In this document: positions 1 to 64,000 of the stretch, piece after piece | How positions within the stretch are numbered: the stretch's first letter is position 1 | Layout: each line of letters starts with the position of its first letter | Origin: Candidatus Cloacimonadota bacterium | Lineage (GTDB): Bacteria > Cloacimonadota > Cloacimonadia > G963667145 | NCBI GenBank assembly: GCA_963667255.1 | Contig: OY762940.1 | Location: 576,001-640,000 of the forward strand | Length of the DNA: 64,000 bases | Reading direction: 5' to 3' | Program-made: the position numbers and the translations under genes | The notes under the pieces: model-generated | Seen by the model: the letters and a program-made list of their open reading frames with translations, nothing else | Databases searched by the model: none | Told to the model about the DNA's origin: nothing

Positions 1-256
1 CGGCACAGCACCGAGAGCCAAGCTAAAGAATCCGATAATGTATGGCAAAACGGGTTCAGCCCAAAATCATGTTAGCGATTTGCCCCATGTTTGGTTTGCA
101 GGATATTGCCGATACAAAGACCCCACTTATCCTACGCTGGCTTATATAGTTATGTTTGAAAATCGAGACGGGGGAGGAGGCTCTATTGCTGCTCCTGTTG
201 CCGCTCGGATTATTAGTGAATACACCAATATTTTGAGAGAAAGAAGGAAAAAATGA
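1..256 (+). CDS. mrdA: Penicillin-binding protein 2, C-terminal fragment (5' end outside window)
   Basis: KTG transpeptidase motif (GKTGSAQN), HVWFAGY and GGGGSIAAPVA. Directly upstream of and overlapping rodA. Confidence 0.85.
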   Translation, partial: GTAPRAKLKNPIMYGKTGSAQNHVSDLPHVWFAGYCRYKDPTYPTLAYIVMFENRDGGGGSIAAPVAARIISEYTNILRERRKK

Positions 257-1473
257 GAGGATTTTTTGACACCAGAAAATTGGATTTGCCCCTTTTTATT
301 CTGTATATTTTGCTTCTTGTCATAGGTTGGTTGGCAATCTATAGTGCCACTTACCACGCTTCTTTGGCACAACAAACACCTTTGGACAAATTATACATCA
401 AACAAGCTTTTTGGATAATATTTTCCGGCTTGGTTGTTGTGGGCATTTTGAAAACGCCTATGCGGTATCTGGAGATGTTTCCCAAGAGTATTTTCATCTT
501 TTCCGTCATCTTGTTGATAGCAGTATTTATGTTTCCGGCTGTCAAAGGCTCTCATCGCTGGATAAGGTTCTCGGGCTTTCAGTTTCAGCCTTCGGAGTTG
601 ATGAAAATAGGGTTTATCTTGTATGGAGCGAAGCTATTGACAGATGCCAAAAACTTGGTCGAGATAGTGTGGAAATGGGCTTTGCTTCTCGTTTTGACCA
701 CTGGACTCATCGTGATAGAGCCAAACCTCAGTGCGACACTGGTCTACTTCTTCATCTCCTTTGTAATGCTCAGCTTTTCCCGAATACCATTCTGCTATTT
801 GGTATCAGTTTTAGCACCTTTTTTTAGTGTCGTTTTCATAACAAACATTTGGCTGTTCTTTGTCTATTTCGCTTTTATCGCCTATTACCTGTTTCGCCAT
901 ACGGATTTGTCCATTGTGAAAAGAAGTATCTCTGTTTTGCTTATTTTGTTTGTTTATTTCAATATTCCAGTCGCTTGGAATTTGCTGAAGGATTATCAAA
1001 AAAATCGTATTTTGGTTTTCTTGGATCCGAGTTTAGACCCTCTCGGAGCGGGATATCAGATTATCCAGTCCAAGATAGCCATCGGTTCTGGCGAGATTTT
1101 TGGCAAGGGCTATATGCAGGGAACACAGAAGAATTTACGATTTCTCCCCGAGAGTCACAACGATTTTATCTTTTCCACTCTTTGTGAGGAAACTGGTTTT
1201 TTGGGAGCATTTTTTCTTTTGCTAATCTATTTTTTATTTTTTTGGCGAATTATTTACTTGACGAGTAATCAGAAGGATGGGAATAGATTTTTGGTTAGTG
1301 TAGGGTTTCTATCTTTTTTGTTTTATCAGTTTTTGGTAAATATTGGTATGACATTGGGGTTGCTACCCTCCACGGGAGTTCCGTTGCCTCTCTTGAGTTA
1401 CGGAGGCTCCAACTTACTGATAGTATCGATTGCGGTTGCGTATTTGATAAAAAAATCAGAATATAGTAGTTGA
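253..1473 (+). CDS. rodA: Rod shape-determining SEDS glycosyltransferase RodA
   Basis: GSHRW, FQPSELMK, YQKNRI..FLDP..DPLGAGYQIIQSKIAIGSG, LPESHNDFIF, GVPLPLLSYGGS. Follows PBP2. Confidence 0.95.
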   Translation: MRGFFDTRKLDLPLFILYILLLVIGWLAIYSATYHASLAQQTPLDKLYIKQAFWIIFSGLVVVGILKTPMRYLEMFPKSIFIFSVILLIAVFMFPAVKGSHRWIRFSGFQFQPSELMKIGFILYGAKLLTDAKNLVEIVWKWALLLVLTTGLIVIEPNLSATLVYFFISFVMLSFSRIPFCYLVSVLAPFFSVVFITNIWLFFVYFAFIAYYLFRHTDLSIVKRSISVLLILFVYFNIPVAWNLLKDYQKNRILVFLDPSLDPLGAGYQIIQSKIAIGSGEIFGKGYMQGTQKNLRFLPESHNDFIFSTLCEETGFLGAFFLLLIYFLFFWRIIYLTSNQKDGNRFLVSVGFLSFLFYQFLVNIGMTLGLLPSTGVPLPLLSYGGSNLLIVSIAVAYLIKKSEYSS

Positions 1474-1487
1474 TTAAGGAGACTAAA

Positions 1488-1745
1488 ATGAGTTTTGTTT
1501 ACAAAAAGGACGATTTTTGCATTCCTGTGACCAAGGCTTGCAGTAGATCAGAGGTTGAGTTTATCGTTAAAGATTTTATCAACAAGAAGATTACTTTTTG
1601 CCTTGGAGGAGATGAAGAAGAGACGGAAATTTGGCGTCAAGCCGGAGATAGAGATTTGGATTGCATCAAGAAAAAAGGTTCGCCGGACAATCCTGTAGCT
1701 GTTTATGTAGATGGAGTTAAGCAAGAAGATTATACTATCGGCTAA
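1488..1745 (+). CDS. Small hypothetical protein
   Basis: AAGGAG RBS before ATG at 1488. Fills the gap in a co-oriented operon. No motif recognised. Confidence 0.65.
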   Translation: MSFVYKKDDFCIPVTKACSRSEVEFIVKDFINKKITFCLGGDEEETEIWRQAGDRDLDCIKKKGSPDNPVAVYVDGVKQEDYTIG

Positions 1746-1751
1746 TTTCAG

Positions 1752-2318
1752 GTGAAATTTTATATTTCATTCTTGTGCCTTACTCTGTTTTATAGTTTTT
1801 CATGGGCTCACCCACACATTTGGGTTGAGTCCAGTTTGATTTTGACTCTCAAGGACGATTCTGTGGGCGAGTTGCAAAATAGTTGGAGCTTTGACCCGAT
1901 GTTCAGCAGTATCATTTTTGAAGATTACGATGCCAATCATGACGGCAAATTCACCCAAAATGAGATTGCAACGATTGAGAAAGAGGCTTTTGCAAATCTC
2001 AAGAATTTCGATTTTTATTCCTATGTGTTCGTAGATGGGGTAAAGAAATCTGTCAGATATTCCGATTTTAGTGTGGTGGCAGACGGAGAAAAGGTTGTTT
2101 ACTCATTCAAAATACTGTTCAACTACTCTCCGAACCCAAACTCTACTCTGCTCTTTGCCACATACGACCCGACAATTTTTACCGATTTGCTTTTGGTGGA
2201 CGATCCATTAGTGATTTTGCCCGATGGTTACAGATACACCATGAGTTACAAAAAAGATGTGATTTTGGACGACATTGAGTTTCCCAGCATGGTTAGATTG
2301 GAGGTAGGGAAGCAATGA
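1752..2318 (+). CDS. DUF1007 family periplasmic metal-binding protein (ZevA-like)
   Basis: Signal peptide then AHPHIWV, W.FD.MFS, EF-hand-like DANHDGKF and YDPT.F. Confidence 0.85.
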   Translation: MKFYISFLCLTLFYSFSWAHPHIWVESSLILTLKDDSVGELQNSWSFDPMFSSIIFEDYDANHDGKFTQNEIATIEKEAFANLKNFDFYSYVFVDGVKKSVRYSDFSVVADGEKVVYSFKILFNYSPNPNSTLLFATYDPTIFTDLLLVDDPLVILPDGYRYTMSYKKDVILDDIEFPSMVRLEVGKQ

Positions 2319-3160
2319 AAAGGCTAATTCTTGCGGTTATGATTTTCTCCTTTTTTGCTTCTATTTATGCGTCCAATCCTTTTTTTGCAGGGAAGAAGAA
2401 CCCCTCGACTGACAAGACGGAAGTTTTGACGACCAGCAAAGCTTTTTTGTCGCTGATGAAGTTGCAACGGGAGCTAAATCAAAAAATTGTTGTCGCCAGC
2501 AAAAAGGTAAAAGAGGACTGGAAATCTCTGTTCCCGCTAATTTTCTTGGTGTTTGCTTACGGAGTTATTCATGCCATTGGTCCGGGTCACGGAAAAGTTT
2601 TTTCGATTTTTTATTTTATGTCCGAAAAGGTCACGATTGCCAGAGGGATTTTGCTCAGTATGATTGTCGGTTTTTTCCACGGACTTATGGGAGTTTTGCT
2701 GGTTGTTTTTCTCAAGTATATTCTGCAAATTTACAGCTACTTGTTGCAACAAAATGTTTCGTTGGTAATCCAGCGGGTGTCGTTCTTTTTAATTTCGTTG
2801 CTGGGATTGTATTTTTTTGTCAGGAAGTTTGCGAAGAGGAGTAGCAACGATGTTGAACAGAAAGGCGGAATTGCTTTGGCTTTTTCCGTATCGATGGTGC
2901 CTTGCCCTGGGGTAGTGATGATTATGCTGTTTTGCATCTCCAACGATGCGTTGCCTTTGGGATTGCTCTTGAGCGGATTTATGAGCTTGGGAATGGCTTT
3001 GACGATAGCGAGCGTAGGATTGTTGGTTTTGAATTTGAGAAAGCTCTCTTTTACCGTTTCCAATTTTTCGATATTTGATAAAATCCGAGTTTCGTTCGAT
3101 TATTTTTTTGCTTTTTTATTGTTTCTTTACGGAACGATTCTATTTATTGGTAGCTTGTAA
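2315..3160 (+). CDS. Nickel/cobalt transporter, RcnA/NiCoT-like (ZevB-like)
   Basis: YGVIHAIGPGHGK and MVPCPG motifs, multiple TM helices. Coupled to the DUF1007 gene. Confidence 0.85.
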   Translation: MKRLILAVMIFSFFASIYASNPFFAGKKNPSTDKTEVLTTSKAFLSLMKLQRELNQKIVVASKKVKEDWKSLFPLIFLVFAYGVIHAIGPGHGKVFSIFYFMSEKVTIARGILLSMIVGFFHGLMGVLLVVFLKYILQIYSYLLQQNVSLVIQRVSFFLISLLGLYFFVRKFAKRSSNDVEQKGGIALAFSVSMVPCPGVVMIMLFCISNDALPLGLLLSGFMSLGMALTIASVGLLVLNLRKLSFTVSNFSIFDKIRVSFDYFFAFLLFLYGTILFIGSL

Positions 3161-3183
3161 GATAAGAGATTTATGGAGATTAT

Positions 3184-3816
3184 ATGAGAAGATTTTTGCG
3201 AGACCCGCTGAGTGGTTTTACCCATTTTGTCGGATTTGGATTAGCCATTTGGGCTTTGGTGATGTTGCTCATCCGCCCGCATAACACGGCAATGAGTTAT
3301 ACATCTCTATCCATTTTCGGCTCGGGAATGATATTGCTGTATCTATTCAGCACGCTTTATCATTGGTTACCTTTGCGGGAGAGAGGAGTGAGGATTTTTC
3401 GCAAAATAGACCACATTATGATTTTTGTTTTTATTGCTGCGTCTTACACACCTATTTGCTTATTGTCGTTGCAAGGAGGTTGGGGTTGGACTATCTTCGG
3501 TATCTGCTGGGGATTGGTAGTTTTCGGAGTTTTTTTGAAAATATTTTGGCTCTCCGCTCCGAGGTGGCTTTATACAGGCATTTATTTGGCGATGGGTTGG
3601 ATTGTGGTGATTGCCATTAAAAAGGTAATAGCGAATATTCCCCCAAAGGGTCTCATTTTGCTGCTTTTGGGCGGAATTTTCTATTCGCTCGGAGCAGTGA
3701 TTTATGCACTGAAGAAGCCCAACTTTAAGATTTTCGGGTTTCACGAAATTTGGCATATTTTTGTGATGCTGGGGAGTTTTTCCCATTTCTATATGATTTA
3801 TTATTTTGTGTATTAG
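3184..3816 (+). CDS. Hemolysin III / PAQR family membrane protein (TrhA-like)
   Basis: STLYHW, RKIDHIMIF..IAASYTP, YLAMGW, GFHEIWHIFV. Confidence 0.92.
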   Translation: MRRFLRDPLSGFTHFVGFGLAIWALVMLLIRPHNTAMSYTSLSIFGSGMILLYLFSTLYHWLPLRERGVRIFRKIDHIMIFVFIAASYTPICLLSLQGGWGWTIFGICWGLVVFGVFLKIFWLSAPRWLYTGIYLAMGWIVVIAIKKVIANIPPKGLILLLLGGIFYSLGAVIYALKKPNFKIFGFHEIWHIFVMLGSFSHFYMIYYFVY

Positions 3817-3866
3817 TGGTTGCCAAGAGCAATGATTTTGGTTTATAAGAGAGTAAGGAGAAAAAG

Positions 3867-4394
3867 ATGAAATACGATATTGTTGAGATGTTGAGCGTAG
3901 AGACTATAGCCAAGCGAGTCAAAGAGTTGGGGCAAGAAATAAGTAACAGCTACAAGGGGAAGGAGTTGATTTTGGTTGGACTTTTGCGTGGCTCTGTAAT
4001 TTTTTTGTCGGATTTGGTCAGAGAGCTTGATTTGGATGCGAAACTCGATTTTATGGTTGTCTCCAGCTATGGCAACGATATGGAATCGTCTCGAGATGTA
4101 AAAATTCTCAAAGATTTGGAAGAGCAAATCGAGGGGAAATCCGTGTTGATAGTGGAAGATATCATCGACACAGGGTTCACTCTGAAAAAAGTCGCCAAAA
4201 TTTTGAAACTGAGAAAGCCTGAATCTTTGAAAATCTGCACTTTGCTGGATAAGCCTGAACGGCGATTGGTGGATGTGGAAGTCGATTATGTTGGGTTCAA
4301 AATTCCCGATGAGTTCGTAGTCGGCTACGGCATAGATTACGCCCAAAGCCACAGAAATTTACCCTTCGTGGGCAAGGTCGTTCCGAAAGATTAA
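3867..4394 (+). CDS. hpt: Hypoxanthine phosphoribosyltransferase
   Basis: [26 protein letters not shown] motif, FVVGYGIDY. Confidence 0.96.
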
Positions 4395-4413
4395 TTTTCC
4401 CGGAAAAAAAATT

Positions 4414-4444
4414 ATGGGTGGCTACTTTTACTGTAACCACCCAT
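4414..4444. terminator. Probable bidirectional intrinsic terminator between convergent hpt and methyltransferase genes
   Basis: ATGGGTGG...CCACCCAT inverted repeat with an A run before and a T-rich stretch after. Confidence 0.65.
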
Positions 4445-4464
4445 TTAATTTAACTTGATATTTT

Positions 4465-5088
4465 TCACTTACGAAAAATTATCCATAAGCCTCGCTCGTC
4501 ATTTATCATCTCAAACTTTATCCCCAAAGTCTTAACGATTCCTGCGATAAACTCTCCAGATTGCTCAACTTTAATTTTTTTTATTTTGTCTTCCCAACTC
4601 TTTCCCGAGTGTTCCAGCATTTTCAAATGAATCTCTTCTTGCAGTTTGCCACTACCAAAACCGCATCCGAAATATGCAAGACCGCCTTTGGACAAAACCC
4701 GATAAATTTCGGAAAAGGCTTTTTGTTTATTCCGCCAAAACCAGAGGGAGCCTCTGCTTATTACCAAGTCAACGGAATTGTCGTCCAAAGGGATATCCTC
4801 AACATTAGCAAGGAGATAGGAGAATTTGTCACCGTAATTTTGCTCTTTGGCAATCGCTATAGCCTCAGGGTCAACATCCAGCAAGATGAATCTCATATCT
4901 TTGGCTTGTTTGGAAACCGCATCTGCCAAAAATCCTCCCGAACTTCCCAAGTCCAGACACAAGCCTTCGCTAAACCCTGCTTTATCAAGAATTTGCCCTG
5001 CTAATAAATCGTAGCAAGGCAAAAAAATTTGAGAAGCTATCTCATGGAAGCCTCTTGCCCCTTTTTCCATATCCTTGTCTTCAAACAT
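4465..5088 (-). CDS. Class I SAM-dependent methyltransferase
   Basis: CLDLGSSGG motif I, ANVEDIPLDDNSVDLVISRGS..FW, EIYRVL..GG. Confidence 0.9.
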   Translation of the reverse strand: MFEDKDMEKGARGFHEIASQIFLPCYDLLAGQILDKAGFSEGLCLDLGSSGGFLADAVSKQAKDMRFILLDVDPEAIAIAKEQNYGDKFSYLLANVEDIPLDDNSVDLVISRGSLWFWRNKQKAFSEIYRVLSKGGLAYFGCGFGSGKLQEEIHLKMLEHSGKSWEDKIKKIKVEQSGEFIAGIVKTLGIKFEMINDERGLWIIFRK

Positions 5089-5091
5089 ACA

Positions 5092-6150
5092 TTACTTTAC
5101 AATACTCTCTGCCAAAATTTCATCAATCTCATTATAGGTTAACTCTCTATGATAAAACAGTTTATAAAATTTCTTTACTTCAGTTTTTACATCGAAATCA
5201 AAATACTCCGGATAGAGTAAGTTGGATAACCAAATAATCCCCAAAAAGCGATTGATAGAAGGAGGGCGATTCACAAAATTATAAGGCGTATTGGGAACTC
5301 TGTAAACTTTTTTATTCTTCAAAGCATCAATTTTTTGCCATGGAGAACTTTTAAAAATTTCAGAATAAAAATCCATTCCCGGTCCACAACCTTTATCCCC
5401 GCAAATCAAAACTACTTCCGGATTCCACTTTATCACTTGCTCGATATTTACGGTAGCTCTGCCATATCCTTTCAGTTCATCCGCTTTGGCGACATTGATA
5501 GCCCCCACATAAGAGATAACTTCTGAACTCAAAGAGCCAGCCGGATCGGTTTGCAAGCCATCTACACCATCGGCATAATACAATCTAATTTTCTTTTCAT
5601 CAGGAATTCTTTTTGTGACCATTTTGGTGCGGTCTAATAAATCTTGGACATACTCTGCCAGAACAGTAGCTTTCTCTTCTTCGTTAAAAATTTCGCCCAA
5701 TTTCTTGTATGTCTCAGCCGTTTTTTCCAAGGACAAACTCAAAAGCAATACAGGGATACCAAGTTTTTCTTCCATACGGTCGGCGTTGGAAATAGTTAAT
5801 TCGTCAATGTCTCCAATCGATATAACCAATTCGCAACCTTCCTTCAAAATCATCTCATAGTTTGTATTGTCTCTTTTCCCAAACTTGCCACCCAGCACAG
5901 GCAACCCTTGATAATATTTACTGGTAAATCTTTTCTCTTCTTCGCTCAGAGTCCAGTTGAGTCCGCCTAATTTCCTCTCGTTCAGAGAGTAGATAATCAA
6001 TGTTCCTAACGGACTTGAAGAATAAATTTTGTTTACATTTTGGGGAATCTCCCTCGTTCTACCTGCATCGTCAGTAAATTCTCTTCCCTTGGCAAACAAA
6101 CAAACAAAACTTGATAATATCAAAATCATCAAAATTACTTTTCTTTTCAT
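5092..6150 (-). CDS. ABC transporter substrate-binding protein, FecB/BtuF (Peripla_BP_2) family
   Basis: Signal peptide, FTDDAGR.., EQVIKWNPEV, W..IDALKN.KVY, RPPSINRFLG..WL..LLYPEYF. Confidence 0.9.
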   Translation of the reverse strand: MKRKVILMILILSSFVCLFAKGREFTDDAGRTREIPQNVNKIYSSSPLGTLIIYSLNERKLGGLNWTLSEEEKRFTSKYYQGLPVLGGKFGKRDNTNYEMILKEGCELVISIGDIDELTISNADRMEEKLGIPVLLLSLSLEKTAETYKKLGEIFNEEEKATVLAEYVQDLLDRTKMVTKRIPDEKKIRLYYADGVDGLQTDPAGSLSSEVISYVGAINVAKADELKGYGRATVNIEQVIKWNPEVVLICGDKGCGPGMDFYSEIFKSSPWQKIDALKNKKVYRVPNTPYNFVNRPPSINRFLGIIWLSNLLYPEYFDFDVKTEVKKFYKLFYHRELTYNEIDEILAESIVK

Positions 6151-6168
6151 ACATTTTCTCCTTTAATT

Positions 6169-6942
6169 TTACATAATAGGCATACAGCTTCGATAAACTT
6201 TGCCGTCAACCTCAAAATCCATAATCTTCACGGTAATTCCGTAAATTTTCTCCATATTCTCCTCGGTAATCACAAGGCTGGCTTTGTCGTAACAAATCAA
6301 AGAACCTTCATAAATCAAGGCAACTTTGGACGGACAAAGGAAAGCGTGATTGGGGAAATGCGAAGTCATGATGATAGTTCTCCCTTGAATTGAGAGTTCG
6401 TTAATTTTATTCAAAATCTTTATCTGATTGCCAAAATCAAGATTGGAAGTCGGTTCGTCCAAAACCAAAATGTCAGTTTGTTGGGTCAGCACCCGAGCAA
6501 TGAGAGCCATCTGTCGCTCTCCACCACTGATTTGGTTGTAGTTGCGGTCTTTCAAATGAGCGATGCCCATCATCTCCAAAGAGTTCTCGGCAATTTCATA
6601 ATCTTCGGCAGAGGGCGATGAGAAAAATCCCAAATGACTGTTTCTGCCCATTACCACTACATCCAACACGGGAAAAGCAAACGGAGTGTTGTGAGCCTGT
6701 GGAACATAGCCGATTTTTCTAGCAATCTCCCGTCGTTTGCAATCGCACATACTCATATCGCCAAGGTAAATTTCGCCTTGATGTATTTTGAGGAAGCCCA
6801 AAATAGTCTTGAAATAAGTGGTCTTTCCTGCACCGTTGGGACCAAGCACACAAACGATTTCGCCCTTTTCCACCTTCATGTTGATATTTTCCAAGACAGT
6901 TTTATTCCCATAACCGCAGAATAGATTGTTTACTCTTAGCAT
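6169..6942 (-). CDS. Iron-complex/cobalamin-type ABC transporter ATPase
   Basis: GPNGAGKT Walker A, ISGGERQ signature, LDEPTSNLD, SH switch. Confidence 0.95.
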   Translation of the reverse strand: MLRVNNLFCGYGNKTVLENINMKVEKGEIVCVLGPNGAGKTTYFKTILGFLKIHQGEIYLGDMSMCDCKRREIARKIGYVPQAHNTPFAFPVLDVVVMGRNSHLGFFSSPSAEDYEIAENSLEMMGIAHLKDRNYNQISGGERQMALIARVLTQQTDILVLDEPTSNLDFGNQIKILNKINELSIQGRTIIMTSHFPNHAFLCPSKVALIYEGSLICYDKASLVITEENMEKIYGITVKIMDFEVDGKVYRSCMPIM

Positions 6943-7982
6943 CAGAAATTTTCCTTTTTGTTGTTGAACAACAGATAGAGGAAAAATGGTCCTCCGATGA
7001 GAGAGGTTAAAATGCCCAAGGGAATCTCTACAGCCGCTACATTTCTCGCAAAATTATCTACTATCAGGAGGAATACACTCCCCAATAAGCCGGAGGCAGG
7101 TATTACATATTTGTAATTTTGCCCTACTATGTATCTGCACATATGGGGCACTATTAGTCCTATCCAGCCTATCATTCCGCAAATGGAGATAGATGCTGCC
7201 GTTAGCAAGGTCGTTCCAAAAATTATAACAAGTCTAAGTGAAAATGTCGATATTCCCATCGATTTTGCTTCATCATCGCCAAAAGCCAGCAGATTGATTT
7301 TCCAGCGAAGCAAAATTAGAGGGACAAAGCCGATTGCAAGCGGGATAGTTATCAAATAGATATCCAAAGCGGTCACCGAGGACAGAGAGCCCATCAGCCA
7401 AAAAACTATCGTGGGAAGTTTGCTGTTTGGGTCAGCGACATATTTTATCAGAGAGACAAAAGCGGTAAATAGACTGCTCACCACCATTCCCGTGAGAATC
7501 ATCGTCAAAGTTATATCGCCCTTTTTTGCGAGGAAGTGACTGCCAAAGAAAGTTATGAGCACAGCTATCAGCCCGAAAATGAAAGCACTTATTTGGATAA
7601 AAAGGAAATTGAAAGAGAAAAGTATTCCCAGTGCCGCTCCAAAGCCTGAACCTGCTGCAGCCCCTAATATATTCGGGGAGACCATTGGATTGCGAAACAC
7701 TCCCTGACTGGCGGCTCCCGCCATAGACAGAGCACCACCCACCAGCATTGCTGCTATTACCCTCGGCAATCTCACAGACAAAACAACAGCCTGAAAGACA
7801 TCACTTGCCTCGTTGTGCAATATCCCCAATTTGCCGAGAAGCACTCTCATCACATCTACAGGCGAAATGTAAAACCTACCCAAAGCCAAAGACGCAAAGA
7901 AGACGATTATCAGCACTACAAAAATAATCGTTATTTTGACTTCGGGCGAGTTTCTATTTAGGGATTCCCCTTTTTTAGTCAT
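6942..7982 (-). CDS. FecCD/BtuC family ABC permease
   Basis: RLPRVIAA..VG..L..AG...QGVFRNP, FWLMGS, GDDEAKSMG, IGWIGL.VPH. Confidence 0.95.
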   Translation of the reverse strand: MTKKGESLNRNSPEVKITIIFVVLIIVFFASLALGRFYISPVDVMRVLLGKLGILHNEASDVFQAVVLSVRLPRVIAAMLVGGALSMAGAASQGVFRNPMVSPNILGAAAGSGFGAALGILFSFNFLFIQISAFIFGLIAVLITFFGSHFLAKKGDITLTMILTGMVVSSLFTAFVSLIKYVADPNSKLPTIVFWLMGSLSSVTALDIYLITIPLAIGFVPLILLRWKINLLAFGDDEAKSMGISTFSLRLVIIFGTTLLTAASISICGMIGWIGLIVPHMCRYIVGQNYKYVIPASGLLGSVFLLIVDNFARNVAAVEIPLGILTSLIGGPFFLYLLFNNKKENF

Positions 7983-7993
7983 CTATAAAATTT

Positions 7994-8890
7994 TTACAAA
8001 TTCCATACTAATTTCACAAAGAGTTTGAAATCTGGTTCCAAATCATTATCATCATAATATCTGTATATAGGGAATTCCACACTAAGATCATAGCTTAAGT
8101 CAGAGGTTACTCTGCCACCAAGACCAACGAGCCACCCGATAGTTGAGCTGCCATCATTTTGGGTTACACCGTAAGTTTTACTATCTGCAACAACCTCTCC
8201 AGTAAGTTCGGTTTTTATGCTTACAAAATTTTCTAAATATCTAGTATAAGACAAAATCCAACCCCACTCATCTCCGTCTTTATAGCCATAACAACCCTCT
8301 GAAAGAGCTATTCTATAAGTGTTGGAAACAAAAAACATATTATCTCCGAACTCTTTCCTCAATTTCAACTCCAACATATTGGCAAAAGCTCCGGAACCAA
8401 GATCCAGTACACCTGGCTTATTAAATACTGAAGAAGATACATGAGTATGTCCTGTCGGTAAAGTGACACTATAATAGGCTGCTAAAGCCCAAGGATCTTT
8501 TTTCTTTTGAGCCCATAGCCCATATTGGAAAAAAATCATCATATCAGCTAAGCCAAAATTGTCATCTTTCCCAAAGCTCGCCTCAGATATTTTCTTCACA
8601 ACAGGAATTTGAAGTTTGATGTCAAAATTGTGCCCAAGCCCACGACGGATCATCAGATTTTCTCTAATCATTGTTGTTTCCCAATCATTACGCTCAATTC
8701 CTCTAGTGGAACCTTCATAATAGTGTATTTTCTTGAAATACATAGTCTTGGAAACAATAATCATCTTCCCTTTGGGTAAAATCAACCCTCTAAAATAGTT
8801 AGGGGTTCTTTTGCCTCCCGTTTCCTCTGCCAGCAAAATTTGGCAGAGTCCCATTGCTACAAAAATAAACACACATAAGATTTTCTTCAT
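7994..8890 (-). CDS. Putative outer-membrane channel (COG4313 / MetA-pathway of phenol degradation-like beta barrel)
   Basis: Signal peptide, FGLADM, VTLPTG, DLGSGA, amphipathic strands with an aromatic C-terminus. First gene of the ABC operon. Confidence 0.6.
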   Translation of the reverse strand: MKKILCVFIFVAMGLCQILLAEETGGKRTPNYFRGLILPKGKMIIVSKTMYFKKIHYYEGSTRGIERNDWETTMIRENLMIRRGLGHNFDIKLQIPVVKKISEASFGKDDNFGLADMMIFFQYGLWAQKKKDPWALAAYYSVTLPTGHTHVSSSVFNKPGVLDLGSGAFANMLELKLRKEFGDNMFFVSNTYRIALSEGCYGYKDGDEWGWILSYTRYLENFVSIKTELTGEVVADSKTYGVTQNDGSSTIGWLVGLGGRVTSDLSYDLSVEFPIYRYYDDNDLEPDFKLFVKLVWNL

Positions 8891-9152
8891 CTCTTTCTCC
8901 TTATTTTAGGTTTTTGGTATTTTTATAAAATATAACGGGGAGAGAGAAGAAAAAAAACCGTCTTTGACCCCCGATTTATTTTATTACCACGCCATTCCTT
9001 GCAAAGATATTGAGAAGTGTCAACAAATTTTTTGGAAATAGAAAGGAAATGCTTATCAGTGTAAATATCCTTGAAAAAAGCAATTTACGATTGACAGAAC
9101 ATCTGCCCTGATTTTCTTTGAGGAGAATTTATTTTGGAGGAGGACTGACAAT

Positions 9153-9971
9153 ATGGTTAAAAATGTTTTGAACACAGCTAATGTTCTGCAATCGCGAGGG
9201 AAAGAGTTTGTTCTCGCTACTATTGTTGAGGGAGCCAGTGGTTCTCCCGGTAAAGCCGGCTTTAAGCTTATCTATCTCCCTGATGGTAAAACCAATGGCA
9301 CTCTTGGAGGTGGCAAGTTAGAGTTTGATAGCATTGCTATCTGTAAAGAGACTTTGAAAACCAAGGTAAACTCTTTGTCTTCTTTTGAGCTTACCGAAGA
9401 CAAACTGGGTATGGCTTGTGGAGGAAAGGTCAAAATTTTCTTTGAATATTTTGCACCTATGAAAATTTTTTACCTTTTCGGTTGCGGGCATTTGTGCCAA
9501 GCACTTTCTCCTATTTTGAGCACCTTGGGGTTCAAATTGGTGGCTATTGACAATCGCAGAGACTATGCTGTAAAAGAGAGATTGCCTTTTGTTGACGAAG
9601 TGGTTTGTGAGGATTATGTGGAGTTTTTGGATAAATTGCAAATCCAAGATAATGATGCGGTGGCTATATTCACTCATGGGCACTCACACGATCATGAGAT
9701 AGTGGAAAAAATATACAGTAAAGGTTTTGACGGGAAATACATTGGCTTGATAGGAGCTGCAGGAAAAGTTGCTACTTCTCTGAGGAAACTGAATATAAAA
9801 AAAGGTGATCCTTTTTTGAAGAAATTTTACAGTCCGATAGGCTTGAACATTGCTGAGACGACTACTGCGGAGATAGCTGTGGCTATTGCTGCGGAGGTGT
9901 TGGCTGTGTATAATGGAGTTGAGAAGATAACTTCATTTTGTGGTAAATTGGACAAATATTTAGATGATTAA
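9153..9971 (+). CDS. xdhC: XdhC/CoxI family molybdoenzyme maturation factor
   Basis: GSPGKAG.K, GTLGGGKLE, GMACGG, FGCGH, THGH.HD, YIGLIG, SPIGLNI, EIAVAIAAE. Confidence 0.9.
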   Translation: MVKNVLNTANVLQSRGKEFVLATIVEGASGSPGKAGFKLIYLPDGKTNGTLGGGKLEFDSIAICKETLKTKVNSLSSFELTEDKLGMACGGKVKIFFEYFAPMKIFYLFGCGHLCQALSPILSTLGFKLVAIDNRRDYAVKERLPFVDEVVCEDYVEFLDKLQIQDNDAVAIFTHGHSHDHEIVEKIYSKGFDGKYIGLIGAAGKVATSLRKLNIKKGDPFLKKFYSPIGLNIAETTTAEIAVAIAAEVLAVYNGVEKITSFCGKLDKYLDD

Positions 9972-10005
9972 TTTAGAATACTGGAAGTATTAAGGAGATA
10001 GAAAA

Positions 10006-10203
10006 ATGGCTGGAAAAAAAGGCGGAAAAGCCAAACTTGCTCACGAAGCAAAAGGATCAGGGAAATCTATTTGTCCTGTTTGCAATAGTGAGATTAAGCA
10101 AATTAAATTTATAAAATCAAAAATTTCTGACAAAGGTGGTTGGTCTCCCAACTATGTGATGGAAAATGTGTGCAAATGCAACGAAAATGAGCTTTTGAAG
10201 TAG
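10006..10203 (+). CDS. Small basic Cys-containing (zinc-ribbon-like) hypothetical protein
   Basis: AAGGAG RBS, CPVC...CKC, Lys-rich N-terminus. Confidence 0.75.
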   Translation: MAGKKGGKAKLAHEAKGSGKSICPVCNSEIKQIKFIKSKISDKGGWSPNYVMENVCKCNENELLK

Positions 10204-10215
10204 GAATATTTTTTT

Positions 10216-10995
10216 ATGATTAATGTTGATTGGAAAGATAGATTTGACAAAGATATAGATTTTTTTGTCGATGAGAGGTTGCCTTCTGCTGATTATGATG
10301 TAGGGGTAATCTATCGTATTTTCCCAATCAGAGAAGAGGGAATGGTTCCACAGGAAGTTTTGGACTATGTTGGGAAGAAAATCGCTAAATGTGGCAAGGA
10401 GTTAAACCAAGATTTTTTCGCTTATGTCTGGGGGAAATTGGGCAAGGAAGGCAAATATTTGTCTGTTGTTCTTTTTTCCGAATTGGCTAAAAAGGATGAG
10501 AAATTTTATCAAGAGATTGTTACTCCTTATCTGAAAAAAGCTCATGGCGAGATACTTGATATGATGATTAAGAAAATCGTTGCTCCCGCTTTGCGTAAGG
10601 ATGTAGGGAAGGGCTTGGATACTATTTTGATGCTTGTTCAAAAGGAAGAGACATCTATAAATAAGAGTCTTTTGAGTGTGCTGGGGAGTGATTTTAAGAA
10701 GAGACCTGAGTTTATAGAAACTGCATTTTCCAAACTGTCTATGCTGATTAGTGAAGGCGGAGACGAGACTGGCAAGTTTTTCATAGATTTGTTGAAGAAA
10801 ATAGCCAAAATAGACGAAAAGATTTTTAGCGATATTTTTTGTGAATTGAGCAGGACTAAGGACGGACATGTGATTGAGGTGCTTAGTAAAGCTATTTTTG
10901 TGAAGACTGACGCTGTGGAAGCTGAGGTTGAATCTTGGGGAACTAGTGGAAATGCCAAAATTAAAAAAAGTTTTGTGAGAGCGAAAAAAAAATAG
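10216..10995 (+). CDS. Hypothetical all-alpha (HEAT/ARM-like) protein
   Basis: 259-aa ORF in operon with amphipathic helical pattern. Family not recognised. Confidence 0.65.
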   Translation: MINVDWKDRFDKDIDFFVDERLPSADYDVGVIYRIFPIREEGMVPQEVLDYVGKKIAKCGKELNQDFFAYVWGKLGKEGKYLSVVLFSELAKKDEKFYQEIVTPYLKKAHGEILDMMIKKIVAPALRKDVGKGLDTILMLVQKEETSINKSLLSVLGSDFKKRPEFIETAFSKLSMLISEGGDETGKFFIDLLKKIAKIDEKIFSDIFCELSRTKDGHVIEVLSKAIFVKTDAVEAEVESWGTSGNAKIKKSFVRAKKK

Positions 10996-11074
10996 AAGCG
11001 ATAATTTTTATAAAGCTCTATCTTTGTATTTGTTGATTGCAAATCGGATAGGGCTTATTTTTTTAGGATTTGAT

Positions 11075-12142
11075 GTGAGAAGAAAAACCAGAGAGATAAA
11101 GATGGGTAGCCTCTTGATAGGGGGAGATAACCCTATATATATCCAGTCTATGTGCACTACGGACACGGGGAATGTGGCGGCTACTGTTGGGCAAATCAGA
11201 GAGCTGGAGGATGCGGGATGTGAAGTAGCGAGGTTGGCTGTTCCCGATGAAGAGGCTTGTAACGCTTTGCCAAAAATTTTGGAGCAGGTTAAGATACCGA
11301 TTGTTGCGGACATTCATTTCGATTATCGCTTGGCTTTGGCGTCTCTCAGAGCGGGAGTTCATGGTTTGCGGATTAATCCCGGGAATATCGGTGGAGAGCA
11401 AAGGGTGCGGGAAGTGGTTTCTGTGGCACGAGATTTGCAAGTCCCGATTAGGATTGGTGTGAATGGTGGTTCTCTCGATAAGAAGTGGTCGGATAAATAC
11501 GGGCTGTCTGCGGAGGCTCTGGTGGAGAGTGCGTTGGAGCATGTCGCCATTTTGGAGAAATTTGGATTTTATCAGACGAAAATCTCGGTGAAAGCCTCGG
11601 ATGTTTCGTTGATGGTGGACAGCTATCGCTTGCTTTCGCAAAAAGTTGATTATCCCTTGCACTTGGGAGTGACGGAAGCCGGAGACGATTTTGCTGGATT
11701 GATAAAATCGGGAATTGGAATTGGCTCGTTGCTTTTGGATGGAATAGGAGACACGATTAGGGTTTCGCTTACGGCTTCTCCCGTAAAAGAGGTTTATGCA
11801 GCCAAAGAGATATTGAAGAGTCTCGGACTTCGCCAAGGTTTGCAGATAGTTTCTTGTCCTACATGTGGCAGAACGAAAATCAATCTTATAGATTTGGCGG
11901 CAAAAGTAAAAAAAGCTTTGACATCTTTTCAAGAGTTTGATTTAAAAGTGGCGGTAATGGGATGTGTGGTCAATGGACCGCAGGAGGCAAGGGAAGCTGA
12001 TTATGGAGTTGCAGGTGGAGTTGGAGAGGGGCTGATATTCGCCAAGGGTAAAATAGTAAAAAAAGTTCATGAAAGCAAACTTTTGGATGAGTTGGTGGAG
12101 CTGATAGAACGAAAGGAAGGCATAGACAGTGGGAACAAGTAA
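11075..12142 (+). CDS. ispG: (E)-4-hydroxy-3-methylbut-2-enyl-diphosphate synthase
   Basis: IQSM, VADIHF, RINPGNIG, RIGVN.GSL, LHLGVTEAG, GIGDTIRVSL, SCPTCGR, MGCVVNGP. Start placed at GTG 11075. Confidence 0.97.
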   Translation: MRRKTREIKMGSLLIGGDNPIYIQSMCTTDTGNVAATVGQIRELEDAGCEVARLAVPDEEACNALPKILEQVKIPIVADIHFDYRLALASLRAGVHGLRINPGNIGGEQRVREVVSVARDLQVPIRIGVNGGSLDKKWSDKYGLSAEALVESALEHVAILEKFGFYQTKISVKASDVSLMVDSYRLLSQKVDYPLHLGVTEAGDDFAGLIKSGIGIGSLLLDGIGDTIRVSLTASPVKEVYAAKEILKSLGLRQGLQIVSCPTCGRTKINLIDLAAKVKKALTSFQEFDLKVAVMGCVVNGPQEAREADYGVAGGVGEGLIFAKGKIVKKVHESKLLDELVELIERKEGIDSGNK

Positions 12143-14054
12143 ATCGAACAGCAGGGATATTATTCTTTTTGAAGGGAAATCTTACAATCCCGTAGTCGGC
12201 TCTTCGGTAATTTCGGGGATTTTTGCCAATAAAGGCGGTAATATCAACCGCTACGATGCTGTGATGAGCACCATAAGCACAAAATACAAATCTCATTTTT
12301 TCAAGGGTGTCTATTCTTCGGCTGAATTGGAATTGAGATTGCGAGAGATAGACAATTTTTATCTTTATGTCAAAGCTATGTTGGAGAGGGTCGCAGAGCC
12401 GGGGCACGAATGTTTTGACCTTTTGACTTCCGGAGACGCCAAGTCGTTTGCTCATTCTGTGGGGAGCATCGGTGGAGACAAGAGAAAACAAGCTTTTTTG
12501 AGTTATATTCAGGGTGTTTACTTTATAGGAAAATATGCTTTTAATTTGGCTATTCCCATGTTCGAAAAAGCTGTTCAGTTAGACCCGAATACTAATAAGT
12601 ATCGAAGCGAGTTGGTGGCAACTTATATTAAGTTGGAAGATTTGAGCAAGGCTAAATCTATTGGTGAGAGCAGTCTTAATAATCAGGCTTCGACTTCCGA
12701 TACATCTGAATTAGCTGTAACTTATGCTTATTTGATGATTATCTACGCTAAACTGAAAGACTTTGAAAAAGCGATGATTTGCAAGAAGCGGGCAGAGAGT
12801 TTGGGGATTAATCAGGGAAAATACGAGTGGGACAATTTCCGCTATGCCAAAGTGCTGAAGCTGTTGGGCGACACTTTGTATTGCTGGGGACAATACGATT
12901 CGGCGAAGGCTTATTACAACAAGGCTCTGACTTTTAATTCGCGGATGATGGAGGCAAATCGCAGTGTTTTATTGGATTTGGATTTGATGTGTGCCAATTG
13001 TGATGTGTGGATGAAAACTGGTCGATTTGGCAAAGCTGAAGAGTATGTGAAAAAGGCTGAAAACTCTTTATATTCGCTATCTAATGGGAAATCTCTTCGT
13101 AAGGCTTGGGTTTTCTCTTTGAATGGGAAATTGCAAGAACTTCGTGGAGATTATTCGCAGGCTTGCGGATATTATCGAAGTGCAGTTGTTGAGCTGGAGG
13201 GGAGTGTGGGTCATTCCCATTTGTTGGCTGGAGTGATTTTTGCCGACTATGCCAGATGCAATGCCATAGGCGGTGTGGGTGATAGTGTTGGCGGTTCTCT
13301 TGCTAATATCGTTTCAGCTTGTAAGGGTGGATTGGTATTTTCCGATGATGAAAAGTATAACAAATATTTTACTTGTGGCAGAGCGAAAAAAAATCTGAGA
13401 GATTATAGTTCTGCTGTCAAATATTATAAAAAAGCTCTGAGTAATTATGCGGATGAGTTTGGGAAATTTAGTTTCAAGGTGTTCACTGCTCAAAAATCGA
13501 TTGCCAAGTGCTATTTGAAATTGGGCAAAACGAGCAAGGCGAAGAAATATATTTTGGCGGCTATCCAGACATATCAAGGGCTGTGTTTGCCAGATTATCC
13601 CGAATATGCAACTTTGCTTATGTTGTATGGAGATGTTTTGTTGGCGGACAAAACTCTGACTGAAGCGGTGAATTTTTATGAAAAAGCTCTGAAGATGTCT
13701 TCGCAAAATTACGGTTCGGTAAATGCAATAACGGCAAAGGTTTATGAGGTTTTGAGCAATATCTATACCAAGCATGAGGTTTACGATAAGGCGATTTCCT
13801 ATCTGAACGGAGTGCTTTCTTTCAAGAGTGGGCTGCATGGTGCACGCGAGCTGGATTTTGCTTCCGATTACCGTAGTTTGGCCTCGTTGTGGCACAAAAA
13901 CGGGAATCTTACCAAAGCGAAAGAGTATTACTATAAGGTGTATCAAATCTATTTTAGGGATTTGGGCGTTTCTCACAAGGAGACCGAGTCTGCCAAAAGA
14001 GATTTTGAGAACATTTCGCAGGCATTGGAGAATAAGTCGTCTAAAAAGAAGTGA
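12129..14054 (+). CDS. Tetratricopeptide repeat protein (kinesin-light-chain-like TPRs)
   Basis: Repeated A..YY.KAL and G..H...A motifs. Overlaps the ispG stop and the plsC start. Confidence 0.8.
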   Translation: MGTSKSNSRDIILFEGKSYNPVVGSSVISGIFANKGGNINRYDAVMSTISTKYKSHFFKGVYSSAELELRLREIDNFYLYVKAMLERVAEPGHECFDLLTSGDAKSFAHSVGSIGGDKRKQAFLSYIQGVYFIGKYAFNLAIPMFEKAVQLDPNTNKYRSELVATYIKLEDLSKAKSIGESSLNNQASTSDTSELAVTYAYLMIIYAKLKDFEKAMICKKRAESLGINQGKYEWDNFRYAKVLKLLGDTLYCWGQYDSAKAYYNKALTFNSRMMEANRSVLLDLDLMCANCDVWMKTGRFGKAEEYVKKAENSLYSLSNGKSLRKAWVFSLNGKLQELRGDYSQACGYYRSAVVELEGSVGHSHLLAGVIFADYARCNAIGGVGDSVGGSLANIVSACKGGLVFSDDEKYNKYFTCGRAKKNLRDYSSAVKYYKKALSNYADEFGKFSFKVFTAQKSIAKCYLKLGKTSKAKKYILAAIQTYQGLCLPDYPEYATLLMLYGDVLLADKTLTEAVNFYEKALKMSSQNYGSVNAITAKVYEVLSNIYTKHEVYDKAISYLNGVLSFKSGLHGARELDFASDYRSLASLWHKNGNLTKAKEYYYKVYQIYFRDLGVSHKETESAKRDFENISQALENKSSKKK

Positions 14055-14737
14055 TGAAAAAAAAACTTTATTTCACTATTTGGGCGTTGATTTTTTTGAC
14101 TTCGGGAATTCCGTTTGTTCTCTATCCGTTGCTCTCTCCTATGAGAAAACTCAGAAATGCGGTTATCAGAGCGTTCGCTTTTTTTTATGCTCGCTTGAGC
14201 ATCCTCGCTACAGAGAGCAAATTTCAGATTGTGGGGAGAGAGAATCTGCCCGAGACGAATTTTCTGGCTGTTTGCAATCATCAGAACTTACTCGATATTC
14301 CCGTGATTATTTGTGCTATTCCGCGGACAATTGGGTTTATTGCCAAGAGCGAGTTATACAAAGTGCCTATCTTGGCGATGTGGATGAGGCTGCTGGGATG
14401 TATTGGATTGAAACGGAGTAGTGCCAAGGCTTCCGCCGATGTTTTTCGTAAAGGCGTGAAGAAATTGAAATCCGGTCAAAATCTTATAGTGTTTCCAGAA
14501 GGAACTAGGAGCAGAGATGGCAAAATCAAGAAATTTAAAGCGGGAAGTTTCAAAATGGCTGTGTTAGCGGAAGTTCCGGTAGTGCCGATTACTTGCATAG
14601 GGACAAACAAGCTGTTTTCGCCAAACAATGTGATAAGAGTGATAATCAATCCTCCCGTGAGTTCTGCGGGCAAATCTACCAAAGAGTTGGCGGAAGAGGT
14701 GCAAAAGGTTGTGGAGAAGGGGTTGACGGTTAGTTGA
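14051..14737 (+). CDS. plsC: 1-acyl-sn-glycerol-3-phosphate acyltransferase
   Basis: NHQNLLD (HxxxxD), FIAKSEL, FPEGTRS, VPVVP. Confidence 0.93.
   Translation: MMKKKLYFTIWALIFLTSGIPFVLYPLLSPMRKLRNAVIRAFAFFYARLSILATESKFQIVGRENLPETNFLAVCNHQNLLDIPVIICAIPRTIGFIAKSELYKVPILAMWMRLLGCIGLKRSSAKASADVFRKGVKKLKSGQNLIVFPEGTRSRDGKIKKFKAGSFKMAVLAEVPVVPITCIGTNKLFSPNNVIRVIINPPVSSAGKSTKELAEEVQKVVEKGLTVS
14671..14724 (+). repeat. plsC 3'-end direct repeat, copy 1 (54 bp)
   Basis: CAAATCTACCAAAGAGTTGGCGGAAGAGGTGCAAAAGGTTGTGGAGAAGGGGTT; 52/54 identical to 17095-17148. Confidence 0.95.
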
Positions 14738-14840
14738 AACGATTAACCTTCAATTTATTACTAATTTTATTTAGTTCTGTAAACTTCAACATCAGTAGAT
14801 TACCCAAATTACATATAGCCTTTGTTAGCGTTTCGTGCTT
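14738..14840 (-). mobile_element. attC-like recombination site (partial) downstream of the DUF3883 gene
   Basis: On the minus strand AAGCACGAAACGCTAAC lies just after the stop codon. It is an inverted repeat of 16892-16907 and is followed by an AT-rich stretch ending at the plsC stop. Confidence 0.55.
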
Positions 14841-14842
14841 TT

Positions 14843-15622
14843 TTATTTCGGAGTTACTTGCCAAGTAATAGCGTCAAAGTTGAAATCTGAAAACAATTCA
14901 TTTTGACTTATTATTTTGACATCTCCACGCCTTGTTTCTCTGTTAAAATTGTAAACTCGGTAAATAAAGGCAGAATCTTCGTATTCCTCAAAAAAGTTTT
15001 TTTCATTTTTACTCATATAAAATGGTTGATTGAAATCACCGCTTGTAGTTTTAACTTCAATATAACGAGGAGAACCGTCATCATTTATCGAGGAAATATC
15101 ATAACCTAAGCCATCTCCTTGTAATCGACTCAAATGCTGAACATTTTCCGTTGCTTTCGTTCTGTCTATTGAAAGAGCATCAATTAAGCGGTCAATTTCA
15201 AACTCTTTTATAAATTCTTCACCTTGGTCGCCTATTTCATTATTTCGGTCTCTCACTTTTTCCCAATCAACTTTACGAGCAATAAAGCGTCTTGTTTTTC
15301 CCTTTATTTTTGTTACTTCCACAGGTTGAATAACCGTTTGTGAAATAGGGTTTAGCAGAGAGAATTTGGCAGGGAGTGAACTTTTGTTAACTACAAAACC
15401 TTCATCATATGTCTTTATTGTTTCTCTTTGGTGAGCAACAATATTTCCTATCCGTTGAATGATAAGAACTTCGATTCGTGTTGTCGAGGGTATATTGTCC
15501 TCTTCACTAAATTCTAAAACTGTGTGTAAAAGTTGTTTTACTTCTGATGTGTTTAATTCACCATAAACGGTTAATAATGGTTTAATTGCCCGTCTTATTT
15601 CTGCTTCTGTATGTGCTGCCAT
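14843..15622 (-). CDS. DUF3883 (NOV C-terminal) PD-(D/E)xK nuclease, putative restriction endonuclease
   Basis: IG..GEEF...FE, GDGLGYDI.S, YIEVKTT, F.MS.NE, IYRVY. N-terminal helical (wHTH/Mrr_N-like) region. Confidence 0.85.
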   Translation of the reverse strand: MAAHTEAEIRRAIKPLLTVYGELNTSEVKQLLHTVLEFSEEDNIPSTTRIEVLIIQRIGNIVAHQRETIKTYDEGFVVNKSSLPAKFSLLNPISQTVIQPVEVTKIKGKTRRFIARKVDWEKVRDRNNEIGDQGEEFIKEFEIDRLIDALSIDRTKATENVQHLSRLQGDGLGYDISSINDDGSPRYIEVKTTSGDFNQPFYMSKNEKNFFEEYEDSAFIYRVYNFNRETRRGDVKIISQNELFSDFNFDAITWQVTPK

Positions 15623-15631
15623 TACTCTTTC

Positions 15632-16831
15632 TTAATAGTTCGTTATCATTAAATGTTCTGTCTCTCGGTTATTTCTATTCATAAAACTAACCAAATAGGT
15701 TTTGTCAAACGATTGGATTTTTAATCCTTTGTTATTGTATAATTCAAAAATGAAATCAGTATTTTTAATTATCATCATCCATTTTGCTTTGCATTTATTG
15801 ATAAGATATTTCGCTAATCTTTCTTGGTCTTTTCTTGTAAACTCGTTTTTTGCATAAGTGCTAAACTCACTGTCGTATGGTGGGTCAAGAAAAACAAAGT
15901 CATTCTTCGAAGGATTGTGTTTATAAAAGAAATCTTCAAAATCTATATTCTCAATTATTGTACTGTCAAGTAAAGATTTTAGTTCTTTTGTTTTTAGATA
16001 ATCAACTTTTTTGGAAAAGTTTTTTCGATTATAAGCAATTCCTCCATAAGGGACATTAAAATCACCGTTTGAATTATATCGAAACATTCCACTATAGGCG
16101 AAATTTCTAATAAAAAGAAAGATAGCAGATTTAAAAGCGTTATTAATTCTATATTTTTCTGTGTTATTGTAGATGTGACGAAAATGCATATAGAAAGCAC
16201 TTTTAAGTGCTGTTTCTATATTGTCTAAAATATCGTTATTTGGTAAAACTTGTTTGATTTTTTCAAGTTCCTTCATTCGTTTTATTTTACGAATTAGATT
16301 TATTTTAATTTCTTTAATAAAGTTTTCAATATTGAAGTTGAAGATAGTAGAAAACATTCCATTAAATTCTTCAGCATGAGATAAAATAAATTCAAAAAGG
16401 ATATCTTTTAATTTGGTTTCATCAATCAAGTCATCAGAATACTTTTTGTATGTTATTATAAAAAAATCTGAGTTTCTTTCAATTACGGAGGTCAGTAAAT
16501 TCCAATTATGTATAATCTCATCTACGGCTTTGAAAAAAAGTTGTTTATTACCATTTGTAATACTTTGATACAAATCAATTAACTCATCTGATTTGTCATT
16601 AATGTAGTATTTGTTTGCTTGTAAAGCTGTGTACACAGCTCCACCTCCAACAAATGGCTCAAAATAGTTTTCAAATTTTTCGGGGAGATTAGGAACAATA
16701 TATTTTAATTCTTGTTCTTTTCCTCCAGCCCATTTTATAATTGGGTATAACCGTCTTGCCTTAACATAATTGCCTATACCTAATCCAATTTGGTTATAGG
16801 TTGCAACAGGTTCTTGTACTATATTATTCAT
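15632..16831 (-). CDS. Dam-family (D12 class) N6-adenine DNA methyltransferase with a large internal insertion
   Basis: IKWAGGK, YFEPFVGGGA, IND, GMFRYN..G.FNVPYG, FLDPPY. Confidence 0.93.
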   Translation of the reverse strand: MNNIVQEPVATYNQIGLGIGNYVKARRLYPIIKWAGGKEQELKYIVPNLPEKFENYFEPFVGGGAVYTALQANKYYINDKSDELIDLYQSITNGNKQLFFKAVDEIIHNWNLLTSVIERNSDFFIITYKKYSDDLIDETKLKDILFEFILSHAEEFNGMFSTIFNFNIENFIKEIKINLIRKIKRMKELEKIKQVLPNNDILDNIETALKSAFYMHFRHIYNNTEKYRINNAFKSAIFLFIRNFAYSGMFRYNSNGDFNVPYGGIAYNRKNFSKKVDYLKTKELKSLLDSTIIENIDFEDFFYKHNPSKNDFVFLDPPYDSEFSTYAKNEFTRKDQERLAKYLINKCKAKWMMIIKNTDFIFELYNNKGLKIQSFDKTYLVSFMNRNNRETEHLMITNY

Positions 16832-16891
16832 ATTACAAAGTTAATTTTTTCAAGTAATTAACAATGCTATTGTTGAAAAGTTGTCGGTTCT

Positions 16892-16935
16892 AAGCATGAA
16901 CGCTAACATCTGTATAAACTCAATGGTATTTATCC
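16892..16935 (-). mobile_element. attC-like core site at the 5' boundary of the methylase-nuclease cassette
   Basis: Minus strand reads ...GAGTTTATACAGATGTTAGCGTTCATGCTT; GTTAGCG is complementary to CGCTAAC at the far end of the cassette. Confidence 0.55.
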
Positions 16936-16974
16936 TTTCAAATTGGCATGCTAAGCGCAATTACATTTAGTTTT

Positions 16975-17065
16975 CTTTATATTTATTTCAAAATTTATTT
17001 GAGGCTAAAAATCCAAGAATATATGTCAAGCCAAAAATCTCAAATCCTAGATAAGCTCTCTAAAA
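16975..17065 (-). repeat. Promoter-like direct repeat, copy A (~91 bp)
   Basis: Near-identical to 18977-19068. The minus strand contains TTGACA-16bp-TAGCCT pointing at the methylase cassette. Confidence 0.9.
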
Positions 17066-17094
17066 CTTTTCCCGAAGATAGGGATTTCAGTATA

Positions 17095-17148
17095 CAAATC
17101 AACCCAAGAGTTGGCGGAAGAGGTGCAAAAGGTTGTGGAGAAGGGGTT
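17095..17148 (+). repeat. plsC 3'-end direct repeat, copy 2 (54 bp)
   Basis: CAAATCAACCCAAGAGTTGGCGGAAGAGGTGCAAAAGGTTGTGGAGAAGGGGTT; matches 14671-14724. Confidence 0.95.
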
Positions 17149-17217
17149 AATTTTAAGTGAAGTTTCCCAATCCCCTATTTCAGTTTTGTAGAGTTTGCAA
17201 AGAATACTTTGAAGAAT

Positions 17218-18696
17218 TTATTCTAAATAGATAATGCGGTCAGCAAGAGCAATAATTTCATCATTCTTTGGAGCAAGTTGTGCATCATTATTTTCTGCGA
17301 TGAAACCAATTATGTTAATATCTTGGTCAATTTGATATTGTTTCAATTCTTTAAATTTAACTGGCTCTTTAAATCCAAAATGTTCTAACTTATTTTCTTT
17401 GATGACACGCCCATCTAAATTCAACATTTCATAAAGCAAAGGAGAAATATAAGGATGTCTAATACAATTTGAAATCAAATTTGCATCAATAGATTCTTTG
17501 TATATGATTTCATCACCTTTTATTTTGTCTCTTATTATTTCAGAATTTTCTTGGTTAATTATTTCTGCAATTGTATGGACATTTTTATTTTCTTGTTCAA
17601 TATTAAAAACTGTTAGTACAGTTCGCATATCAACATTTTTTTGGGGTTCATTTCCTTGATACTCTGCAAATATAACAGCAAGGCTACAGTCACAAATATT
17701 AACTTTTCTCAATGTATCAATACTTGAATAATCGCCATTAAAATAAATAATTCCATTTAAGCTTGGGTTTTCTTTTTCAGTTACTAAAACAATTCTTTTA
17801 GAATAGAGTTTCTTGTTTTTCAATATTTCTTCGATTACTTTTGAAGTGGAGGATGTATATCCGCAAAGAACAATATGGTCTTTAATAGTTAGTTTCCCAA
17901 GTTTTCCTTTTTTAATGTTACTCATAATCTCTCCCGATTTAGTTGATATAGTAGAAATAAAAAAACTAATAAACGAAATATTTGCAATCAAAGTAAATGA
18001 AGAAAAAATTTTGCCCATTACAGTAGTTGGGGCATCATCACATATCCCAACAAGTTTCAATGTATAATTTAAATAGTGAAAGTAAGAATTTGCATTACCT
18101 ACCTGTGATTCTGACAAAAATAGTGCAAATGAATTAATTATTACAATAAATAATGTTCCCAGTAAGAGAATAGCTATCAAAAAGTAGGATTCTTTGAAAC
18201 TCCTTACTAAAATAGAAATATTTGAAAAAGATTTTTTTACTTTTAATAGTCTAATAAATTTTAAAAATTTAATAAACCTTAATAATCTACAGGTTCTAAA
18301 AAATCGAAGAAACCGAATAATTGGAATAAGAGAAACTAAATCGATAATTGGAAAGGGAGATAAAATCCATTTAACTTTATTTGTAATAGCATAGATTATA
18401 GAACCATCTTCGTCTTTTATATCTTCTATGAAATCGGAAGAAATATAAAAGCGAGTTAGATATTCAATAGCAAAGAATACTGTTAAGGAAGTATCTATAT
18501 TGAATAAATAATTCGGTAAGTTTAAATCTGAAAAAAATAATTCAAAAAATGTAGAAATAACAGAAATAAAAATAATAAGGAGCAAAATTAAATCTACATA
18601 TACTCTTTTGGAATTATTTTCACTCTCTAACCACCAGTAAAGAAAGCCCTTTAATCCTTTTTGCTGTTTTTCCGCATATCTATCTAATTTTGACAT
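17218..18696 (-). CDS. 6TM voltage-sensor ion channel with RCK (TrkA-N-like) domain and degenerate pore filter
   Basis: S2 FAIEYLTRF, S3 IIDLVSLIP, S4 RFLRFFRTCRLLRFIK, RCK HIVLCG and D.RTVLTV. Pore reads LVGICDDAPTT instead of TVGYGD. Confidence 0.85.
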   Translation of the reverse strand: MSKLDRYAEKQQKGLKGFLYWWLESENNSKRVYVDLILLLIIFISVISTFFELFFSDLNLPNYLFNIDTSLTVFFAIEYLTRFYISSDFIEDIKDEDGSIIYAITNKVKWILSPFPIIDLVSLIPIIRFLRFFRTCRLLRFIKFLKFIRLLKVKKSFSNISILVRSFKESYFLIAILLLGTLFIVIINSFALFLSESQVGNANSYFHYLNYTLKLVGICDDAPTTVMGKIFSSFTLIANISFISFFISTISTKSGEIMSNIKKGKLGKLTIKDHIVLCGYTSSTSKVIEEILKNKKLYSKRIVLVTEKENPSLNGIIYFNGDYSSIDTLRKVNICDCSLAVIFAEYQGNEPQKNVDMRTVLTVFNIEQENKNVHTIAEIINQENSEIIRDKIKGDEIIYKESIDANLISNCIRHPYISPLLYEMLNLDGRVIKENKLEHFGFKEPVKFKELKQYQIDQDINIIGFIAENNDAQLAPKNDEIIALADRIIYLE

Positions 18697-18705
18697 TTAC
18701 TATTT

Positions 18706-18966
18706 TTAATAAAGTCCAATAATTTTACCAATAATAACGGGAATAGGTTGGTCATTTCGGTCGTAGGTGTTTGAAGAGTTAGCTCCAGATTTTGGTTTTA
18801 CATGTGTTGCAGATACTTCCCAAGAATTTGAAGATGATGCTCCTGAGCGTGGTTTGATTTTCTTGCCGTCAAATTCCCAAGAATTTGATAGCAAGGCACC
18901 GCTTTTTGGTTTTAATTTTTTGCCGTCCCACAGCCAATCGCGTGGTAACTCAATTTTGTTAGCCAT
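18706..18966 (-). CDS. Small protein with three ~19-aa tandem repeats
   Basis: WLWDGKKLKPKSGALLSNS / WEFDGKKIKPRSGASSSNS / WEVSATHVKPKSGANSSNT. AAAGGA RBS; 9 nt upstream of the channel gene. Confidence 0.8.
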   Translation of the reverse strand: MANKIELPRDWLWDGKKLKPKSGALLSNSWEFDGKKIKPRSGASSSNSWEVSATHVKPKSGANSSNTYDRNDQPIPVIIGKIIGLY

Positions 18967-18976
18967 AAAATTTTTC

Positions 18977-19068
18977 CTTTATATTTATTTCAAAATTTAT
19001 TTGAGGCTAAAAATCCAAGAATATATGTCAAGCAATAAGTCCTCAAATCCTAGATAAGCTCTCTAAAA
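18977..19068 (-). repeat. Promoter-like direct repeat, copy B (~92 bp)
   Basis: Near-identical to 16975-17065. TTGACA-16bp-TAGCCT is followed by an RBS and the ATG of the repeat-protein gene. Confidence 0.9.
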
Positions 19069-19078
19069 TTTTTTCTAT

Positions 19079-20041
19079 CTATGAAGGGCGATATCTATAT
19101 TTGGTTAATCTTTTCTCGCCTATTTTTATTAAGATTTTATTTTCGACTGCATTTTTCAGGTCGCGACTCGCTGTTGCAGAAGAAATATCTTTATTATGTC
19201 TCATATAATCTTGACGCGAAAATTCATTGTTGCCAATAAAACTTTTGAATAATTCTATTCTATCTTTATCTGTTGGGCTCAATTGTTGGGTTCTCAACAA
19301 ATCTTCAAGAGCGAAGTTAATGATTTCTAACATAAATTCTATAAAAAGGGTAGATTCTCCTAAGCTATTAGATTTTCCAAGAACATTGTAATAGTTCTGT
19401 TGTTTTTCTTTTATCAAAGTTTCAATTGGTAAAAATTCAAATACTGGGGAATACTCTTTTAAAATCACTGTTTGCCATAGTCTTCCCATTCTTCCGTTTC
19501 CATCAATGAATGGATGGATGAATTCAAATTCGTAATGAAACACGCAACTCTTTATCAAGATAATGTCATTGTCGTTTTTTAAATAATCGAATAGATTTTT
19601 TAGTAAAGGGTAAACCATATCTCCAGGAGGAGCCAGATGTGCTAATTGATTTCCTTTTAAAATCCCAACTGCCGTATTTCTTATATTGCCAGCATTATCA
19701 ACGAGGTTATTCATCAGAATTTTGTGAGCCGAACAAAGTGACTTCATATCATAAACTTTGAATTTATTTAGATTTTTGTAAACATTGATGGCATTTTTTA
19801 CCTCTATAATATCTTTTTCAGGGGCTAAAACTTTTTTGTTGTCTAATAAATCCGTTATTTGCTCAATAGTCAGAGTGTTCCCTTCGATTTCTAAAGATGC
19901 TTGAATTGTTTTAATTCTGTTCTTTTTTCTAAGTTCTGTAGGGGGCTTTGTAAGACGAGCAGCCTTTATTTCTCCAATTTTTTCCGAAATGGAAGAGATT
20001 AAATTTAAAATTTTGTTTGTTATTTTATAAGGAGGTTTCAT
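19079..20041 (-). CDS. Fic family protein with C-terminal winged HTH
   Basis: SLEIEGN, canonical HPFIDGNGRMGR Fic motif, C-terminal SRQDY...ISSATASRDL. Confidence 0.93.
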   Translation of the reverse strand: MKPPYKITNKILNLISSISEKIGEIKAARLTKPPTELRKKNRIKTIQASLEIEGNTLTIEQITDLLDNKKVLAPEKDIIEVKNAINVYKNLNKFKVYDMKSLCSAHKILMNNLVDNAGNIRNTAVGILKGNQLAHLAPPGDMVYPLLKNLFDYLKNDNDIILIKSCVFHYEFEFIHPFIDGNGRMGRLWQTVILKEYSPVFEFLPIETLIKEKQQNYYNVLGKSNSLGESTLFIEFMLEIINFALEDLLRTQQLSPTDKDRIELFKSFIGNNEFSRQDYMRHNKDISSATASRDLKNAVENKILIKIGEKRLTKYRYRPS

Positions 20042-20052
20042 TTTTCCAAGTA

Positions 20053-20080
20053 AGTGATAGTATCATATGATACCATCACT
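20053..20080. promoter_or_regulatory. 28-bp palindromic operator upstream of the fic gene
   Basis: AGTGATAGTATCAT|ATGATACCATCACT, 13 of 14 pairs, 11 nt from the fic ATG. Confidence 0.7.
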
Positions 20081-20318
20081 CGTCACTAATTGTTTTGATT
20101 TTTTCATTTTAATTGCTCTATATACCCTTTATTTAATCTATAGTAAAAAATTATGGCTATTGGTCAAGCAAAAACAAGTTGATAGTGTTAAAAATTCAAA
20201 GTAATTTTTCGTCTAAATTTTAATCAGCAAATCTTATTTCCTCTTGCTAATCACGCTGTTTCCCACAATCAATAAAAAAAAGACTTGCTTGGATGAACCG
20301 TGCTAATTTCCTGTCTCT

Positions 20319-20723
20319 ATGTTGAGAAATTATAAAGCGATTATAAAGAAATTTTCTCTGCTCTGCAGGTGCTTTGCCCTTATGTTTATGCTCATTGGGT
20401 GTAAGCCTGCTCCTGTATCCGGTGAGGCGATAAAACTGGATATTGTCAATGGTTGCGGGCAGATAGACGCCGCTATCCAGTTCAAGGAGGTCGTCCCTAC
20501 CGATAAGCTTATGGTTCTCTCCATCAGTAACGCTTCCAATTTTAATTACGACAAGACGATTATCGTCAGTCATACGGAAGACAAGGTGGAGATTAATATA
20601 GTGAAAACTTTGCTCAAAATCGATGAAGTGGTGGTTATAATTGACACGGTGAGTGTTACGAAATTCACGGTTTACTTGGGTAACGATTATAAAAAAATTA
20701 TAGAAAGGATTAGAAATGACTGA
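20319..20723 (+). CDS. LytR C-terminal domain-like exported protein
   Basis: Hydrophobic leader ending LIGC, IKLDIVNGCG...AA, NA..F.YDKT.I, TVYLG.DY. Upstream of rsfS. Start uncertain. Confidence 0.6.
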   Translation: MLRNYKAIIKKFSLLCRCFALMFMLIGCKPAPVSGEAIKLDIVNGCGQIDAAIQFKEVVPTDKLMVLSISNASNFNYDKTIIVSHTEDKVEINIVKTLLKIDEVVVIIDTVSVTKFTVYLGNDYKKIIERIRND

Positions 20724-21027
20724 AAAATTAGTGTTGTGGTTGGATGAAATGAAGGCTATTGATATCAAACAATACGACCTAAGACAAAAGGTTTCTTATG
20801 CGGATATGGTGGTGGTGTGCACTGCCAAAAACGAAAATCATGCGAAAGCGATTGCCGAGTATCTTTTGGAGAAGTCGAAAGAGTCCGGTATAGCGATATT
20901 TAATAAAGAAGGGTTTGGCTCCAAATGGGTGCTGTTGGATTATTCGGAAGTGATAGTGCACATCTTCTTGGAGGAGACCAGAAAATATTACGATTTAGAG
21001 AATTTTTGGAGTGGGACGAATGATTAA
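20716..21027 (+). CDS. rsfS: Ribosome silencing factor RsfS
   Basis: KAIDI...D, EG...KWVLLDY..VIVHIF....R.YYDLE.FW. Confidence 0.93.
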   Translation: MTEKLVLWLDEMKAIDIKQYDLRQKVSYADMVVVCTAKNENHAKAIAEYLLEKSKESGIAIFNKEGFGSKWVLLDYSEVIVHIFLEETRKYYDLENFWSGTND

Positions 21028-22660
21028 AGAGATAATTGCTCAAGATTTGTTGGAATGCTTGCAGGGGCTAAAAATAGAGCCGAAAAAGGTGCTGGTGCTG
21101 GATGCTGACCCCAAATTTGGCGACTATAGCTCCAATGTGGCTATGGTGCATGCGAAAAGTGCCGGAATGACGATTGATGAACTTGCTGACAAGATAGTTG
21201 CGAAAATGAAAAAGAGCAAATATTATAAGAAAGTCGAACTTGCTAAGGGTGGCTTTATCAATTTTGTTTTGGATAGCAAGATTTATCACAATGCTTTGAT
21301 TGAAGTGGAGAAGAGCAATTTTGCAGGACTGAATTATGGTCAGGGCAAGAAAGTTTTGGTGGAATTCGTCAGTGCAAATCCGACCGGTCCATTGAACATC
21401 GTGAGTGCCAGAGCCGCTTCTTACGGGGACACTCTTTGTTCCGTGATGAATTTCATCGGATACGAAGCCACCAGAGAGTTCTATGTCAACGATTACGGCA
21501 ACCAAATAGACATCTTGGCTGAGTCGATAGAGATTCGCTACAAGGAAATCTTGAGTGGTGTTGAGCAGGAATTTCCTATTGAGGCTTACCACGGCGAGTA
21601 TGTGAAAGATATTGCCCAAAAAATTGTGGATATTGAGGGCTCGAAACTCCTTTCTTTTTCCAACGAAGACCGCGAACGCCGTATCAAAAAATTTGCTCTT
21701 TATGAGATGATGAAGTCGCAAAGAAACTCTCTGACCGCTTTTCGTGTGGAGTTTGACAATTGGGTGTCCGAGAAGGCTCTGCGAGAGGACAATATGGTGG
21801 AGGAAGCTCTCAGCTATCTCTCCGAAGCGGGTTACACTTACGAGAGAGACGAAGCTGTTTGGTTCAAGTCCACTATCTTTGGGGACGAAAAGGATAGAAT
21901 TTTGATGAAGTCCGATGGGAACACCACTTACTTTGTGCCGGATATTGGCTACCATATCAACAAATATCAAAGAGGTTATGACATCCTAATAGATGTGCTT
22001 GGTCCTGACCATCACGGCTATCTGAAGAGAATGGAAGCGGCGATGAAAGCTATCGGATACCCTACGGAGAAGTTGGAGTTTATTATCTTGCAACAGGTAA
22101 ATCTCTATGAAGGCAATGAGTTAATCAAGATGAGCAAGCGAGATGGCAAGATTATCAAGATGGATGAGTTGATAAAAGAGGTTGGCACGGATGCCGCCAG
22201 ATTTTTCTTCTTAGACCGCAAAATCTCTTCGCATGTCAATTTCGATATGGAGTTGGCGAAGAAGAAAAGCAACGATAATCCTGTTTACTATTGCCAATAC
22301 GCACACGCTCGGATTGCCAGTCTCATCAAGAAAGCTAAGAAAGAGAAGATTCTTTTGAACAAGTTCAAAAAAGAGGATTTGTTAAAACTGACGGGGAAGC
22401 AAGAGATATCTTTGATGAAGAAGATTTTGCAATTTCCGGAGATTTTGGATGCCGTGGCGACTACTCGCGAGCCGAACAAATTGACTAATTACACCTACGA
22501 TTTGGCAGGGTTGTATCACAAATATTACGGCTCCAGTAAGATGATAAATAATGAGAAGCCGGAGCTCACAATCGCAAGGCTTTATCTGTCTTCATGTGTG
22601 AAAATGACTTTGGGGAAAGCTTTGGAATTGATGGGTATTTCCGCTCCTGAAAAAATGTAA
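21020..22660 (+). CDS. argS: Arginine--tRNA ligase
   Basis: GDYSSN.AM, GFINF, VEFVSANPTGPL, YVND.G.Q, GDEKDR, G.DHHGY, KMSKR, YCQYAHAR, C-terminal MGISAPEKM. Confidence 0.96.
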   Translation: MIKEIIAQDLLECLQGLKIEPKKVLVLDADPKFGDYSSNVAMVHAKSAGMTIDELADKIVAKMKKSKYYKKVELAKGGFINFVLDSKIYHNALIEVEKSNFAGLNYGQGKKVLVEFVSANPTGPLNIVSARAASYGDTLCSVMNFIGYEATREFYVNDYGNQIDILAESIEIRYKEILSGVEQEFPIEAYHGEYVKDIAQKIVDIEGSKLLSFSNEDRERRIKKFALYEMMKSQRNSLTAFRVEFDNWVSEKALREDNMVEEALSYLSEAGYTYERDEAVWFKSTIFGDEKDRILMKSDGNTTYFVPDIGYHINKYQRGYDILIDVLGPDHHGYLKRMEAAMKAIGYPTEKLEFIILQQVNLYEGNELIKMSKRDGKIIKMDELIKEVGTDAARFFFLDRKISSHVNFDMELAKKKSNDNPVYYCQYAHARIASLIKKAKKEKILLNKFKKEDLLKLTGKQEISLMKKILQFPEILDAVATTREPNKLTNYTYDLAGLYHKYYGSSKMINNEKPELTIARLYLSSCVKMTLGKALELMGISAPEKM

Positions 22661-22682
22661 ATAAATTTTTAGAGAGGAAGTC

Positions 22683-23912
22683 ATGAAAAAAAAATCTTTG
22701 TCATGGGTGAGAGGTAAATTGGCAAAAAGTGATTTGCCACGCAAAATGTTTCCGATAGAGGTTGCCAGAGAAGCGAGGAAGTTTCACAGGCAAATCCCCG
22801 GATACAGCATTTCGCCTCTTAGATCTTTGCAAAATTTGGCTCAAATGTTTGGTGTTGGTGGTATTTGGACTAAGGACGAGGCTGTTCGCTTGGAGTTGAA
22901 CTCTTTTAAGGTTTTGGGCGGTTCGTTTGCTATTTATCAATTTGTGAAAGAGAAGTTGGGCATCGATGAGGCTAAAATGAGTTACGAATTTCTTATCTCC
23001 GATGAGGTTAAGAAGAAACTCGGAACGATAACTTTTGCTTCTGCTACAGATGGCAATCATGGGCGAGGTGTTGCTTGGGCTGCCAAGAAACTTGGTCACA
23101 AATGTGAAATCTATGTGCATGCTGGAACTTCGCAAAGACGAATTGACGCTATAAAAGGTTATGGTGCTAATGTTACCGTCATCAGCGGAAACTATGATAA
23201 AGCAGTTAGGCAATGTATGAAGGATGCCGAGAAGAACGGTTGGGAGGTAATCTCCGACACTTCATGGGACGGTTACGAAGCTGTTCCCACTTGGATTATG
23301 CAAGGCTATACCACGATGATGAGTGAGATACAGGAGCAGTTCTCCGCTCAAGGCATCATCAAGCCGACTCATATTTTCGTGCAAGCAGGAGTTGGTGCTT
23401 TGGCTTGTGCGGTTATCGGTTTTTACAACAGCTTATTTCCCGATGACCCACCTATTTCCGTGGTCGTTGAGCCGGATAACGCAGCTTGCCTTTACTATTC
23501 CGCCAAGGTTGGCGACGGTTTGCCTCACACTGTGGACGGTTCTCTTTCCACGATTATGGCAGGTTTGGCTTGCGGAGAGCCCAGTCCGATAGCTTGGGAT
23601 TTGTTGAAAGACCATGTAAACGGATTTTTGTCTTGTCCCGATTATATTGCGGCTAAAGGGATGCGGATTTACGCTACTCCGCTGAAAGGCGACCCGTTCA
23701 TCGTTTCGGGTGAGTCTGGAGCGGTTACGCTTGGAGCGTTGATTACTATCCTCAAGGAGAAAGATTTTGTGAAATTGAAATCCGAATTGAAATTGGATGA
23801 GAACTCTCAGATTCTTTTGATAAACACCGAGGGGAACACCGACCCTGTTTTGTTCCGTCAAGTGATATGGGAAGGAGCAAATCCTGTGCCGAGTGACCAC
23901 TGGACTGAGTAG
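22683..23912 (+). CDS. dpaL: Diaminopropionate ammonia-lyase (YgeX/DpaL family)
   Basis: KDE..R..LNSFKVLG, ATDGNHGRGVAW, SDTSW.GY, QAGVG, TIMAGLACGEP, SGESGA, NTEG.TDP. Confidence 0.92.
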   Translation: MKKKSLSWVRGKLAKSDLPRKMFPIEVAREARKFHRQIPGYSISPLRSLQNLAQMFGVGGIWTKDEAVRLELNSFKVLGGSFAIYQFVKEKLGIDEAKMSYEFLISDEVKKKLGTITFASATDGNHGRGVAWAAKKLGHKCEIYVHAGTSQRRIDAIKGYGANVTVISGNYDKAVRQCMKDAEKNGWEVISDTSWDGYEAVPTWIMQGYTTMMSEIQEQFSAQGIIKPTHIFVQAGVGALACAVIGFYNSLFPDDPPISVVVEPDNAACLYYSAKVGDGLPHTVDGSLSTIMAGLACGEPSPIAWDLLKDHVNGFLSCPDYIAAKGMRIYATPLKGDPFIVSGESGAVTLGALITILKEKDFVKLKSELKLDENSQILLINTEGNTDPVLFRQVIWEGANPVPSDHWTE

Positions 23913-23922
23913 AGCTTTTTTG

Positions 23923-23963
23923 AAAAAAACTTCTTTGCTTTAAAAAGGTGAAGAAGTTTTTTT
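23923..23963 (+). terminator. Intrinsic terminator after dpaL
   Basis: AAAAAAACTTCTT...AAGAAGTTTTTTT inverted repeat ending in a T run. Confidence 0.65.
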
Positions 23964-23997
23964 ATTTAAAGTGTATTCCCACTGTTAGTTTTGAGAT

Positions 23998-24779
23998 TTG
24001 GTAAAAGAGATGATTGAAAATTATTATGATAGCAGGTTTGAGTTAGGGCATTTTGAGATGAATGAATTAGGGATAGCATCTCCGGTTACGATGTTGACAC
24101 TTTTGGAGGAAACAGCAGCCGACCACTGTCTTTTTGCTGGTCATGGCTTATATGAATTGGAAAGTCAAAAAATAGGCTGGGTTTTAATTTCCGGCTTTCT
24201 TCAAATGGATAGATACCCTCGCTATAAAGAGAAAATCGTTATTCGAACTTGGATATCCAGCTATACCTCTATCAAGGGTTTTCGAGAAAACATAATATAC
24301 GATGAAAGTAACAACATTTTGGGAAGAGGGAAAAGTATTTGGGTTTTTTTTGATATTGAGAAAAGGAGACCGACAAGAATCTTTGAAGATATTAAAACCA
24401 AATGGTCATCTTGCAGTGTGGAAAGTATTGATAAGGACATTTCCAGAAGATTGCGGGAGTTGAGGATTTTGATTGGTCAAAGCAGTTCAAGGTTAACAGA
24501 TACGATACGGATATTTACGGACATCTGAATAATATTCGATATTTGCAATGGGTAGTCGAATCGATACCGGAAGAAATCTATATTAATCACTATTTATATT
24601 CAATTGATGGCAGATTTACTGCCGAGGCACAACTTGGGCAAACAGTTGTATCGCTGACCAAAAATGAATCTGTGAGAAATCTCAACGATGACAAAATGTT
24701 TTCTCATACAATAAAAATTTCCACAGAGGATAAAATTTGTGCGACTGCTAAAACTGTTTGGAAGAAAATAAAAGCATAA
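23998..24779 (+). pseudogene. Acyl-ACP thioesterase (FatA/B-like) split by a 1-nt frameshift near 24445
   Basis: First hotdog domain is in ORF 23998-24528. The catalytic segment VNRYDTDIYGHLNNIRYLQW lies in the frame of ORF 24543-24779 but upstream of its start. Confidence 0.85.
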
Positions 24780-24801
24780 AAAACAACGATTTTAAAGATT
24801 T

Positions 24802-24830
24802 TTCGCCATTTTGGCGGGGAAGTTTTTTTT
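24802..24830. terminator. Possible terminator between convergent thioesterase and ecfT genes
   Basis: TTCGCCA-TTT-TGGCGGG hairpin followed by a T run. Confidence 0.5.
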
Positions 24831-24832
24831 GT

Positions 24833-25444
24833 TCAAAATGAGCGAGCTTCCAGAGATTTGCTGAGTTTATCGGCGGTTTCCAAGCAGATTATCAGGAACG
24901 GATACAGCTTGTAGATTATTCGTTTGAATGGATTGAGGTTGTAGATTCTCGACTTTTGAGCCATTTCCAATTGTCTGTATTTGTGGAACACAATGGGAAT
25001 GAGAGAGAACACCACAAAGATTGTCAGGAAGATTGTCCGTTGCCACGGCTTATACCAGCAGAAAAAGGTAGCGACACTTCTCGCTATCTGATAGGGAGTG
25101 GTGCTGAACACAAAGAAGATGTTGATTATCAAGATGATAGTCAGGCGAGTTGTGTAAATCAGTGGCGATGCCAGTTGTGCAAAATCGAAATGCAGATAGT
25201 CGAGATTGAATAGTGAGCTGAGAAAGAAAATAGTTACGAAGAACGAGATAATCTGTTTCCAGCCGTTTATTCTCCACAAAAGTTTGGCAACGAGCAGGAT
25301 AGTTAGAGCCGCAAAAATTGCTTGAGTGCTTGCTTTGAAAAGCAGATAGGAGCTAAGCCCTATGAAGATAAGTTTCAGCAGAGACGGGATTTTGTGCAGA
25401 ATAGTAGGCTTCGAATTGTAGCAAAAGATTTTCATAAGAGCCAA
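24833..25444 (-). CDS. ECF transporter transmembrane component T (BioN-like)
   Basis: LHKIP...KL, STTP..I, AQKSR and LEAR conserved Arg motifs. Confidence 0.85.
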   Translation of the reverse strand: MALMKIFCYNSKPTILHKIPSLLKLIFIGLSSYLLFKASTQAIFAALTILLVAKLLWRINGWKQIISFFVTIFFLSSLFNLDYLHFDFAQLASPLIYTTRLTIILIINIFFVFSTTPYQIARSVATFFCWYKPWQRTIFLTIFVVFSLIPIVFHKYRQLEMAQKSRIYNLNPFKRIIYKLYPFLIICLETADKLSKSLEARSF

Positions 25445-26157
25445 GAAGCTTTTTGTGGGTTATGCGGTCTCTTTATCCCCCAACCTTGCAGTTTGTCCAT
25501 AGCTTGCAGTTTGTCGCCATCGTAAACCACTGTTCCGTCGTGAATTATCATAAGCCGTGTTGCGTGATAGAGGACTTTGTCCAAGTCGTGCGAGATGACG
25601 ATGATGGTAATTCCTTGGTTGTGCAAATCCACCAAAGTTTGCAAAATCATCTGCACTCCGGGGTAGTCCAAGCCGATGAAAGGTTCGTCCAAGATTAAGA
25701 TTTTCGGCTTTTGTGCCAAGATGGAGGCTATGGTCACTTTCTTCAGTTGACCGCCAGAGAGATGAAACGGCGAGCGGTCTTTCAGATGATAGATGTCCAT
25801 TTTCTTCAAAATCTCTTCCGCAGATTGCTCTGGATTTGGCTCTTTGGATTGCTTGATGGCGAAACTCACCTCTTCCATCACGGTTTGGCAAAAAATCTGC
25901 GTATTTGCTTCTTGGAAGACCAAGCCGATTTTCTTCTTAGCTTCTTTGTTTATCCCCAGTTTCTTGTTTTCAAAATAGATTTCGCCTTCACTGGGCTTTA
26001 CTAATCCCCCGAGATGGAGCATCGTGACGGTTTTCCCCGAGCCGTTCTTACCTGCTATCAGTAGAAATTCGCCCTCTTCCACAGCAAAATTTATATCGGA
26101 CAGAATGGTTTTGCCATCGATTTTTTTGGAGAGATTTCTGACTTCCAGCAGGGGCAT
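25432..26157 (-). CDS. ECF transporter ATPase (BioM-like)
   Basis: GKNGSGKT, VFQ, LSGGQ, LDEPF.GLD, ISHD. Confidence 0.92.
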   Translation of the reverse strand: MPLLEVRNLSKKIDGKTILSDINFAVEEGEFLLIAGKNGSGKTVTMLHLGGLVKPSEGEIYFENKKLGINKEAKKKIGLVFQEANTQIFCQTVMEEVSFAIKQSKEPNPEQSAEEILKKMDIYHLKDRSPFHLSGGQLKKVTIASILAQKPKILILDEPFIGLDYPGVQMILQTLVDLHNQGITIIVISHDLDKVLYHATRLMIIHDGTVVYDGDKLQAMDKLQGWGIKRPHNPQKASWLL

Positions 26158-26158
26158 T

Positions 26159-26689
26159 TTACAGGCTCTCTTTGAAGTATGGCTTGCTCATTTTGACGAG
26201 GATAGCTGCTACAACGGCTTTGAGGATATCGCCGAAGACGAATGGATAAAAGCCGATGCTCAAGGTTTTGGCAATCGTCCAATCCGCTCCGATGCTGGTT
26301 TTCAGCCAAATTAGCCCGACAGGATAGATGCACAGAGCCGAGATGATTGTTACTATTAGAAAGCCGACTAAGTTCTCGGGTGTGACTTTTTTCAGCAGAT
26401 TTCCTACTATCACACAGAGCAAATAGCCGACGATATATCCACCCGTTGGACCAAGAATGACAGCGATTCCGCCTTTTCCCATAGAGAATACCGGCAGTCC
26501 CAACATTCCTAAAATCACATAGATGACTATCGCCAAGAATGAGGAACGCAAGTCGAGGAGCAGAACGCCGAGCAGGATGAAGAGATTTGTGAGCACTATC
26601 GGCACGGGACCTATAGGCACGACAGTGTATGAGCCGATGATGAAAAACACTACGAATAAGGCAGTTACGGTTATTTTTTTGTAATTCAT
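26159..26689 (-). CDS. bioY: Biotin transporter S component BioY
   Basis: IGPVPI.L, G..GLPVF..G.GG....GPTGGY..G, PF..GD..K. Confidence 0.93.
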   Translation of the reverse strand: MNYKKITVTALFVVFFIIGSYTVVPIGPVPIVLTNLFILLGVLLLDLRSSFLAIVIYVILGMLGLPVFSMGKGGIAVILGPTGGYIVGYLLCVIVGNLLKKVTPENLVGFLIVTIISALCIYPVGLIWLKTSIGADWTIAKTLSIGFYPFVFGDILKAVVAAILVKMSKPYFKESL

Positions 26690-26696
26690 TTCAATC

Positions 26697-27233
26697 CTAT
26701 TTAATATTTCCCAGAAAACTCAAAATTGTGTTTCCTGCTTTGATTTCCTTGAACAAGTTAAAATTGCTATTTGTGATTGGTTCTTTTGCAGAGTGTTCCA
26801 CGACGATAATTCCCTTTGGTGCCAATGTTTTCTTTTCATAGATTAAATCCAAAACAGGTGAGAGCAAGTTGTGTTCGTATGGTGGGTCTAAAAAAATTAA
26901 GTCAAAAGCATCCGTATTTTTTTTCAAAAAAGATTCTGCGGTTTTCTTTTGGATTTTGCAACTTGAAGCAACGCCAAGTTTGGCGATATTTTTTTTTATA
27001 GTGGACAGGGAGTCAGCTGATATGTCAACAAACTGAGCAGAACTCGCACCACGACTGACAGCCTCCAGCCCCAATCCTCCGAAACCGGCGAACAAATCCA
27101 AGACAGCCTTGCCATCGCACGAGCCGATAACAGCGAAAATCCTCTCTTTTATTGAGTCGGCTGTCGGTCTGACATTGGAAGATTTTGAGGAAAAAAGCCT
27201 AAATCCTTTGAAGTTGCCTGAGATGATACGCAT
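26697..27233 (-). CDS. rsmD: 16S rRNA m2G966 methyltransferase
   Basis: MRIISG.FKG, RPT....KE..F, LDLFAG.G.LGLEA.SRGA, FLDPPY. Confidence 0.93.
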   Translation of the reverse strand: MRIISGNFKGFRLFSSKSSNVRPTADSIKERIFAVIGSCDGKAVLDLFAGFGGLGLEAVSRGASSAQFVDISADSLSTIKKNIAKLGVASSCKIQKKTAESFLKKNTDAFDLIFLDPPYEHNLLSPVLDLIYEKKTLAPKGIIVVEHSAKEPITNSNFNLFKEIKAGNTILSFLGNIK

Positions 27234-27242
27234 TTTGGAGAA

Positions 27243-27899
27243 TTATAGGTTGAGCATTTTTTTTAGCATACCTATCGTTATTTGATTTAGTTTCAAGTCC
27301 GAGTCGAGCTTTTCTCCGGCTTCGTTCAGGAGTTCGGCGATGTTCATCTCCTCGAAGTTTTTGGCTTTGCGGTTATCGTTTTCAGAGCTGTTATCTGTTT
27401 GCTTTACAGGAGCTTTGCTCTCTTGAGTTTCGATAGGCGGAACAGTATAGGGCAATTCAGGACTCTTTTTGAAATCGTCCAAAGTAATGCCCTCATCCAA
27501 GTCGTAGGGCAAATCTTCAAGGGTCTCTTTTTTGGGATTGCTTTTTTCGATAGGTGCTACTTTTATCTCTTCTTTAGTAGTTTCTTTGGGCTCAGTCTCC
27601 ACAGAATTTTCGTCAACTTGTTCATCAATAGGCGTATGCTCTACCTGCTCCAAAGTCAATTTTTTGTATTCGTAATCGGGCAAAATATTGAGATTTCGCA
27701 GTTGCTCTTTGGAAAAAATCGAGAGAATGAGAGGATTGTATCTCAGACTGACATTGGCGAAAACCTTTTTGTCGAGCTCTTTAACTTTTTTTCGGGCGAA
27801 TTTGTCCTTGTCGGCAAGCATCTGATACACTCCCATAGCGTGCGTAAACTCGCCTTGTTTCTCGTAGAGTTTAGCCATAGTCAGCGTGGGAGTTATCAT
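27243..27899 (-). CDS. Hypothetical protein with an N-terminal TPR-like motif and an acidic linker
   Basis: TLTMAKLYEKQG....A..VY..L, then an E/K/P-rich disordered region. In operon. Confidence 0.7.
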   Translation of the reverse strand: MITPTLTMAKLYEKQGEFTHAMGVYQMLADKDKFARKKVKELDKKVFANVSLRYNPLILSIFSKEQLRNLNILPDYEYKKLTLEQVEHTPIDEQVDENSVETEPKETTKEEIKVAPIEKSNPKKETLEDLPYDLDEGITLDDFKKSPELPYTVPPIETQESKAPVKQTDNSSENDNRKAKNFEEMNIAELLNEAGEKLDSDLKLNQITIGMLKKMLNL

Positions 27900-27918
27900 C
27901 AGTCGTTACCTTTGCGAA

Positions 27919-29193
<1,275 letters not shown>

Positions 29194-29200
29194 TTAATCC

Positions 29201-30010
29201 TTAAATATCCAATTGAATTTTTGCCATTCGATTCAATCCGTTTAAATCTTGTGTAATCCGGCAAGTGTAACCTTGGGCGTGAGCAATTTCCGTGATTTTG
29301 TCCGCTTGAGTCGCTCCTATCTCCAAGTATAAAGCACCTTTATAGGTCAAAAATCGGTTTAATTCTGTCAATATCTTTTTGTAAAAATAAAGTCCGTTAT
29401 CCTCAGCCAATAGAGCCGTTTGCGGTTCAAAATTTTTTATCTGCTTTTCAAGGGTCGAATACTCGATTTTGCCGATATATGGCGGGTTGGAAACGATGAT
29501 GTCGTATTTTCTCGTGACATTGGAAAAGATATTGCTCTGGGAAAATTTAATGTTAGCATCGTGAATGGAGGCGTTTTCTTTGGCGATAGTCATCGGATGA
29601 ATGTCCACGGCATCTACTTGGGAATTTGCTAAATGCAGAGCCAAAGAAATTGCGATACAGCCACTTCCAGTGCCGATATCCAAAATCCTCAGATTTTGTT
29701 TGTGCTTGTTGTCGTTTATGATTTCGTCCACTAAAAGTTCAGTTTCCGGTCTCGGAATTAACACGGTTTCATCGACCTTGTATTCTCTATCATAAAAATA
29801 GCTGTGTCCGAAAATATATTGCAATGGCTCGTCTGTTTTCCGTCTGGCAACAATTTCCGTGAATTTGTCCCACAAATCCGAAGAAACAGGATGGTCTTTT
29901 TGAAACTCAATTTCGTTGTAATTCAGTCCGGTCAATTCTCGCAAGATGTAGAAAATCTCAGCTCTTGGCAATTCCGTGCTTTGTAGAGCATCACTAAAGG
30001 TTTTGTTCAC
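29201..30010 (-). CDS. prmC: Release factor glutamine methyltransferase
   Basis: EPLQYI.G, VLIPRPETE, LDIGTGSG, SNPPY. Confidence 0.95.
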   Translation of the reverse strand: MNKTFSDALQSTELPRAEIFYILRELTGLNYNEIEFQKDHPVSSDLWDKFTEIVARRKTDEPLQYIFGHSYFYDREYKVDETVLIPRPETELLVDEIINDNKHKQNLRILDIGTGSGCIAISLALHLANSQVDAVDIHPMTIAKENASIHDANIKFSQSNIFSNVTRKYDIIVSNPPYIGKIEYSTLEKQIKNFEPQTALLAEDNGLYFYKKILTELNRFLTYKGALYLEIGATQADKITEIAHAQGYTCRITQDLNGLNRMAKIQLDI

Positions 30011-30899
30011 TCAAATCCTTTTCCAGATTGAAAGCGGCGATAGCTCCGTCCGCAGCGGCTGTCACCACTTGTCGCAAAGACTTTTGGCAGATATCTCCCG
30101 CAGCGTAGATTAGCGGAACATTGGTTTTTTGGTCTTTGTCAGTAACGATAAATCCTCGCTCATCGAGAGTGATAAAATCTTTAATCAGAGCGGTTTGCGG
30201 TTGAGTGCCGGCATAGATGAAAACTCCGTCTGTGTTTAGGTCGCTTTTTTTGCCAGTCTTCACATTTTTAAGATTTATGGTAGAGACTTTGTCATCGCCA
30301 TCTATTTTTTCCACAATTGAGTCCCAAACAAACTCTATCTTCTCGTTTTTCTTCGCTCTTTCCCCAATAATTTTAGTCGCTCTGAGTTGATTGCGACGAT
30401 GGATAATGTAAACTTTTGTCGCAAATTTGGTCAAAAAAAGAGCTTCCTCTACGGCAGCATCGCCTCCTCCGACTACAGCGACGACCTTGCCTTTGTAAAA
30501 CATTCCGTCGCAAGTGGCACAATAGGACACACCTCTTCCGGTGAATTTCTCTTCCCCTGGCACATTGAGCTTTGCGGCTTTGGCACCCATAGCGAGGATT
30601 ATTCCTTGGCAATTGTAGGCTTGTTCGGTGGTTGTAATTTTGCCTTTTTCGATTTTGGTAACCTCTTCGTTTTTGATTTCGCAGCCAAAATTTTCTGCTT
30701 GTTTGCGGAAGATGTCAGTCAGCGAAAATCCGTCGCCACTTGGATAACCCGGGTAGTTTTCGATGTCGGCAGTTTGCGTGATTTGTCCTCCGGTGATGCC
30801 CGATTCCAAAATCAAGGTTTTCAGACCGCCTCTCGCAGCGTAAATTCCCGCTGTTAGTCCGGCAGGTCCTCCGCCGACAATTATCAAATCAAAATCCAT
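29994..30899 (-). CDS. trxB: Thioredoxin-disulfide reductase
   Basis: GGGPAG, ENYPG, GVSYCATCDG, GGGD.A.EEA, AAGD. Confidence 0.96.
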   Translation of the reverse strand: MDFDLIIVGGGPAGLTAGIYAARGGLKTLILESGITGGQITQTADIENYPGYPSGDGFSLTDIFRKQAENFGCEIKNEEVTKIEKGKITTTEQAYNCQGIILAMGAKAAKLNVPGEEKFTGRGVSYCATCDGMFYKGKVVAVVGGGDAAVEEALFLTKFATKVYIIHRRNQLRATKIIGERAKKNEKIEFVWDSIVEKIDGDDKVSTINLKNVKTGKKSDLNTDGVFIYAGTQPQTALIKDFITLDERGFIVTDKDQKTNVPLIYAAGDICQKSLRQVVTAAADGAIAAFNLEKDLSEQNL

Positions 30900-30909
30900 T
30901 TGGCTCTCC

Positions 30910-31173
30910 TTATTGTTTCACTTTAATGATAACTTGCTGATTTGCAGGAAATTCCATTCCGCCAATGCTGTCCAATTTTGTGTTAATAATTTTGCTCCCT
31001 TCGGAGTTGACAGCTTCTATTTGAGCATTGTTCAGATTTTTGGATTTCCCCACAAAAATTAGTTTATCAGGCTCGGAATTTTCGCTTTCTTTCTCGGTTT
31101 GGAGCATCAAATCGCATGCACAAATGAGTAGCGTTAGTAAAATGCAGATAGCTAAAAGCGGTTTCAGTTTCAT
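30910..31173 (-). CDS. Small putative lipoprotein
   Basis: MKLK, hydrophobic stretch, ICAC lipobox-like motif. In operon. Confidence 0.65.
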   Translation of the reverse strand: MKLKPLLAICILLTLLICACDLMLQTEKESENSEPDKLIFVGKSKNLNNAQIEAVNSEGSKIINTKLDSIGGMEFPANQQVIIKVKQ

Positions 31174-31175
31174 TG

Positions 31176-32162
31176 CTAATTGATTTTGAAATTTTCCACT
31201 TCGCTGTCACTCATTTTGGTTGTGGTTGTCGTAGCAAAATCGGTTCCCAACGCACCGTAGTAAATTTCCGTTTCCTGATTTTCGCTGACTTTGTTGCAAT
31301 AGCGGAGCAAAATTCCTCCGCACAATTTCACGAGATTCAAGTCAATTTCATCTCTTGACTGGACAATCCCGAGAGGCGAAGCAAAATTCTTCGCTCTGAT
31401 TGCAAACTCTCCTGTGCCGTTTTTTGTCAGGTAGTTGTTTTCGCCTTGGCTTTTGCCGAGAACAAATTTAGCGTTTTCGTTTATGCGGAAATGACGACCC
31501 AAGTTCAAGAAGGTTAAATTTCTTTTGTCCAACATACCATAATCCATAATGTCTCGCAACCTCTTGCAATAGCCGATATCAGTGAGCAAACAGCCACCAG
31601 CGGATGAGGGTATCGAGGGCAAATTGAATTTTTCGGCTAACTCGTATTGTTTCTTGCGCGAGCGACCAGAGATGTCCAAGAGTTTTTCTTTATCCACAAG
31701 TCCGTCCAAAATCGGCTTTGTGTCGGGCAAGATTTTTTGCGAAAGAGGACGAATAATATACTCCCTAACTTTGCTGATTTTGTCCACAGCAGCCAGAGAG
31801 TTCTTGGTTTGCGACATCGGTCGCTGAGAGACCACCTCTCCGCTACAGATGAAGGCGGCGTTTTCTTCCAGCATAATTTCGTTCGCTTTATTTAGCATCA
31901 TCCCATGACAGTTGATGCACGGATTGAGGTTCTTCCCATAGCCGTAACTGGGACTTTTCAGCATCTCTAGATATTCGTCCGTAATATCCACTATTTTGAT
32001 GCGAAAACTGTTTTCTTTGGCGATTTTTATGGCATTGTTCGGAGGAAAAAATGGAGTGGAAAAGCAGACAGGAATTACTTCAAATCCCAAATCTTGCATA
32101 AGATAAACGATGAGAATGCTGTCCAATCCTCCGGAAAATAGGGAAATAACTTTTGGTTTCAT
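31176..32162 (-). CDS. ThiI/MnmA-like PP-loop tRNA sulfurtransferase (DUF814-associated type)
   Basis: SGGLDS PP-loop, NPCINCH, GEV..QRPMSQ, GRSRK.Q, AGGCLLTD, GRHFR. Confidence 0.8.
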   Translation of the reverse strand: MKPKVISLFSGGLDSILIVYLMQDLGFEVIPVCFSTPFFPPNNAIKIAKENSFRIKIVDITDEYLEMLKSPSYGYGKNLNPCINCHGMMLNKANEIMLEENAAFICSGEVVSQRPMSQTKNSLAAVDKISKVREYIIRPLSQKILPDTKPILDGLVDKEKLLDISGRSRKKQYELAEKFNLPSIPSSAGGCLLTDIGYCKRLRDIMDYGMLDKRNLTFLNLGRHFRINENAKFVLGKSQGENNYLTKNGTGEFAIRAKNFASPLGIVQSRDEIDLNLVKLCGGILLRYCNKVSENQETEIYYGALGTDFATTTTTKMSDSEVENFKIN

Positions 32163-32256
32163 TAATTTTGACCTCGACTAACCTCAACAAGAGTCTTGTG
32201 CAAAAGAAAGATGTCAAATATTTTGTTAGCTATGCAGTAATATTTGCGGGGTATTT

Positions 32257-34206
32257 CTATTTTCTATCACTATTCTGCTCATAATCTTCCATTCTATTGA
32301 ATGAATACTCATATTCGTAGCTCATGGGGACGATTTCGTTGTAATCGGCGATGGTTGCGTTGGACAAGCAAGCCTCAATAATCCGCTTGCCCGTCAGCAA
32401 TAAATCGTCTTTAAGATATTTTTGCAATTCTGTTTTGAAAAACTCTTGGAGTATTTCTGCTCCAGCATCGTAGCCTTCGTATCCGACCTCCGATTGCGTG
32501 TAAACTTTGAAGAATCTTGAAGGTATTTTTGAGCCTTCAAGTGTGAGATAATTTAATTCATAACCCAAGAGAGGACAACGGGCAGCTTGGTATTGGTCAG
32601 GCTTTAGGCGTGCAACACCTCTTCTGGTTAGGTATTCTCGCATCAAGAGTTGTGGTTTAAATCCAACATTCCAAACACCAATATTTTGGTTAGGAACTAA
32701 GGTGAAAGTGGTGCGGGGAGTTTCGATGATTTGCTTCAACAGCATATTTGCGTGTGGCACTCGTTTCCCGGTAGCAAATGGCCAGTATGAACCAACGCCC
32801 TCGCTTTCCATTTTCCCCGAACTCACAATGCTCGGGTTGTCATGCCCACGAGGTGCAACAAGTCTCCAAAGCCAAGCCAAAGCCGGAGGCAAGATGTGAA
32901 ACATTCCGATAATTCCATACGACGGATTTTCCTTTGAACAAACAGGCGTGCGTATACCAAAGCTCCTAATATCGACAGAAACAGGCTTGTTTACTATATT
33001 CGGGACTATCTCACGCGGGATGACCACTCTTGGGTTGGGACACGACTTCCCAGGCTCATCTTGTATGTGTTCCCAAATCAAAGCCGTGGAACTCGGTGTG
33101 GTTTCAATATTTAAAAACAATAGCGGGGAAGATGGACTGAGTGTTGTTTTTTCCAAAGTAGGGTCATCGCCATATTGCTTAACACTGTCAACTCGCACAA
33201 ACCAAGCGTTTTCGGCATCAATTATGCTAAGCTTCCCGTCTTTCCCTTGAAGCGAAGGATGGCAAAAAGCCATATCGTCCGCAACTGCGTTGAATGAGCA
33301 AAAGCGAGGTATGGAGATAAATCTTTCTTCAGAGGTTACAAGATTTTTGCCCAACGACACGCTGCCATCATATTCTCGCAGAATATGCTGATGCATTTCG
33401 CTTTTTCCTCCGCCACTGGCACCTTCGTGCATAAATGTGGTTAAGTTGTCGTAAGGGCTTATCGATTGCACAGCCGAACAGTGAGCGATTACCCACTCCT
33501 CTTTTTCGGCATGGTTGAGCATTACGCCGTAAAGCCCTTTCTTGGCACTTGGTCCAGGATATAGATTATAAGAGTAAAGTTCGTGAACTGTTTCGGTGCG
33601 GTTGTGGACAACGACCTGTTTCCCGTCAAAATGAGTATGCCTAAATATAGGTGCAACGAAGATTACCGATTTCAATTCATCTTTGCCCTCCAACTTATCT
33701 ACGGGGACTATTTTTTGGAGCATCGACAAGCCAAGAGCAAAAAATGCCGCATTTGCCGGAGTGATAGCTATTCCTATCGAGCCGATATTTTCTCTGCCTG
33801 CAAAATAGAAGAAAACAGCCAAATCTTGTTTTTTCAACCAATCAAAAGTCTCTGTTTGCAAGCCGGAAAATTCGTAGCCATATTTATCGACAAATCGCTT
33901 TTTATCTGTAGGACTATTATCAGCGATAGCCATTGTGTTAGGGTCTCTGCGACGCATATACGCTTCGGTATAGTTAGCCGAAATACCGTTTTTCACTCGC
34001 TGGACAACAGCCTCCGTAAAAAGACCTTTCCCTGGAACATCGTATTGAACTTCATACTGCATATTCTCTTTGCCGTTAGTGGATGCAACGGCCAACTCTT
34101 CGCAGGTATTGAATACGGTATAGCTTTTGCACTCACTCAATAATTTTGAGATATTGTCCGGCACAATAATATTTTTATCTTTTAAGATAGTTAATAAATT
34201 GTTCAT
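32257..34206 (-). CDS. DUF4914 family protein (PEP-carboxykinase-like motifs)
   Basis: NY.E.YMRRRDP, YNLYPGPSAKKG.YG, HEGASGGGKSEM, LWRLVAPRG..NPSI, SEGVGSYWPFATG. Start at ATG 34206 after a GAGG RBS. Confidence 0.85.
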   Translation of the reverse strand: MNNLLTILKDKNIIVPDNISKLLSECKSYTVFNTCEELAVASTNGKENMQYEVQYDVPGKGLFTEAVVQRVKNGISANYTEAYMRRRDPNTMAIADNSPTDKKRFVDKYGYEFSGLQTETFDWLKKQDLAVFFYFAGRENIGSIGIAITPANAAFFALGLSMLQKIVPVDKLEGKDELKSVIFVAPIFRHTHFDGKQVVVHNRTETVHELYSYNLYPGPSAKKGLYGVMLNHAEKEEWVIAHCSAVQSISPYDNLTTFMHEGASGGGKSEMHQHILREYDGSVSLGKNLVTSEERFISIPRFCSFNAVADDMAFCHPSLQGKDGKLSIIDAENAWFVRVDSVKQYGDDPTLEKTTLSPSSPLLFLNIETTPSSTALIWEHIQDEPGKSCPNPRVVIPREIVPNIVNKPVSVDIRSFGIRTPVCSKENPSYGIIGMFHILPPALAWLWRLVAPRGHDNPSIVSSGKMESEGVGSYWPFATGKRVPHANMLLKQIIETPRTTFTLVPNQNIGVWNVGFKPQLLMREYLTRRGVARLKPDQYQAARCPLLGYELNYLTLEGSKIPSRFFKVYTQSEVGYEGYDAGAEILQEFFKTELQKYLKDDLLLTGKRIIEACLSNATIADYNEIVPMSYEYEYSFNRMEDYEQNSDRK

Positions 34207-34368
34207 TTTAAACCTCTTACAAATGCTTTGAAAAAATTTTGTTTTGTTAATGCTCACAGTCAGTGGCGTTCAAATTTTTGAACTCCTAAACGAAATCAAC
34301 CTAAAAATAGGTCAATGATTTTTTGTGAAAGTATGTTAGAAATGAGTCAATTCCGTGTGTTGATTGAG

Positions 34369-35418
34369 TTAAAACAGTCTCAACATCTCCAAATCCGCAC
34401 AAATTTTGAGCGAATAGGAATAGTTCAACTCTTTGTTTTTCAGATTGTAAACATTATCCAAGCAGAATTGAAAATCTATTTTGTCGCTGATGGCAAGGTT
34501 GTAATTGTAGAACAAGGAGATATTTTGCAAATATTCGTTTTTGTTGTCGGCTTCGGTGGTCGTCCAAAAAAGCCGGCTTCCTTGGGAGCAGTAAAAATTG
34601 TCGGCATAAAAATAGGACAAAACGATTTTGGTATTTTGGTAATGAAAATTGCCGAGAAGATAAACTCCGTTGCCCTCACTGGCTTTCAATCTTTTCACAC
34701 TGGTGGCTTCGCTGAAACGGAGGTAGTAGCCTTCCAAGTCAAAATAGTCGCCGAATGAATAGCCAAGCCCTTGTGCCAGAGAGAAAATCGATTGAATGGG
34801 AGCATCTTGCAGGGAGTCGTTTATCACGATTTTCGCACTGTCGATTTCTCCGCCTTGATGAGTGATAACTCCTTGAAAGGGAAAGTATAAGTTGCCGATG
34901 AGCTTGCTTTTGCCACTATAGCCAACCGCAAATTTTTCTTGTTTGGCGGAAGCGGGAAAGATGAACTCTTGCCAATCGAGCCAAAGTTCAATTTTGCCGA
35001 TAGAGTTATCAAATTTGAATTTCACTCCGCTTTTGCTGAAATCTTCAAAATCTTTTTCTTTTTCGGAGAGGGGAGCAATTTGCTTTCCGTCGGGGGAAAA
35101 ATTCCCCAATGAGGCAGAAAAGTTGTCGCCGAGTTTGACTTCCATTCCCAAAAATGGAGAAGTTTTGGCAAATTTGTCGCTTCCGCTGTAGCTCAATAAG
35201 AAAGTGCCCAAAGTGATTTTGGCTCTGTTTTTATACTTGTATTCTATCGACGGAAACAAATTGTAGCCGGTAAGAGTGTAGCCCTCGGTGGTCGCATATT
35301 CGTTGTTTTTGAAGTAAGTTTCCGCTTTGAAATTCAAAGCAAGCGAATCTGTATTTTTATCAAAAGCGAACAATAAGCCAAACAGAAGAAACAGGAAAAT
35401 TAGATAGTTACGGAGCAT
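34369..35418 (-). CDS. Hypothetical outer-membrane beta-barrel protein
   Basis: Signal peptide, YFKNNEY...GYTL.G, WLDW..FIF, H.GGEID, C-terminal Phe. Confidence 0.65.
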   Translation of the reverse strand: MLRNYLIFLFLLFGLLFAFDKNTDSLALNFKAETYFKNNEYATTEGYTLTGYNLFPSIEYKYKNRAKITLGTFLLSYSGSDKFAKTSPFLGMEVKLGDNFSASLGNFSPDGKQIAPLSEKEKDFEDFSKSGVKFKFDNSIGKIELWLDWQEFIFPASAKQEKFAVGYSGKSKLIGNLYFPFQGVITHQGGEIDSAKIVINDSLQDAPIQSIFSLAQGLGYSFGDYFDLEGYYLRFSEATSVKRLKASEGNGVYLLGNFHYQNTKIVLSYFYADNFYCSQGSRLFWTTTEADNKNEYLQNISLFYNYNLAISDKIDFQFCLDNVYNLKNKELNYSYSLKICADLEMLRLF

Positions 35419-36208
35419 AAACGATTTTCAAACCCGTTTTTTCTTGATACTCTTTGTAATCTCTTCCGGAGCTTTTTTGCTTGGAATAAAAAATACCGAG
35501 CCTGGCATTGCCAATTTTGTAGGTTAATGATGTGCTTCCATTGATAGAATTTTCGTAATCTTCGTCTATGTAAGCCAATTCTCCGGAAAAGCAAAATTTC
35601 TGGAAAAAATTGTAATCGGTGGCGGTGCGAAGAAAGAATTTGAGGTCTCTGCCAGTAGCGTGATAATAGTAGCCTCCGCCGAAATAGCAAGTGATTTTTT
35701 CTGTTGGTTTGTAGCCGAAATTAAGAATAACACACTCATGGCTTATTCCTTCCAACTCTTCGTCCGTGAATTTATTTTTTAAGCTGTCTGCCCTTGATGG
35801 TGATTTTAGTAGTCCGTCCAAGTAATGGCAAGATTCGTGATACAAGGGCAAGAAATTTACTTGCCATTTTTCACTAATTGCATAAGTAAAATTTATTCCA
35901 ATAATTCCATACAAATCGTTTAAAGCATAATGTCCTCGGAGGTCGCTTGGGGCTTGGATAAACAAGTTCAGTCCGTAAAAAACATTATAAAGGCATTTAT
36001 CTTTTTTCACTGTAAAGAGATTGTTGATAACTTTGGGATTGACTTCAATTACATCGTAATAAGCGTTATAAGAGATATTTAAGTCATTGTAAGTGGATTT
36101 AGGATTTTCGAGACATTGGTAGGCAAAAATATTTGCACTTCCTACTAACAACACAAAAAACAACAGATGCTTTTTGTAAGCAAACTTTGGGAAATTCATT
36201 GAATTCAC
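35408..36208 (-). CDS. Hypothetical exported, probably outer-membrane, protein
   Basis: Signal-like N-terminus, aromatic amphipathic strands, YHESCHYLDG motif. GAAGGAG RBS before a GTG start. Confidence 0.6.
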   Translation of the reverse strand: MNSMNFPKFAYKKHLLFFVLLVGSANIFAYQCLENPKSTYNDLNISYNAYYDVIEVNPKVINNLFTVKKDKCLYNVFYGLNLFIQAPSDLRGHYALNDLYGIIGINFTYAISEKWQVNFLPLYHESCHYLDGLLKSPSRADSLKNKFTDEELEGISHECVILNFGYKPTEKITCYFGGGYYYHATGRDLKFFLRTATDYNFFQKFCFSGELAYIDEDYENSINGSTSLTYKIGNARLGIFYSKQKSSGRDYKEYQEKTGLKIVYAP

Positions 36209-36296
36209 TCCTTCTTTATAGGAGCGACACTTTTTATTTTTTGTGGATAGTCAAGACATCTTTTGGAGATTTGTGGAACTCGTCATCTCTCAAAAC

Positions 36297-36371
<75 letters not shown>

Positions 36372-36383
36372 TCTATAAGAAAT

Positions 36384-36887
36384 TTAAAAATCAACGGAAA
36401 GGCTTACCTTTTGTTCTTCCGGTTGGAACTCCAAGCGAATTTCCTTTTTCATTATGTAATAGTTGTATAGTCGTGCATCTACAAAGGCGTCCAGCATAGA
36501 ATAAAGTGTAATCCCTATAACCCAACCGATGTAACTCTGTCTTTTGTCGTAAAAGTGTTCGTAGAGAGCTTCATGTTCACTTTTCTTTATTTTTTGTAGC
36601 TCTTTGTTGTTCTCGTAGGCTTTGCCCAGATGGTGCACGAAAAGTCCTGCAACCACGAACCCTTTCAAATAACTCTTGCAATAAAACTGCCCGCCTCCGG
36701 GTATGACAGCAGAGAGGAGCAACGCTTTATACGAATTTTTTGTGTCAAAAAGATATTTCCCTTCCACCTTATTGGGACTAACGGATTTCCCGTCATCGAT
36801 TTTTTCAATTTCGTCTTTGGTGCTTTCTTGCAAACCCGACAAGATACCGAAGATTAACAAAAAAATCAGAAGTAAACTCTTTTTCAT
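36384..36887 (-). CDS. DUF5683-like membrane protein
   Basis: KALLLSAVIPGGGQFY...Y.K, YS.LDAFVDA.L. Confidence 0.75.
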   Translation of the reverse strand: MKKSLLLIFLLIFGILSGLQESTKDEIEKIDDGKSVSPNKVEGKYLFDTKNSYKALLLSAVIPGGGQFYCKSYLKGFVVAGLFVHHLGKAYENNKELQKIKKSEHEALYEHFYDKRQSYIGWVIGITLYSMLDAFVDARLYNYYIMKKEIRLEFQPEEQKVSLSVDF

Positions 36888-37411
36888 CCCAAGTAGCGTT
36901 CCTGTTCGCTATAGATGCACCCGCAATATTGCTGACGATACATTTCTTCCTGCTTGGACATTTCTATGCCTTCTTTCCAATAAACTCTCAAATCAGTGTC
37001 CAAAAATTCGACACCATATTTTTTGGCAAGATTTTTGCCAATTTCCACGATTTTATCGTGATTTTGGAACTTGCTATACAAAAGAGTCGTGGAGAAGTAG
37101 TCGAAGTTTCCGTTTTTGGCAACAATTGCAGTGTATCTCAGCCTTTCGTAATAACAAATTACACAGCGACTATTTTCTCGGAAACACATTTTTTGCAAGA
37201 AATTGTTCACTTCATATTCGTCCTTGATAATCGATTTTATCCTGTTTTCCCCAACAAAATTCTTGAGACAGTTCAACCGTTTTTCGTATTCCGTGTAGGG
37301 ATGAATATTGAAATTCGACCAAAAAGCGGTGATGTCAAACTCCTCTCGCAGATGATGATAGGGAGCAATAAAGCACGGAGCACAGCAGACATGCATCAAA
37401 AGCGATTTCAT
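36884..37411 (-). CDS. queH: Epoxyqueuosine reductase QueH (DUF208)
   Basis: LLMHVCCAPC, NIHP..EY..R, RC..CY..RL, FSTTL..S, MYRQ.YCGC.YS. Confidence 0.93.
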   Translation of the reverse strand: MKSLLMHVCCAPCFIAPYHHLREEFDITAFWSNFNIHPYTEYEKRLNCLKNFVGENRIKSIIKDEYEVNNFLQKMCFRENSRCVICYYERLRYTAIVAKNGNFDYFSTTLLYSKFQNHDKIVEIGKNLAKKYGVEFLDTDLRVYWKEGIEMSKQEEMYRQQYCGCIYSEQERYLG

Positions 37412-37530
37412 TTTTTGTCTATCAAAATTAGCGGTTTCGCCCCGAATCTATTCAGCAGGCGATTCCCGATGATGATGTCCGCACAGGCTATTAGCAATAG
37501 AATATACAGTTTTTTTCGATTAATTTTCAT
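37408..37530 (-). CDS. Unannotated 40-aa small ORF with a lipobox-like signal
   Basis: MKINRKKLYILLLIACADIIIGNRLLNRFGAKPLILIDKK. Start overlaps the HAD phosphatase end; TGA overlaps the queH ATG (ATGA). Confidence 0.5.
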   Translation of the reverse strand: MKINRKKLYILLLIACADIIIGNRLLNRFGAKPLILIDKK

Positions 37531-38017
37531 CTTTCTTCAATTTCAAAAATGGCTTGATTGCCTTTTCGCAAATTCTCCAAAATTTTGTAAGAAAAAACTC
37601 TTTTTTCCGTAGAGGGTCCAAAAGAATTGTGGTCAAGTTTAGATTGTTGGCAAAGTAAATATCCGTAATGAGATTGTCGCCGATGAACAGAGTTTTTTCG
37701 GGATTTATTTTCTCGCTGATGATTGTTTGGACTGCACTCTTTGTGCAGGGTTTGTGACAATTTCCATAAGCCTTGACGGGAAGATTGGCACAACTCTTTT
37801 CTATTCTTTTTTGCTTGCCGTTGGAGAAAACGAAGAGGCGAAATTTTTTGCTCAAGGTGTTCAGTTTCTGGGCAATTTTATAAGGAATTTCTCCGCTCCA
37901 AGCCGTCAGCGTGTTGTCGTAGTCGAAGATAATGGTCTCGTAGTGGACGAAGTTGCTAAAGTCGATTTTGTCCAAAGAAGAGTAGTAATGGTCTGGGCGG
38001 AATTTGTCGAGTATCAT
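37520..38017 (-). CDS. YqeG family HAD IIIA phosphatase
   Basis: FDYDNTL, FSN, HKP, IGDNLITDI..AN. Confidence 0.88.
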   Translation of the reverse strand: MILDKFRPDHYYSSLDKIDFSNFVHYETIIFDYDNTLTAWSGEIPYKIAQKLNTLSKKFRLFVFSNGKQKRIEKSCANLPVKAYGNCHKPCTKSAVQTIISEKINPEKTLFIGDNLITDIYFANNLNLTTILLDPLRKKEFFLTKFWRICEKAIKPFLKLKKDEN

Positions 38018-38697
38018 TAATACAGATGTTCCAAAAGGTCGTTGAATAGGCTGTTTATACCGAGGCTGATGCTGTAAGTTTGGTAGGTTGTTTTGAGATT
38101 ATAATAGTCAGCATTTCCGGTTTCTTTGCCTTTGGAATCCAAAATGTTATGAGCGAAACCGGAGTTGTCGGCAGAGAAGTTCTTGAACATAAATTCTATG
38201 GAAATATCGGAAAAAACAAGAGCCCCGATGCCGAGTCCGAAATATGAACCGTCTTCTAAGTTGCCACTATTGTAAGGGCTACTGCCTTTTTGGAAGGTCA
38301 TCCCTTGATGATAAATGGCGTAACAGTCTATTTTCCCTTTGTAGTTGTAAAAATGGATATTGCTCATAAAATACACGGGAATAAAGTAAAAATCCCCGAA
38401 ACTGCCACTGGAAGTGGGGACTTGGAAATTGACACCTGCTCCCAAATCCAAAATCCAAACTCTGGAGAACAACTCTATGCCACAGGAAAAAGTGTTGTAA
38501 TCTTTGGTCTTAGGGTTAAAAGTGGAGTCAATCACAGTGGATACAGGTGTATAGTCGATGTTTAATTTTCCCGATTCCAAACTGCTCTTTGCTCGGAAAG
38601 TCAAAGGGAAACTGTCCTTGAAAATGGTTTTCAAACGACTTTCGGAATGCAACAGGCAAGCGAATGTGAATAAAATAAAGAGGGCAGTTTTTTTCAT
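38017..38697 (-). CDS. Hypothetical exported protein (porin/OMP-like)
   Basis: Signal peptide, FIPVY, YFGLG.G, alternating strands. Confidence 0.6.
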   Translation of the reverse strand: MKKTALFILFTFACLLHSESRLKTIFKDSFPLTFRAKSSLESGKLNIDYTPVSTVIDSTFNPKTKDYNTFSCGIELFSRVWILDLGAGVNFQVPTSSGSFGDFYFIPVYFMSNIHFYNYKGKIDCYAIYHQGMTFQKGSSPYNSGNLEDGSYFGLGIGALVFSDISIEFMFKNFSADNSGFAHNILDSKGKETGNADYYNLKTTYQTYSISLGINSLFNDLLEHLY

Positions 38698-38714
38698 ATA
38701 AGTTTTCTAAAAAA

Positions 38715-38791
38715 TGGCGTCCCCGGACCGATTCGAACGGTCGACCTTTTCCTTAGGAGGGAACTGCTCTATCCTACTGAGCTACGGGGAC
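38715..38791 (-). tRNA. tRNA-Arg(CCT)
   Basis: GTCCCCGTAGCTCAGTAGGATAGAGCAGTTCCCT-CCT-AAGGAAAAGGTCGACCGTTCGAATCGGTCCGGGGACGCCA. Confidence 0.95.
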
Positions 38792-39027
38792 ATAAATTGG
38801 TTCATTATTCTTTGTAGTTTGAACCAACTTCAACTCATTTTATTTTGCTTATATCAGGCAAGGAAATTTTGTTTTTTTTAGTTAAGAAATTTTTTATTGT
38901 CCATTTTTGCGAGATAGAAGAATTGTTATTTAGCTTCTCTGAAAAATGGGGGAAAAGAGTCAGCTCAAAAAACGCTTGACAGTTTACTGAAATAATCGGA
39001 CTTACTTGGCAAAAAAGTAGGGGGTGA

Positions 39028-40236
39028 GTGATGAACAATTTGACTGAAAAGTTGTCTGCCTTGGCAAGTAAAGGCGAACGCTCTCTCATTAGAGAAATTT
39101 TGAAATTGCTGGATAAAGGCGATGTTATTTCGTTTGCTGGAGGTCTCCCGTCGCCAGAGTCTTTTCCGACTGGGGACATCAGCAAGGTTACAGCCAAGAT
39201 TTTGGCAGAAGAGGGTGAAATCGCTTTGCAATACGGAGCTACCGAGGGCGACAAGATTTTGTGTGAGCAATTGGCTCTTTACAATAACCGCAAGGGATTT
39301 GGCATTAAACCCGAAAATGTTTTGCCGACAGCTTCGTCTCAACAGGCGTTGGATATTATCGGGAAGATGTTTTTGGATGCGGGCGACAACATCGTCATGG
39401 GGCTTCCGTCATATCTCGGAGCGATTAACGCTTTCAAGGCTTACAATCCGAACATTATCGGAGTCAAGCATGACGAAAAAGGTTTGTCGGCTGATGGGTT
39501 GCGAAATGTTTTGAAGGGGTTGCAAGCGAAAGGGGAAAGAGCTAAATTTGTATATCTTGTTCCCGATTTCCAAAATCCAGCCGGAATCACTATGCCATTG
39601 GACAGAAGAGTGGAGATTTTGGCAATCGCCAAGGAGTTCGACTTGCTTATCATCGAGGACTCTCCTTATTGCGAGATTCGTTTTTCCGGCGAACATCAAC
39701 CGACCTTTTATAGTTTGGACGACATGGGACGAGTTTTGAATTTGGGCACTTTTTCCAAAGTGTTGGCTCCGGGATTTCGTTTAGGTTGGATAATCGCTTC
39801 TACAGAAATTTTGGATTCCGCCATCGTGGTAAAGCAGACGATGGATTTGTGCACCAGTCCGTTCATTCAGAGGATTGCCGGACGATATATGGAAGCCGGA
39901 TATCTTGAGGCGAATTTGGGAGGTATCATCGATTCCTACGGGAAAAAAGCTCAAACAATGTTGAAAGCGTTTGAGGAGTTTATGCCAAAAGGCGTTACTT
40001 GGACGACTCCCGAGGGCGGATTGTTTCTATTCCTAAGATTGCCCGAAAATATTGATACCGAAAAGCTTTTGGAAGTGGCGATTAGAGATTACAAAGTCGC
40101 TTTTGTTCCGGGAGTTGTTTTTCATTGCGATGGCTCCGGCAGAAATACCATGCGAATGAATTTTTCTTACGAATCGGAAGAGACGATACGCGAAGGTGTG
40201 AAGCGACTGGCTGAGGCTATCAAGGCGAATATGTGA
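39028..40236 (+). CDS. PLP-dependent class I/II aminotransferase (LysN/ARO8-like)
   Basis: ISFAGGLP, LQYG.TEG, PDFQNP.G, IEDSPY, GTFSK.LAPG.RLGW, PEGGLF. Confidence 0.92.
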   Translation: MMNNLTEKLSALASKGERSLIREILKLLDKGDVISFAGGLPSPESFPTGDISKVTAKILAEEGEIALQYGATEGDKILCEQLALYNNRKGFGIKPENVLPTASSQQALDIIGKMFLDAGDNIVMGLPSYLGAINAFKAYNPNIIGVKHDEKGLSADGLRNVLKGLQAKGERAKFVYLVPDFQNPAGITMPLDRRVEILAIAKEFDLLIIEDSPYCEIRFSGEHQPTFYSLDDMGRVLNLGTFSKVLAPGFRLGWIIASTEILDSAIVVKQTMDLCTSPFIQRIAGRYMEAGYLEANLGGIIDSYGKKAQTMLKAFEEFMPKGVTWTTPEGGLFLFLRLPENIDTEKLLEVAIRDYKVAFVPGVVFHCDGSGRNTMRMNFSYESEETIREGVKRLAEAIKANM

Positions 40237-40901
40237 TGATGAAGTGTAAATTTTGCGGACTAACGATAATTGGCGACCCAACTTTTTGCAAGGGTTGTCG
40301 CAAGTCAACGGGACTTTTGAGGAACGAACTCAGTGCCATCAAGTCGTTGCGATTTTCTTTTGGAAATGTGAAGTGGAAAGAGCATCGTTTGCTTAGTGCC
40401 TTGCTCCTTTTGCCTTTTCTTGCTTTTGTGTTTTCGTTGTTCTTTTTCGACTACTTGCCATACTATTGCGGGTTAGTAGTTTTTCTACTGCTGTTTTTGT
40501 CGCCATTGGCACAGGACAAAGTTTGGCTCAAGAAGATTTATAGATTTGTGCCGTTTTCTTTGACTTTTGTCGCTTACATTTTTCTTCTTCGTCTCATTTG
40601 TCAGGGCGACCCGATATTGAATTTGGTTTACTTCATTATGTGCAATTACGGGCTAAGCCTTTCTCTACCCATTGTTTATAAGCTTGGCAAAGGCTGTTCT
40701 CTTCGCCAATCTTTTTCTTGGAGTTTTAAGACGATAAAAGAGAGCAGATGGCAACAGATGTTTTTGCTTTGGGCTTTGTTTGCCCTCAATCTGTTGGCGA
40801 TTTTGCCTGTTGGTTTGGGACTATTTTTTACCCTGCCTCTTTCTTATCACGCTATCTCTCACTATGGCGAGCAGTTGGAAGAGCATTACAAATCCTTATA
40901 G
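40233..40901 (+). CDS. Membrane protein with an N-terminal zinc ribbon
   Basis: CKFCG...FCKGC followed by several TM helices; GLG...TLP. Confidence 0.7.
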   Translation: MMMKCKFCGLTIIGDPTFCKGCRKSTGLLRNELSAIKSLRFSFGNVKWKEHRLLSALLLLPFLAFVFSLFFFDYLPYYCGLVVFLLLFLSPLAQDKVWLKKIYRFVPFSLTFVAYIFLLRLICQGDPILNLVYFIMCNYGLSLSLPIVYKLGKGCSLRQSFSWSFKTIKESRWQQMFLLWALFALNLLAILPVGLGLFFTLPLSYHAISHYGEQLEEHYKSL

Positions 40902-40910
40902 ATAGACAAT

Positions 40911-41804
40911 ATGAGCGGGACTAACACGGAAATTATATTCATCCACGGCTTAGGGCAGAAGTTGCCTGAGGAGATTTTGCTTTCTTGTTGGCGAAAGTTC
41001 TTGCTTGCCAGTCAGATTGACATCCCCGAAGAGACTATGAGTATGGCTTATTGGGCGGATTGTATCCCAAATCATATTCCGGAAAGCATCCGGCCATCCA
41101 CAGACAAAGCGGTTGAGGATTTACTGGATTTTGTGTCTGCGAACAAAGACAGTTTTCATGTCGGCACAGGAGATGAAGTTGACAAATTTTTCGCTCACAA
41201 GGGGAAAGAGCTGATAAGCATTTTAAACTCCGCAATAGTCCTCAAGGAAAACATTATCAGTTCCGTGTCTCAGGACGCAAAATATTATATCAACGATTCT
41301 CATATTGGGCAACAGATGCGAGGGATTTTGCTCTCCAAAATTGTTTCCGCTTGGGAGAGAGACAAAAAAGTGGTGGTTATCGCTCACAGTTTGGGTTCTG
41401 TGATTGCTTACGATTTGTTTTGGCAATTGTCATATCGTGCTGAATATGAAGAATATAGAGATAAAAAAATTGAAGCTCTTTTTACACTCGGTTCGCCACT
41501 GAGCAACGAAGAAATTTTGGCAAATCTTCTTTCGTCATCTTATCGCAAGAAAAGTTCGTTTTATCCCACAAATATGCAAAATTGGTTCAATTTTTCTTGT
41601 CTCGGAGATGTCGTTACTCACAATTCGAAAATCGGAGAAATTTTCTTGGAGCCAATGAAAAACTTGGGTCTTTTGCAAGATATTCGAGATTATAAAAATC
41701 TGTATAATCCGTATGTTTGCTCGGGGTATCATAACCCGCACAAATCCTATGGCTATCTTGTTCAACCCAAATTAACTAAGTGCTTGAATAAAATTTTATT
41801 TTAA
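40911..41804 (+). CDS. Alpha/beta hydrolase
   Basis: IFIHGLG oxyanion motif, AHSLG nucleophile elbow, FTLGSPL, W.NF...GD, NPH.SYGY. Confidence 0.85.
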   Translation: MSGTNTEIIFIHGLGQKLPEEILLSCWRKFLLASQIDIPEETMSMAYWADCIPNHIPESIRPSTDKAVEDLLDFVSANKDSFHVGTGDEVDKFFAHKGKELISILNSAIVLKENIISSVSQDAKYYINDSHIGQQMRGILLSKIVSAWERDKKVVVIAHSLGSVIAYDLFWQLSYRAEYEEYRDKKIEALFTLGSPLSNEEILANLLSSSYRKKSSFYPTNMQNWFNFSCLGDVVTHNSKIGEIFLEPMKNLGLLQDIRDYKNLYNPYVCSGYHNPHKSYGYLVQPKLTKCLNKILF

Positions 41805-41921
41805 GCAAAAAATATAGCAATTTTTTCATTTTGTTGTGAATTGATAGTTGAAAATCTTGAAACTTGGGCGGGTATTTTAGTTTTTACCGCCTATTTGTAA
41901 ATTATTTTAGGAGTATATGCA

Positions 41922-43457
41922 ATGAAAAAAATTGGAGAAATTGTTAAGGGTAAAAATAGAATTAAAAGTTTGTTATTGTTCCTAATTGTAAGTTCGGTCT
42001 TTTTAAATATTTTAACATTAGATTACAGCCATGATTGGGGAGGAGATTTTGCTGGATATGTTGGTCAAGCAAATGCTCTTGTAAATGACAATGTTGAGAA
42101 ATTCATAAAAGATTCGGAATTTCGATGTATGTTTTCTGAATCGAAGGTGATAGGTCCTGTCGCTTATCCTTGGGGATACCCTCTAATTTTATATTTTCCC
42201 ATCAAAATTTTTGGAATAAATTTTTTAATTTTAAAAGTAGTAACTTTCATTTTTTTTATTGCTTCTTTATTTATAATTTATTTTTTGTTCAAAAATGAAA
42301 TATCCAAAATAAATAGTTTGTTATTGATACTTATTTTTTCGGCTTCACCTTTCTTTTTTAGTTTTAAACAAAATGTGTTATCAGATATTCCTTCTCTGTT
42401 TTTCGCACTACTTTCCCTTTTATTAATAAAAGTAATTTACTATAATGATGTAAACAAATTATCTCACAAAAAAGAATTTTTTCTATTGATTCTATTAGGA
42501 CTGTCTATTTTTTTGAGCCTATTCATAAGAACAAATTTAATTATTCTTCTACCTTTAATGTTTATAGTTCAGGTATTAAAATATAAAAAGACAATAGTGA
42601 ATAAGAAGTATATATTTCATTTTCTTTTACCGTATTTAATTGTTGGTTTTTCCTATATGCTTACAACTATAGTTTTGCCAATTTCATCATATTCTAGCGT
42701 ATTATCCTTTGGGCTTTTTAAACTATTCCCAATAAGAGCCATAAGAAATATTTATTTTTATTTGTATGTTTTTAGTATTTTTTGGGGGAATTGTTCAGAA
42801 TTTTCTAAACTAATGATGAGAGCTAATATATATGGTTTGGATTTATTTGCAGTAATGCATGGATTTTTTTCAGTTTTTTTTGTAGTAGGATTTTTGCACT
42901 CTGCAAAAGAAAAGTCTTTTTTTGTATTTTTTTTCTTAATTTCTATCGTATTGTTTATATGTTTTCCTTATTTACAAGGATTAAGATATGTTGTAACATT
43001 GATCCCTTTTTATTTATTATTTATATTTAAAGGAATTCTAAAAATAAAATTTAACAAGATAATTGGAGTTAGTTCTCGGAAGATTTTGTATTATGTTTCG
43101 TTGCTTTTGTTTTTGTGCTTTTTCATTCAAAATATTGGGTCTATTGTTGTTGGGAAGACTAAGTATGCAAATAAAGTTGATGGTCCTTTTTCAGAAACTT
43201 CTCAAGAATTGTTTTCTTATTTAAAGAAGAATACTTCTCAAGATTCAATTATAAGTTTTTTTAAACCAAGGGTTCTTTATTTTTTTACAAAAAGAAAATC
43301 TTTTGAAATAAATAGTGTCCCCTATTTTCAAAAAGTTAACCCTAACTATTATGTGTTTTATAAAGGTGGCGATCAAAAAATGCATTTATTTTTGAAAAAT
43401 AATTATAAGCTAATTTTTGAGAATAGATGTTTTGAAGTTTTCAAAATATTTGATTAG
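41922..43457 (+). CDS. GT-C fold (ArnT/PMT-like) membrane glycosyltransferase, very AT-rich
   Basis: WGGDFAGY, YPWGYPL.L, VLSDIP, IRTN, RY...LIPF; many TM helices. Confidence 0.8.
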   Translation: MKKIGEIVKGKNRIKSLLLFLIVSSVFLNILTLDYSHDWGGDFAGYVGQANALVNDNVEKFIKDSEFRCMFSESKVIGPVAYPWGYPLILYFPIKIFGINFLILKVVTFIFFIASLFIIYFLFKNEISKINSLLLILIFSASPFFFSFKQNVLSDIPSLFFALLSLLLIKVIYYNDVNKLSHKKEFFLLILLGLSIFLSLFIRTNLIILLPLMFIVQVLKYKKTIVNKKYIFHFLLPYLIVGFSYMLTTIVLPISSYSSVLSFGLFKLFPIRAIRNIYFYLYVFSIFWGNCSEFSKLMMRANIYGLDLFAVMHGFFSVFFVVGFLHSAKEKSFFVFFFLISIVLFICFPYLQGLRYVVTLIPFYLLFIFKGILKIKFNKIIGVSSRKILYYVSLLLFLCFFIQNIGSIVVGKTKYANKVDGPFSETSQELFSYLKKNTSQDSIISFFKPRVLYFFTKRKSFEINSVPYFQKVNPNYYVFYKGGDQKMHLFLKNNYKLIFENRCFEVFKIFD

Positions 43458-43610
43458 GAAATTTGGATAAGTTTTTAATTTATAACTTTAACATGGGCAA
43501 AAAGTTAATTATTCTTAAAATTTTACTGAGAAACTAATTTTACTTGACTTGGATAACTGCTTAATTTTTTTGGTTTGGCAAGAAAATATTAAATTGAAGG
43601 AATTTGCATA

Positions 43611-43889
43611 ATGGTTAAGTTAAGATTGAAAAGGATGGGCAGAAAAAATATCCCGTTTTACAGAATTGTGGCTGTTGATAGTCGCAAAAAACGAGATGGA
43701 GCATATATAGAAGCCTTAGGTTATTATAGTCCCAAAAGTGAAGATGATAGGGTAAAAATTGATGCGGTGATTGCTAAAAAATGGCTCAATTTGGGTGCTC
43801 AGCCTACAGATACAGTAAAATCTCTGTTGAGAGAAGAAGGTATTCTCAAGGGTTGGCACGAAGAAAAAGTTGCTGCGGCTAAAAACTAA
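43611..43889 (+). CDS. rpsP: 30S ribosomal protein S16
   Basis: [29 protein letters not shown]. Confidence 0.98.
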
Positions 43890-43891
43890 GC

Positions 43892-44128
43892 GTGCAAACG
43901 AAAGAGCTGTTAACTGTATTAATAAGTGAGTTGGTTGATTTTCCTGCTGAAGTTGTCGTTGAAGAGTTTGATGGAGATTTCGGGGAAATTTTTCAAGTGA
44001 AATTAAATAAAGAAGATATTGGGAAAGTTGTCGGGAAAAAGGGTAAAACTGTTTCCGCTTTGAGACAATTGTTCAAGAGCATTGCTCGCAAAAGTGGAAA
44101 GTCGTTCGAGTTGGAGATAGTTGAATAA
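43892..44128 (+). CDS. khpA: KH domain RNA-binding protein KhpA
   Basis: LVD.P..V, DIGKVVGKKG.T..ALR. Located between rpsP and rimM. Confidence 0.9.
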   Translation: MQTKELLTVLISELVDFPAEVVVEEFDGDFGEIFQVKLNKEDIGKVVGKKGKTVSALRQLFKSIARKSGKSFELEIVE

Positions 44129-44627
44129 TTCGAGTGTAATTGTTTTGGCTTCTTTTCGAGGTTATTTGTTGAGTTCGGAAAGATTTGTGAGGCTGAAACT
44201 AAATAGAAGTTGGCATAGAAGTGTTAGTAAAAGTGACTATTTTTTGTTACTATTCGGTCGGGAGATTAGATACTTGGACAGTTTTAGATTGGAGTATCCC
44301 GAAGAGAGTGACGAGGCTTGTATAGCGATAGATGACGAGGATTTGGTGCAAGAGCTTTTGCAGTCCAAAAATGTTGGTTTGGGTTTATTGAAGAAAGATT
44401 ACCAAGGTTTGACTTCCGATGGTTGTCCCTACAGCGGATTTGAGGTTTATTATCAAGACGAATTGATGGGCAAGGTTCTCGGTTATAGCAATGAAAGTGG
44501 CTTGCCTGTTTTGGAGATTGATGTGAATGGCGAAGTGTTGTTAGTTCCTAAGGTTGATGAGTATATTGCGAGTGTTGATGATAACGCATTGCGATTACAG
44601 AATATAGAAGATTTATTGCAGTTATGA
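44121..44627 (+). CDS. rimM: Divergent ribosome maturation factor RimM
   Basis: Position between khpA and trmD; C-terminal PRC barrel G..V......MG.V, EVLLVP.V.EYI. N-terminal half divergent. Confidence 0.7.
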   Translation: MNNSSVIVLASFRGYLLSSERFVRLKLNRSWHRSVSKSDYFLLLFGREIRYLDSFRLEYPEESDEACIAIDDEDLVQELLQSKNVGLGLLKKDYQGLTSDGCPYSGFEVYYQDELMGKVLGYSNESGLPVLEIDVNGEVLLVPKVDEYIASVDDNALRLQNIEDLLQL

Positions 44628-45295
44628 AGATAGATGTTCTAACGATTTTTCCGGAGATGTTTCCCGTTTTTTTGGAGACAAGCATTGTCGGTCTTGCTCA
44701 TCAGAAAGACCAATTATCGACAAGAATCGTTGATATTCGAGATTTTTCCAGAGACAAGCATAAGAAAGTGGACGACTATCCTTATGGTGGTGGCGGTGGA
44801 ATGGTGATGTCGCCTCAACCGTTGACGGACGCTTTGCGGGATTGTGATTATCAGACAGCTGATGAGGTTATCTATTTTACTCCGCAAGGAAAACCGTTGT
44901 TGCAAGCCGATTTACACAGCTTGAAAACGAAGCGAAAGATTGTTCTGGTTTGCGGACATTACAAGGATATCGACCAAAGAATCCGCGAAAAATATATCAC
45001 CAAGGAATTTTCTGTTGGCGATTATGTTCTTTCTGGAGGCGAGTTGCCGGCGATGATTTTTATCGATGGGATTGCCAGACTATTGGATGGAGTTCTTGGA
45101 AATATTGAATCTGCATTGAGCGACTCTTTTGAAGACGGGATTTTGGGTGCTCCGAGTTATACGAGACCAGAGGAGTTTGAGGGGATGAAAGTTCCAGCTG
45201 TTCTTCTTGGCGGTAATCACGCAGAGATAAACAGATGGCGAAAAGAGAAAGCCTTGGAAATTACCGAAAAGAATAGAAAAGATTTGCTGAAATGA
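44624..45295 (+). CDS. trmD: tRNA (guanine-N1)-methyltransferase
   Basis: VDDYPYGGG.GMV, TPQG, CGHY..ID.R, SVGDYVLSGGE, YTRP. Confidence 0.97.
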   Translation: MKIDVLTIFPEMFPVFLETSIVGLAHQKDQLSTRIVDIRDFSRDKHKKVDDYPYGGGGGMVMSPQPLTDALRDCDYQTADEVIYFTPQGKPLLQADLHSLKTKRKIVLVCGHYKDIDQRIREKYITKEFSVGDYVLSGGELPAMIFIDGIARLLDGVLGNIESALSDSFEDGILGAPSYTRPEEFEGMKVPAVLLGGNHAEINRWRKEKALEITEKNRKDLLK

Positions 45296-45840
45296 AAAGC
45301 GTTTACTTGGCTTTGCTCCATTGCGATGTTGTTGACAAGAGCGGGAACGAGGTTGTGACCTCCATCACTAATTTAGATGTTCACGATATTTCTCGCAGTT
45401 GCACATCTTTTGGAGTTGACGGCTTTTTTGTGGTAAATCCACTATCGGGGCAGAAAGAGTTTTTGCAAAGAGTTTTGAATTTCTGGGAGACAGATTTTGC
45501 TCGGGAATACAATCCCGATAGAGTAGAAGCGTTGAGAGTCACTGAGTATGCGAAAAATTTAAAAGAAGTAATAAATAAAATTATAGATAGAGATAGTGAA
45601 TATCCGATAGTTGTGAGCACTACAGCGAAGAGAATGGATAATCAAATAGAGATAGAAACTCTGAGAAAGATGAGTGATAAGCCGCTATTGTTGTTGTTTG
45701 GAACAGGTGGTGGTCTTAGTAACCAAGTGCATGAGAGTGCAGATTACATATTAGCTCCTCTGCAATGTGGAGGCAAGTATAATCATCTTTCGGTTCGGAG
45801 TGCCGTTGCTATTATTTTGGATAGGTTGCTGTCTATATAA
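45292..45840 (+). CDS. SPOUT RNA methyltransferase (DUF2168-type)
   Basis: YLALLH, TSITNLD.HDISR, LLFGTG.GL, YNHLSVRSA.AIILDRL. Confidence 0.88.
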   Translation: MKSVYLALLHCDVVDKSGNEVVTSITNLDVHDISRSCTSFGVDGFFVVNPLSGQKEFLQRVLNFWETDFAREYNPDRVEALRVTEYAKNLKEVINKIIDRDSEYPIVVSTTAKRMDNQIEIETLRKMSDKPLLLLFGTGGGLSNQVHESADYILAPLQCGGKYNHLSVRSAVAIILDRLLSI

Positions 45841-45852
45841 GGAGTTGATAAA

Positions 45853-46200
45853 ATGGATATATTAAACGAAGTTGGTAAAGAACTGGTAAGAACCGACCTT
45901 CCTGAATTTGGAGTTGGGGATACCGTGCGAGTTGATTATAAAATTAAAGAGGGTGCTAAAGAGAGAATACAAGCTTTTCAAGGTATTGTTATTCAAAAGA
46001 GAGGAAGCGATGTTTCCAAGACTTTTACCGTGAGAAAAGTGAGTAACGGTGTAGCTGTGGAGAGAGTTTTTCCTATGTCCACTCCTCTTATTGCCAAGTT
46101 GGAAGTCTTGAGATTTGGCAAAGTCAGAAGAGCTAAGTTGTTCTATTTGCGTGAAGCCAGTGGAAGAAGAGCTAAGATTAAAGAGAAAAAACAATATTAG
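45853..46200 (+). CDS. rplS: 50S ribosomal protein L19
   Basis: [39 protein letters not shown]. Confidence 0.98.
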
Positions 46201-46210
46201 ATTTTTATAA

Positions 46211-47038
46211 ATGCTGACAGGTAATGCTTACGCCAAGATTAATTTATATTTGGATACTTTGTCCAGAGGCGAGCAATATACCGAGATAAGGACGATTTTT
46301 GCCGAGATTGATTTGCACGATGTCCTGAGAGTGGAAAGAAATAGAAGTGGTGAGGTTGGGTTTGGATGTGATGATAAACAGTTGCAAACCGAAGAAAACC
46401 TTGTTTGCAGAGTTGCAAAGTATCTGCAAGATAGATTTGAGGTCTCGTGGGGAGTAGATATTTTTTTACAGAAAAATATTCCCGTTGCCGCAGGATTGGG
46501 CGGGGGCAGTAGCGATGCTGCGAAAATCCTCACCATGCTCAACGATGAGTGGGATTTGGATTTGTCTTTCGATGAGCAGAACGAGATAGCGTCTCTTTTT
46601 GGTAGTGATATTAATTTCTTCCTGCATGGAGGGACTTGTATTGGCACCGGACGAGGGGAGAAGATTAGCAAGATTGATTTAGTAGTAAACGATAAAATTT
46701 TGTTAATAAATCCTAATGTGCCTATCTCCAGCAGAGAGGCTTATCAAGCGGTAGAGAATTTCGAGGCTACGGAGAACTTCGACAAATTTATAAATTCTGC
46801 TGACACGAAGTTTTGCTATAACGCTTTGCAAGCAGGAGTTGAGAGACTTTATCCTATTATAAAGGAGAGTGTAAACGGTTTGCTTGACAGCGGAGCAACT
46901 TCTGCGATACTTTCTGGAAGTGGGGCTACTATAATCGGATTTTTTGACGATATGAGCTCTTTAAGTTTGGCAAATAATTATTTTAAAAAGAAAAATTTTT
47001 GGACATCAATTACTAAAATTGGAAGGAGTGAAACATGA
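46211..47038 (+). CDS. ispE: 4-diphosphocytidyl-2-C-methyl-D-erythritol kinase
   Basis: AYAKINL.L, KNIPVAAGLGGGSSDAA, GSDI.FF, G.GRGE, LSGSG.T. Confidence 0.95.
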   Translation: MLTGNAYAKINLYLDTLSRGEQYTEIRTIFAEIDLHDVLRVERNRSGEVGFGCDDKQLQTEENLVCRVAKYLQDRFEVSWGVDIFLQKNIPVAAGLGGGSSDAAKILTMLNDEWDLDLSFDEQNEIASLFGSDINFFLHGGTCIGTGRGEKISKIDLVVNDKILLINPNVPISSREAYQAVENFEATENFDKFINSADTKFCYNALQAGVERLYPIIKESVNGLLDSGATSAILSGSGATIIGFFDDMSSLSLANNYFKKKNFWTSITKIGRSET

Positions 47039-47304
47039 ACATTACAAAAGTAGAAGTATTCTTGAGAGACGATGACAAACCATTGAAGGCTTTTGTTAAT
47101 CTCATTTTTGATGATAGCTTTATCGTTAGAAATGTAAAAGTTATCGACGGTAGCAACGGTATGTTTGTTGCTATGCCAAATCGTCAGTTGGGTGATGGAT
47201 CTTACCGCGATATTGCACATCCTCTTAACTCTGATACGAGAAAAGAGATAGAGGAATTGGTGTTGCAAAAGTATGAGGAAGAAAAAAGAAATTCTGAAGC
47301 TTAA
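47035..47304 (+). CDS. spoVG: SpoVG family nucleic-acid-binding protein
   Basis: M.IT.V, LKA, F.V...KVI.G..G.FVAMP, Y.DIAHP.N...R. Confidence 0.95.
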   Translation: MNITKVEVFLRDDDKPLKAFVNLIFDDSFIVRNVKVIDGSNGMFVAMPNRQLGDGSYRDIAHPLNSDTRKEIEELVLQKYEEEKRNSEA

Positions 47305-47340
47305 AATTGCTGGCAATTTTTAGTTAATAAGGAGAATAGC

Positions 47341-48375
47341 ATTAAAATATTTTCAGGCAACGCTAATAAATATTTAGCGAAACGGGTCTCTGAATATATA
47401 GAGGGCGAAGGTGCCGTAGATGTTATGGGTAAGGCGGAGGTCTTCGAGTTTTCCAATGGAGAGACTTTCGCCAAACTTTGTGAAAGCACCAGAAATAGGG
47501 ATGTTTTTGTTTTTCAACCTATCTGCCCATCGGAAATAGTGGAGAGAGAAGACAAGAACAAATATCGCACCGTTAATGACAATTTAATGGAACTTTTGAT
47601 TTTGATGGACGCTTGCAAGAGGGCATCTGCCAAAAGCGTAAGTTGTGTTATCCCTTACTATGGCTATTCTAGAACTGACAAAAAAGACCAATCCGGCTCT
47701 CCTATCACGGCGAAGCTCGTAGCGGATATGCTGGAATCTGCCGGTGCTCAGAGGATTATCACTTTTGATTTGCACTCTCAACAGATACAAGGTTTTTTTA
47801 ATATTCCAGTTGATAACTTGTCGGCTTCTTATCTTTTTGCCAAACATTTTTACGATGGATATGGGATTGAAGTTATCGTTTCTCCCGATTCGGGAGGAGT
47901 AGCCAGAGCCAGAGAGTTGTCCAAGCGGATTAACTATGCTCGCCGAAGTGATAAAAAGTGTGTGGAAAAGATTCAAACTGCAATTGCTTTCGGAGATAAG
48001 AGACGAGTTGGGAATGATGACAATGCCGATTTGACCCATATAATCGGTGATGTTGAGGGGAAAAATGTCTTAATCTCGGACGACATTGTAGATACTGCAG
48101 GGTCTCTCGTAAAAGTCGCTTCCGCCTTGCGTAAGCACGGAGCGAAGAAGATTTATGCCGCTTGCGTGCACGGAGTGCTTTCCGGTCCTGCCATAGAAAG
48201 ATTAGAAAATTCTTGCTTGGAGAAAATTTTTATAACGGATACGATTCCTCTGTCAAAAGAGGTTAGAAGTTGTAGTCGTTTGGAGATTATCTCTATAGCA
48301 AAACTTTTAGCAAAAGCTGTATATAATATTAGTGAAAAGAAATCCGTCAGTGAATTGTTCATGATGGATTTGTAG
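47341..48375 (+). CDS. prs: Ribose-phosphate pyrophosphokinase (probable ATT start at 47341)
   Basis: IKIFSGNAN..LA upstream of the first ATG (47425); F..GE, NDNLMEL, PYYGYSR.D, DLH..QIQGFF, VSPD.GG, DDIVDTAGS. Confidence 0.95.
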   Translation: MKIFSGNANKYLAKRVSEYIEGEGAVDVMGKAEVFEFSNGETFAKLCESTRNRDVFVFQPICPSEIVEREDKNKYRTVNDNLMELLILMDACKRASAKSVSCVIPYYGYSRTDKKDQSGSPITAKLVADMLESAGAQRIITFDLHSQQIQGFFNIPVDNLSASYLFAKHFYDGYGIEVIVSPDSGGVARARELSKRINYARRSDKKCVEKIQTAIAFGDKRRVGNDDNADLTHIIGDVEGKNVLISDDIVDTAGSLVKVASALRKHGAKKIYAACVHGVLSGPAIERLENSCLEKIFITDTIPLSKEVRSCSRLEIISIAKLLAKAVYNISEKKSVSELFMMDL

Positions 48376-48394
48376 GAAAAAGAGGTAGCTTAAG

Positions 48395-49015
48395 ATGGAT
48401 TTTAATTTAAAAGTTGAAAAAAGAGCTGTGGCTCAAAAGAAATCTGATAGTAAAAATATTAGAAATGCGGGATATATCCCTGCAATCATTTATGGAGATG
48501 GGAAAGAAGGCGTTCCTATTAAACTGAAATCTAATGAGTTTGTAAAAGCTTATAATAGGTCTCTTGGGGAACTTGTTTTCTTTAATCTTGATGTTGACGG
48601 CAAGAACTATAAGACGGTAATCAAGAGCAAGCAAGTGCATCCAAGCACTAGAAGATTGCTCCACATCGATTTTATGGAGCTTACCAAAGGGCACACAGTT
48701 ACGGTGGATATTCCGATTAAATTGGTTGGGGACTCCGTTGGTGTGCGTGAAGGTGGTATAGTCGATTTTTTATTGCACACTCTTTCTGTCAGTTGTCTTC
48801 CTTCTCAGATTGTTTCCGAGATTGAGGTTGATATTAGCAACTTGGCTATTGGAGAAAACTTGCGTGTTCAAGACATAAATCTTGGAAAGTTGCATGCGAA
48901 TGTTGACCCTGAGAACTCTGTTGTTAACATTCTTCCTCCTATCAAAGCAGCTGCTGATAGTGAGACTGAAGGTGAGCAAGAGGGAAAAGCCGAGGCACAA
49001 ACTCTGGCTGAATAG
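48395..49015 (+). CDS. rplY: 50S ribosomal protein L25 (Ctc type)
   Basis: R..GYIPAIIYG, Q.HP....LHIDF, GVREGG. Confidence 0.95.
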   Translation: MDFNLKVEKRAVAQKKSDSKNIRNAGYIPAIIYGDGKEGVPIKLKSNEFVKAYNRSLGELVFFNLDVDGKNYKTVIKSKQVHPSTRRLLHIDFMELTKGHTVTVDIPIKLVGDSVGVREGGIVDFLLHTLSVSCLPSQIVSEIEVDISNLAIGENLRVQDINLGKLHANVDPENSVVNILPPIKAAADSETEGEQEGKAEAQTLAE

Positions 49016-49018
49016 TTT

Positions 49019-49597
49019 TTGGTTACTCTGATAGTTGGGCTTGGGAATATAGGCAATAAATACGAAAATACCAGGCATAATATAGGTTTTATGTTGATAG
49101 ATTATTTGGCTTCCCAGTGGGGAGTCAAATTTTTTAGTTCGGCTAATTTCTATTTTGCACGGAAGAGAGATTGTGTTTTGCTTAAACCTCGAACGATGAT
49201 GAATTTGAGTGGTGTGGCTGTTAAGGATGCTTGCAAGAGATTTAATCCCGAGAAGGTTTTGATTGTCTTTGATGATGTGAATATCGATTTTGCTCAGTTG
49301 AGGATTCGTAATTCCGGCTCTGCCGGTGGGCACAACGGAGTGAAGTCTATTATCGAAAAATTGCAGACTGATGAATTTGCAAGACTTCGGATTGGTGTTG
49401 GTGGTGGAGAAAAGGCGAGTCTAATCGGGCATGTTTTGGGTAATTTTAATGCTGACCAAAAGAAAAAATTGCTGGTAGTTTTGGGATTTTCCGCAGAGCT
49501 CTTGGATGTTTTTATTGAGCAGGATTTGACCAAAATGTTGGAATATTACAGTAAAAATAAAAAGACCTATTCTGAACGGGTTGTTCAGGATCTTTAG
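49019..49597 (+). CDS. pth: Peptidyl-tRNA hydrolase
   Basis: LIVGLGN.G.KY..TRHN.GF, KP.T.MN.SG, GSAGGHNG, RLRIGVG. Confidence 0.96.
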   Translation: MVTLIVGLGNIGNKYENTRHNIGFMLIDYLASQWGVKFFSSANFYFARKRDCVLLKPRTMMNLSGVAVKDACKRFNPEKVLIVFDDVNIDFAQLRIRNSGSAGGHNGVKSIIEKLQTDEFARLRIGVGGGEKASLIGHVLGNFNADQKKKLLVVLGFSAELLDVFIEQDLTKMLEYYSKNKKTYSERVVQDL

Positions 49598-49623
49598 GAA
49601 TAAAGACCAAAGGAGAAATTAAT

Positions 49624-49905
49624 ATGAACTACGAAAGTATGTTTTTGATTAATCAGGATTTGTCGCAGGAAGAAGCGGACGCTATCAACCAAATTGTCCT
49701 CGATTATATCAAAGATAACGGAGGAGAGGTTACCTCCAGTGAGAGCATGGGTAAGAAGCAATTGGCTTATCCGATTAAAAAGAGAGAAAGTGCTTACTAC
49801 TATCTTAACTATTTCAGTTTGGAAGTAGATAAACTCGACGGTTTGGAGAAACTTTATCGTTACAACGAAAATGTAATAAGGTTTTTGACGACTGTTAGAG
49901 ATTAG
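49624..49905 (+). CDS. rpsF: 30S ribosomal protein S6
   Basis: YE.MF, G.K.LAYPIKK, NENVIRF. Confidence 0.95.
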   Translation: MNYESMFLINQDLSQEEADAINQIVLDYIKDNGGEVTSSESMGKKQLAYPIKKRESAYYYLNYFSLEVDKLDGLEKLYRYNENVIRFLTTVRD

Positions 49906-49940
49906 AGTGGTTTTATTTTAGAAGAAGAAAGGGGTGAATT

Positions 49941-50381
49941 ATGAGTAAAAAATTTAGATTACCAAACATTAATTCTGTTACTATTTCCGGAAGATTAACT
50001 CGTGATTTGGAGCTTCGTTACTTAAATTCGGGGACACAAGTTGTTACTTTGCCTTTGGCTTTTTCTCGTAGTTATCGGGATAAGCAAGGTCAGTGGCAAC
50101 AAGAGACCAGTTTTTTGGATGTGATAGTTTGGAGTGCGGTTGCCGAGAGATGTGCTCAAGTTTTGAAGAAAGGTGATCCTGTCTTGGTTGAGGGTAGTTT
50201 GCGAACCAGAATGTATACAACCAAAGATGGCAAGAATATGAAAATAACTGAAATTCAAGCCAATAGAGTTCATTTTTTGGAAGTAGAGGACAATGGTAGT
50301 TCTGCTCAAGATTCCGGCTCTGGCGACTCTCAGTTCGTTGAACCCAAAATGGATTTTGATGACGAGAGCGTGCCCTTTTAA
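49941..50381 (+). CDS. ssb: Single-stranded DNA-binding protein
   Basis: N.V.I.GRLTRD.ELRY, KG..V.VEG.L, acidic C-terminal DDESVPF. Confidence 0.96.
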   Translation: MSKKFRLPNINSVTISGRLTRDLELRYLNSGTQVVTLPLAFSRSYRDKQGQWQQETSFLDVIVWSAVAERCAQVLKKGDPVLVEGSLRTRMYTTKDGKNMKITEIQANRVHFLEVEDNGSSAQDSGSGDSQFVEPKMDFDDESVPF

Positions 50382-50406
50382 TTAAATTAAATAAGGATTT
50401 TTAATT

Positions 50407-50640
50407 ATGGCTTTTAGAAAGAAAAAAATAGTTTTTAAGAAAAAAAAATGTAAATTCTGTGAAAACAAAGAGTTAGAGATTGATTACAAGAATGTGGATT
50501 TATTGAAAAAGATGATTTCGGAAAGTGGCAAGATTCTTTCTCGCAGATTTTCCGGTAATTGTGCCAAACACCAAAGAGCGGTTTCAAGGGAGATAAAAAA
50601 GGCAAGACAAGTAGCTTTATTGCCCTACAAAAGAGTATGA
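50407..50640 (+). CDS. rpsR: 30S ribosomal protein S18 (zinc-binding type)
   Basis: CKFC, IDYK, GKI..RR..G.CAKHQR....IK.AR..ALLP. Confidence 0.97.
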
Positions 50641-51458
50641 TTTTTTTGTACGCAGTAATTTATAGTGTACTTGCTTACTTAAATCCTTTTTTGGCGACTA
50701 TTTATGGAGTGGGTTTTGTTGGGGATAGGTTGCTAAGGAGTGGCAAATTGAATCAGTTTTTTTTGGCTTCTTTAGTTTTGTCGATTTTGGCTACGATTTT
50801 TGGTTTTGTTTCCAAGGTAGATTTCTTTGAGATTTTGCTCGCACAACTGTCTCTTTACATTTACTTTTATTTGTTGGTGAACAAAGGGAAATACGATTTG
50901 GCGATTTTGGGAACAGGTGCTTTTTGCCTTGCTGGAGAAGTGGTGCTTTTCATCGTTTTTAATGCTTACTATTTGCAGGTTATTGATACCGCTTTTGCTG
51001 TAACCCAAAATATTTTAAATTCAAATCAAGAATATTTAGGACTTGTTTGGAGACTTTATAAAGAGAATTTCCCGTCTTTGCACAGTGTAATGTTTTTGCT
51101 TGCTTTGTATCTGGGGTCGCTTTTGTTAGGGCGAAAAGAGGAAATTCCCCGTTTTGATTTCAGGGGATTTGCTTTGCCCAAAGTTATTGATTTGTGGCTA
51201 TTGGCAGGAATTGTTCTTTTGGTTTTCAAGAAAAGTATTGGTTGGTCGATAGGAAGCAATTTGCTGATTGTTGCCTCTGTTGCGTTGTCTTTGGCTGGTT
51301 TAGGTGTGATTTTCACGATTTGGCAAAAATGGTTTGAGAAGTATAAAATACTGTATTTACTGTTTGTAGTTGTTTTGTTGTTTAATAATTATTTAATGTT
51401 TATTTTGTCTTTCCTAGGATTACTTGATCGTTGGTTTAATTTTAGGAAGCTGAGTTAG
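50637..51458 (+). CDS. DUF2232 / YybS-like membrane protein
   Basis: Multi-TM protein ending LGLLD.WFNFRK, located between rpsR and rplI. ATG overlaps the rpsR stop. Confidence 0.8.
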
Positions 51459-51466
51459 GAGGAAAA

Positions 51467-51979
51467 ATGAAAGTTATTTTGACTGAGAATTTGTATAAAG
51501 TGGGAGAAGCCGGGGGCGTAGTAGAAGTTAAGGATGGTTTTGCCAGAAATTTTTTGTTGCCACAAGGTAAAGCTGTGAAAGCTGACAAGGGCAATATGAT
51601 GAGAATTGAGGCTATCAAAAAGAAAGCTGAAGCATCAAGACTTCGTCTTTTATCTGAGCTCAAAGAGTCCGCTTCTGTTTTGGAAGGGAAGACTTTGGAG
51701 TTCGAAATGAATTCTGATAAGGATGGTAAACTTTACGGTTCAGTTTCTGATGTTGAGATTAGTGCTAAGATTAAGGAAGTTTTTGGTTTGGAAATAAAAA
51801 GAAGAATGATTGAACTTCCCGAGAGAATTAAAAATGTCGGAGAGTTTCAAGTTGTTTTGCATTTTGGACCGGAAGTGGCAGTGAATGTCAATGTTTTGGT
51901 TAAAAACAGCGAGTTGAAATTGGAACGGGTAGAAGATAACAAGGAGCAAGCAGAGGCTTCTGTAGAGGAAGAAGCTTAA
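51467..51979 (+). CDS. rplI: 50S ribosomal protein L9
   Basis: MKVIL, G..G.VV.VK.GFARNFL.P.G.A, GKLYGSV. Confidence 0.97.
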   Translation: MKVILTENLYKVGEAGGVVEVKDGFARNFLLPQGKAVKADKGNMMRIEAIKKKAEASRLRLLSELKESASVLEGKTLEFEMNSDKDGKLYGSVSDVEISAKIKEVFGLEIKRRMIELPERIKNVGEFQVVLHFGPEVAVNVNVLVKNSELKLERVEDNKEQAEASVEEEA

Positions 51980-51991
51980 TTTGTTTTAGTT

Positions 51992-52315
51992 GTGGGAGGA
52001 ATTAAGAAATTTAATCCCAAATCTTTTATTTTGCGAGTTGCCGGTGAAAAATATAGGGACTTTGCTCTTGTTTTGGTGAATTGGGGAGAATGTGTAGGCG
52101 AGTTGCTGGCTTCTTATAGTAATGTTGAAAAATACGAAGATGGTATAATATATATTTCTGTAGTCGACAATGTTTGGCTACAGGAATTTTTTTTATTGAA
52201 GAGTCAAATTATAGAGCGGTTGCACGGTAAAACCGATTTGGCTATCAGAGATATAATTTTTTATGCGAAAAATAGGGAGAAATACAAATGGTTGAGAAAC
52301 AAAAAGTTCTTGTAG
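51992..52315 (+). CDS. DUF721 / DciA-like helicase-loader domain protein
   Basis: W...VG..LA, G.I.I.V.D.VW.QE...LK..II..L. Confidence 0.75.
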   Translation: MGGIKKFNPKSFILRVAGEKYRDFALVLVNWGECVGELLASYSNVEKYEDGIIYISVVDNVWLQEFFLLKSQIIERLHGKTDLAIRDIIFYAKNREKYKWLRNKKFL

Positions 52316-52932
52316 CTCCGTCGTTGTTGTCTGCGGATTTTTGCAATTTGAAGAGTGAAATGGACAATTTGCAATCTGCTGATATGTTGCATTTGGATGT
52401 GATGGATAACCATTTTGTCCCTAATCTGACTTTTGGATTTCCGATTATCGAGTCTATCAGGAAGAACACGAAGATGCCTTTGGATGCTCATCTTATGGTG
52501 GAGTCGCCCGAGGAGTATGTTGATAGATTGGCGATGATAGGCGTGGAGTATATCTCTTTTCATTTGGAAGCGACAGTGCATGCTCATCGGTTGCTTGCCA
52601 AGATTAAATCTTTGGGGATTAAAGCAGGAATTGCTCTCAACCCTGGGACATCTGCTTGTTTGCTTGAGCCACTTTTGGCGGAGGTTGATTTTGTGTTGCT
52701 AATGAGTGTAAATCCGGGCTTTGGCGGACAAAAATTTCTTCCTCTTGTTTACGATAAGTTGAGCTATCTGCGACCGTATAAGGAGAAATTCGGATTTCTA
52801 TTGCAAGTTGATGGTGGAGTGAGCGACAAGAATTGCCAATCTCTCGTGGAAGCTGGAGTGGATATTTTGGTTGCCGGCAACTTTGTTTTTCAAGGGGACT
52901 ACAAGCAGAATATTGCCCGTTTGAAGCTATAA
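52288..52932 (+). CDS. rpe: Ribulose-phosphate 3-epimerase
   Basis: APSLLSADF, H.DVMD.HFVPNLTFG, D.HLMV, MSVNPGFGGQ, VDGG. Confidence 0.97.
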   Translation: MVEKQKVLVAPSLLSADFCNLKSEMDNLQSADMLHLDVMDNHFVPNLTFGFPIIESIRKNTKMPLDAHLMVESPEEYVDRLAMIGVEYISFHLEATVHAHRLLAKIKSLGIKAGIALNPGTSACLLEPLLAEVDFVLLMSVNPGFGGQKFLPLVYDKLSYLRPYKEKFGFLLQVDGGVSDKNCQSLVEAGVDILVAGNFVFQGDYKQNIARLKL

Positions 52933-52933
52933 G

Positions 52934-55132
52934 TTATTTCTTGGAAAATTCAAACGAATCGAAATCGTGTCCGAAGGTGAAGTAGAGGGTTTTGTTTTTT
53001 TCATCGTCCATGGCTACGCCCACTCTGGAGAAGAATAGAGGATGGTAGTAAGTAAACGATGTGCCGAGACCCCTCTTGTAGGTGCTGTATTTGCTGTCGA
53101 AAATGTTTAGATAGTCTTTATTTCTCAGGTCAACAAAGTTTCCGCCGAAGTCCCAAAAGAGTTTGTTTTTAAATTTCCACCTAATCCCGAGATAGACTGT
53201 TTTATACACAGGAGTGAGGATTGAGTTGGTTCTGAATCCCAAAAAGTTGTCTAATCCGCCGAGATAAAATGGGTCGTGTTCTTTTGCTATTGTGCTGTTG
53301 GTGGACAAGTTTCCGTATTCCAGCCTCAATTTTACACTAAATCTATCTTCAACGATGGGAAGAATTTTTTTGTATTTGAAGCTGAACTTTTGATAGTCTG
53401 TTTCGCTTCCGACTTTTTTGTTGCTTATGTGGTATTTTGACAAAATAGACTCGCCGTCCATCGGCATATATGAGTCGTCCAAGTACTCATAATAGACCTT
53501 AATCCCGAGACCATTTGTAGAGAAAGAGCTGTTTTCAAGTTTTTGGCTTACATTGTCGGTGAATTTGGAGCGGGAGTAAAAATAGTATCCTTCGACAATC
53601 GTCGATTTATTGGTAAACATACCGCTTCCGAGAGTAACTTCGATTTCCTCTTTATCTTTTTCTTCGGTTTTCTCAAAAGATTCGGCATCATAGATGTATA
53701 GAGGTTGATTTTTGTAGCAGGCAAAAGCTCTGAGATAAGTCCCCCAACTATCTCCTCTGTTCCCGAAATTTTTGACGAAATCAAAGTCAAACTCCTCTTT
53801 TTTGCCGATTTCTCCATTTATCAAAAGATTGGAGTTCGGGAGAAGTCTATTGTCAACCTGCAACAGTGAGCCGATAGAAAACATAGTGTAGTCGTTGACT
53901 TTGGCATAAAATCCGATTTTTTGTCGCAATTTCTCTTCGACAACTATAGTCAGCGTATCTTTGTTGAGAATGGGGTAGCTGTATTCAAAGAAGCCGGAAG
54001 TAAATATTTCGTTACAAAGATTGCTGATATCGTATCGGTTTTTCAGTTGACTGGCTTTTAGCTTACTCAGGGACAAAATGGTTTTTTCGTCCAAGTAGTA
54101 ATTCCCAACAATCCTTATTGTTGTTACCGCAAACGAGTCTTTTTTTGTTAAGAAATCTTTCTTTTTTTGTTGCAATAGAGCAAATTTTTGTGGGTCGGAG
54201 AGTTTTTGTAGTTCGTCCAAATGCTTTAATGCTTCTCTTTTGCCAAGCTCGACAAGGTCTTTTAAATTGTTAAGTCCCAAAAAAGTCATCTGCTTTTTTA
54301 CTTGAGGATAAATGAGAATTGTTGCATATTTCTCCGATTCCTTTACATTGCTATTCAGAGCAAGGGTAACAGTTTTGTTGAGGATAGAGAAGAGATTTTC
54401 GTTGCTTTCCTTGGCAATTGGCAAGGAAACTTTCACTCCGATTATGGTGTTTGCATTTTTTTTCACCAAATCTTTTGTGGGGAAGTTGTCTAAAATACCG
54501 CCGTCCAACAGAGTGAGAGAGTCTATTTCCATAGGCGAAAAGAATGAGGGAATGCTCATAGATGCACGCAAAGCCAAGTGCAGATAGCCTTTGTCCAAAA
54601 TTACGGAATTGTGTCTATAGAGGCTTGTTGCTTTGCAAAAAAATGGGATAGGTAAGTTGTTGAAATCTCTGATGTCGTGAGCAGGGAAAGTCAATTCGAA
54701 CATTTTATTTGTGATGTGTGACCCTTTCAAAATTCCATTGGGAAAGACAGGGAAGAAATTGTCTGTAAGGTCGAGAGATAAGCGGGTAAAATTTTTCCAC
54801 CGCTTTTTTCGTCCGTAGTAGTTTTGTCTGGAGATGGACTCGGTAAAAAGTTTGTTCCAGTCGAGTTGGGAGACGATTTTCTCTATCTCTTTCCCCGAAT
54901 ATCCGCAAGAGTATAGCCCGCCGATGATAGCACCCATACTGGTTCCGGAGATGATATCGATGGGGATTTGCAGACTATCGATGACTTGCAAAACACCGAT
55001 TTGTGTCAGGCATCTTGTCCCTCCGCCCGAGAGTGCCAGCCCGATTTTCGATGAGTTGGCAAATAGGCAAGGTGTCCAAAAAATCCAAAGCAACAGAACG
55101 GCTATGAATTTGATAGATTTTCTTTTGTCCAT
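52934..55132 (-). CDS. Patatin-like phospholipase with POTRA-like domain and Omp85-type barrel (PlpD / type Vd-like)
   Basis: Signal peptide, LALSGGG.R, GTSMG, RASMSIP, DGG..DN.P, then I.IVGN POTRA-like segment and aromatic beta strands. Confidence 0.85.
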   Translation of the reverse strand: MDKRKSIKFIAVLLLWIFWTPCLFANSSKIGLALSGGGTRCLTQIGVLQVIDSLQIPIDIISGTSMGAIIGGLYSCGYSGKEIEKIVSQLDWNKLFTESISRQNYYGRKKRWKNFTRLSLDLTDNFFPVFPNGILKGSHITNKMFELTFPAHDIRDFNNLPIPFFCKATSLYRHNSVILDKGYLHLALRASMSIPSFFSPMEIDSLTLLDGGILDNFPTKDLVKKNANTIIGVKVSLPIAKESNENLFSILNKTVTLALNSNVKESEKYATILIYPQVKKQMTFLGLNNLKDLVELGKREALKHLDELQKLSDPQKFALLQQKKKDFLTKKDSFAVTTIRIVGNYYLDEKTILSLSKLKASQLKNRYDISNLCNEIFTSGFFEYSYPILNKDTLTIVVEEKLRQKIGFYAKVNDYTMFSIGSLLQVDNRLLPNSNLLINGEIGKKEEFDFDFVKNFGNRGDSWGTYLRAFACYKNQPLYIYDAESFEKTEEKDKEEIEVTLGSGMFTNKSTIVEGYYFYSRSKFTDNVSQKLENSSFSTNGLGIKVYYEYLDDSYMPMDGESILSKYHISNKKVGSETDYQKFSFKYKKILPIVEDRFSVKLRLEYGNLSTNSTIAKEHDPFYLGGLDNFLGFRTNSILTPVYKTVYLGIRWKFKNKLFWDFGGNFVDLRNKDYLNIFDSKYSTYKRGLGTSFTYYHPLFFSRVGVAMDDEKNKTLYFTFGHDFDSFEFSKK

Positions 55133-56526
55133 TGCAGAGCTTCTTGAATATAGTTTTTCGGTGGAAAAGGAATAGAGTTGGTGTAGTTGCGGATTCTTGT
55201 GATTTCTTCATCACACTTTTTTGCCAAAAATTCCGGATTCACTTCCAAGTTGTTTAATTTGTTTTGTTTGATTTCGGTGGAAATATTTTTTACCAAAGCT
55301 GACACAAGCGAAGAATCTTCCATTTTTGGCACGATATTGGTAGGTGTCAAGTCTTCGGCTTTAACATGGCTCGCTATAGTTTCAGCGGCTACCAAAGCCA
55401 TAGAGTCCGTAATTTTTGAGGACGCAGTTTCTATCACTGCTCGGAGCAATCCAGGGAAAACCAAAGAGTTGTTCAGCTGATTTGGGAAGTCGCTTCGTCC
55501 TGTGGCTACGATGAAAGCACCGGCTTTTTTAGCTTCTTCGGGGTAAATTTCTGGAACAGGATTTGCACAAGCAAAAACGATTGGGTTTTCGCTCATTTTC
55601 TTTATCATATTGGCAGTTATAGTGTTTGGAGCGGAGACACCGATGATGATATCGGCATTTTCGCAGGCTAACATTGGAGAGTCGATTTTTTGCGGATTTG
55701 TGCTTTTTGCGAGATTCCATTGTTTAAAAAATAATGGGTTCTCTTCCAAATCTTTTCTGTCTTTGTGCAAACCGCCTTTGTCGTCAAAAATGTAGAACTT
55801 CTCGGGATTTGCACCTGCCTTTAGTAAATATTCAGCTATTTGACTTCCGGCTGCACCTGCACCGATAAGGACGATTTTAGCTTCGGAGATTTTTTTTTCA
55901 ACAAGTTTCAGCGAGTTCAATATTCCGGCAAGAATGATGCAGGCAGTGCCTTGAGCGTCGTCATGCCAAACGGGAATGTCTAACTCTTCTTGTAGCTGAT
56001 GAAGGACTTGGTAGCAATTTGGTTGGCTGATATCTTCCAGATTGATAGCGGCAAAACTGGGACTACAGGCTTTTACTGTGTCGACAATTCTTTTTGCTTC
56101 GCTTTTGCCATCGGAGTTTCTGGAGTCGATACACAAGGGGAAAGCGTCCACGCCGGCTAAATACTTCAGAAGTAGAGATTTGCCTTCCATTACGCCAAGT
56201 CCACCCGAAGGCGTGCAGTCTCCATCTCCCAAAACTCTGGTGGAGTCCGAGACGATTGCCACAGTTTTCCCTCTGAGAGTCAGCGAGTTGGAGAGAAAAT
56301 TGTTTTCTCGTATTTGGCACGATACTTCGGAAACTCCGGGAGTATACCACACGCTAAAACTCTCAGGACTCCAAACTGGGACTTTTGGCATTATTTCCAG
56401 TTTCCCATTGTAATGACGGTGCAACAATAGAGATAACCTTTTGTAAAAAAGCGTCTTAGCCTTATTTAAAACTTGTGAATCAAACTCTTGCTTCAAAAGA
56501 GTTTCCAATCTGATTTGGTTAAACAT
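55102..56526 (-). CDS. NAD(P)-dependent malic enzyme
   Basis: YTPGV, VMEGK, INLEDI, VWHDD.QGT, GAGAAG, ANPVPEI, TGRSDFPNQ.NN.L.FPG. Confidence 0.93.
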   Translation of the reverse strand: MFNQIRLETLLKQEFDSQVLNKAKTLFYKRLSLLLHRHYNGKLEIMPKVPVWSPESFSVWYTPGVSEVSCQIRENNFLSNSLTLRGKTVAIVSDSTRVLGDGDCTPSGGLGVMEGKSLLLKYLAGVDAFPLCIDSRNSDGKSEAKRIVDTVKACSPSFAAINLEDISQPNCYQVLHQLQEELDIPVWHDDAQGTACIILAGILNSLKLVEKKISEAKIVLIGAGAAGSQIAEYLLKAGANPEKFYIFDDKGGLHKDRKDLEENPLFFKQWNLAKSTNPQKIDSPMLACENADIIIGVSAPNTITANMIKKMSENPIVFACANPVPEIYPEEAKKAGAFIVATGRSDFPNQLNNSLVFPGLLRAVIETASSKITDSMALVAAETIASHVKAEDLTPTNIVPKMEDSSLVSALVKNISTEIKQNKLNNLEVNPEFLAKKCDEEITRIRNYTNSIPFPPKNYIQEALQWTKENLSNS

Positions 56527-56611
56527 AGTAAACTCCAAAATAAATTACTGCAAACAAAAACTCCCAATCCAATTTTTCATAAAGAAAACGAGTGTGTAAA
56601 AGGTCAAGAGA

Positions 56612-57379
56612 TTAGTTTCGCAAAAATTTCTTGCTGATTTCGTAAAGTGCTATGCCACAACAAACACTCACATTCAGAGAGTTTTTCCAGCCTTGCAAGG
56701 GGATTTGAAAAATATTGTCGCATTGCTCAAGAGTTGTTGATGCGATGCCGAGAGCTTCGTTCCCCAAGATTAGAGCGATTGGAAAATCAACAGGAATGTT
56801 TTCTATAGGCAAAGATTTTGTGGTAGTTTCCATGGCAAAAATTTTGTAATTTTGTTTTCTATAGTTGCTAATGGCTTCGATAGTTGTAGAGAAAATAAGA
56901 TTTTTAGTAAAATCGCAACAGCCCATCGATGTTTTTTGCACTTTTGGATTTTCGTGATTTGGTGTCACACCGCAAAAGGCGATTTCCGTGATGTTGAAAC
57001 ATTCGGCAGTTCTCAAAATCGAACCCACATTGAAGGCGGAACGGAGATTGTCCAAAATCAAAACTACAGGAAGTTTTTTGGTGGTGCTTTTTCGCTTTGA
57101 GTTGTCGTTGCTCAAAATCTCCCAATCTTTTTTTGACCTGCCATACCTATTTTCCAAGCCTATTTTTGCTAACAAAAACGCTCTTAAACTGGCAAATTTT
57201 GCTCGCGAAAAATAGTTTAGTTTTGGGTTTAGAGGGATGAGTGAAATAAATTCGGCTTGCAATTTTTCTCTTGTTTCGGGATTTTGCCAATTCATTTCGA
57301 TTTTATCCAAGAGAATGAAGACCTCTTTTACTTGTTTTTCAGAAGAAAAAGAGGCGAATTTCTTTTCCGAGAAGCTCAT
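56612..57379 (-). CDS. TrmH/SpoU family RNA 2'-O-methyltransferase with N-terminal extension
   Basis: LDNLRS.FNVGSI.RTA, LGNE..GI, IP..G...SLNVSV. Confidence 0.9.
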   Translation of the reverse strand: MSFSEKKFASFSSEKQVKEVFILLDKIEMNWQNPETREKLQAEFISLIPLNPKLNYFSRAKFASLRAFLLAKIGLENRYGRSKKDWEILSNDNSKRKSTTKKLPVVLILDNLRSAFNVGSILRTAECFNITEIAFCGVTPNHENPKVQKTSMGCCDFTKNLIFSTTIEAISNYRKQNYKIFAMETTTKSLPIENIPVDFPIALILGNEALGIASTTLEQCDNIFQIPLQGWKNSLNVSVCCGIALYEISKKFLRN

Positions 57380-57395
57380 ACGATAGCGGAGTTGA

Positions 57396-59495
57396 TTACA
57401 GTTTGAACATCATTTCCCAGTATGATGGCACAGGCCAAACATTCGCAGGCAAGAGATTTTCGAGTTGGTCGATTTCCAATCTCAAATCGGCTAAATTTTT
57501 GTTCAGTTCTGTGGCACAGAGTTCGGCTTTATCTTGGTCGCTCTTAGTAGCTGTTATGCTGTCCATTGTTTTGATTAGAGTGTCCAGACAACGATAAGCA
57601 TTGGAGAAATGGGAGTTTATTTTGTCCAAAATTGAGAGCTGAATTTTGTGTTCGCAATTAATACTTCTCAAAGTTTCGATGGATTTTGCCAATTTGCCGA
57701 TGTAATCCATGATAGAGGGGAAATATTCTGTTTTGACCATACGAGTTGCAGTTTTGGCTTCGATAAGAGCTTGCTTGTAATATCTTTGGTAATAAATTTC
57801 CGCTCTAGATTTCAACTCTTGGGAAGTCAAAATATCTGTAGAAGCAAATAAGTTTTCAGCTTTTGCTGTTTGATAGGCGGAGATAGCTTCAGCCGAATTT
57901 TGCAAGTAAGGCAAACCCTTTTCCATAGCCATTTTGCGATACTCTTCGGAGTAGTTGTCGCCGTTGAAAATAATCTTTTTCGCTTGAGAGATGCTCTCTT
58001 GCAAATAGGCGTATATCTCTTTGTTTGTATCTTGGCAATTCTCCAATCTTTCATTTAGGGTGCGTATCTCTTCCGCCATTAGCCCGTTTAGGACGACATT
58101 TGGCATAGAGATAGAAGCCGAGGATGGCACCATCCTGAACTCGAACTTATTGCCCGTGAAAGCCAAAGGAGATGTGCGGTTACGGTCGGTGTTGTCTTTG
58201 GGGAGTTTGCTGAGAGTATTGACACCCAATTCCAAGAAATCGCTTTCTTTACTGGCGACATTTTTGCCTTTCTCTATATTCAACAAAACATCGGTCAGAG
58301 CATCTCCCAAAAATACGGAGATGATGGCAGGAGGTGCTTCGTTTCCGCCCAAGCGATAATCGTTGCCGAGATTTGAGGCTGACGCTCGGAGCAAATCTGC
58401 GTGCTTATTAAATCCCTTGAGTGCTGCGACGAGGAAAACCAAGAACAACTGATTTTTTTCAGGTGTTTTCCCTGGAGCGAAGAGATTGATGCCGGTGTCG
58501 GTGACCAAAGACCAGTTGTTGTGTTTCCCTGAGCCGTTTACTCCTTGGTAAGGTTTCTCGTGCAAAAGGCAAACTAAATCGTGTCGTTTTGCCAATCTTT
58601 TCATCGTTTCCATCACAACTTGGTTTTGGTCTGCCGCCAAATTTGCTTGCGTGTGGATGGATGCAAGTTCAAACTGGCTGGGAGCGACTTCGTTGTGCTT
58701 GGATTTTGCCGTTATTCCCATTTCCCAGAGATGAGTGTCCAAATCTTTCATGAAGTTTGCCACTCGGTCTTTGATTTGCCCGAAGTAGTGATCTTCCAAC
58801 TCCTGACCCTTCGGGGCGTTTGCTCCGAAAATAGTGCGTCCGCAGGTGATTAAATCCAAGCGTTTGGAGAAATATTTTTTATCAATCAGGAAATACTCCT
58901 GCTCCGCTCCGACACTGGGACTGACATTTTTTACATCTCTATAGCCGAGCTTATGCAACAATTTTGTCGCCTCTTTGTTGATGGCTTGCATCGAGCGAAG
59001 GAGCGGTGTTTTTTTGTCCAGCGCTTGTCCGTTGTATGAGCAAAAGGCAGTGGGAATACAGAGAGTTACGCCGGCTGTGTCCTCTTTTAGGAAAGCGGGA
59101 GATGTGTAGTCCCAACTGGTATAACCGCGAGCCTCAAAAGTGCTTCTGAGACCGCCCGAAGGGAAACTGGAAGCGTCCGGTTCGCCTTGGATTAGTTCGG
59201 CTCCAGATAGTGTTAACTCTATGCTATTGCCGTTCTCTACGGGATTTATAAAAGAGTCGTGCTTTTCGGCGGTAGAGCCTGTGAGAGGCTGAAACCAGTG
59301 GGTGTAATGGGTCGCACCTTTCCCAATCGCCCAGTCTTTCATAGCTGTAGCTATCTTATCAGCTAACACTTCCGGCAATCTAAGATTGTTTTTAATGCAT
59401 GATAGGAACTCATTGAAATCTTGATTTGACAACCTTTTTTTTATAGATGCGTGGTTGAAAACTTTTTTCCCGAAAATCTCTTTTATATCACTCAT
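57396..59495 (-). CDS. glnN: Glutamine synthetase type III
   Basis: GATHYTHWFQPLTG.TAEKHD, EPDASSFPSGG.R.TFEARGYT.WD, G.EQEYF, HEKP..GVNGSGKH.NW, DRNRTSP.AFTGNKFEFR. Confidence 0.96.
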   Translation of the reverse strand: MSDIKEIFGKKVFNHASIKKRLSNQDFNEFLSCIKNNLRLPEVLADKIATAMKDWAIGKGATHYTHWFQPLTGSTAEKHDSFINPVENGNSIELTLSGAELIQGEPDASSFPSGGLRSTFEARGYTSWDYTSPAFLKEDTAGVTLCIPTAFCSYNGQALDKKTPLLRSMQAINKEATKLLHKLGYRDVKNVSPSVGAEQEYFLIDKKYFSKRLDLITCGRTIFGANAPKGQELEDHYFGQIKDRVANFMKDLDTHLWEMGITAKSKHNEVAPSQFELASIHTQANLAADQNQVVMETMKRLAKRHDLVCLLHEKPYQGVNGSGKHNNWSLVTDTGINLFAPGKTPEKNQLFLVFLVAALKGFNKHADLLRASASNLGNDYRLGGNEAPPAIISVFLGDALTDVLLNIEKGKNVASKESDFLELGVNTLSKLPKDNTDRNRTSPLAFTGNKFEFRMVPSSASISMPNVVLNGLMAEEIRTLNERLENCQDTNKEIYAYLQESISQAKKIIFNGDNYSEEYRKMAMEKGLPYLQNSAEAISAYQTAKAENLFASTDILTSQELKSRAEIYYQRYYKQALIEAKTATRMVKTEYFPSIMDYIGKLAKSIETLRSINCEHKIQLSILDKINSHFSNAYRCLDTLIKTMDSITATKSDQDKAELCATELNKNLADLRLEIDQLENLLPANVWPVPSYWEMMFKL

Positions 59496-59522
59496 ATTAC
59501 CTTCTATGTTCTTGAAAGTTTC

Positions 59523-60353
59523 TTATTTTTTCAAATATTCTTTGAATTTCTCTTTGTTGTTTTTAATAAAATCGGCAGCCAAAACAAGAAAAACTGAAAG
59601 GAAGAAACAAATGAAAAAGGTTACTAAGGTTAAAACTGTTTTGCTTGTTCCTTTTTTAGAAAGCTCTTGCTTCTTTTTCTTGCTAAGTTTTTCTTTTTCT
59701 TGAATACTTAATTTAGGATTTTTGGCATTCTGTAAAACAGATGTTTTCTTATAATCAGGAAGATGAAAATTTAAATTATTGTAAGCGTTGTCGGCTGAAC
59801 TAATAGCCAAAGTTAATTGTATTAAATCGTCCGAATTTTTTAGAAGCTTAGCATTTTTTTCTATCTTATCTATTGAATTTTGAAGAGCTATTTTTAATTT
59901 TTTTTGATAATTTTTTTTTTCGTTTTGTGTTTCTAGTAAGATATAATATTTGTTTTTGAAGAGGGAATCTATAATTTCTGTTGCGTATTGGGCAACCGGG
60001 GAAACTATTTCTTTGTTTTTTGAAGTTACATAAACAGTAAAAAAGGATGCATTGTCCGTGTTGGCATCAAAATTTTCTCGCAATAAATTGGGATATCTTT
60101 CTTGAATCTTTTCTATAAAATCTTCGGAATTGTAGCAGAAACTAATGCCTGAAGCATATTCTCCAGGATATATTTTTATAGAAGATTGAGCATTATATAA
60201 TTCAACTCTTTTTATGTTGATTAGGGCATAAGCTACCATCAATAAAGTAGGAATAATGGTAATCAAAACAATCGTCCATTTTCTTTTCCAAAGTTTGGCG
60301 ACTATCTCCAGCAAATCTATTTCGTCAGTTTCTATCGGTTGGTTATTCTCCAT
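59523..60353 (-). CDS. Wzz/FepE-like polysaccharide chain-length regulator, AT-rich
   Basis: DEIDLLEI...LWKRKWTI N-terminal TM, coiled-coil middle, C-terminal TM. AGGAG RBS before ATG 60353. Confidence 0.8.
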   Translation of the reverse strand: MENNQPIETDEIDLLEIVAKLWKRKWTIVLITIIPTLLMVAYALINIKRVELYNAQSSIKIYPGEYASGISFCYNSEDFIEKIQERYPNLLRENFDANTDNASFFTVYVTSKNKEIVSPVAQYATEIIDSLFKNKYYILLETQNEKKNYQKKLKIALQNSIDKIEKNAKLLKNSDDLIQLTLAISSADNAYNNLNFHLPDYKKTSVLQNAKNPKLSIQEKEKLSKKKKQELSKKGTSKTVLTLVTFFICFFLSVFLVLAADFIKNNKEKFKEYLKK

Positions 60354-60633
60354 CGGTATTTCTCCTATTTTCAATAAGTTTATAATAATTAACGCTGTCA
60401 ATTTTGGAAACATTCCCCTTGGGTATCTGCAAAATGTCAACGATTTTTGTGTAACCAGCAAGGTAAATCTCTATCGTGTCGTTGGCAAAAACTTTTTCGG
60501 AAGGCTTGCAAATTTTTTTGTTGACTTTTACCAAAGATTTTTGACAAGCTTTTTGAGCAATGGAGCGGGTTTTGGTCAAACACAATTTACTCAAAAGAGC
60601 GTCCAAACGCATAAAATCGGAACTATTTTCCAT
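60343..60633 (-). CDS. S4-domain RNA-binding protein (Hsp15/RqcP-like)
   Basis: MRLD..L...CL.KTRS.A..AC....V.VN....KPS..V. Confidence 0.88.
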   Translation of the reverse strand: MENSSDFMRLDALLSKLCLTKTRSIAQKACQKSLVKVNKKICKPSEKVFANDTIEIYLAGYTKIVDILQIPKGNVSKIDSVNYYKLIENRRNTDGE

Positions 60634-61711
60634 GTAACCCTTGTTTTATGTATTTGTAATAATTTTGATTTTTTATCCCATAATAGCTAAAAAAGGCGAG
60701 TCCGCCCAAATCTTTTTTCAGGGCAATGTTGATTTTCGCCAAAATCTCTTTCCCTCTGTAGGCGTTATCGTCGTCCCAAGAACGCAATCCCACAACAATT
60801 TGCTTTCTTTGTTCCAGCGAGGAAGCGAAGTCCAATTGTTTCTTGATTACCTCGTTTTCCTTTGCGTATGCCATCAAATAGACTTTGTCGATGATGCCGG
60901 ACTGTAGCCATTTTACCCACTCCTGACTTCGTGTATAATAGGCATCGTCATAGTTGGCGAAAACCGCTGCGGAAACAGTAAGCTGAGGATTTATTTTTTT
61001 CGCACCTTCGTAGATTTTTTTCACGAAATTTGTGACATTGTCCCTTTTAAATTCCTGATAATCCACAAAATTGCTTTCTTTAAAATGTTTCAGAGCCAAA
61101 GGATTGTAGCCGTAATTTTTGGACGGATAGCGGATGTAATCCATTTGGATGCCGTCAATTTTGTAATTATTAATCACATCCATAAAAATATTGAACAAGT
61201 AGTCTTGTACCTCAGGGATTGCAGGGTCGAAATACGCTCCTTCCTCTTCTCGGGGGAGCATTCTGTCTCCTTGGGAGTTATGCGTAATCCAAAAAGGGTA
61301 AGTAAGATAAGGATGTTCCAGTCCGATATTGTCCGTTTCGTTGCCGGTAATCACGAAAGTCGTGAGCCAAGCTACCAGCTTCAAATCTCTTTGTTGGCAA
61401 AGTCCGGAGAGATACTCCAACGGGTCAAAATCTTGGTCGCTTAGTTTATAATTGCGAGGTTCTTCGTTGGGGGAACTGGAGTCGTATTTGTTCGGAAAAT
61501 ACAGAGCATCCCCTCTGTAGCGGACTTCGGCTATAATAGTATTGATGCCACATTCGGTGATTTTGCTTATCATTTCATCTATTTTTTCTTTGCTATCTAT
61601 ATCCCATGGAGTTGCCCAAACGGCTTTTTCCAAAGCTGAGAGAGGGCAAAAAATAAGAAGAAAAAAAAGGAGAAAAAATTCTCCTTTTTTATAAAAATCA
61701 GTTAAAAACAT
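60623..61711 (-). CDS. GHL10 / YddW(DigH)-like glycoside hydrolase
   Basis: AVW, VR.RGDA.Y, FDPL, DP..PEV..Y, Y.IDG.Q.DYIRYP, Q.W..W. Confidence 0.85.
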   Translation of the reverse strand: MFLTDFYKKGEFFLLFFLLIFCPLSALEKAVWATPWDIDSKEKIDEMISKITECGINTIIAEVRYRGDALYFPNKYDSSSPNEEPRNYKLSDQDFDPLEYLSGLCQQRDLKLVAWLTTFVITGNETDNIGLEHPYLTYPFWITHNSQGDRMLPREEEGAYFDPAIPEVQDYLFNIFMDVINNYKIDGIQMDYIRYPSKNYGYNPLALKHFKESNFVDYQEFKRDNVTNFVKKIYEGAKKINPQLTVSAAVFANYDDAYYTRSQEWVKWLQSGIIDKVYLMAYAKENEVIKKQLDFASSLEQRKQIVVGLRSWDDDNAYRGKEILAKINIALKKDLGGLAFFSYYGIKNQNYYKYIKQGLHGK

Positions 61712-61720
61712 TTAGAAAAA

Positions 61721-62845
61721 TTATCTCACTCTCAAAGGCATCAAAAGGAAACGAGCCTCAAGATTTTCGTCAACTTGCTCATTATTGTAAATCAGAATAG
61801 CCTCTGTCGGACTCTTGAAGCAAAATTTCACATTTTCGCTCGTGATTACATTAAGAATAGCGAGCAAAAATTTGTAATTAAGTGTAATTTCCATAGATTC
61901 CGAGTTGATTTCCGCTGTTTGCAAATCCTCACTTCCAGAACCTTTGTCATCGTTGGAAGAGCTGAGCGTCAACTCGTCATCCTTTATCGTGAGCAAAACT
62001 CTGAAATCTATATCGGAAGAAGCAAGAGAAACGCGTTTAATAGCTTCGCTGATTTCGTTTCGGTTGACGACGACAATATTATTGTTTTCTATTTGGAAAG
62101 CTCTTTTGTAATCAGGAAACTCTCCCTCAATAACATGAGAGAAAATAATAAAGTTCTCATAGTTGAAAACGATTCTGTTTTCCTCAAAAAGCACCTTGAT
62201 TTTATTGCTGTCTTCGTCCAAAATTTTGCTGATAAACAAAGTTGTTTTCACAGGCATAATTTTGCTGATTTCGTTGGTAACATCAAGATTTTCTTTCACG
62301 GTAACTTCAGCAATTTTGCTGGCATCGGTTGCAACCATTATTTGCCCTTGAGGGCTGAGTTGCCAAAAAATTCCGTTTAATACCGGAGAGTTTATTCGAT
62401 TAGATACGGCGAAAGATGTGTTATCTATCATTTTTGTGAAAAGGTCCATCTCGAACTCAATTGCCTTGTTGAAATCAATTTTAGGAATGATAGGGAAAAC
62501 TGAAAAGTCCTCCACAATCGGAGTTGAGAATTTGGAGTTTCCGCAATTTATTTTGAGTTTGTTTTCGTTTTGCTGTATGTAGATGGTGCTGGATGGCAAA
62601 GCCGCGATAATATCGCTGAAATATTTGGCAGGCACAGCCGTTTTGCCAGACTCCAAAACATTGGCTTTGATTTTGGCAGTTACTGTTATCTCCATATCCG
62701 AAGCACTGATGGTAATAGTCTCATCATCTTGATTGGCTTCAAGAAGGAAAGTAGTCAGAATTGCCATAGTATTTTTAGTAGGAACTACGGTAACCAAGTG
62801 AGCAAGCTTGCCAGCTATATCTTTTTTCTCTATAGAAAATTTCAT
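61721..62845 (-). CDS. dnaN: DNA polymerase III beta sliding clamp
   Basis: MKFSI, ASD.E, T.FA.S, L.G, VATD, GEFPDY, LLMPLR. Confidence 0.95.
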   Translation of the reverse strand: MKFSIEKKDIAGKLAHLVTVVPTKNTMAILTTFLLEANQDDETITISASDMEITVTAKIKANVLESGKTAVPAKYFSDIIAALPSSTIYIQQNENKLKINCGNSKFSTPIVEDFSVFPIIPKIDFNKAIEFEMDLFTKMIDNTSFAVSNRINSPVLNGIFWQLSPQGQIMVATDASKIAEVTVKENLDVTNEISKIMPVKTTLFISKILDEDSNKIKVLFEENRIVFNYENFIIFSHVIEGEFPDYKRAFQIENNNIVVVNRNEISEAIKRVSLASSDIDFRVLLTIKDDELTLSSSNDDKGSGSEDLQTAEINSESMEITLNYKFLLAILNVITSENVKFCFKSPTEAILIYNNEQVDENLEARFLLMPLRVR

Positions 62846-62933
62846 TTTATCTCCTTATGCAGATATTCTATCTGAAAATCTTTAATACTCTCCACAACTA
62901 ACAGAAATTATTAAAAACTCATCAACAAACAAT

Positions 62934-62969
62934 AGGCAAGAGCCTTAATTCAAATCAAAACTCTTGCCT
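62934..62969 (-). terminator. Probable terminator after the HU gene
   Basis: AGGCAAGAG...CTCTTGCCT 9-bp stem, T-rich downstream on the minus strand. Confidence 0.6.
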
Positions 62970-62993
62970 TTAATAGTTTGAAAATTTTGCAAA

Positions 62994-63266
62994 TTACTTG
63001 ATTGCGTCTTTCAATCCTTTGCCGGCCTTGAATGAAGGAACATCTCTGGCAGGAATAGTGAGATCGGCACCGGTTTGTGGATTTCTTCCTGATCTTTCAG
63101 ATCTGTGTTTAACAGAAAAAGTCCCGAAACCCACTAAAGCAACTTTATCTTTTTTGGACAAAGCGTTAGTCACGCTACCCAAGAAAGATGAAAGGGCTGC
63201 AGAGGCTTGCTTTTTAGTAATATCAGCGTCTTTGGCAATCTTGCTTACAATTTCTTCCCTTGTCAT
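62994..63266 (-). CDS. hup: Histone-like DNA-binding protein HU
   Basis: MT.EE....IA, V.LVGFGTF, R.GRNPQTG..L.I.A..VP.FKAGK.LK. AAGGAG RBS before ATG 63266. Confidence 0.95.
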   Translation of the reverse strand: MTREEIVSKIAKDADITKKQASAALSSFLGSVTNALSKKDKVALVGFGTFSVKHRSERSGRNPQTGADLTIPARDVPSFKAGKGLKDAIK

Positions 63267-63427
63267 GTCTTCTCCTTTATGTAATAGAGTATTACCCATC
63301 TGCTAAGGCATCTCTATATCTTGTCAACAAAAAATATCAATAAAATGTTCATCTCAAGATGGTTATGGATTATTTTTGAAAATTTAGCAAGAGGTAATTC
63401 ATTTAATTTCAGTGTATTGTGTTAAAA

Positions 63428-63795
63428 TGGTGGAGGTGGCGAGATTCGAACTCGCGTCCAAAAGTCAACCGCTACCGGCTCTACATACTTAGTTGTTTTG
63501 GTTTAACCAAAAGCAAGGGAAACAATCAACCTAAACTGATGGCGATTTCTCGATTTGAGTTTCGCAAAAAAGACGAGAAAGACTCTCTTTTGCTATTTGA
63601 TTAAAAATGATACCTTGTTTACGGGGAACAACCAAAGAGTTTCCCGAGGAGGCAGGAGCCTAATTAGGCTGCCATTGCGTAGTTATCGTTTCCGTCTACT
63701 TATTAATTGTCCAAGCATTTTAACGGGATAATTGAACATTGCCCGGTATGCACCGAAAGTCGATTTAAACCTCTGTCTAAACCAAATTCACCCCC
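63428..63795 (-). ncRNA. ssrA: tmRNA; tag peptide (A)GNDNYAMAA* at 63664-63693
   Basis: 5' GGGGGTG pairs with 3' CACCTCC-ACCA including G3:U; T-arm GCGAGTTCGAATCTCGC; internal ORF GGA AAC GAT AAC TAC GCA ATG GCA GCC TAA. Confidence 0.95.
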
Positions 63796-64000
63796 AAATT
63801 ATTATAATCAGTTGAAAAGACAGTTTTTCAGAACAATGGTAATGTCAATAAAATTCTTCATCTTGAATGGGGACTACAAATTGAATTAAAAAACAAAAAA
63901 AATCTTGAATTGTATAGCTTAAAAAAATATCAAGTTTGAGATAAAAATACAAGTTTGTCTGTTTCGGATACAGACTGTTTGATTTGAGGTGGGATTATGA

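Follow-up and report, generated by a model that had tools for sequence, protein, structure and literature searches.

Two alternative fillings of one chromosomal slot in tandem behind plsC of a Cloacimonadota bacterium, the first with a predicted attI-like site and integron cassette

The window analyzed here is a 64,000-nt stretch of a Candidatus Cloacimonadota genome (contig OY762940.1, positions 576,001 to 640,000). Within it, plsC and a lytR_C-like gene with rsfS enclose two modules of cargo genes in tandem, followed by a Fic-domain gene (Table 1). As the original prediction had it, the two cargos are unrelated, one being a methylase with a nuclease and the other a repeat protein with a channel, and both are AT-rich (30.1% GC in module 1 and 28.4% in module 2; plsC, 43.5%). 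The Fic gene, which that prediction missed, has its own TTGACC-16-TACTAT at 20167-20140, and no Fic gene occurs in this slot in any of five congeners (G001-G005).

Table 1. Features of the plsC-lytR_C slot, in window coordinates
Feature	Position	Strand	Remarks
plsC (acyltransferase)	14051..14737	+	PF01553; left border of slot
plsC 3'-end repeat, copy 1 (native)	14671..14724	+	perfect core 14682-14724
attC remnant of cassette	14735..14830	-	R'' box 14830-14824 plus ~95 nt of ~130-nt attC family
NOV_C/DUF3883 nuclease, 259 aa	14843..15622	-	PF13020; PADLOC PDC-S36, PD-T4-1; second cassette gene
Dam-like (D12-class) N6-adenine methyltransferase, 399 aa	15632..16831	-	PF02086, MTase_II; motif I then DPPY; first cassette gene
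attI-like leader	16901..16984	-	ends at G/TT crossover (G at 16907)
R1	16971..17070	-	predicted promoter (TTGACA at 17029) and ribosome-binding region; heads attI-like leader
J, novel join	17071..17105	+	24 unique nt plus imperfect 11-nt match to plsC 14671-14681
plsC 3'-end repeat, copy 2	17095..17148	+	left border of channel allele
Ion channel with RCK domain, 492 aa	17218..18696	-	PF00520, PF22614, PF02254
86-aa beta-repeat protein	18706..18966	-	no Pfam match, no known family; 10 homologues, aligned
R2	18973..19073	-	second promoter-region copy (TTGACA at 19031); abuts Fic stop codon
Fic-domain gene (SoFic-like)	19079..20041	-	third cargo of slot
lytR_C-like gene and rsfS	20319..21027	+	right border of slot; directly after plsC in G002-G005

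The interval between plsC and rsfS does vary among relatives, as had been anticipated: the slot is empty in four of the five congeners (G002-G005) and holds other cargo in the fifth, G001. In G001 the cargo breaks past the plsC stop codon and not at 14724. The last 13 nt of plsC in the window represent the ancestral end of the gene, which has the same length in G001 and can be aligned with it as far as 14739.

At least 119 homologues of the module 1 nuclease were found at 80-89%, and among the matches listed the named ones are from Bacteroidota. The nuclease was found in none of 231 other genomes of the group and not in viral contigs. The methylase-nuclease pair also occurs on the Psychrobacter plasmid pA3H9, there with a separate TdeIII-family restriction endonuclease; a blastn search of plasmids gave only three matches, each covering part of the methylase. 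In module 2, the gene for the 86-aa protein is fused 7 nt behind R2, in the position where the short open reading frame of the module 1 leader would stand. A structural model of this protein (pLDDT 70) had no PDB match at E<=0.001, and the protein was not found in the 231 other genomes of the group. No attC was seen downstream of the channel gene.

Two repeats frame the modules. The 54-bp plsC-end repeat was confirmed (52 of 54 positions identical); both mismatches lie within the first 11 nt, and the remaining 43 nt are perfect. The second repeat, originally put at about 91 bp, is real and has two copies but is slightly longer, the copies R1 and R2 being 100 and 101 nt long and identical at 94% of positions, including uninterrupted matches of 57 and 27 nt. 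A search of the 1.59-Mb genome for further copies found exactly two of each repeat (E 1e-19 for the plsC end and 2e-38 for R; next matches at E 0.007 or above). R was found in none of the five congeners with the queries used, and metagenome and viral contigs had no exact copy of it; in the 231 other class genomes it gave only AT-rich matches of 24-54 nt (E 2e-5 to 9e-4), none of them convincing. A single 22-nt match in genome contigs, inside a Gracilibacteria open reading frame, was judged to be chance. TTGACA-16-TAGCCT is present on the minus strand of both copies of R, as predicted. A consensus promoter scanner did not list it because of its weak -10 hexamer; in a test of promoter spacing, 9 of 246 had a spacer of 16, versus 1.8% in coding controls.

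Between R1 and the second plsC end lies the novel join, J, in which the microhomology at 17095-17105 matches plsC at 9 of 11 positions. No donor sequence for this joint was found. J has a weak resemblance (15/18) to the DNA just 5' of the lytR_C promoter of G001, and there are seven other chance matches of 15/18 in the genome. R, the leader, the attC remnant and the J region gave no significant structure on folding, and an imperfect inverted repeat around the second plsC copy was rejected as asymmetric and unable to fold. An Rfam search of 14000-20800 returned one match, attributed to chance. A search of metagenome contigs for plsC gave six loci, all too distant to be of use here (29-48% identity).

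Contigs of public sequencing runs were used to examine the join. In runs X1 and X2, which are one sample and possibly the source sample of the assembly, and so are not independent support, a 134-nt contig bridges 17002-17135 at depths of 56.9 and 61.2 (single-copy neighbors, 53.6-78.6). The 57-nt core shared by R1 and R2 has a depth of 137-140, and both modules are at full depth. The junction is spanned at genome depth, so the tandem is very probably not an assembly merge of two alleles. A dip over J and module 2 (57-61 versus 65-77) was not taken as a sign of excision, being within the noise of other contigs. These short contigs fix neither the order of the modules nor the choice between an integrated circle and a linear join.

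A different arrangement was found in run X3, from sample S2. Depth there is 6 in upstream plsC, 10-11 in module 1, 3.8 in module 2 and 10.8 downstream. From module 1 the path leads into a contig whose first position is 18972 and which spans R2 and the Fic gene without a break. For this, positions 16970 and 16974 must have the letters of R2, which places module 1 on the R2-Fic flank in that sample. Most cells in S2 carry module 1 only, on the copy of R that heads module 2 in the window. The presence of the methylase-nuclease cargo on this flank identifies the two modules as alternative alleles of one slot. A chromosome with module 2 alone is putative: an X3 contig branches from the plsC copy-2 word into module 2, and depth arithmetic leaves no cover for J, but the depths are also consistent with cells carrying module 1 alone plus a minor tandem strain whose short J contig was pruned. 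R1 and the leader in the window differ from the head of module 1 in X3 at about a dozen positions, compared with 5 of 2215 in the cassette body. Because the heads diverge so much more than the bodies, the donor of the window module would be a third, unseen allele. For three loose-end tags of X3 the source genome offered no exact match (best 17-18/20), which left other leader-cassette joins in S2 unplaced.

The integron character of module 1 was missed by the original prediction. We predict from its sequence that module 1 consists of a promoter, an attI-like site and one integron cassette, the last comprising the methylase, the DUF3883 nuclease and a truncated attC. At the crossover, the 9 nt from 16907 match the R'' of the cassette in reverse complement. 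The leader's short open reading frame is broken in the window by a stop at codon 2. The cassette's attC lacks its right arm, and a 4-nt overlap joins the remnant to the plsC stop codon. This attC family has nine homologues in seven other genomes; eight of the nine run on into the right arm, and three fold (z -3.3 to -3.9). For the window copy no fold was found (z 0.06 and 0.47), and it is not an intact, foldable attC. A generic attC scan, with overly strict settings, gave no match genome-wide.

The leader has seven copies in the source genome, and 30 of 141 class genomes, including this one, have a match to it. Its conservation ends at GTT. In 4 of 29 loci, all in relatives and none in the source genome, it stands directly behind the stop codon of an integrase, a tyrosine recombinase without the ~35-residue IntI domain; this leader-linked integrase was not found in the source genome. 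In a strict test, complementarity between the core and R'' was found for three of the seven leaders of the source genome, versus 5 of 1500 controls. It was also seen in four of seven leaders of relatives. At an orthologous locus, the source genome and G001 have the same leader with different cassettes behind it. TTGAC lies in the 100 nt preceding 16 of 26 leaders, compared with 2 on the opposite strand. On comparison of genomes only, the leader has the properties of an attI: a conserved site extending to G/TT, adjacency to an integrase, and variable cassettes. The leader model found nothing convincing near 24 loci picked with TIGR02249, and the leader is absent or weak in G002-G005, a site behind an integrase in G003 scoring only E 0.84. 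The idea that the leader is an attC right arm was discarded, since no left arm is seen upstream in the 29 loci shown.

No recombinase is visible in the window, in agreement with the original prediction. PF00589 is represented in the genome by two genes only, which lie elsewhere and are XerC/D-like by alignment; the genome has no PF00239 match and no IntI above cut-off.

The tandem probably consists of two alternative slot fillings that were joined once by host recombination. Beginning from the slot as it is seen in the congeners, the module 1 filling would have been formed by insertion of the methylase-nuclease cassette at G/TT behind the R promoter and the attI-like leader, likely by the non-IntI tyrosine recombinase that directly precedes the leader in relatives. 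Later the attC would have been severed, its remnant becoming joined to the plsC stop codon. In the module 2 filling, the 86-aa gene and the channel may have replaced leader and cassette, with one break at R's ribosome-binding site and the other within the final plsC codons. DNA of the module 1 type, likely arriving by transformation, would then have paired with a chromosome of the module 2 type upstream of and in plsC, and its free end, J, would have been joined at the imperfect 11-nt match, 54 nt before the shared sequence ends. Such a joint would have duplicated the plsC end and left two copies of R. The clustering of the plsC-repeat mismatches in the first 11 nt resembles the microhomology of a joint made by homology-facilitated illegitimate recombination (HFIR). 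Genes for uptake, ComEC (PF03772) and DprA (PF02481), were found above cut-off; they are common, occurring in 10 of 14 control genomes, and competence is only putative. Crossing by RecA at either repeat pair is predicted to collapse the tandem to one module. At the plsC copies it would spare nearly all of PlsC, as was originally proposed, with only the last three residues exchanged for 14 others.

Other histories would give a similar structure. A circular molecule with module 1 (plsC end, cassette, leader, R1, J) could have entered by a single RecA crossover of the Campbell type in the 54-nt plsC homology. This yields the exact order seen in the window, and the unitig graph of X1 and X2 permits a circle as well as a linear tandem. 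Making the circle would first need the same illegitimate J join, the module has no replication or recombinase gene, and module 1 and J are no deeper than the chromosome (J, 57 and 61; neighbors, 54-79); we regard this route as unlikely. Also rather improbable is an initial duplication of the slot inside a single chromosome, through unequal crossing-over at the plsC microhomology, with later replacement of one cargo. R1 and R2 differ by 6%, so their heads have separate histories, and J resembles the right border of the slot in G001. Against this, X3 has module 1 on an R2-type head and then Fic, which places both cargos on the same flank, and two events at exact borders would be needed instead of one.

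The original prediction described a fixed expression slot with swapped cargo. The variable slot stands, given the congeners and sample S2; no sign of a dedicated system for swapping and stacking was seen, and the repeats end in microhomology and inside attC rather than at recombinase-type crossover points. A trans-acting site-specific system, for which the plsC end and R would be attachment sites, is highly doubtful. In its favor, the two cargos share both of their break points, the triplet of integron crossovers, GTT, closes the plsC repeat, and integrases can use genomic attG sites, according to the parts seen of 10.1101/2022.09.11.507474. Yet the recombinases of the genome are only XerC/D-like, the queries used gave no copies of R elsewhere, neither repeat folds, the G001 break point differs, and other loci bear unrelated duplication scars. 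The plsC GTT was itself rejected as an attG crossover: the cargo is on the opposite strand and the cassette attC is cut in its middle. An assembly merge of two strain alleles is hardly credible. The modules do act as alleles in another sample, but the join is its own contig at single-copy depth in both runs and each module is at full depth.

Seen as one joining event, the tandem is most likely a scar of the known "long target duplication" kind, with at least four similar cases in the genome, where cargo at four other loci is bracketed by 71-161-nt duplications of the end or start of a gene. In the sections available to us, Furuta et al. 2010 (PMC2853133) describe insertion of restriction-modification units with long target duplication, including Haemophilus cases with 46-nt repeats. 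The window agrees in having a methylase-nuclease unit below 20 kb (2.4 kb, none of its proteins belonging to a recombinase or transposase family) and a direct repeat of single-copy chromosomal sequence above 30 nt (54 nt, 43 of them perfect). Unlike in those cases, the inserted unit is one of the slot's own alternative alleles, which gives the second, promoter repeat; it carries an attI-like site, and the partner of its methylase is a DUF3883 nuclease, not a proven restriction enzyme. HFIR joints, as excerpted from PMC3240628, use 3-10 bp of microhomology and usually delete recipient DNA. The event proposed here shares with them a long stretch of homology at one end and a short, here imperfect, match at the other, and the genome has competence genes; its outcome is a 54-nt duplication and not the usual deletion.

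The integron platform (intI-Pc-attI) and the CALIN and SALIN forms are set out in the portions consulted of PMC4889954, PMC9668308 and 10.1101/2022.09.11.507474, and in archaeal integrons attI is directly downstream of the integrase (PMC9668308). Module 1 resembles these in its cassette at G/TT, complementary R'' and long attC. It differs in that seven attI-like copies, each behind its own predicted promoter, occur in a genome without the enzyme, and in that the recombinase beside the leader in relatives lacks the IntI domain. No IntI with the additional domain adjoins an array here, and the slot encodes no integrase of its own, as an integrase-encoded island would. CALINs, with two or more attC and no intI, and SALINs are defined in these excerpts by attC only, unlike the attI-like sites here, and the slot has one truncated attC. 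Replacement and additive flexible genomic islands, in the passages seen of PMC4033161 and PMC4898812, likewise have a fixed position where the cargo differs among strains, through exchange by homologous recombination or through tandem addition, and different gene sets do occupy one site between conserved flanks across strains here. The plsC slot is unlike them in being small (2-6 kb), away from a tRNA and without a surface-polysaccharide cluster, and its alternatives, a methylase-nuclease pair and a channel, have unrelated functions and are not equivalent exposed structures. The literature listings examined, which covered few subscription journals, gave no description of a solo attI or of this integron type.

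The proposed joining mechanism is ordinary, known biology; the orphan-integron part is of wider interest. The tandem is a natural snapshot of two alternative slot alleles kept without a mobile-element enzyme, one of them still seen alone elsewhere. The leader would be the attI-like site of Cloacimonadia-type integrons, present seven times without its enzyme in a small genome, with sister species differing in the cassettes at the same locus. We suggest tentatively, as a possibility only, that the lineage runs a distributed, enzyme-borrowing integron, in which scattered promoter-attI pads, cut loose from a non-IntI tyrosine recombinase, are reloaded when the recombinase passes through, and loaded pads are passed by transformation from strain to strain and stacked, as at plsC. 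The IntI domain is thought to be necessary for attC recombination. If a non-IntI enzyme does recombine the leader with attC, integron tools based on IntI would miss a whole class, and the sequences described here supply a ready triple of enzyme, site and cassette. Many CALIN and SALIN cassettes would then be expressed, reloadable units and not relics.

Both repeats reported in the original prediction lie where it had placed them. The two copies of the plsC-end repeat (14671-14724 and 17095-17148) are identical at 52 of 54 positions, with both mismatches within the first 11 nt, and those of promoter region R (R1, 16971-17070; R2, 18973-19073) are 94% identical; each repeat has two copies in the whole genome, a single contig of 1,587,896 nt. 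On the plus strand plsC is followed by minus-strand genes for a DUF3883 nuclease and a Dam-like methylase (module 1), an RCK-domain channel and an 86-aa repeat protein (module 2) and Fic, and then by plus-strand lytR_C-like and rsfS genes. Contigs of runs X1 and X2, from one sample that is possibly the source of the assembly, stop precisely at the repeats. A 134-nt contig spans R1, 24 unique nt (the novel join, J) and the second plsC copy at depths of 56.9 and 61.2, within the range of the flanks and modules (53.6-78.6); the common 57-nt core of R is at 137-140. With the junction bridged in this way, a merge of two strain alleles during assembly is highly improbable, and the tandem is real. 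Contigs as short as this bridge do not give the order of the modules.

The methylase-nuclease unit appears from its sequence to be a travelling cassette. A leader of ~80 nt lies between R1 and the methylase and ends in G|TT at 16907; the 9 nt from 16907, read in reverse complement, give a box that stands 13 nt past the nuclease stop. This box is the start of a ~130-nt attC family, in which nine homologues from seven genomes align, eight of the nine continuing into the right arm and three folding (z -3.3 to -3.9). In the window copy ~30 nt are missing from the end, and a 4-nt overlap marks its fusion with the stop codon of plsC. Among the matches listed, at least 119 nuclease homologues are at 80-89%, the named ones from Bacteroidota; a search of 231 further genomes from the host's group found no homologue. 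Matching contigs, 94-98% alike, come from a bioreactor run. The module 2 cargo is probably not a cassette, since no attC was found after the channel gene and the 86-aa gene begins 7 nt behind R2, where the leader would stand.

A leader model built from seven copies in this genome (G000) matched 30 of 141 genomes of the class, G000 counted. In the 29 loci displayed, sequence conservation does not extend past GTT, and the left arm of an attC was not found ahead of the leader, which we consider attI-like. Four of these loci have a tyrosine recombinase, or a 3' remnant of it, that runs in the same orientation and stops 1-15 nt ahead of the leader ATG; this recombinase lacks the ~35-residue additional domain of IntI described in PMC4889954. 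In congener G003 a 55%-identical copy heads a cassette array, which includes a cassette also present behind the G000 leader at 306,141. G000 itself has only two tyrosine recombinases, both XerC/D-like (32-33% identity). Core/R'' complementarity near the stop codon occurs in 3/7 G000 leaders versus 5/1500 random GTT sites. In one more G000 leader the complementary match, of 9 nt, lies farther from the stop; 4/7 leaders of relatives have 9-10 nt. At one orthologous locus, G000 and its closest congener, G001, have promoter and leader in common (a stretch of 154 nt that stops at the G and is 85.7% alike) and different cassettes. R1 is most likely the promoter of such an attI-like pad, because 16 of 26 leaders have TTGAC in the 100 nt upstream, versus 2 on the opposite strand (three partial or cut loci left out).

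As the original prediction anticipated, cargo between plsC and rsfS varies among relatives. In G002-G005 (four of five congeners) lytR_C and rsfS come within about 200 nt after plsC. In G001, with core DNA 79-86% identical, a 20-kb block is inverted, with different AT-rich cargo at both break points; a 284-aa gene adjoins plsC, has a cassette-like R'' at its end, and shares 16 nt of its promoter with that of the G000 Fic gene. R was found in 0/5 congeners searched (G001-G005).

Run X3, from another sample (S2) of the same study, gave a different graph, with a contig that starts at 18972 and continues unbroken across R2 and Fic at depth 10.8. Most S2 cells carry plsC-module 1-R2-Fic without module 2, because the ends of module 1 (depth 10.1) and of its leader (depth 11) fall on that contig's 30-nt word, which demands R2-type letters at 16970 and 16974. 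Module 2 is at depth 3.8, with the same sequence as in the window, and J seems uncovered, because the leftover depth in its bin is what a plsC piece of 36 nt would give at depth 5. This leaves two readings: strains with module 1 only and with module 2 only, or module 1-only strains and a minor tandem strain that lost its J contig to pruning. With an upstream depth of 6, the latter agrees at least as well. Under either reading both cargos occupy the same two flanks, and they are therefore alleles.

We infer that the tandem was joined by a crossover in long homology and a join at microhomology, as an ordinary recombination scar. One such crossover and one join at an imperfect 11-nt match (17095-17105) would yield both repeats together. 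J weakly resembles DNA ahead of the G001 lytR_C promoter (15/18, the best match in 40 kb, with seven equal matches in 1.59 Mb), which would be accounted for if J were the right border of the donor. ComEC and DprA genes are present. At four other G000 loci cargo is enclosed by 71-161-nt duplications, of what we take to be an SMR gene end, rfbD-like and aminotransferase gene starts, and an rpmE-like promoter and start. The R1-leader head of module 1 in the window differs from that in X3 at about a dozen positions, and the cassette at 5/2215; the donor would therefore have been a third allele, not seen. This unseen donor counts against the proposed join, as does the normal outcome of homology-facilitated illegitimate recombination, which is deletion and not duplication according to PMC3240628. 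Integration of module 1 as a circle, with which the short X1 and X2 contigs are compatible, is unlikely, and so is duplication of the slot followed by replacement of its cargo. A dedicated system that swaps or stacks cargo, as originally envisaged, is very unlikely.

Locations of related features and further observations (C1, contig of the genome named; L, locus in a relative)
Feature	Location	Remarks
Six further attI-like leaders	G000:C1 250032(+), 306141(+), 347432(+), 485401(-), 685509(-), 1228192(-)	TTGAC-type box upstream; AT-rich cargo downstream, e.g. methylase or restriction-like genes
Partial, weaker attI-like leader	G000:C1 243089-243130 (-)	
Orthologous orphan leader	L136, G001:C1:802132-804200; G000:C1:684684-685660	Cassettes differ between these sister species; both attC end in one and the same GTTAC
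Integron-like array	L113, G003:C1:936000-943165	Behind non-IntI tyrosine recombinase; comM-like gene adjoining
188-aa cassette	G000 306206-306772	Common to L113
Long-duplication scar	G000:C1:722823-724939	rfbD-like start
Long-duplication scar	G000:C1:3906-4689	Aminotransferase start
Long-duplication scar	G000:C1:110956-114779	SMR gene end
105-nt duplication	G000:C1:1539543-1540484	rpmE-like promoter and first five codons; nucleotidyltransferase-like two-gene cargo uses duplicated start
86-aa protein	window 18706-18966	Small unnamed family, WEFDGKK-type repeats, 10 homologues; predicted model beta-rich, no PDB match
Inversion ends	L038/L031, G001:C1:873700-903400	plsC slot and tRNA-Arg-like gene (identified by eye); cargo includes another ion channel, just 28% like the window's
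Second cargo slot	window 23913-24832	Behind ammonia-lyase-like gene; split thioesterase-like ORF; about empty in G002-G005
Second cargo slot	L038, G001:C1:884322-886901	Restriction-modification unit headed by inverted copy of lytR_C promoter region
Inserted membrane-protein gene	window 41922-43457	AT-rich (25% GC), 511 aa; absent from aligned G001 segment
CRISPR-like array	G000:C1 about 838,800-844,200	30-nt repeat; several duplicated spacer blocks
Two multi-copy elements, probably insertion sequences	G000:C1, e.g. 29716-30826 and 45662-46972	About 1.1 kb, >15 copies; 1.3 kb; neither located within plsC slot

Two tetranucleotides are strongly avoided across the whole genome, GATC (observed/expected 0.09) and GTAC (0.15).

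The tandem behaves like an insertion that comes with a long duplication of its target, as characterized in PMC2853133: of four diagnostic features, three of them from that source, two were found here, and the other two were neither confirmed nor contradicted. The feature differs from a complete integron, a CALIN and an integrase island. In the literature searched, which covered subscription journals thinly, we came across no paper that describes multiplied solo attI sites or a leader-linked non-IntI recombinase. The orphan attI-like pad and the atypical recombinase are a testable integron variant.

Follow-up and report, generated by a model that had tools for sequence, protein, structure and literature searches.

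A methylase-nuclease gene cassette beside a likely attI-like docking site in a Cloacimonadia genome

A methylase gene and a predicted nuclease gene in the window (the whole 64,000-nt stretch analysed) form a gene cassette whose two ends are real. Here it is proposed, with a probability of roughly three in four, that site-specific recombination brought this pair to its present place, directly behind a site of about 75 bp that closes with G|TT and of which the genome has six copies. The enzyme would have been a tyrosine recombinase without the insertion typical of IntI, predicted to have since disappeared from this genome. What was observed are the cassette ends, the six sites with different cassettes, the homology of these sites with sites adjoining recombinase genes elsewhere, the recombinases without the insertion and their absence from the source genome of the window (G000; Cloacimonadia, the class of Ca. 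Cloacimonas, hereafter the host class).

Features of the locus, by position in the window:

14051..14737, plus strand: plsC-like acyltransferase, a host gene (PF01553; orthologue in 5/5 congeners), whose stop is the cut point of the attC
14671..14724, plus strand: first copy of a 54-nt direct repeat, in the plsC 3' end (96% identical to 17095-17148)
14735..14830, minus strand: truncated long attC, opening like complete sites; what is left comprises the inverse core CGCTAAC (14830-14824), a spacer, the left arm and the loop, but neither the right arm nor the terminal GTT
14843..15622, minus strand: predicted nuclease with a NOV_C domain, 259 aa (PF13020, E 5.6e-16; PADLOC PDC-S36, E 1e-34, and PD-T4-1, E 5e-20)
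15632..16831, minus strand: Dam-family N6-adenine DNA methyltransferase, 399 aa (PF02086; TIGR00571 above cut-off; PDB 2dpm)
16892..16907, minus strand: 5' end of the cassette, consisting of the core GTTAGCG plus 9 more bases complementary to the far end, with a presumed crossover at G|TT (16907/16906)
16908..16982, minus strand: element E, likely attI-like docking site, with two related boxes of about 12 nt (16969-16958 and 16932-16921) flanking a central CCAATTT, ending in GAT before the GTT
16971..17070, minus strand: first copy of a 100-nt repeat (94% identical to 18973-19073), with TTGACA at 17029-17024, predicted promoter region of the cassette
17095..17148, plus strand: second copy of the 54-nt repeat, a stranded plsC tail
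17218..18696, minus strand: ion-channel protein with an RCK domain, 492 aa (PF00520, PF22614, PF02254)
18973..19073, minus strand: second copy of the 100-nt repeat, in which E is reduced to its first ~11 nt and which runs into an 86-aa ORF (18706-18966)

Results

Cassette ends

The inverted motifs GTTAGCGTTTCGTGCTT (14824-14840) and AAGCATGAACGCTAAC (16892-16907), described in a sequence-only reading of this DNA as differing by one indel and one mismatch, were both confirmed at these positions, and the reverse complement of AAGCATGAACGCTAAC differs from GTTAGCGTTTCGTGCTT exactly in that way. On the minus (coding) strand, the unit opens with GTTAGCG, 76 nt upstream of the first methylase codon, and the last base of CGCTAAC is 19 nt past the stop codon of the nuclease. 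A pattern built from the pair is expected 0.01 times per shuffled window and had the 14824 copy as its sole match in the window; the pair was not among the 25 longest of 146 inverted repeats listed by a gapless-extension search. The same reading had remarked that GTTAGCG departs from GTTRRRY, which is correct, and only GTTAGGC of the five core types found among the homologues conforms.

These boundaries are shared by homologous pairs in other genomes, whose lack of them would have spoken against a cassette: core and inverse core match exactly (7/7) in the window and in 10 of the 15 methylase-nuclease loci having both ends, and the other five have no matching end pair. The ten matching loci represent five core sequence types in which both ends co-vary, non-cognate matches occur only between loci of one type, and in the window cassette and several homologues the complementarity extends to about 15 nt. 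Among 5000 random pairs of genome segments, one of 125 nt and one of 45 nt, 24 contained an exact 7/7 GTT core with its inverse core. The homologues keep these ends between complete long attC hairpins, the neighbouring genes vary from locus to locus, and DNA identity stops at the cassette edges, as in a mobile cassette. The assignment of the pair to a gene cassette, made before from the letters of the window, is thereby borne out.

Methylase and nuclease genes and their origin

The methylase and nuclease genes are adjacent in 17/18 homologous loci. The methylase has its best PDB matches in 2dpm (the DpnII methylase) and in DNA adenine methylase entries, with the DPPY motif aligned, and the nuclease had no real match in PDB and no REase match in PADLOC. 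A solitary methyltransferase with intact motifs adjoining a nuclease gene is the arrangement of Type II restriction-modification, and the two genes would form a Type II-like unit of this kind; such cargo is in itself ordinary. The target of the methylase was also sought through k-mer avoidance, in which GATC reached 0.18 of its expected frequency in the cassettes, yet also 0.27 in the flanks, and is therefore not specific.

The closest relatives of the pair are mostly from Bacteroidota (13/18 record titles), and a pool rich in Bacteroidota is the probable source of the cassette. In a tree of 16 cassette sequences the window falls among Bacteroidota rows, with no supported clade holding it. The earlier suggestion of a cross-phylum capture is consistent with these relatives and a host in Cloacimonadia; its direction, from Bacteroidota to Cloacimonadota, is kept at likely because of this lack of a supported clade and because the recombinase family described below occurs in 39/232 genomes of the host class.

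Downstream flank

The opening of the truncated attC resembles that of complete sites in four other loci (L003, L122, L123 and L127), and the site is cut at the plsC stop codon with its 3' arm gone, so that the complete hairpin found in the homologues is missing from the window. The remaining part does not fold (z +0.7/+1.4), the attC covariance model R1 had no match in the window, truncated site included, and the flank at 14738-14840 has no second copy in the genome besides the 54-nt repeat of the plsC tail. The view that both outer flanks are truncated attC halves stands for this side only, where the 5' part of an attC is indeed cut at plsC; the upstream flank is not an attC. The later deletion of the 3' arm has likely locked the cassette in.

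In the attC stem of the homologues, two-sided changes were found at 14/17 pairs, a statistic that is partly circular because the training set was picked by our own hairpin scanner. Applied to the whole genome, that scanner gave 18 matches that were noise and missed sites visible by eye, and it was replaced by R1. At least four complete attC sites were found elsewhere in G000, a lower bound because R1 scored only 150 of the 738 candidates there. The window itself has an incomplete attC and no integrase nearby.

Upstream flank and docking site

Element E has a length of about 75 bp, and the check for repeated copies of this flank returned several in the genome: G000 contains six diverged copies, 62-81% identical, each ending at G|TT before a different cassette. 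The inverse cores of the first cassettes at these sites match 7/7 at four and 6/7 at two of them, within 60-nt windows chosen by hand. A 188-aa cassette is common to G000 and G003 (97% over 780 nt), preceded by E in the former and by a full attC in the latter, and the identity has its edge exactly at the G of GTT. E is likely an attI-like docking site, judging from these junctions and from the following homologues.

An HMM built only from the copies of G000, whose own six members score by construction, matched with 31-44 bits in 5/70 metagenome loci, co-oriented and 9-27 nt past the stop codon of a recombinase gene, and gave nothing of 5 bits or more on 73 upstream controls. An E match behind the recombinase was also found in the host class, in G210 (1/30 loci). 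Homologues of E, up to 88% identical in foreign loci, adjoin the recombinase in L157, L163, L160, L151, L197, L231 and G044, which gives them the classical arrangement of an attI beside the recombinase and an array starting from G|TT, and the sites of G000 have no adjacent recombinase. In G044 the same methylase-nuclease cassette is part of an array preceded by such a recombinase and by a site resembling E (score 46 vs a background maximum of 27 in 3000). Other sequences follow the gene at 61/70 and 28/30 recombinase loci, making E one of many site types.

A pattern search for E gave five matches in G000 and none in the 231 other genomes of the class. When E was compared by BLAST with 41 relatives, the five congeners among them returned no copy, and the later model R2 found E-type sites in G001 and G002. 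A strict IUPAC pattern for E had no match in metagenome or viral contigs and was too specific, and the HMM applied to recombinase loci worked. One orphan E site, at 685.5 kb of the genome, is 75/78 (96%) identical in the sister species G001, compared with 56/76 upstream of it and 78-81% in the flanking genes. Neither genome has the recombinase at this site, and the cassettes that the two carry there differ from each other although each is joined precisely. This suggests loading in trans, to which two further cassettes joined at an E-type G|TT, found in contigs of the same study, lend support. A stretch of ~30 nt before this site resembles, by eye only, the 3' end of a recombinase gene.

A short frame that runs from within E across G|TT was compared with ORF-11, the short open frame of attI1 (PMC8876359). 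It is open in 4/7 copies of G000; in the copy of the window its second codon already closes it. No peptide function is claimed for it because the changes are spread over all codon positions.

Promoter region and repeats

TTGAC[AT] is located 111-141 nt upstream of the G at 6/7 E sites. A consensus promoter scan called 27 sites vs 24.9 by chance, and the TTGACA of the window is not among the calls. No inverse core or attC was seen behind the 492-aa ion-channel gene, where R1 had no match either. The 54-nt and 100-nt repeats are likely the record of a separate joining, free of the recombinase, of two versions of a variable locus.

Associated recombinases

The proteins encoded next to the E homologues are tyrosine recombinases of about 280 aa in which the catalytic R-K-H-R-H-Y columns are conserved, whereas about 42 residues that two IntI have are missing from them. 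They reach 208-220 bits vs the cut-off of 265 of TIGR02249, and their best NCBIfam match is NF040815, above its cut-off for 3/4 tested; with identity counted to the first sequence, they are closer to IntI (38%) than to XerC/XerD of the host (31-33%). Among 69 recombinase loci, 18 have attC matches (26 in total), all of them downstream and co-oriented, and 51 have none, including all 13 of the host class, for which at most about 1.5 kb downstream was covered. From this position it is presumed that the recombinase acts on E and attC sites.

G000 contains neither this recombinase nor IntI, only XerC- and XerD-like genes having been found, so the search for an intI elsewhere in the genome ended without one, and the enzyme associated with these sites is not an IntI. 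Intact, frameshifted and 3'-remnant copies of the recombinase gene are present in the congener G003, and a remnant in G002. In G000 no remnant was detected by tblastn or profile, with no clear one upstream of the E of the window, and the gene is predicted to have been lost.

Discussion

By analogy with integrons, the cassette would travel as a circle whose two ends form one hairpin attC, which the recombinase would join to the double-stranded docking site, and the promoter just upstream would drive both genes as a Type II-like unit. No circle junction was listed among the assembled contigs. Where a platform is complete, the gene for the recombinase would be directly upstream of the cassettes in the same direction, and its decay would leave promoter and docking site behind, such sites having been acquired more than once. 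A wider proposal, advanced tentatively and at somewhat less than even odds, is a distributed integron-like system in which recombinases without the IntI insertion recombine hairpin cassettes, and orphan modules of promoter and docking site are selected at many places and reloaded in trans, so that a 1.6-Mb genome may draw defence cassettes from a pool in common with Bacteroidota.

The same anatomy could be served by another enzyme, such as XerC/XerD of the host, IntI in trans or an unrecognised partner, with the adjacent recombinase only mobilising the platform. This is considered unlikely, even if the adjacent recombinase lacks the insertion that is called essential for integron function (PMC8138268), IntI is present in 5/41 relatives and XerC/XerD-like genes are available. 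Against it, the six near-complete genomes of the genus all carry long attC sites, and no IntI was detected in them; the five IntI loci have host-like neighbours and no E match, and site and array keep a constant position behind the recombinase.

The capture by illegitimate recombination of a piece of foreign array, cut within attC on both sides, is very improbable and in its claim for the upstream flank already contradicted. The cut attC downstream and the direct repeats bracketing the unit would suit it, and E is quasi-palindromic, with weaker HMM matches on the opposite strand and a fold in one copy (z -2.0 to -2.6) and in the E-like site of G044 (z -2.9 to -4.3). The flank in the window, however, does not fold (z +0.3/+0.4) and recurs in the genome in five further clear copies; five of the six copies have no fold (z -0.9 to +1.2), none was matched by the attC model or has an upstream attC arm, and the homologues come after recombinase stop codons. 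It is hardly to be expected, finally, that an integron integrase put one cassette into a secondary site (attG) to give a SALIN, with an ordinary host repeat upstream. SALINs are described as common and arising in this way (10.1101/2022.09.11.507474), and an integrase is absent nearby, but attG sites are described as very numerous, unlike attI and attC, and the target here is a conserved 75-bp sequence with foreign homologues behind recombinase genes, missing at the empty orthologous loci of the congeners. Insertion at the docking site by the recombinase without the insertion is thus the preferred explanation.

As in classical integrons, gene units of a promoterless type are placed between a GTT core and an AAC inverse core with hairpins after the genes, and the array is headed by a non-hairpin docking site with a G|TT crossover; defence cargo is also described there (10.1101/2024.07.02.601686). 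In class 1 integrons the integrase gene is divergent from the cassettes, whereas the recombinases of this type are transcribed towards them, lack the IntI insertion and fall below the TIGR02249 cut-off. The cores also often depart from GTTRRRY, the complementarity reaches about 15 nt, and one genome can have several platforms. CALIN and SALIN elements likewise hold cassettes without an adjoining integrase, and one of the origins proposed for them is that the integrase gene was lost (PMC4889954, Cury et al.; 10.1101/2022.09.11.507474, Loot et al.). In contrast to them, each array here keeps its docking site and a promoter-like stretch, the attC of the window is incomplete, and the enzyme that was lost can be recognised in congeners as one other than IntI; an attI heading a CALIN is known from one report, in a Shewanella prophage (PMC9892861).

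The cargo resembles DpnII-like Type II systems in its Dam-family (D12) N6-adenine methylase closely before a predicted nuclease, and differs in that this nuclease is a NOV_C protein without a solved relative. The recombinase resembles XerC/XerD and archaeal XerA in its length, its catalytic residues and the missing insertion, unlike which it is closer to IntI and heads cassette arrays, with XerC/XerD-like genes present separately.

The IntI-specific insertion is held to enable the recombination of folded single-stranded attC, and a widespread recombinase family without it at the head of hairpin-cassette arrays would, if confirmed, revise the view of its role. No published description of this recombinase and docking-site system was found in a search that covered few subscription journals and could have missed a catalogue in a supplement. 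Such platforms would escape tools that require IntI, and the apparent near absence of complete integrons from Bacteroidota and related phyla (10.1101/2022.02.28.482270) would be explained in this way. The series of intact, frameshifted, remnant and vanished recombinase genes among the congeners shows one route to cassettes without integrase. That orphan sites are not dead ends is suggested by the orthologous site, at which the two genomes carry different cassettes.

Cassette structure of the methylase-nuclease unit

Judged from its sequence, the methylase-nuclease unit is a real cassette, seated at an orphan attI-like site. Its parts in the window are:

16907, minus strand: 5' end of the unit (GTTAGCG), 76 nt ahead of the methylase start
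16831-15632, minus strand: Dam-family methylase, 399 aa (PF02086; TIGR00571 above cut-off)
15622-14843, minus strand: NOV_C-domain protein (the nuclease), 259 aa, 3' of the methylase and followed by CGCTAAC

The two end motifs (14824-14840 and 16892-16907) were correctly located by the sequence-only reading, and their alignment contains a single indel and a single mismatch. The G+C content of the unit (30%) is lower than that of the genome (39%). In GTDB genomes, a scan found nuclease homologues at 18 loci (74-88% identity), with the methylase immediately 5' of the nuclease in 17 of them. End pairs were compared in 14 of these loci and the window, after exclusion of L012, L015, L016 and L020, each with one end missing. 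The core and inverse core agree exactly (7/7) in 10 of the 15, nine flagged by script and one (L005) read from the script output; of the remaining five, L019 has a match that is spurious and the others have none. The matched cores are of five types. Non-cognate cores matched in 20 of 110 comparisons, every one among five loci of a single core type, and random window pairs gave 24 core matches in 5000. The ends of the homologous units adjoin long hairpins (~120-130 nt). In an alignment of ten long hairpins, 14 of 17 pairs have two-sided changes, exceeding 500 shuffles and all slid controls, a statistic that is partly circular because the hairpins were picked by the author's own scanner. The exact ends, their five core types and the position of the homologues between long hairpins bear out the proposal that the pair is a gene cassette. 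Its cargo probably restricts unmethylated DNA. At 17218-20041 of the window, three further genes lie together in the low-G+C island: those for an ion channel with an RCK domain, for an internally repetitive 86-aa ORF and for a protein with a Fic domain (SoFic in PADLOC).

The two flanks

The upstream flank had been interpreted as a truncated attC half, which had to be abandoned: it is a different element, E, of ~75 bp, with six copies in the genome, five of them showing no DNA folding. A check for multi-copy flanks, as had been suggested, was positive for E, whose copies in the host genome G000 are:

250032, 306141, 485401, 592907, 685509 and 1228192 (G of GTT): six clear copies of E
near 347.4 kb: decayed seventh copy of E

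The five-copy E pattern had five matches in G000 and none in 231 other genomes of the host class. Every copy terminates at GTT, followed by co-oriented low-G+C genes, which include methylases downstream of three of the six. In windows picked by hand, the inverse core of the first cassette matched at all six sites, four of them with 7/7 and the other two with 6/7. For comparison, five complete attC sites were folded, and four reached z -2 to -3.8. A 188-aa cassette common to G000 and the congener G003 is 97% identical over 780 nt, the identity beginning exactly at the G of GTT, and is preceded by E in G000 and by a full attC in G003. Based on the six sites with their matching inverse cores, the lack of folding and this identity edge, it is proposed here that E stands in place of attI.

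Many E copies (also those of L157, L160, L197 and L231) have a start codon and a stretch resembling a ribosome-binding site, and their frame reads across G|TT into the cassette, much as ORF-11 does in attI1; in the window copy (16908-16982) the frame is closed by a stop at codon 2. The E-like site at L053:4029-4098 (G013) is best matched reversed, with GTT and a gene at the opposite end, and for the G003 site, too, the alignment to E improves on reversal; such a site may be usable from either end. On the minus strand at L027 (G000 243100), two genes and a short hairpin site follow a decayed E-like end with GGT for GTT, the unit being flanked on both sides by similar ~35-nt stretches.

For the downstream flank, the interpretation as a truncated attC half was upheld. 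It begins like the complete attC sites of L003 and of Bacteroidota genomes and reaches the stop of the host gene plsC after ~90 nt, with the right arm absent. Matches to it were found in 6 of 151 searched Bacteroidota genomes, with complete hairpins in three of four inspected. The flank showed no folding and was not detected by R1, a covariance model of long attC hairpins trained without G000 sequences. Elsewhere in G000, R1 found four complete attC sites, and 18 in five congeners, two of these being from its training set. From the anatomy of the site, the lost arm would block cassette excision. An attC-model match at L121:8074-8200 (G000 667073-667199) has no E upstream and overlaps the start of an opposite-strand ORF.

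A candidate recombinase family

An intI gene, sought elsewhere in the genome, was not found: G000 (one contig, 98.9% complete) has two tyrosine recombinases, XerD-like and XerC-like, and a profile search for the candidate family, found at the heads of cassette arrays, gave no further match. The congener G003 has an extra recombinase immediately after comM, with a short site and then a cassette array behind it in the same direction. Two more copies in G003, one frameshifted and one reduced to its 3' part, are accompanied by the same site but by different cassettes. In G002, a recombinase 3' remnant precedes an E-like site. In G044, the recombinase occurs in three identical copies, and the accompanying E-like site scores 46, compared with at most 27 in a background of 3000; one of the recombinase-headed arrays of G044 includes the methylase-nuclease cassette.

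The metagenome sample comprised the best 80 of 540 recombinase relatives, 70 of them with sequence past the stop. A profile of E built from the G000 copies alone matched five of these 70 at 31-44 bits, starting 9-27 nt past the recombinase stop, and four more at 19-21 bits, with nothing at 5 bits or more in 73 upstream control sequences. Among host-class loci, an E-type site lies behind the recombinase in 1 of 30 (G210). In 69 of 110 recombinase loci, chosen for more flanking sequence, R1 found 26 attC matches in 18, all 26 downstream and co-oriented, and none in the other 51. The recombinases keep the catalytic columns, lack two stretches (~31 and ~11 residues) of two IntI of the same class and score under the TIGR02249 cut-off. 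Of the 232 genomes of the class, 39 were found to carry the family; the genus of G000 accounts for six genomes, one of them with the recombinase.

Five of 41 relatives have classical IntI genes (L028-L032; G009, G011, G013, G021 and G025); all five belong to a single other family of the class, and the inspected loci have host-like neighbours within 1.5 kb. The comM 3' end is a recurrent landing place, followed by a recombinase and array in L052 (G003), directly by a cassette-like gene in L022 (G000 ~303.9 kb) and directly by the methylase-nuclease pair in L006 (a Bacteroidota MAG).

History of the sites and possible loading in trans

The six E copies are 62-81% identical to one another; for the copy at 685.5 kb, identity to the site that follows the L157 recombinase is 88%, which points to at least two separate acquisitions of E sites. 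In the sister species G001, the orthologue of this copy shares 75 of 78 bases, whereas the sequence immediately upstream shares 56 of 76 and the flanking genes are 78-81% identical. Neither genome has a local recombinase there, and the cassettes joined at this shared G|TT differ between the two. Precise cassette exchange after loss of the local recombinase, with an enzyme acting in trans, would be the simplest reading; alternatively, old alleles may have recombined within E. Other sites that have no recombinase but do have TTGAC upstream and a cassette behind GTT are three in G005 (L117, L118 and L119), one in G002 (L113) and one more in G001 (L112). Two of the G005 sites are, by eye, clearly related to the site behind the G002 remnant, and in L119 ~17 nt of the last recombinase codons are apparently left. 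Four of five congeners are empty at the plsC locus, where G001 has other genes; at the 1228-kb locus, three of five are almost empty. Both repeats, of 54 nt and 100 nt, would be compatible with two versions of a single variable locus having been joined, for which a recombinase would not be needed.

Contigs of the stretch were found in three sequencing runs (one study, two samples, one of them perhaps the sample of origin). In X1, a 2310-nt contig spans both cassette junctions and a 134-nt contig the joint of plsC tail and predicted promoter. A 4297-nt contig in X1, X2 and X3 opens with 33 nt of E, then has other sequence from GTT onward, and X3 has a second contig of this type. A 12-letter piece of the 4297-nt contig occurs at no E site of G000. 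Such contigs represent further cassettes at E-type sites rather than exchange in the G000 strain, and may come from other strains or species. In X3, depth is similar on the cassette and Fic sides (10-11) and 3.8 in the channel block, and the joint at 17080-17110 is not bridged by any contig, which fits, without proving, two separate locus versions in the sample.

Relation to integrons

Established are the cassette ends, the site family, its place behind a recombinase elsewhere, the missing insertion and the absence of the recombinase from G000. By analogy with integron biology (PMC8618304), the cassette would travel as a circular intermediate, its hairpin attC would join a double-stranded docking site, and an upstream promoter would drive its genes. 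Although the system appears to function as integrons do, its recombinase does not pass the IntI test, and the system is therefore considered a variant rather than a member. Bacteroidota are counted among integron-bearing phyla in PMC8618304, and IntegronFinder 2.0 names one complete integron for Bacteroidetes proper (10.1101/2022.02.28.482270). Integrase loss is given among the origins of CALINs, yet 95% have no intI pseudogene nearby (PMC4889954); a CALIN headed by an attI is described in PMC9892861, and SALINs and attG sites are treated in 10.1101/2022.09.11.507474. No published description of such a recombinase and docking-site system was found in the literature searched. The restriction-modification cargo is ordinary; more notable are the enzyme and the evidence that points to loading in trans.

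Origin of the cassette

The host class also includes G008, whose proteins carry the name Ca. Cloacimonas. Among the 232 host-class genomes searched, the nuclease turned up in G000 alone. By record title, thirteen of its 18 homologues are from Bacteroidota and four from other phyla, the latter on 2-4 kb contigs; DNA identity reaches up to 82%. Cross-phylum sharing, the first part of the proposed capture from Bacteroidota, is well supported; its direction would probably be from Bacteroidota to Cloacimonadota. A tree places the window sequence among Bacteroidota without firm support. Within the genus, the cassette region L119:6586-8317 of G005 (~1.7 kb) is 97% identical to G000 123160-124880 and 994166-992438. 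A multi-copy element at 19 places in G000 (e.g., 29798, 53933 and 132392), 83% like L115:6636-6813 of G002, is probably an insertion sequence. Several 4-base palindromes are strongly under-represented across the whole of G000, with observed/expected ratios of 0.03 for GCGC and ACGT, 0.06 for GGCC, 0.09 for GATC, 0.15 for GTAC and 0.19 for CTAG.

Follow-up and report, generated by a model that had tools for sequence, protein, structure and literature searches.

A scattered clade of bacterial six-helix RCK channels without the TVGYG filter, a candidate for cation conduction without K+ selectivity

The window, which is the whole stretch of 64,000 nucleotides analysed here from a Candidatus Cloacimonadota bacterium, carries two adjacent open reading frames on its reverse strand. 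The upstream one (18706..18966) encodes an 86-aa repeat protein with predicted β-hairpins and a C-terminal helix in a β-flower-like arrangement, and after a gap of 9 nt it is followed by the second one (17218..18696), which encodes a channel of 492 aa with helices S1-S6, one RCK domain and a C-terminal subdomain, as recognised from the ORF list, Pfam models and the tree described below. The two frames lie as given in the original prediction, which read them as a two-gene defence or sensing system, and so do the neighbours, which are a Dam-type methylase and a NOV_C-domain gene, forming a restriction-modification-like pair, and a Fic gene. Upstream of the small gene, a 100-nt element (18973..19073, reverse strand) is the likely promoter and has a purine-rich ribosome site. 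The promoter that both genes were said to share is a putative one: TTGACA (19031-19026) and TAGCCT (19009-19004), spaced by 16 nt, are present in this element, but the pair is not among the matches of a consensus promoter scan, which returned 33 matches against 27.2 ± 5.6 in shuffled sequences and so no excess.

Both genes lie within a low-GC patch downstream of plsC. A second copy of the 100-nt element, 94% identical, is located upstream of the methylase pair (16971..17070, reverse strand), and a 54-nt copy (96%) of the plsC 3' end (14671-14724) is found on the forward strand at 17095..17148, where it makes the right-hand boundary of the unit. Because of this plsC copy and the two 100-nt elements, the small gene and the channel are read as one repeat-bounded cargo unit; an adjoining second unit carries the methylase pair. 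The site is empty in four of five same-genus genomes, with plsC about 0.8 kb from argS, while in the fifth plsC is followed by a different cargo, namely Shedu, PDC-S01 and, between them, a canonical channel with TVGYG. Two tyrosine recombinases are encoded in the genome, both far from the channel locus. One contig bridges the small gene and the channel in three runs of one study (DNA contigs). In one of the runs (X3), the contig with the channel unit has a depth of 3.8 against 10.1 and 10.8 in the flanks, which is at most a slight indication that the unit is missing from some cells.

The channel protein matches the PFAM models Ion_trans (E 5e-10), Slo-like_RCK (3e-12) and TrkA_N (2e-6), and Ion_trans_2 gives no match in it. 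The Ion_trans match and the conserved F75, E78, R82, D119 and S4 charges identify six helices with an S1-S4 sensor, which confirms the Arg/Lys-rich S4 that had been noticed (18241..18315, reverse strand, residues 128-152, with R or K at every third position). R131, R134, R137 and R140 are R or K in every member of the clade described below that has a residue there, and the outermost position 128 alone varies; S45, F75, E78 and R82 are kept in 36/36 and D119 and P125 in 37/37 of the members with a residue at these places. S6 is followed by a single RCK, with a Rossmann lobe and a C-terminal subdomain (17221..17883, reverse strand), as in channels of MthK type. The solved structure with the best sequence match is indeed MthK (E 3e-8), and Slo1 matches with E 7e-7. 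The structure match to MthK 6u68 has a Z of 17.1 and an rmsd of 6.3 over 276 aligned residues, and the monomer model itself is middling (pLDDT 72, pTM 0.41), being weakest at the filter, where residues 217-220 are under 50. An atlas search with the pore part returned generic channel clusters only, all under 0.9.

MthK (1lnq, 6u68, 8fz7), which is Ca2+-gated and has one RCK per subunit, shares with this channel the pore-RCK layout, a CGW/CGY motif without GxGxxG and an internal start before the RCK, predicted here; the channel adds the S1-S4 sensor. Slo1/BK has the same architecture but tandem RCKs. The closest canonical relative, P0018, shows the same S1-S6-RCK organisation over the full length with 37% identity, and such canonical bacterial 6TM-RCK relatives are presumably of the E. 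coli Kch type. The RCK glycine motif, CGYTSS at 17848-17865, had been described as reduced; it is ordinary for the MthK type, since CGWSES of MthK aligns at that place.

Residues E345, D356, R358, H374, E378, E396 and K400 are invariant in the RCK domain. The Ca2+ ligands of MthK are D184, E210 and E212 (PMC2860591), of which one in three is kept, E210 corresponding to E378 (38/38), while D184 aligns to F343 and E212 to I380. An intact MthK Ca2+ site was considered and rejected, D356 being aligned with MthK D188 and not with D184. A predicted internal start for a soluble RCK, Met258, is preceded by a ribosome-site-like sequence (GGAGAG-ATT-ATG, 17923..17934, reverse strand). When DNA copies are compared, the Met258 codon is ATG in 22/22, and a GGAG/GGGG-type site precedes it in all seven copies from outside Bacteroidota, although GGA is also a common Gly codon. 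The 15 Bacteroidota copies have an A-rich stretch there. Shine-Dalgarno sites are rarely used by Bacteroidota. Internal starts that lead to octameric rings are described for single-RCK channels in PMC3510474.

The pore is where the channel departs from these relatives. The short pore helix and remodelled filter, H207-P223, occupy 18028..18078 on the reverse strand, and the segment TLKLVGICDDAP (18028-18063) aligns with TIATVGYGDYSP of MthK, so that the K+ filter, TxTTVGYGDxxP in canonical channels, is gone and the reported absence of TVGYGD is borne out. A first homologue search gave 18 proteins including the query, 17 without the filter and one, P0018, with TVGYG. The set was then widened by a profile search of 1.8 billion representatives and by a genome scan (19 loci). 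TxGYG or TxGFG is found in none of the 38 members of the resulting clade, which answers for the altered filter being conserved among homologues, and all 38 have a pore helix with three residues fewer than that of the canonical kin. What stands in place of the filter is varied, for instance IGFTD, IELAD or LDFAT: position 217 is G in 18 members, E in 13, D, K and N in two each and Q in one, position 219 takes ten different residues, and 22/38 members have Leu in the place of the inner filter threonine. Three members keep GFG or GYG and already have the pore-helix deletion, and these may be intermediate states. In S6, N239 (37/38) and S248 (38/38) are fixed residues of the clade (17953..17982, reverse strand; clade alignment), in places where G is the commonest residue in 23 canonical kin. 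N239 is presumably, by KcsA numbering, the glycine-hinge position beside the pore helix.

In a FastTree phylogeny of 143 sequences (147 were aligned and four with under 300 filled columns were dropped; three duplicate loci and L022 had been left out before), the 38 filter-less sequences form one branch with support of 1.00, which is sister to P0018 and lies within TVGYG channels. With the pore columns removed they remain one branch, with an SH-aLRT of 98.7 in a quick IQ-TREE run that set 26 of the 38 beside 16 of the 23 canonical kin. This placement indicates that the clade lost TVGYG once, inside canonical 6TM-RCK K+ channels. The same tree has a second, independent branch of 27 sequences with GEP-type filters, and filter loss thus recurs among RCK channels. 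The spread of the clade is patchy: with the centre genomes included, its channel occurs in 1/232 genomes of the own phylum, 4/401 of Flavobacteriaceae, 5/301 of Treponemataceae and 1/68 of Deferribacterota, and three further Treponemataceae matches (E about 1e-45) are TVGYG channels. Horizontal movement of the channel is the best reading of so scattered a clade. Among viral contigs, 61 pattern matches contained none confirmed as a channel relative, and a plasmid search returned one distant match only, with 23% identity.

A decaying K+ channel, which the location in a low-GC island and the degenerate-looking filter of this copy might have suggested, is refuted with hardly any probability left, as the frame is intact, the loss is common to all 38 relatives and the gene is constrained. 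Whole-gene pN/pS is 0.28 in a group of Treponema sequences plus the window (6 sequences) and 0.15 and 0.25 in two Flavobacteriaceae groups (6 and 8 sequences), figures that are rough because synonymous sites are near saturation. In the same order, the pore helix and filter have 0.39, 0.12 and 0.13 and the turret 0.90, 0.35 and 0.46, whereas the RCK is among the most constrained regions (0.11-0.15). These values indicate that the pore is under purifying selection, and in two of the three groups it is constrained no less than the remainder of the gene.

Could the clade prefer K+ by a non-canonical route? It is nested among TVGYG channels, databases call its members 'voltage-gated potassium channel', in the GYGDxxP tail D220 and P223 each persist in 31/38, T225 is mostly kept, and GFG or GYG survives in the three members mentioned. 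Yet most members have other residues at both filter threonines and at the second glycine (T at position 215 and G at position 219 remain in 6/38 each), the pore helix is shortened in every member, and the carbonyl cage for K+ is defined by TVGYG according to PMC5052707, which makes a retained preference improbable. The 'voltage-gated potassium channel' names are unsupported for the genes of the clade.

The best explanation, to which a probability of about one half is given, is that the protein belongs to a conserved, horizontally spread clade of six-helix RCK channels and likely forms a pore of four subunits, with predicted gating by voltage and the RCK, that would pass cations without K+ selectivity. 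A channel without K+ selectivity, as had been proposed, is the best reading since the filter loss is conserved in 38/38 clade members and is not decay. Four channel subunits would assemble into a homotetramer, and the internal start at Met258 would give four soluble RCK copies to complete, as in MthK, a gating ring of eight. S6 would be opened by depolarisation together with a cytoplasmic ligand, which may be a divalent cation, judging by the acidic residues that are invariant. The short pore helix, the asparagine in S6 and an acidic outer mouth would make a wider filter that is unselective or permeable to Na+/Ca2+, and the open channel would depolarise the cell. The channel would be an accessory stress-response gene, with K+ uptake in this genome probably left to TrkH/KtrB; TrkH is present in it. 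Counted against this explanation are the variable filter sequence across the clade (positions 217 and 219), the pore being more relaxed than the gene in the Treponema-plus-window group (0.39 against 0.28), Leu in the place of the inner filter threonine, a residue that might block the pore, the single MthK Ca2+ ligand kept of three and a monomer model that is weakest at the filter.

Conducting pores without TVGYG do exist. NaKTs of Tsukamurella and NaK are bacterial relatives of K+ channels with a rewritten filter and non-selective cation conduction, as described in PMC5052707, but they have two-helix subunits and a defined filter (LPMGNGPLSP), where that of the clade is variable. CASTOR, POLLUX and DMI1 (PMC6697748; 7vm8, 6o7a) are RCK-ring channels whose pore is conducting without TVGYG and not K+-selective, CASTOR being a Ca2+ channel; they are, as presented there, nuclear channels of plants, and their soluble region is much larger. 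In the RCK fold there is a match to 7vm8 with a Z of 17.5 and an rmsd of 8.2 over 218 aligned residues, and the two filter losses give no sign of common origin, that of the clade having arisen inside a bacterial TVGYG lineage.

The main rival, possible though rather unlikely, is a non-conducting pore: a pseudo-channel that acts as sensor or scaffold through its voltage sensor and RCK ring, or that lets protons pass through the sensor like HCNL1. HCNL1 is voltage-gated and its filter motif is likewise absent and not conserved, which went with a non-conducting pore in the account of PMC7306766; the variable filter of the clade, the frequent Leu at the inner filter site and the strong constraint on the RCK speak in the same direction. 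However, the protons of HCNL1 are carried, according to the same source, by a Met gap in S4, while in the clade no neutral residue interrupts the S4 arginines, since every residue present at positions 131, 134, 137 and 140 is R or K, and its ligand domain is an RCK. The clade has also gained fixed polar residues in S6, its pore is constrained like the gene in two of three groups, and no partner gene is common to it. A canonical partner subunit, for its part, was not found in three carrier genomes, since neither the genome of the window (98.9% complete) nor those of two Treponema carriers have an Ion_trans_2 match; three other carriers do have such a match. Silent mixing with subunits of a canonical K+ channel was for this reason rejected for the window genome and the two Treponema genomes.

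In the mainly eukaryotic set of Kv-like channels treated in PMC7576140, a filter deviation across a whole clade is rare. The lineage described here, which is bacterial and has 38 or more sequences, shows such a deviation after a single loss. With its near TVGYG sister and its possible intermediates, in which GYG or GFG is combined with a short pore helix, it offers a natural series in which to test how a K+ filter is taken apart and what comes in its place. A literature search, covering few subscription papers, found no account of the filter-less clade or of a 6TM-RCK defence channel.

A separate question, compatible with the explanation preferred above, is whether the channel alone serves against phage or in cell death by depolarising infected cells, an effector role that is rather unlikely. 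The patchy, mobile spread fits it, and so do the restriction-modification-like pair and the Fic gene in the window and the neighbours of the channel elsewhere: CBASS, a WYL regulator and an Mrr nuclease at L094, an Mrr nuclease at L093, Kiwa on an integrase island at L096, and Thoeris-like TIRs at L023. At L012 and L013, on the other side, the channel lies among housekeeping genes, one same-genus genome has a canonical TVGYG channel, flanked by Shedu and PDC-S01, at the corresponding plsC site, and no PADLOC family matches the channel or the small gene at E<=0.1. In a matched comparison of 14 filter-less loci (window included) with 14 canonical-channel loci, where ORFs of 100-1500 aa within 5 kb were scored against PADLOC at E<=1e-20 (4 of 18 fetched control regions, having no TxGYG ORF, were dropped), a defence match is found at 7/14 and 5/14 loci, respectively (Fisher p 0.70), the samples being small and the loci related. 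With generic matches dropped, the counts are 5 and 3 loci (p 0.68), and 4/13 on the filter-less side when the window is excluded; the cut-off misses the Kiwa and Mrr genes of that side, and the controls were scanned at that cut-off only. In this small sample, no enrichment of defence genes over canonical channels is shown.

At the Aquimarina loci L017 and L022, a caspase and an SpbK-like TIR are in the same gene run as the channel. The ORF before the caspase (L017:2389-3189) was presumed to resemble gasdermin, an identity that was dropped as it has no PDB sequence match at E<=1 and no Pfam or PADLOC match. A more far-reaching version of the proposal, in which the clade has a new filter architecture, with an acidic mouth and a short pore helix braced by the S6 asparagine, and represents a K+ channel turned into a depolarising Na+/Ca2+-permeable pore that works by itself as an effector against phage or in cell death, perhaps joined in Aquimarina by the caspase and TIR genes, is doubtful.

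The remaining part of the original prediction, that the small protein gates or inhibits the channel and that the pair is a defence module, is largely refuted and has very little probability. In its favour, both genes share a strand and a repeat-bounded unit, with 9 nt between them, the bridging contig recurs in three runs, and small-gene homologues are often near defence genes (Shedu, GmrSD, PD-T4-3). Beyond the window, though, the two genes are together at no locus examined: the small gene is in 0/19 channel loci by tblastn (two of these end early upstream) and in 0/5 further ones, hence in none of 24, as well as in 0/5 whole channel-bearing genomes. Conversely, the channel is in 0/13 metagenomic small-gene loci, of which two share one context and two have little or no downstream DNA. 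One weak match to the channel in these loci (E 0.098 over 34 aa) is an unrelated stretch. The two genes differ, moreover, in GC (0.266 in the channel and 0.391 in the small gene) and in GC3, and five longer forms of the small gene, which are three SH3 fusions and two unannotated proteins, have no annotated channel domain. Since lack of co-occurrence elsewhere had been set in advance as a ground for refutation, the two-gene system is not supported. The channel is independent of the small gene, and it is the channel clade that deserves electrophysiology, while the two-gene defence system does not hold.

The 86-aa gene is likely unrelated mobile cargo, a chance neighbour that landed in the same recombination unit. 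Palindromes at four small-gene loci, which we take to be attC-like from inspection by eye against the consensus, point to an integron cassette. The protein has the three repeats ascribed to it, of 19 residues each and starting at residues 11, 30 and 49, and most of its homologues have 100-105 aa with one extra repeat unit. A fold search gave nothing at Z 5 or more, with weak matches to the Tubby-like folds 2q4m (Z 3.1, rmsd 3.7, 74 aligned) and 1i7e (Z 2.7, rmsd 4.0, 80 aligned). None of 11 small-family members matches the Bflower HMMs PF21784, PF21785 and PF21786, and atlas neighbours, which are related by feature similarity, carry Bflower families at low share. The model of the small protein (pLDDT 70) has six strands of three or more residues and a helix at 75-82, and in its repeated hairpins and C-terminal hydrophobic helix it is like the β-flower proteins (PF21784-21786, clan CL0395) as portrayed in PMC10584680.

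A second branch of 27 RCK channels, which is independent of the filter-less clade in the 143-sequence tree (support 0.96) and includes P0075, P0097, P0099, P0100, P0104, P0105 and 21 more proteins, has TVGYG replaced by sequences such as LMAGEPIGGEP, and filters of the GEY type occur in six further RCK channels. Conservation of the GEP core is high in the 27-protein branch, unlike that of the filter in the studied clade. Three members of this clade (P0011-P0013, locus L025), one of which comes from Deferribacterales, are 12 residues shorter where S4 ends; the filter glycine is lost in them too, the sequences reading LDFATD, LNFATD and LQFATD.

Genes of defence type are found beside several clade channels. 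The Aquimarina-type run (L017:2389-11516), found likewise at L018, L020, L022, L024, L026 and L029, begins with an unannotated 267-aa ORF, a caspase, a small membrane protein and an SpbK-like TIR protein, followed by DUF6804, a 420-aa protein, a lipoprotein and the filter-less channel, and then by DUF1508, DUF4236 and an Excalibur lipoprotein. The same 420-aa and lipoprotein genes precede the channel in Allomuricauda/Flagellimonas. At one Treponemataceae locus, the channel is separated by 2.6 kb from a CBASS operon (L094:2993-5546) formed by patatin, a cyclase split into two ORFs, and E2.

The equivalent plsC site of a same-genus genome (L044, G001:C1:900464-903408) holds a canonical TVGYG channel that ends in a CxxC tail, together with Shedu and PDC-S01, so this hotspot has received two unrelated channels, the one in the window being filter-less. 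Also in the window, the methylase and NOV_C pair (14790-16915) is bounded on the minus strand by GTTAGCG and CGCTAAC, as in an integron cassette, but its attC-like arms look incomplete. A 65-90-nt element ending in GTT (16905-16990) recurs with 72-88% identity near 250034, 306143, 485399 and 1228190 of the same genome (G000:C1), and more weakly near 243098. Accessory genes, such as methylases and nucleases, adjoin every copy, and these dispersed elements are possibly cassette-insertion sites. A 28-nt near-perfect palindrome (20053-20080), directly upstream of the Fic gene, may be an operator. Elsewhere in this genome, the region at about 352000-535000 of G000:C1 contains several open frames, each some 11,000 codons long.
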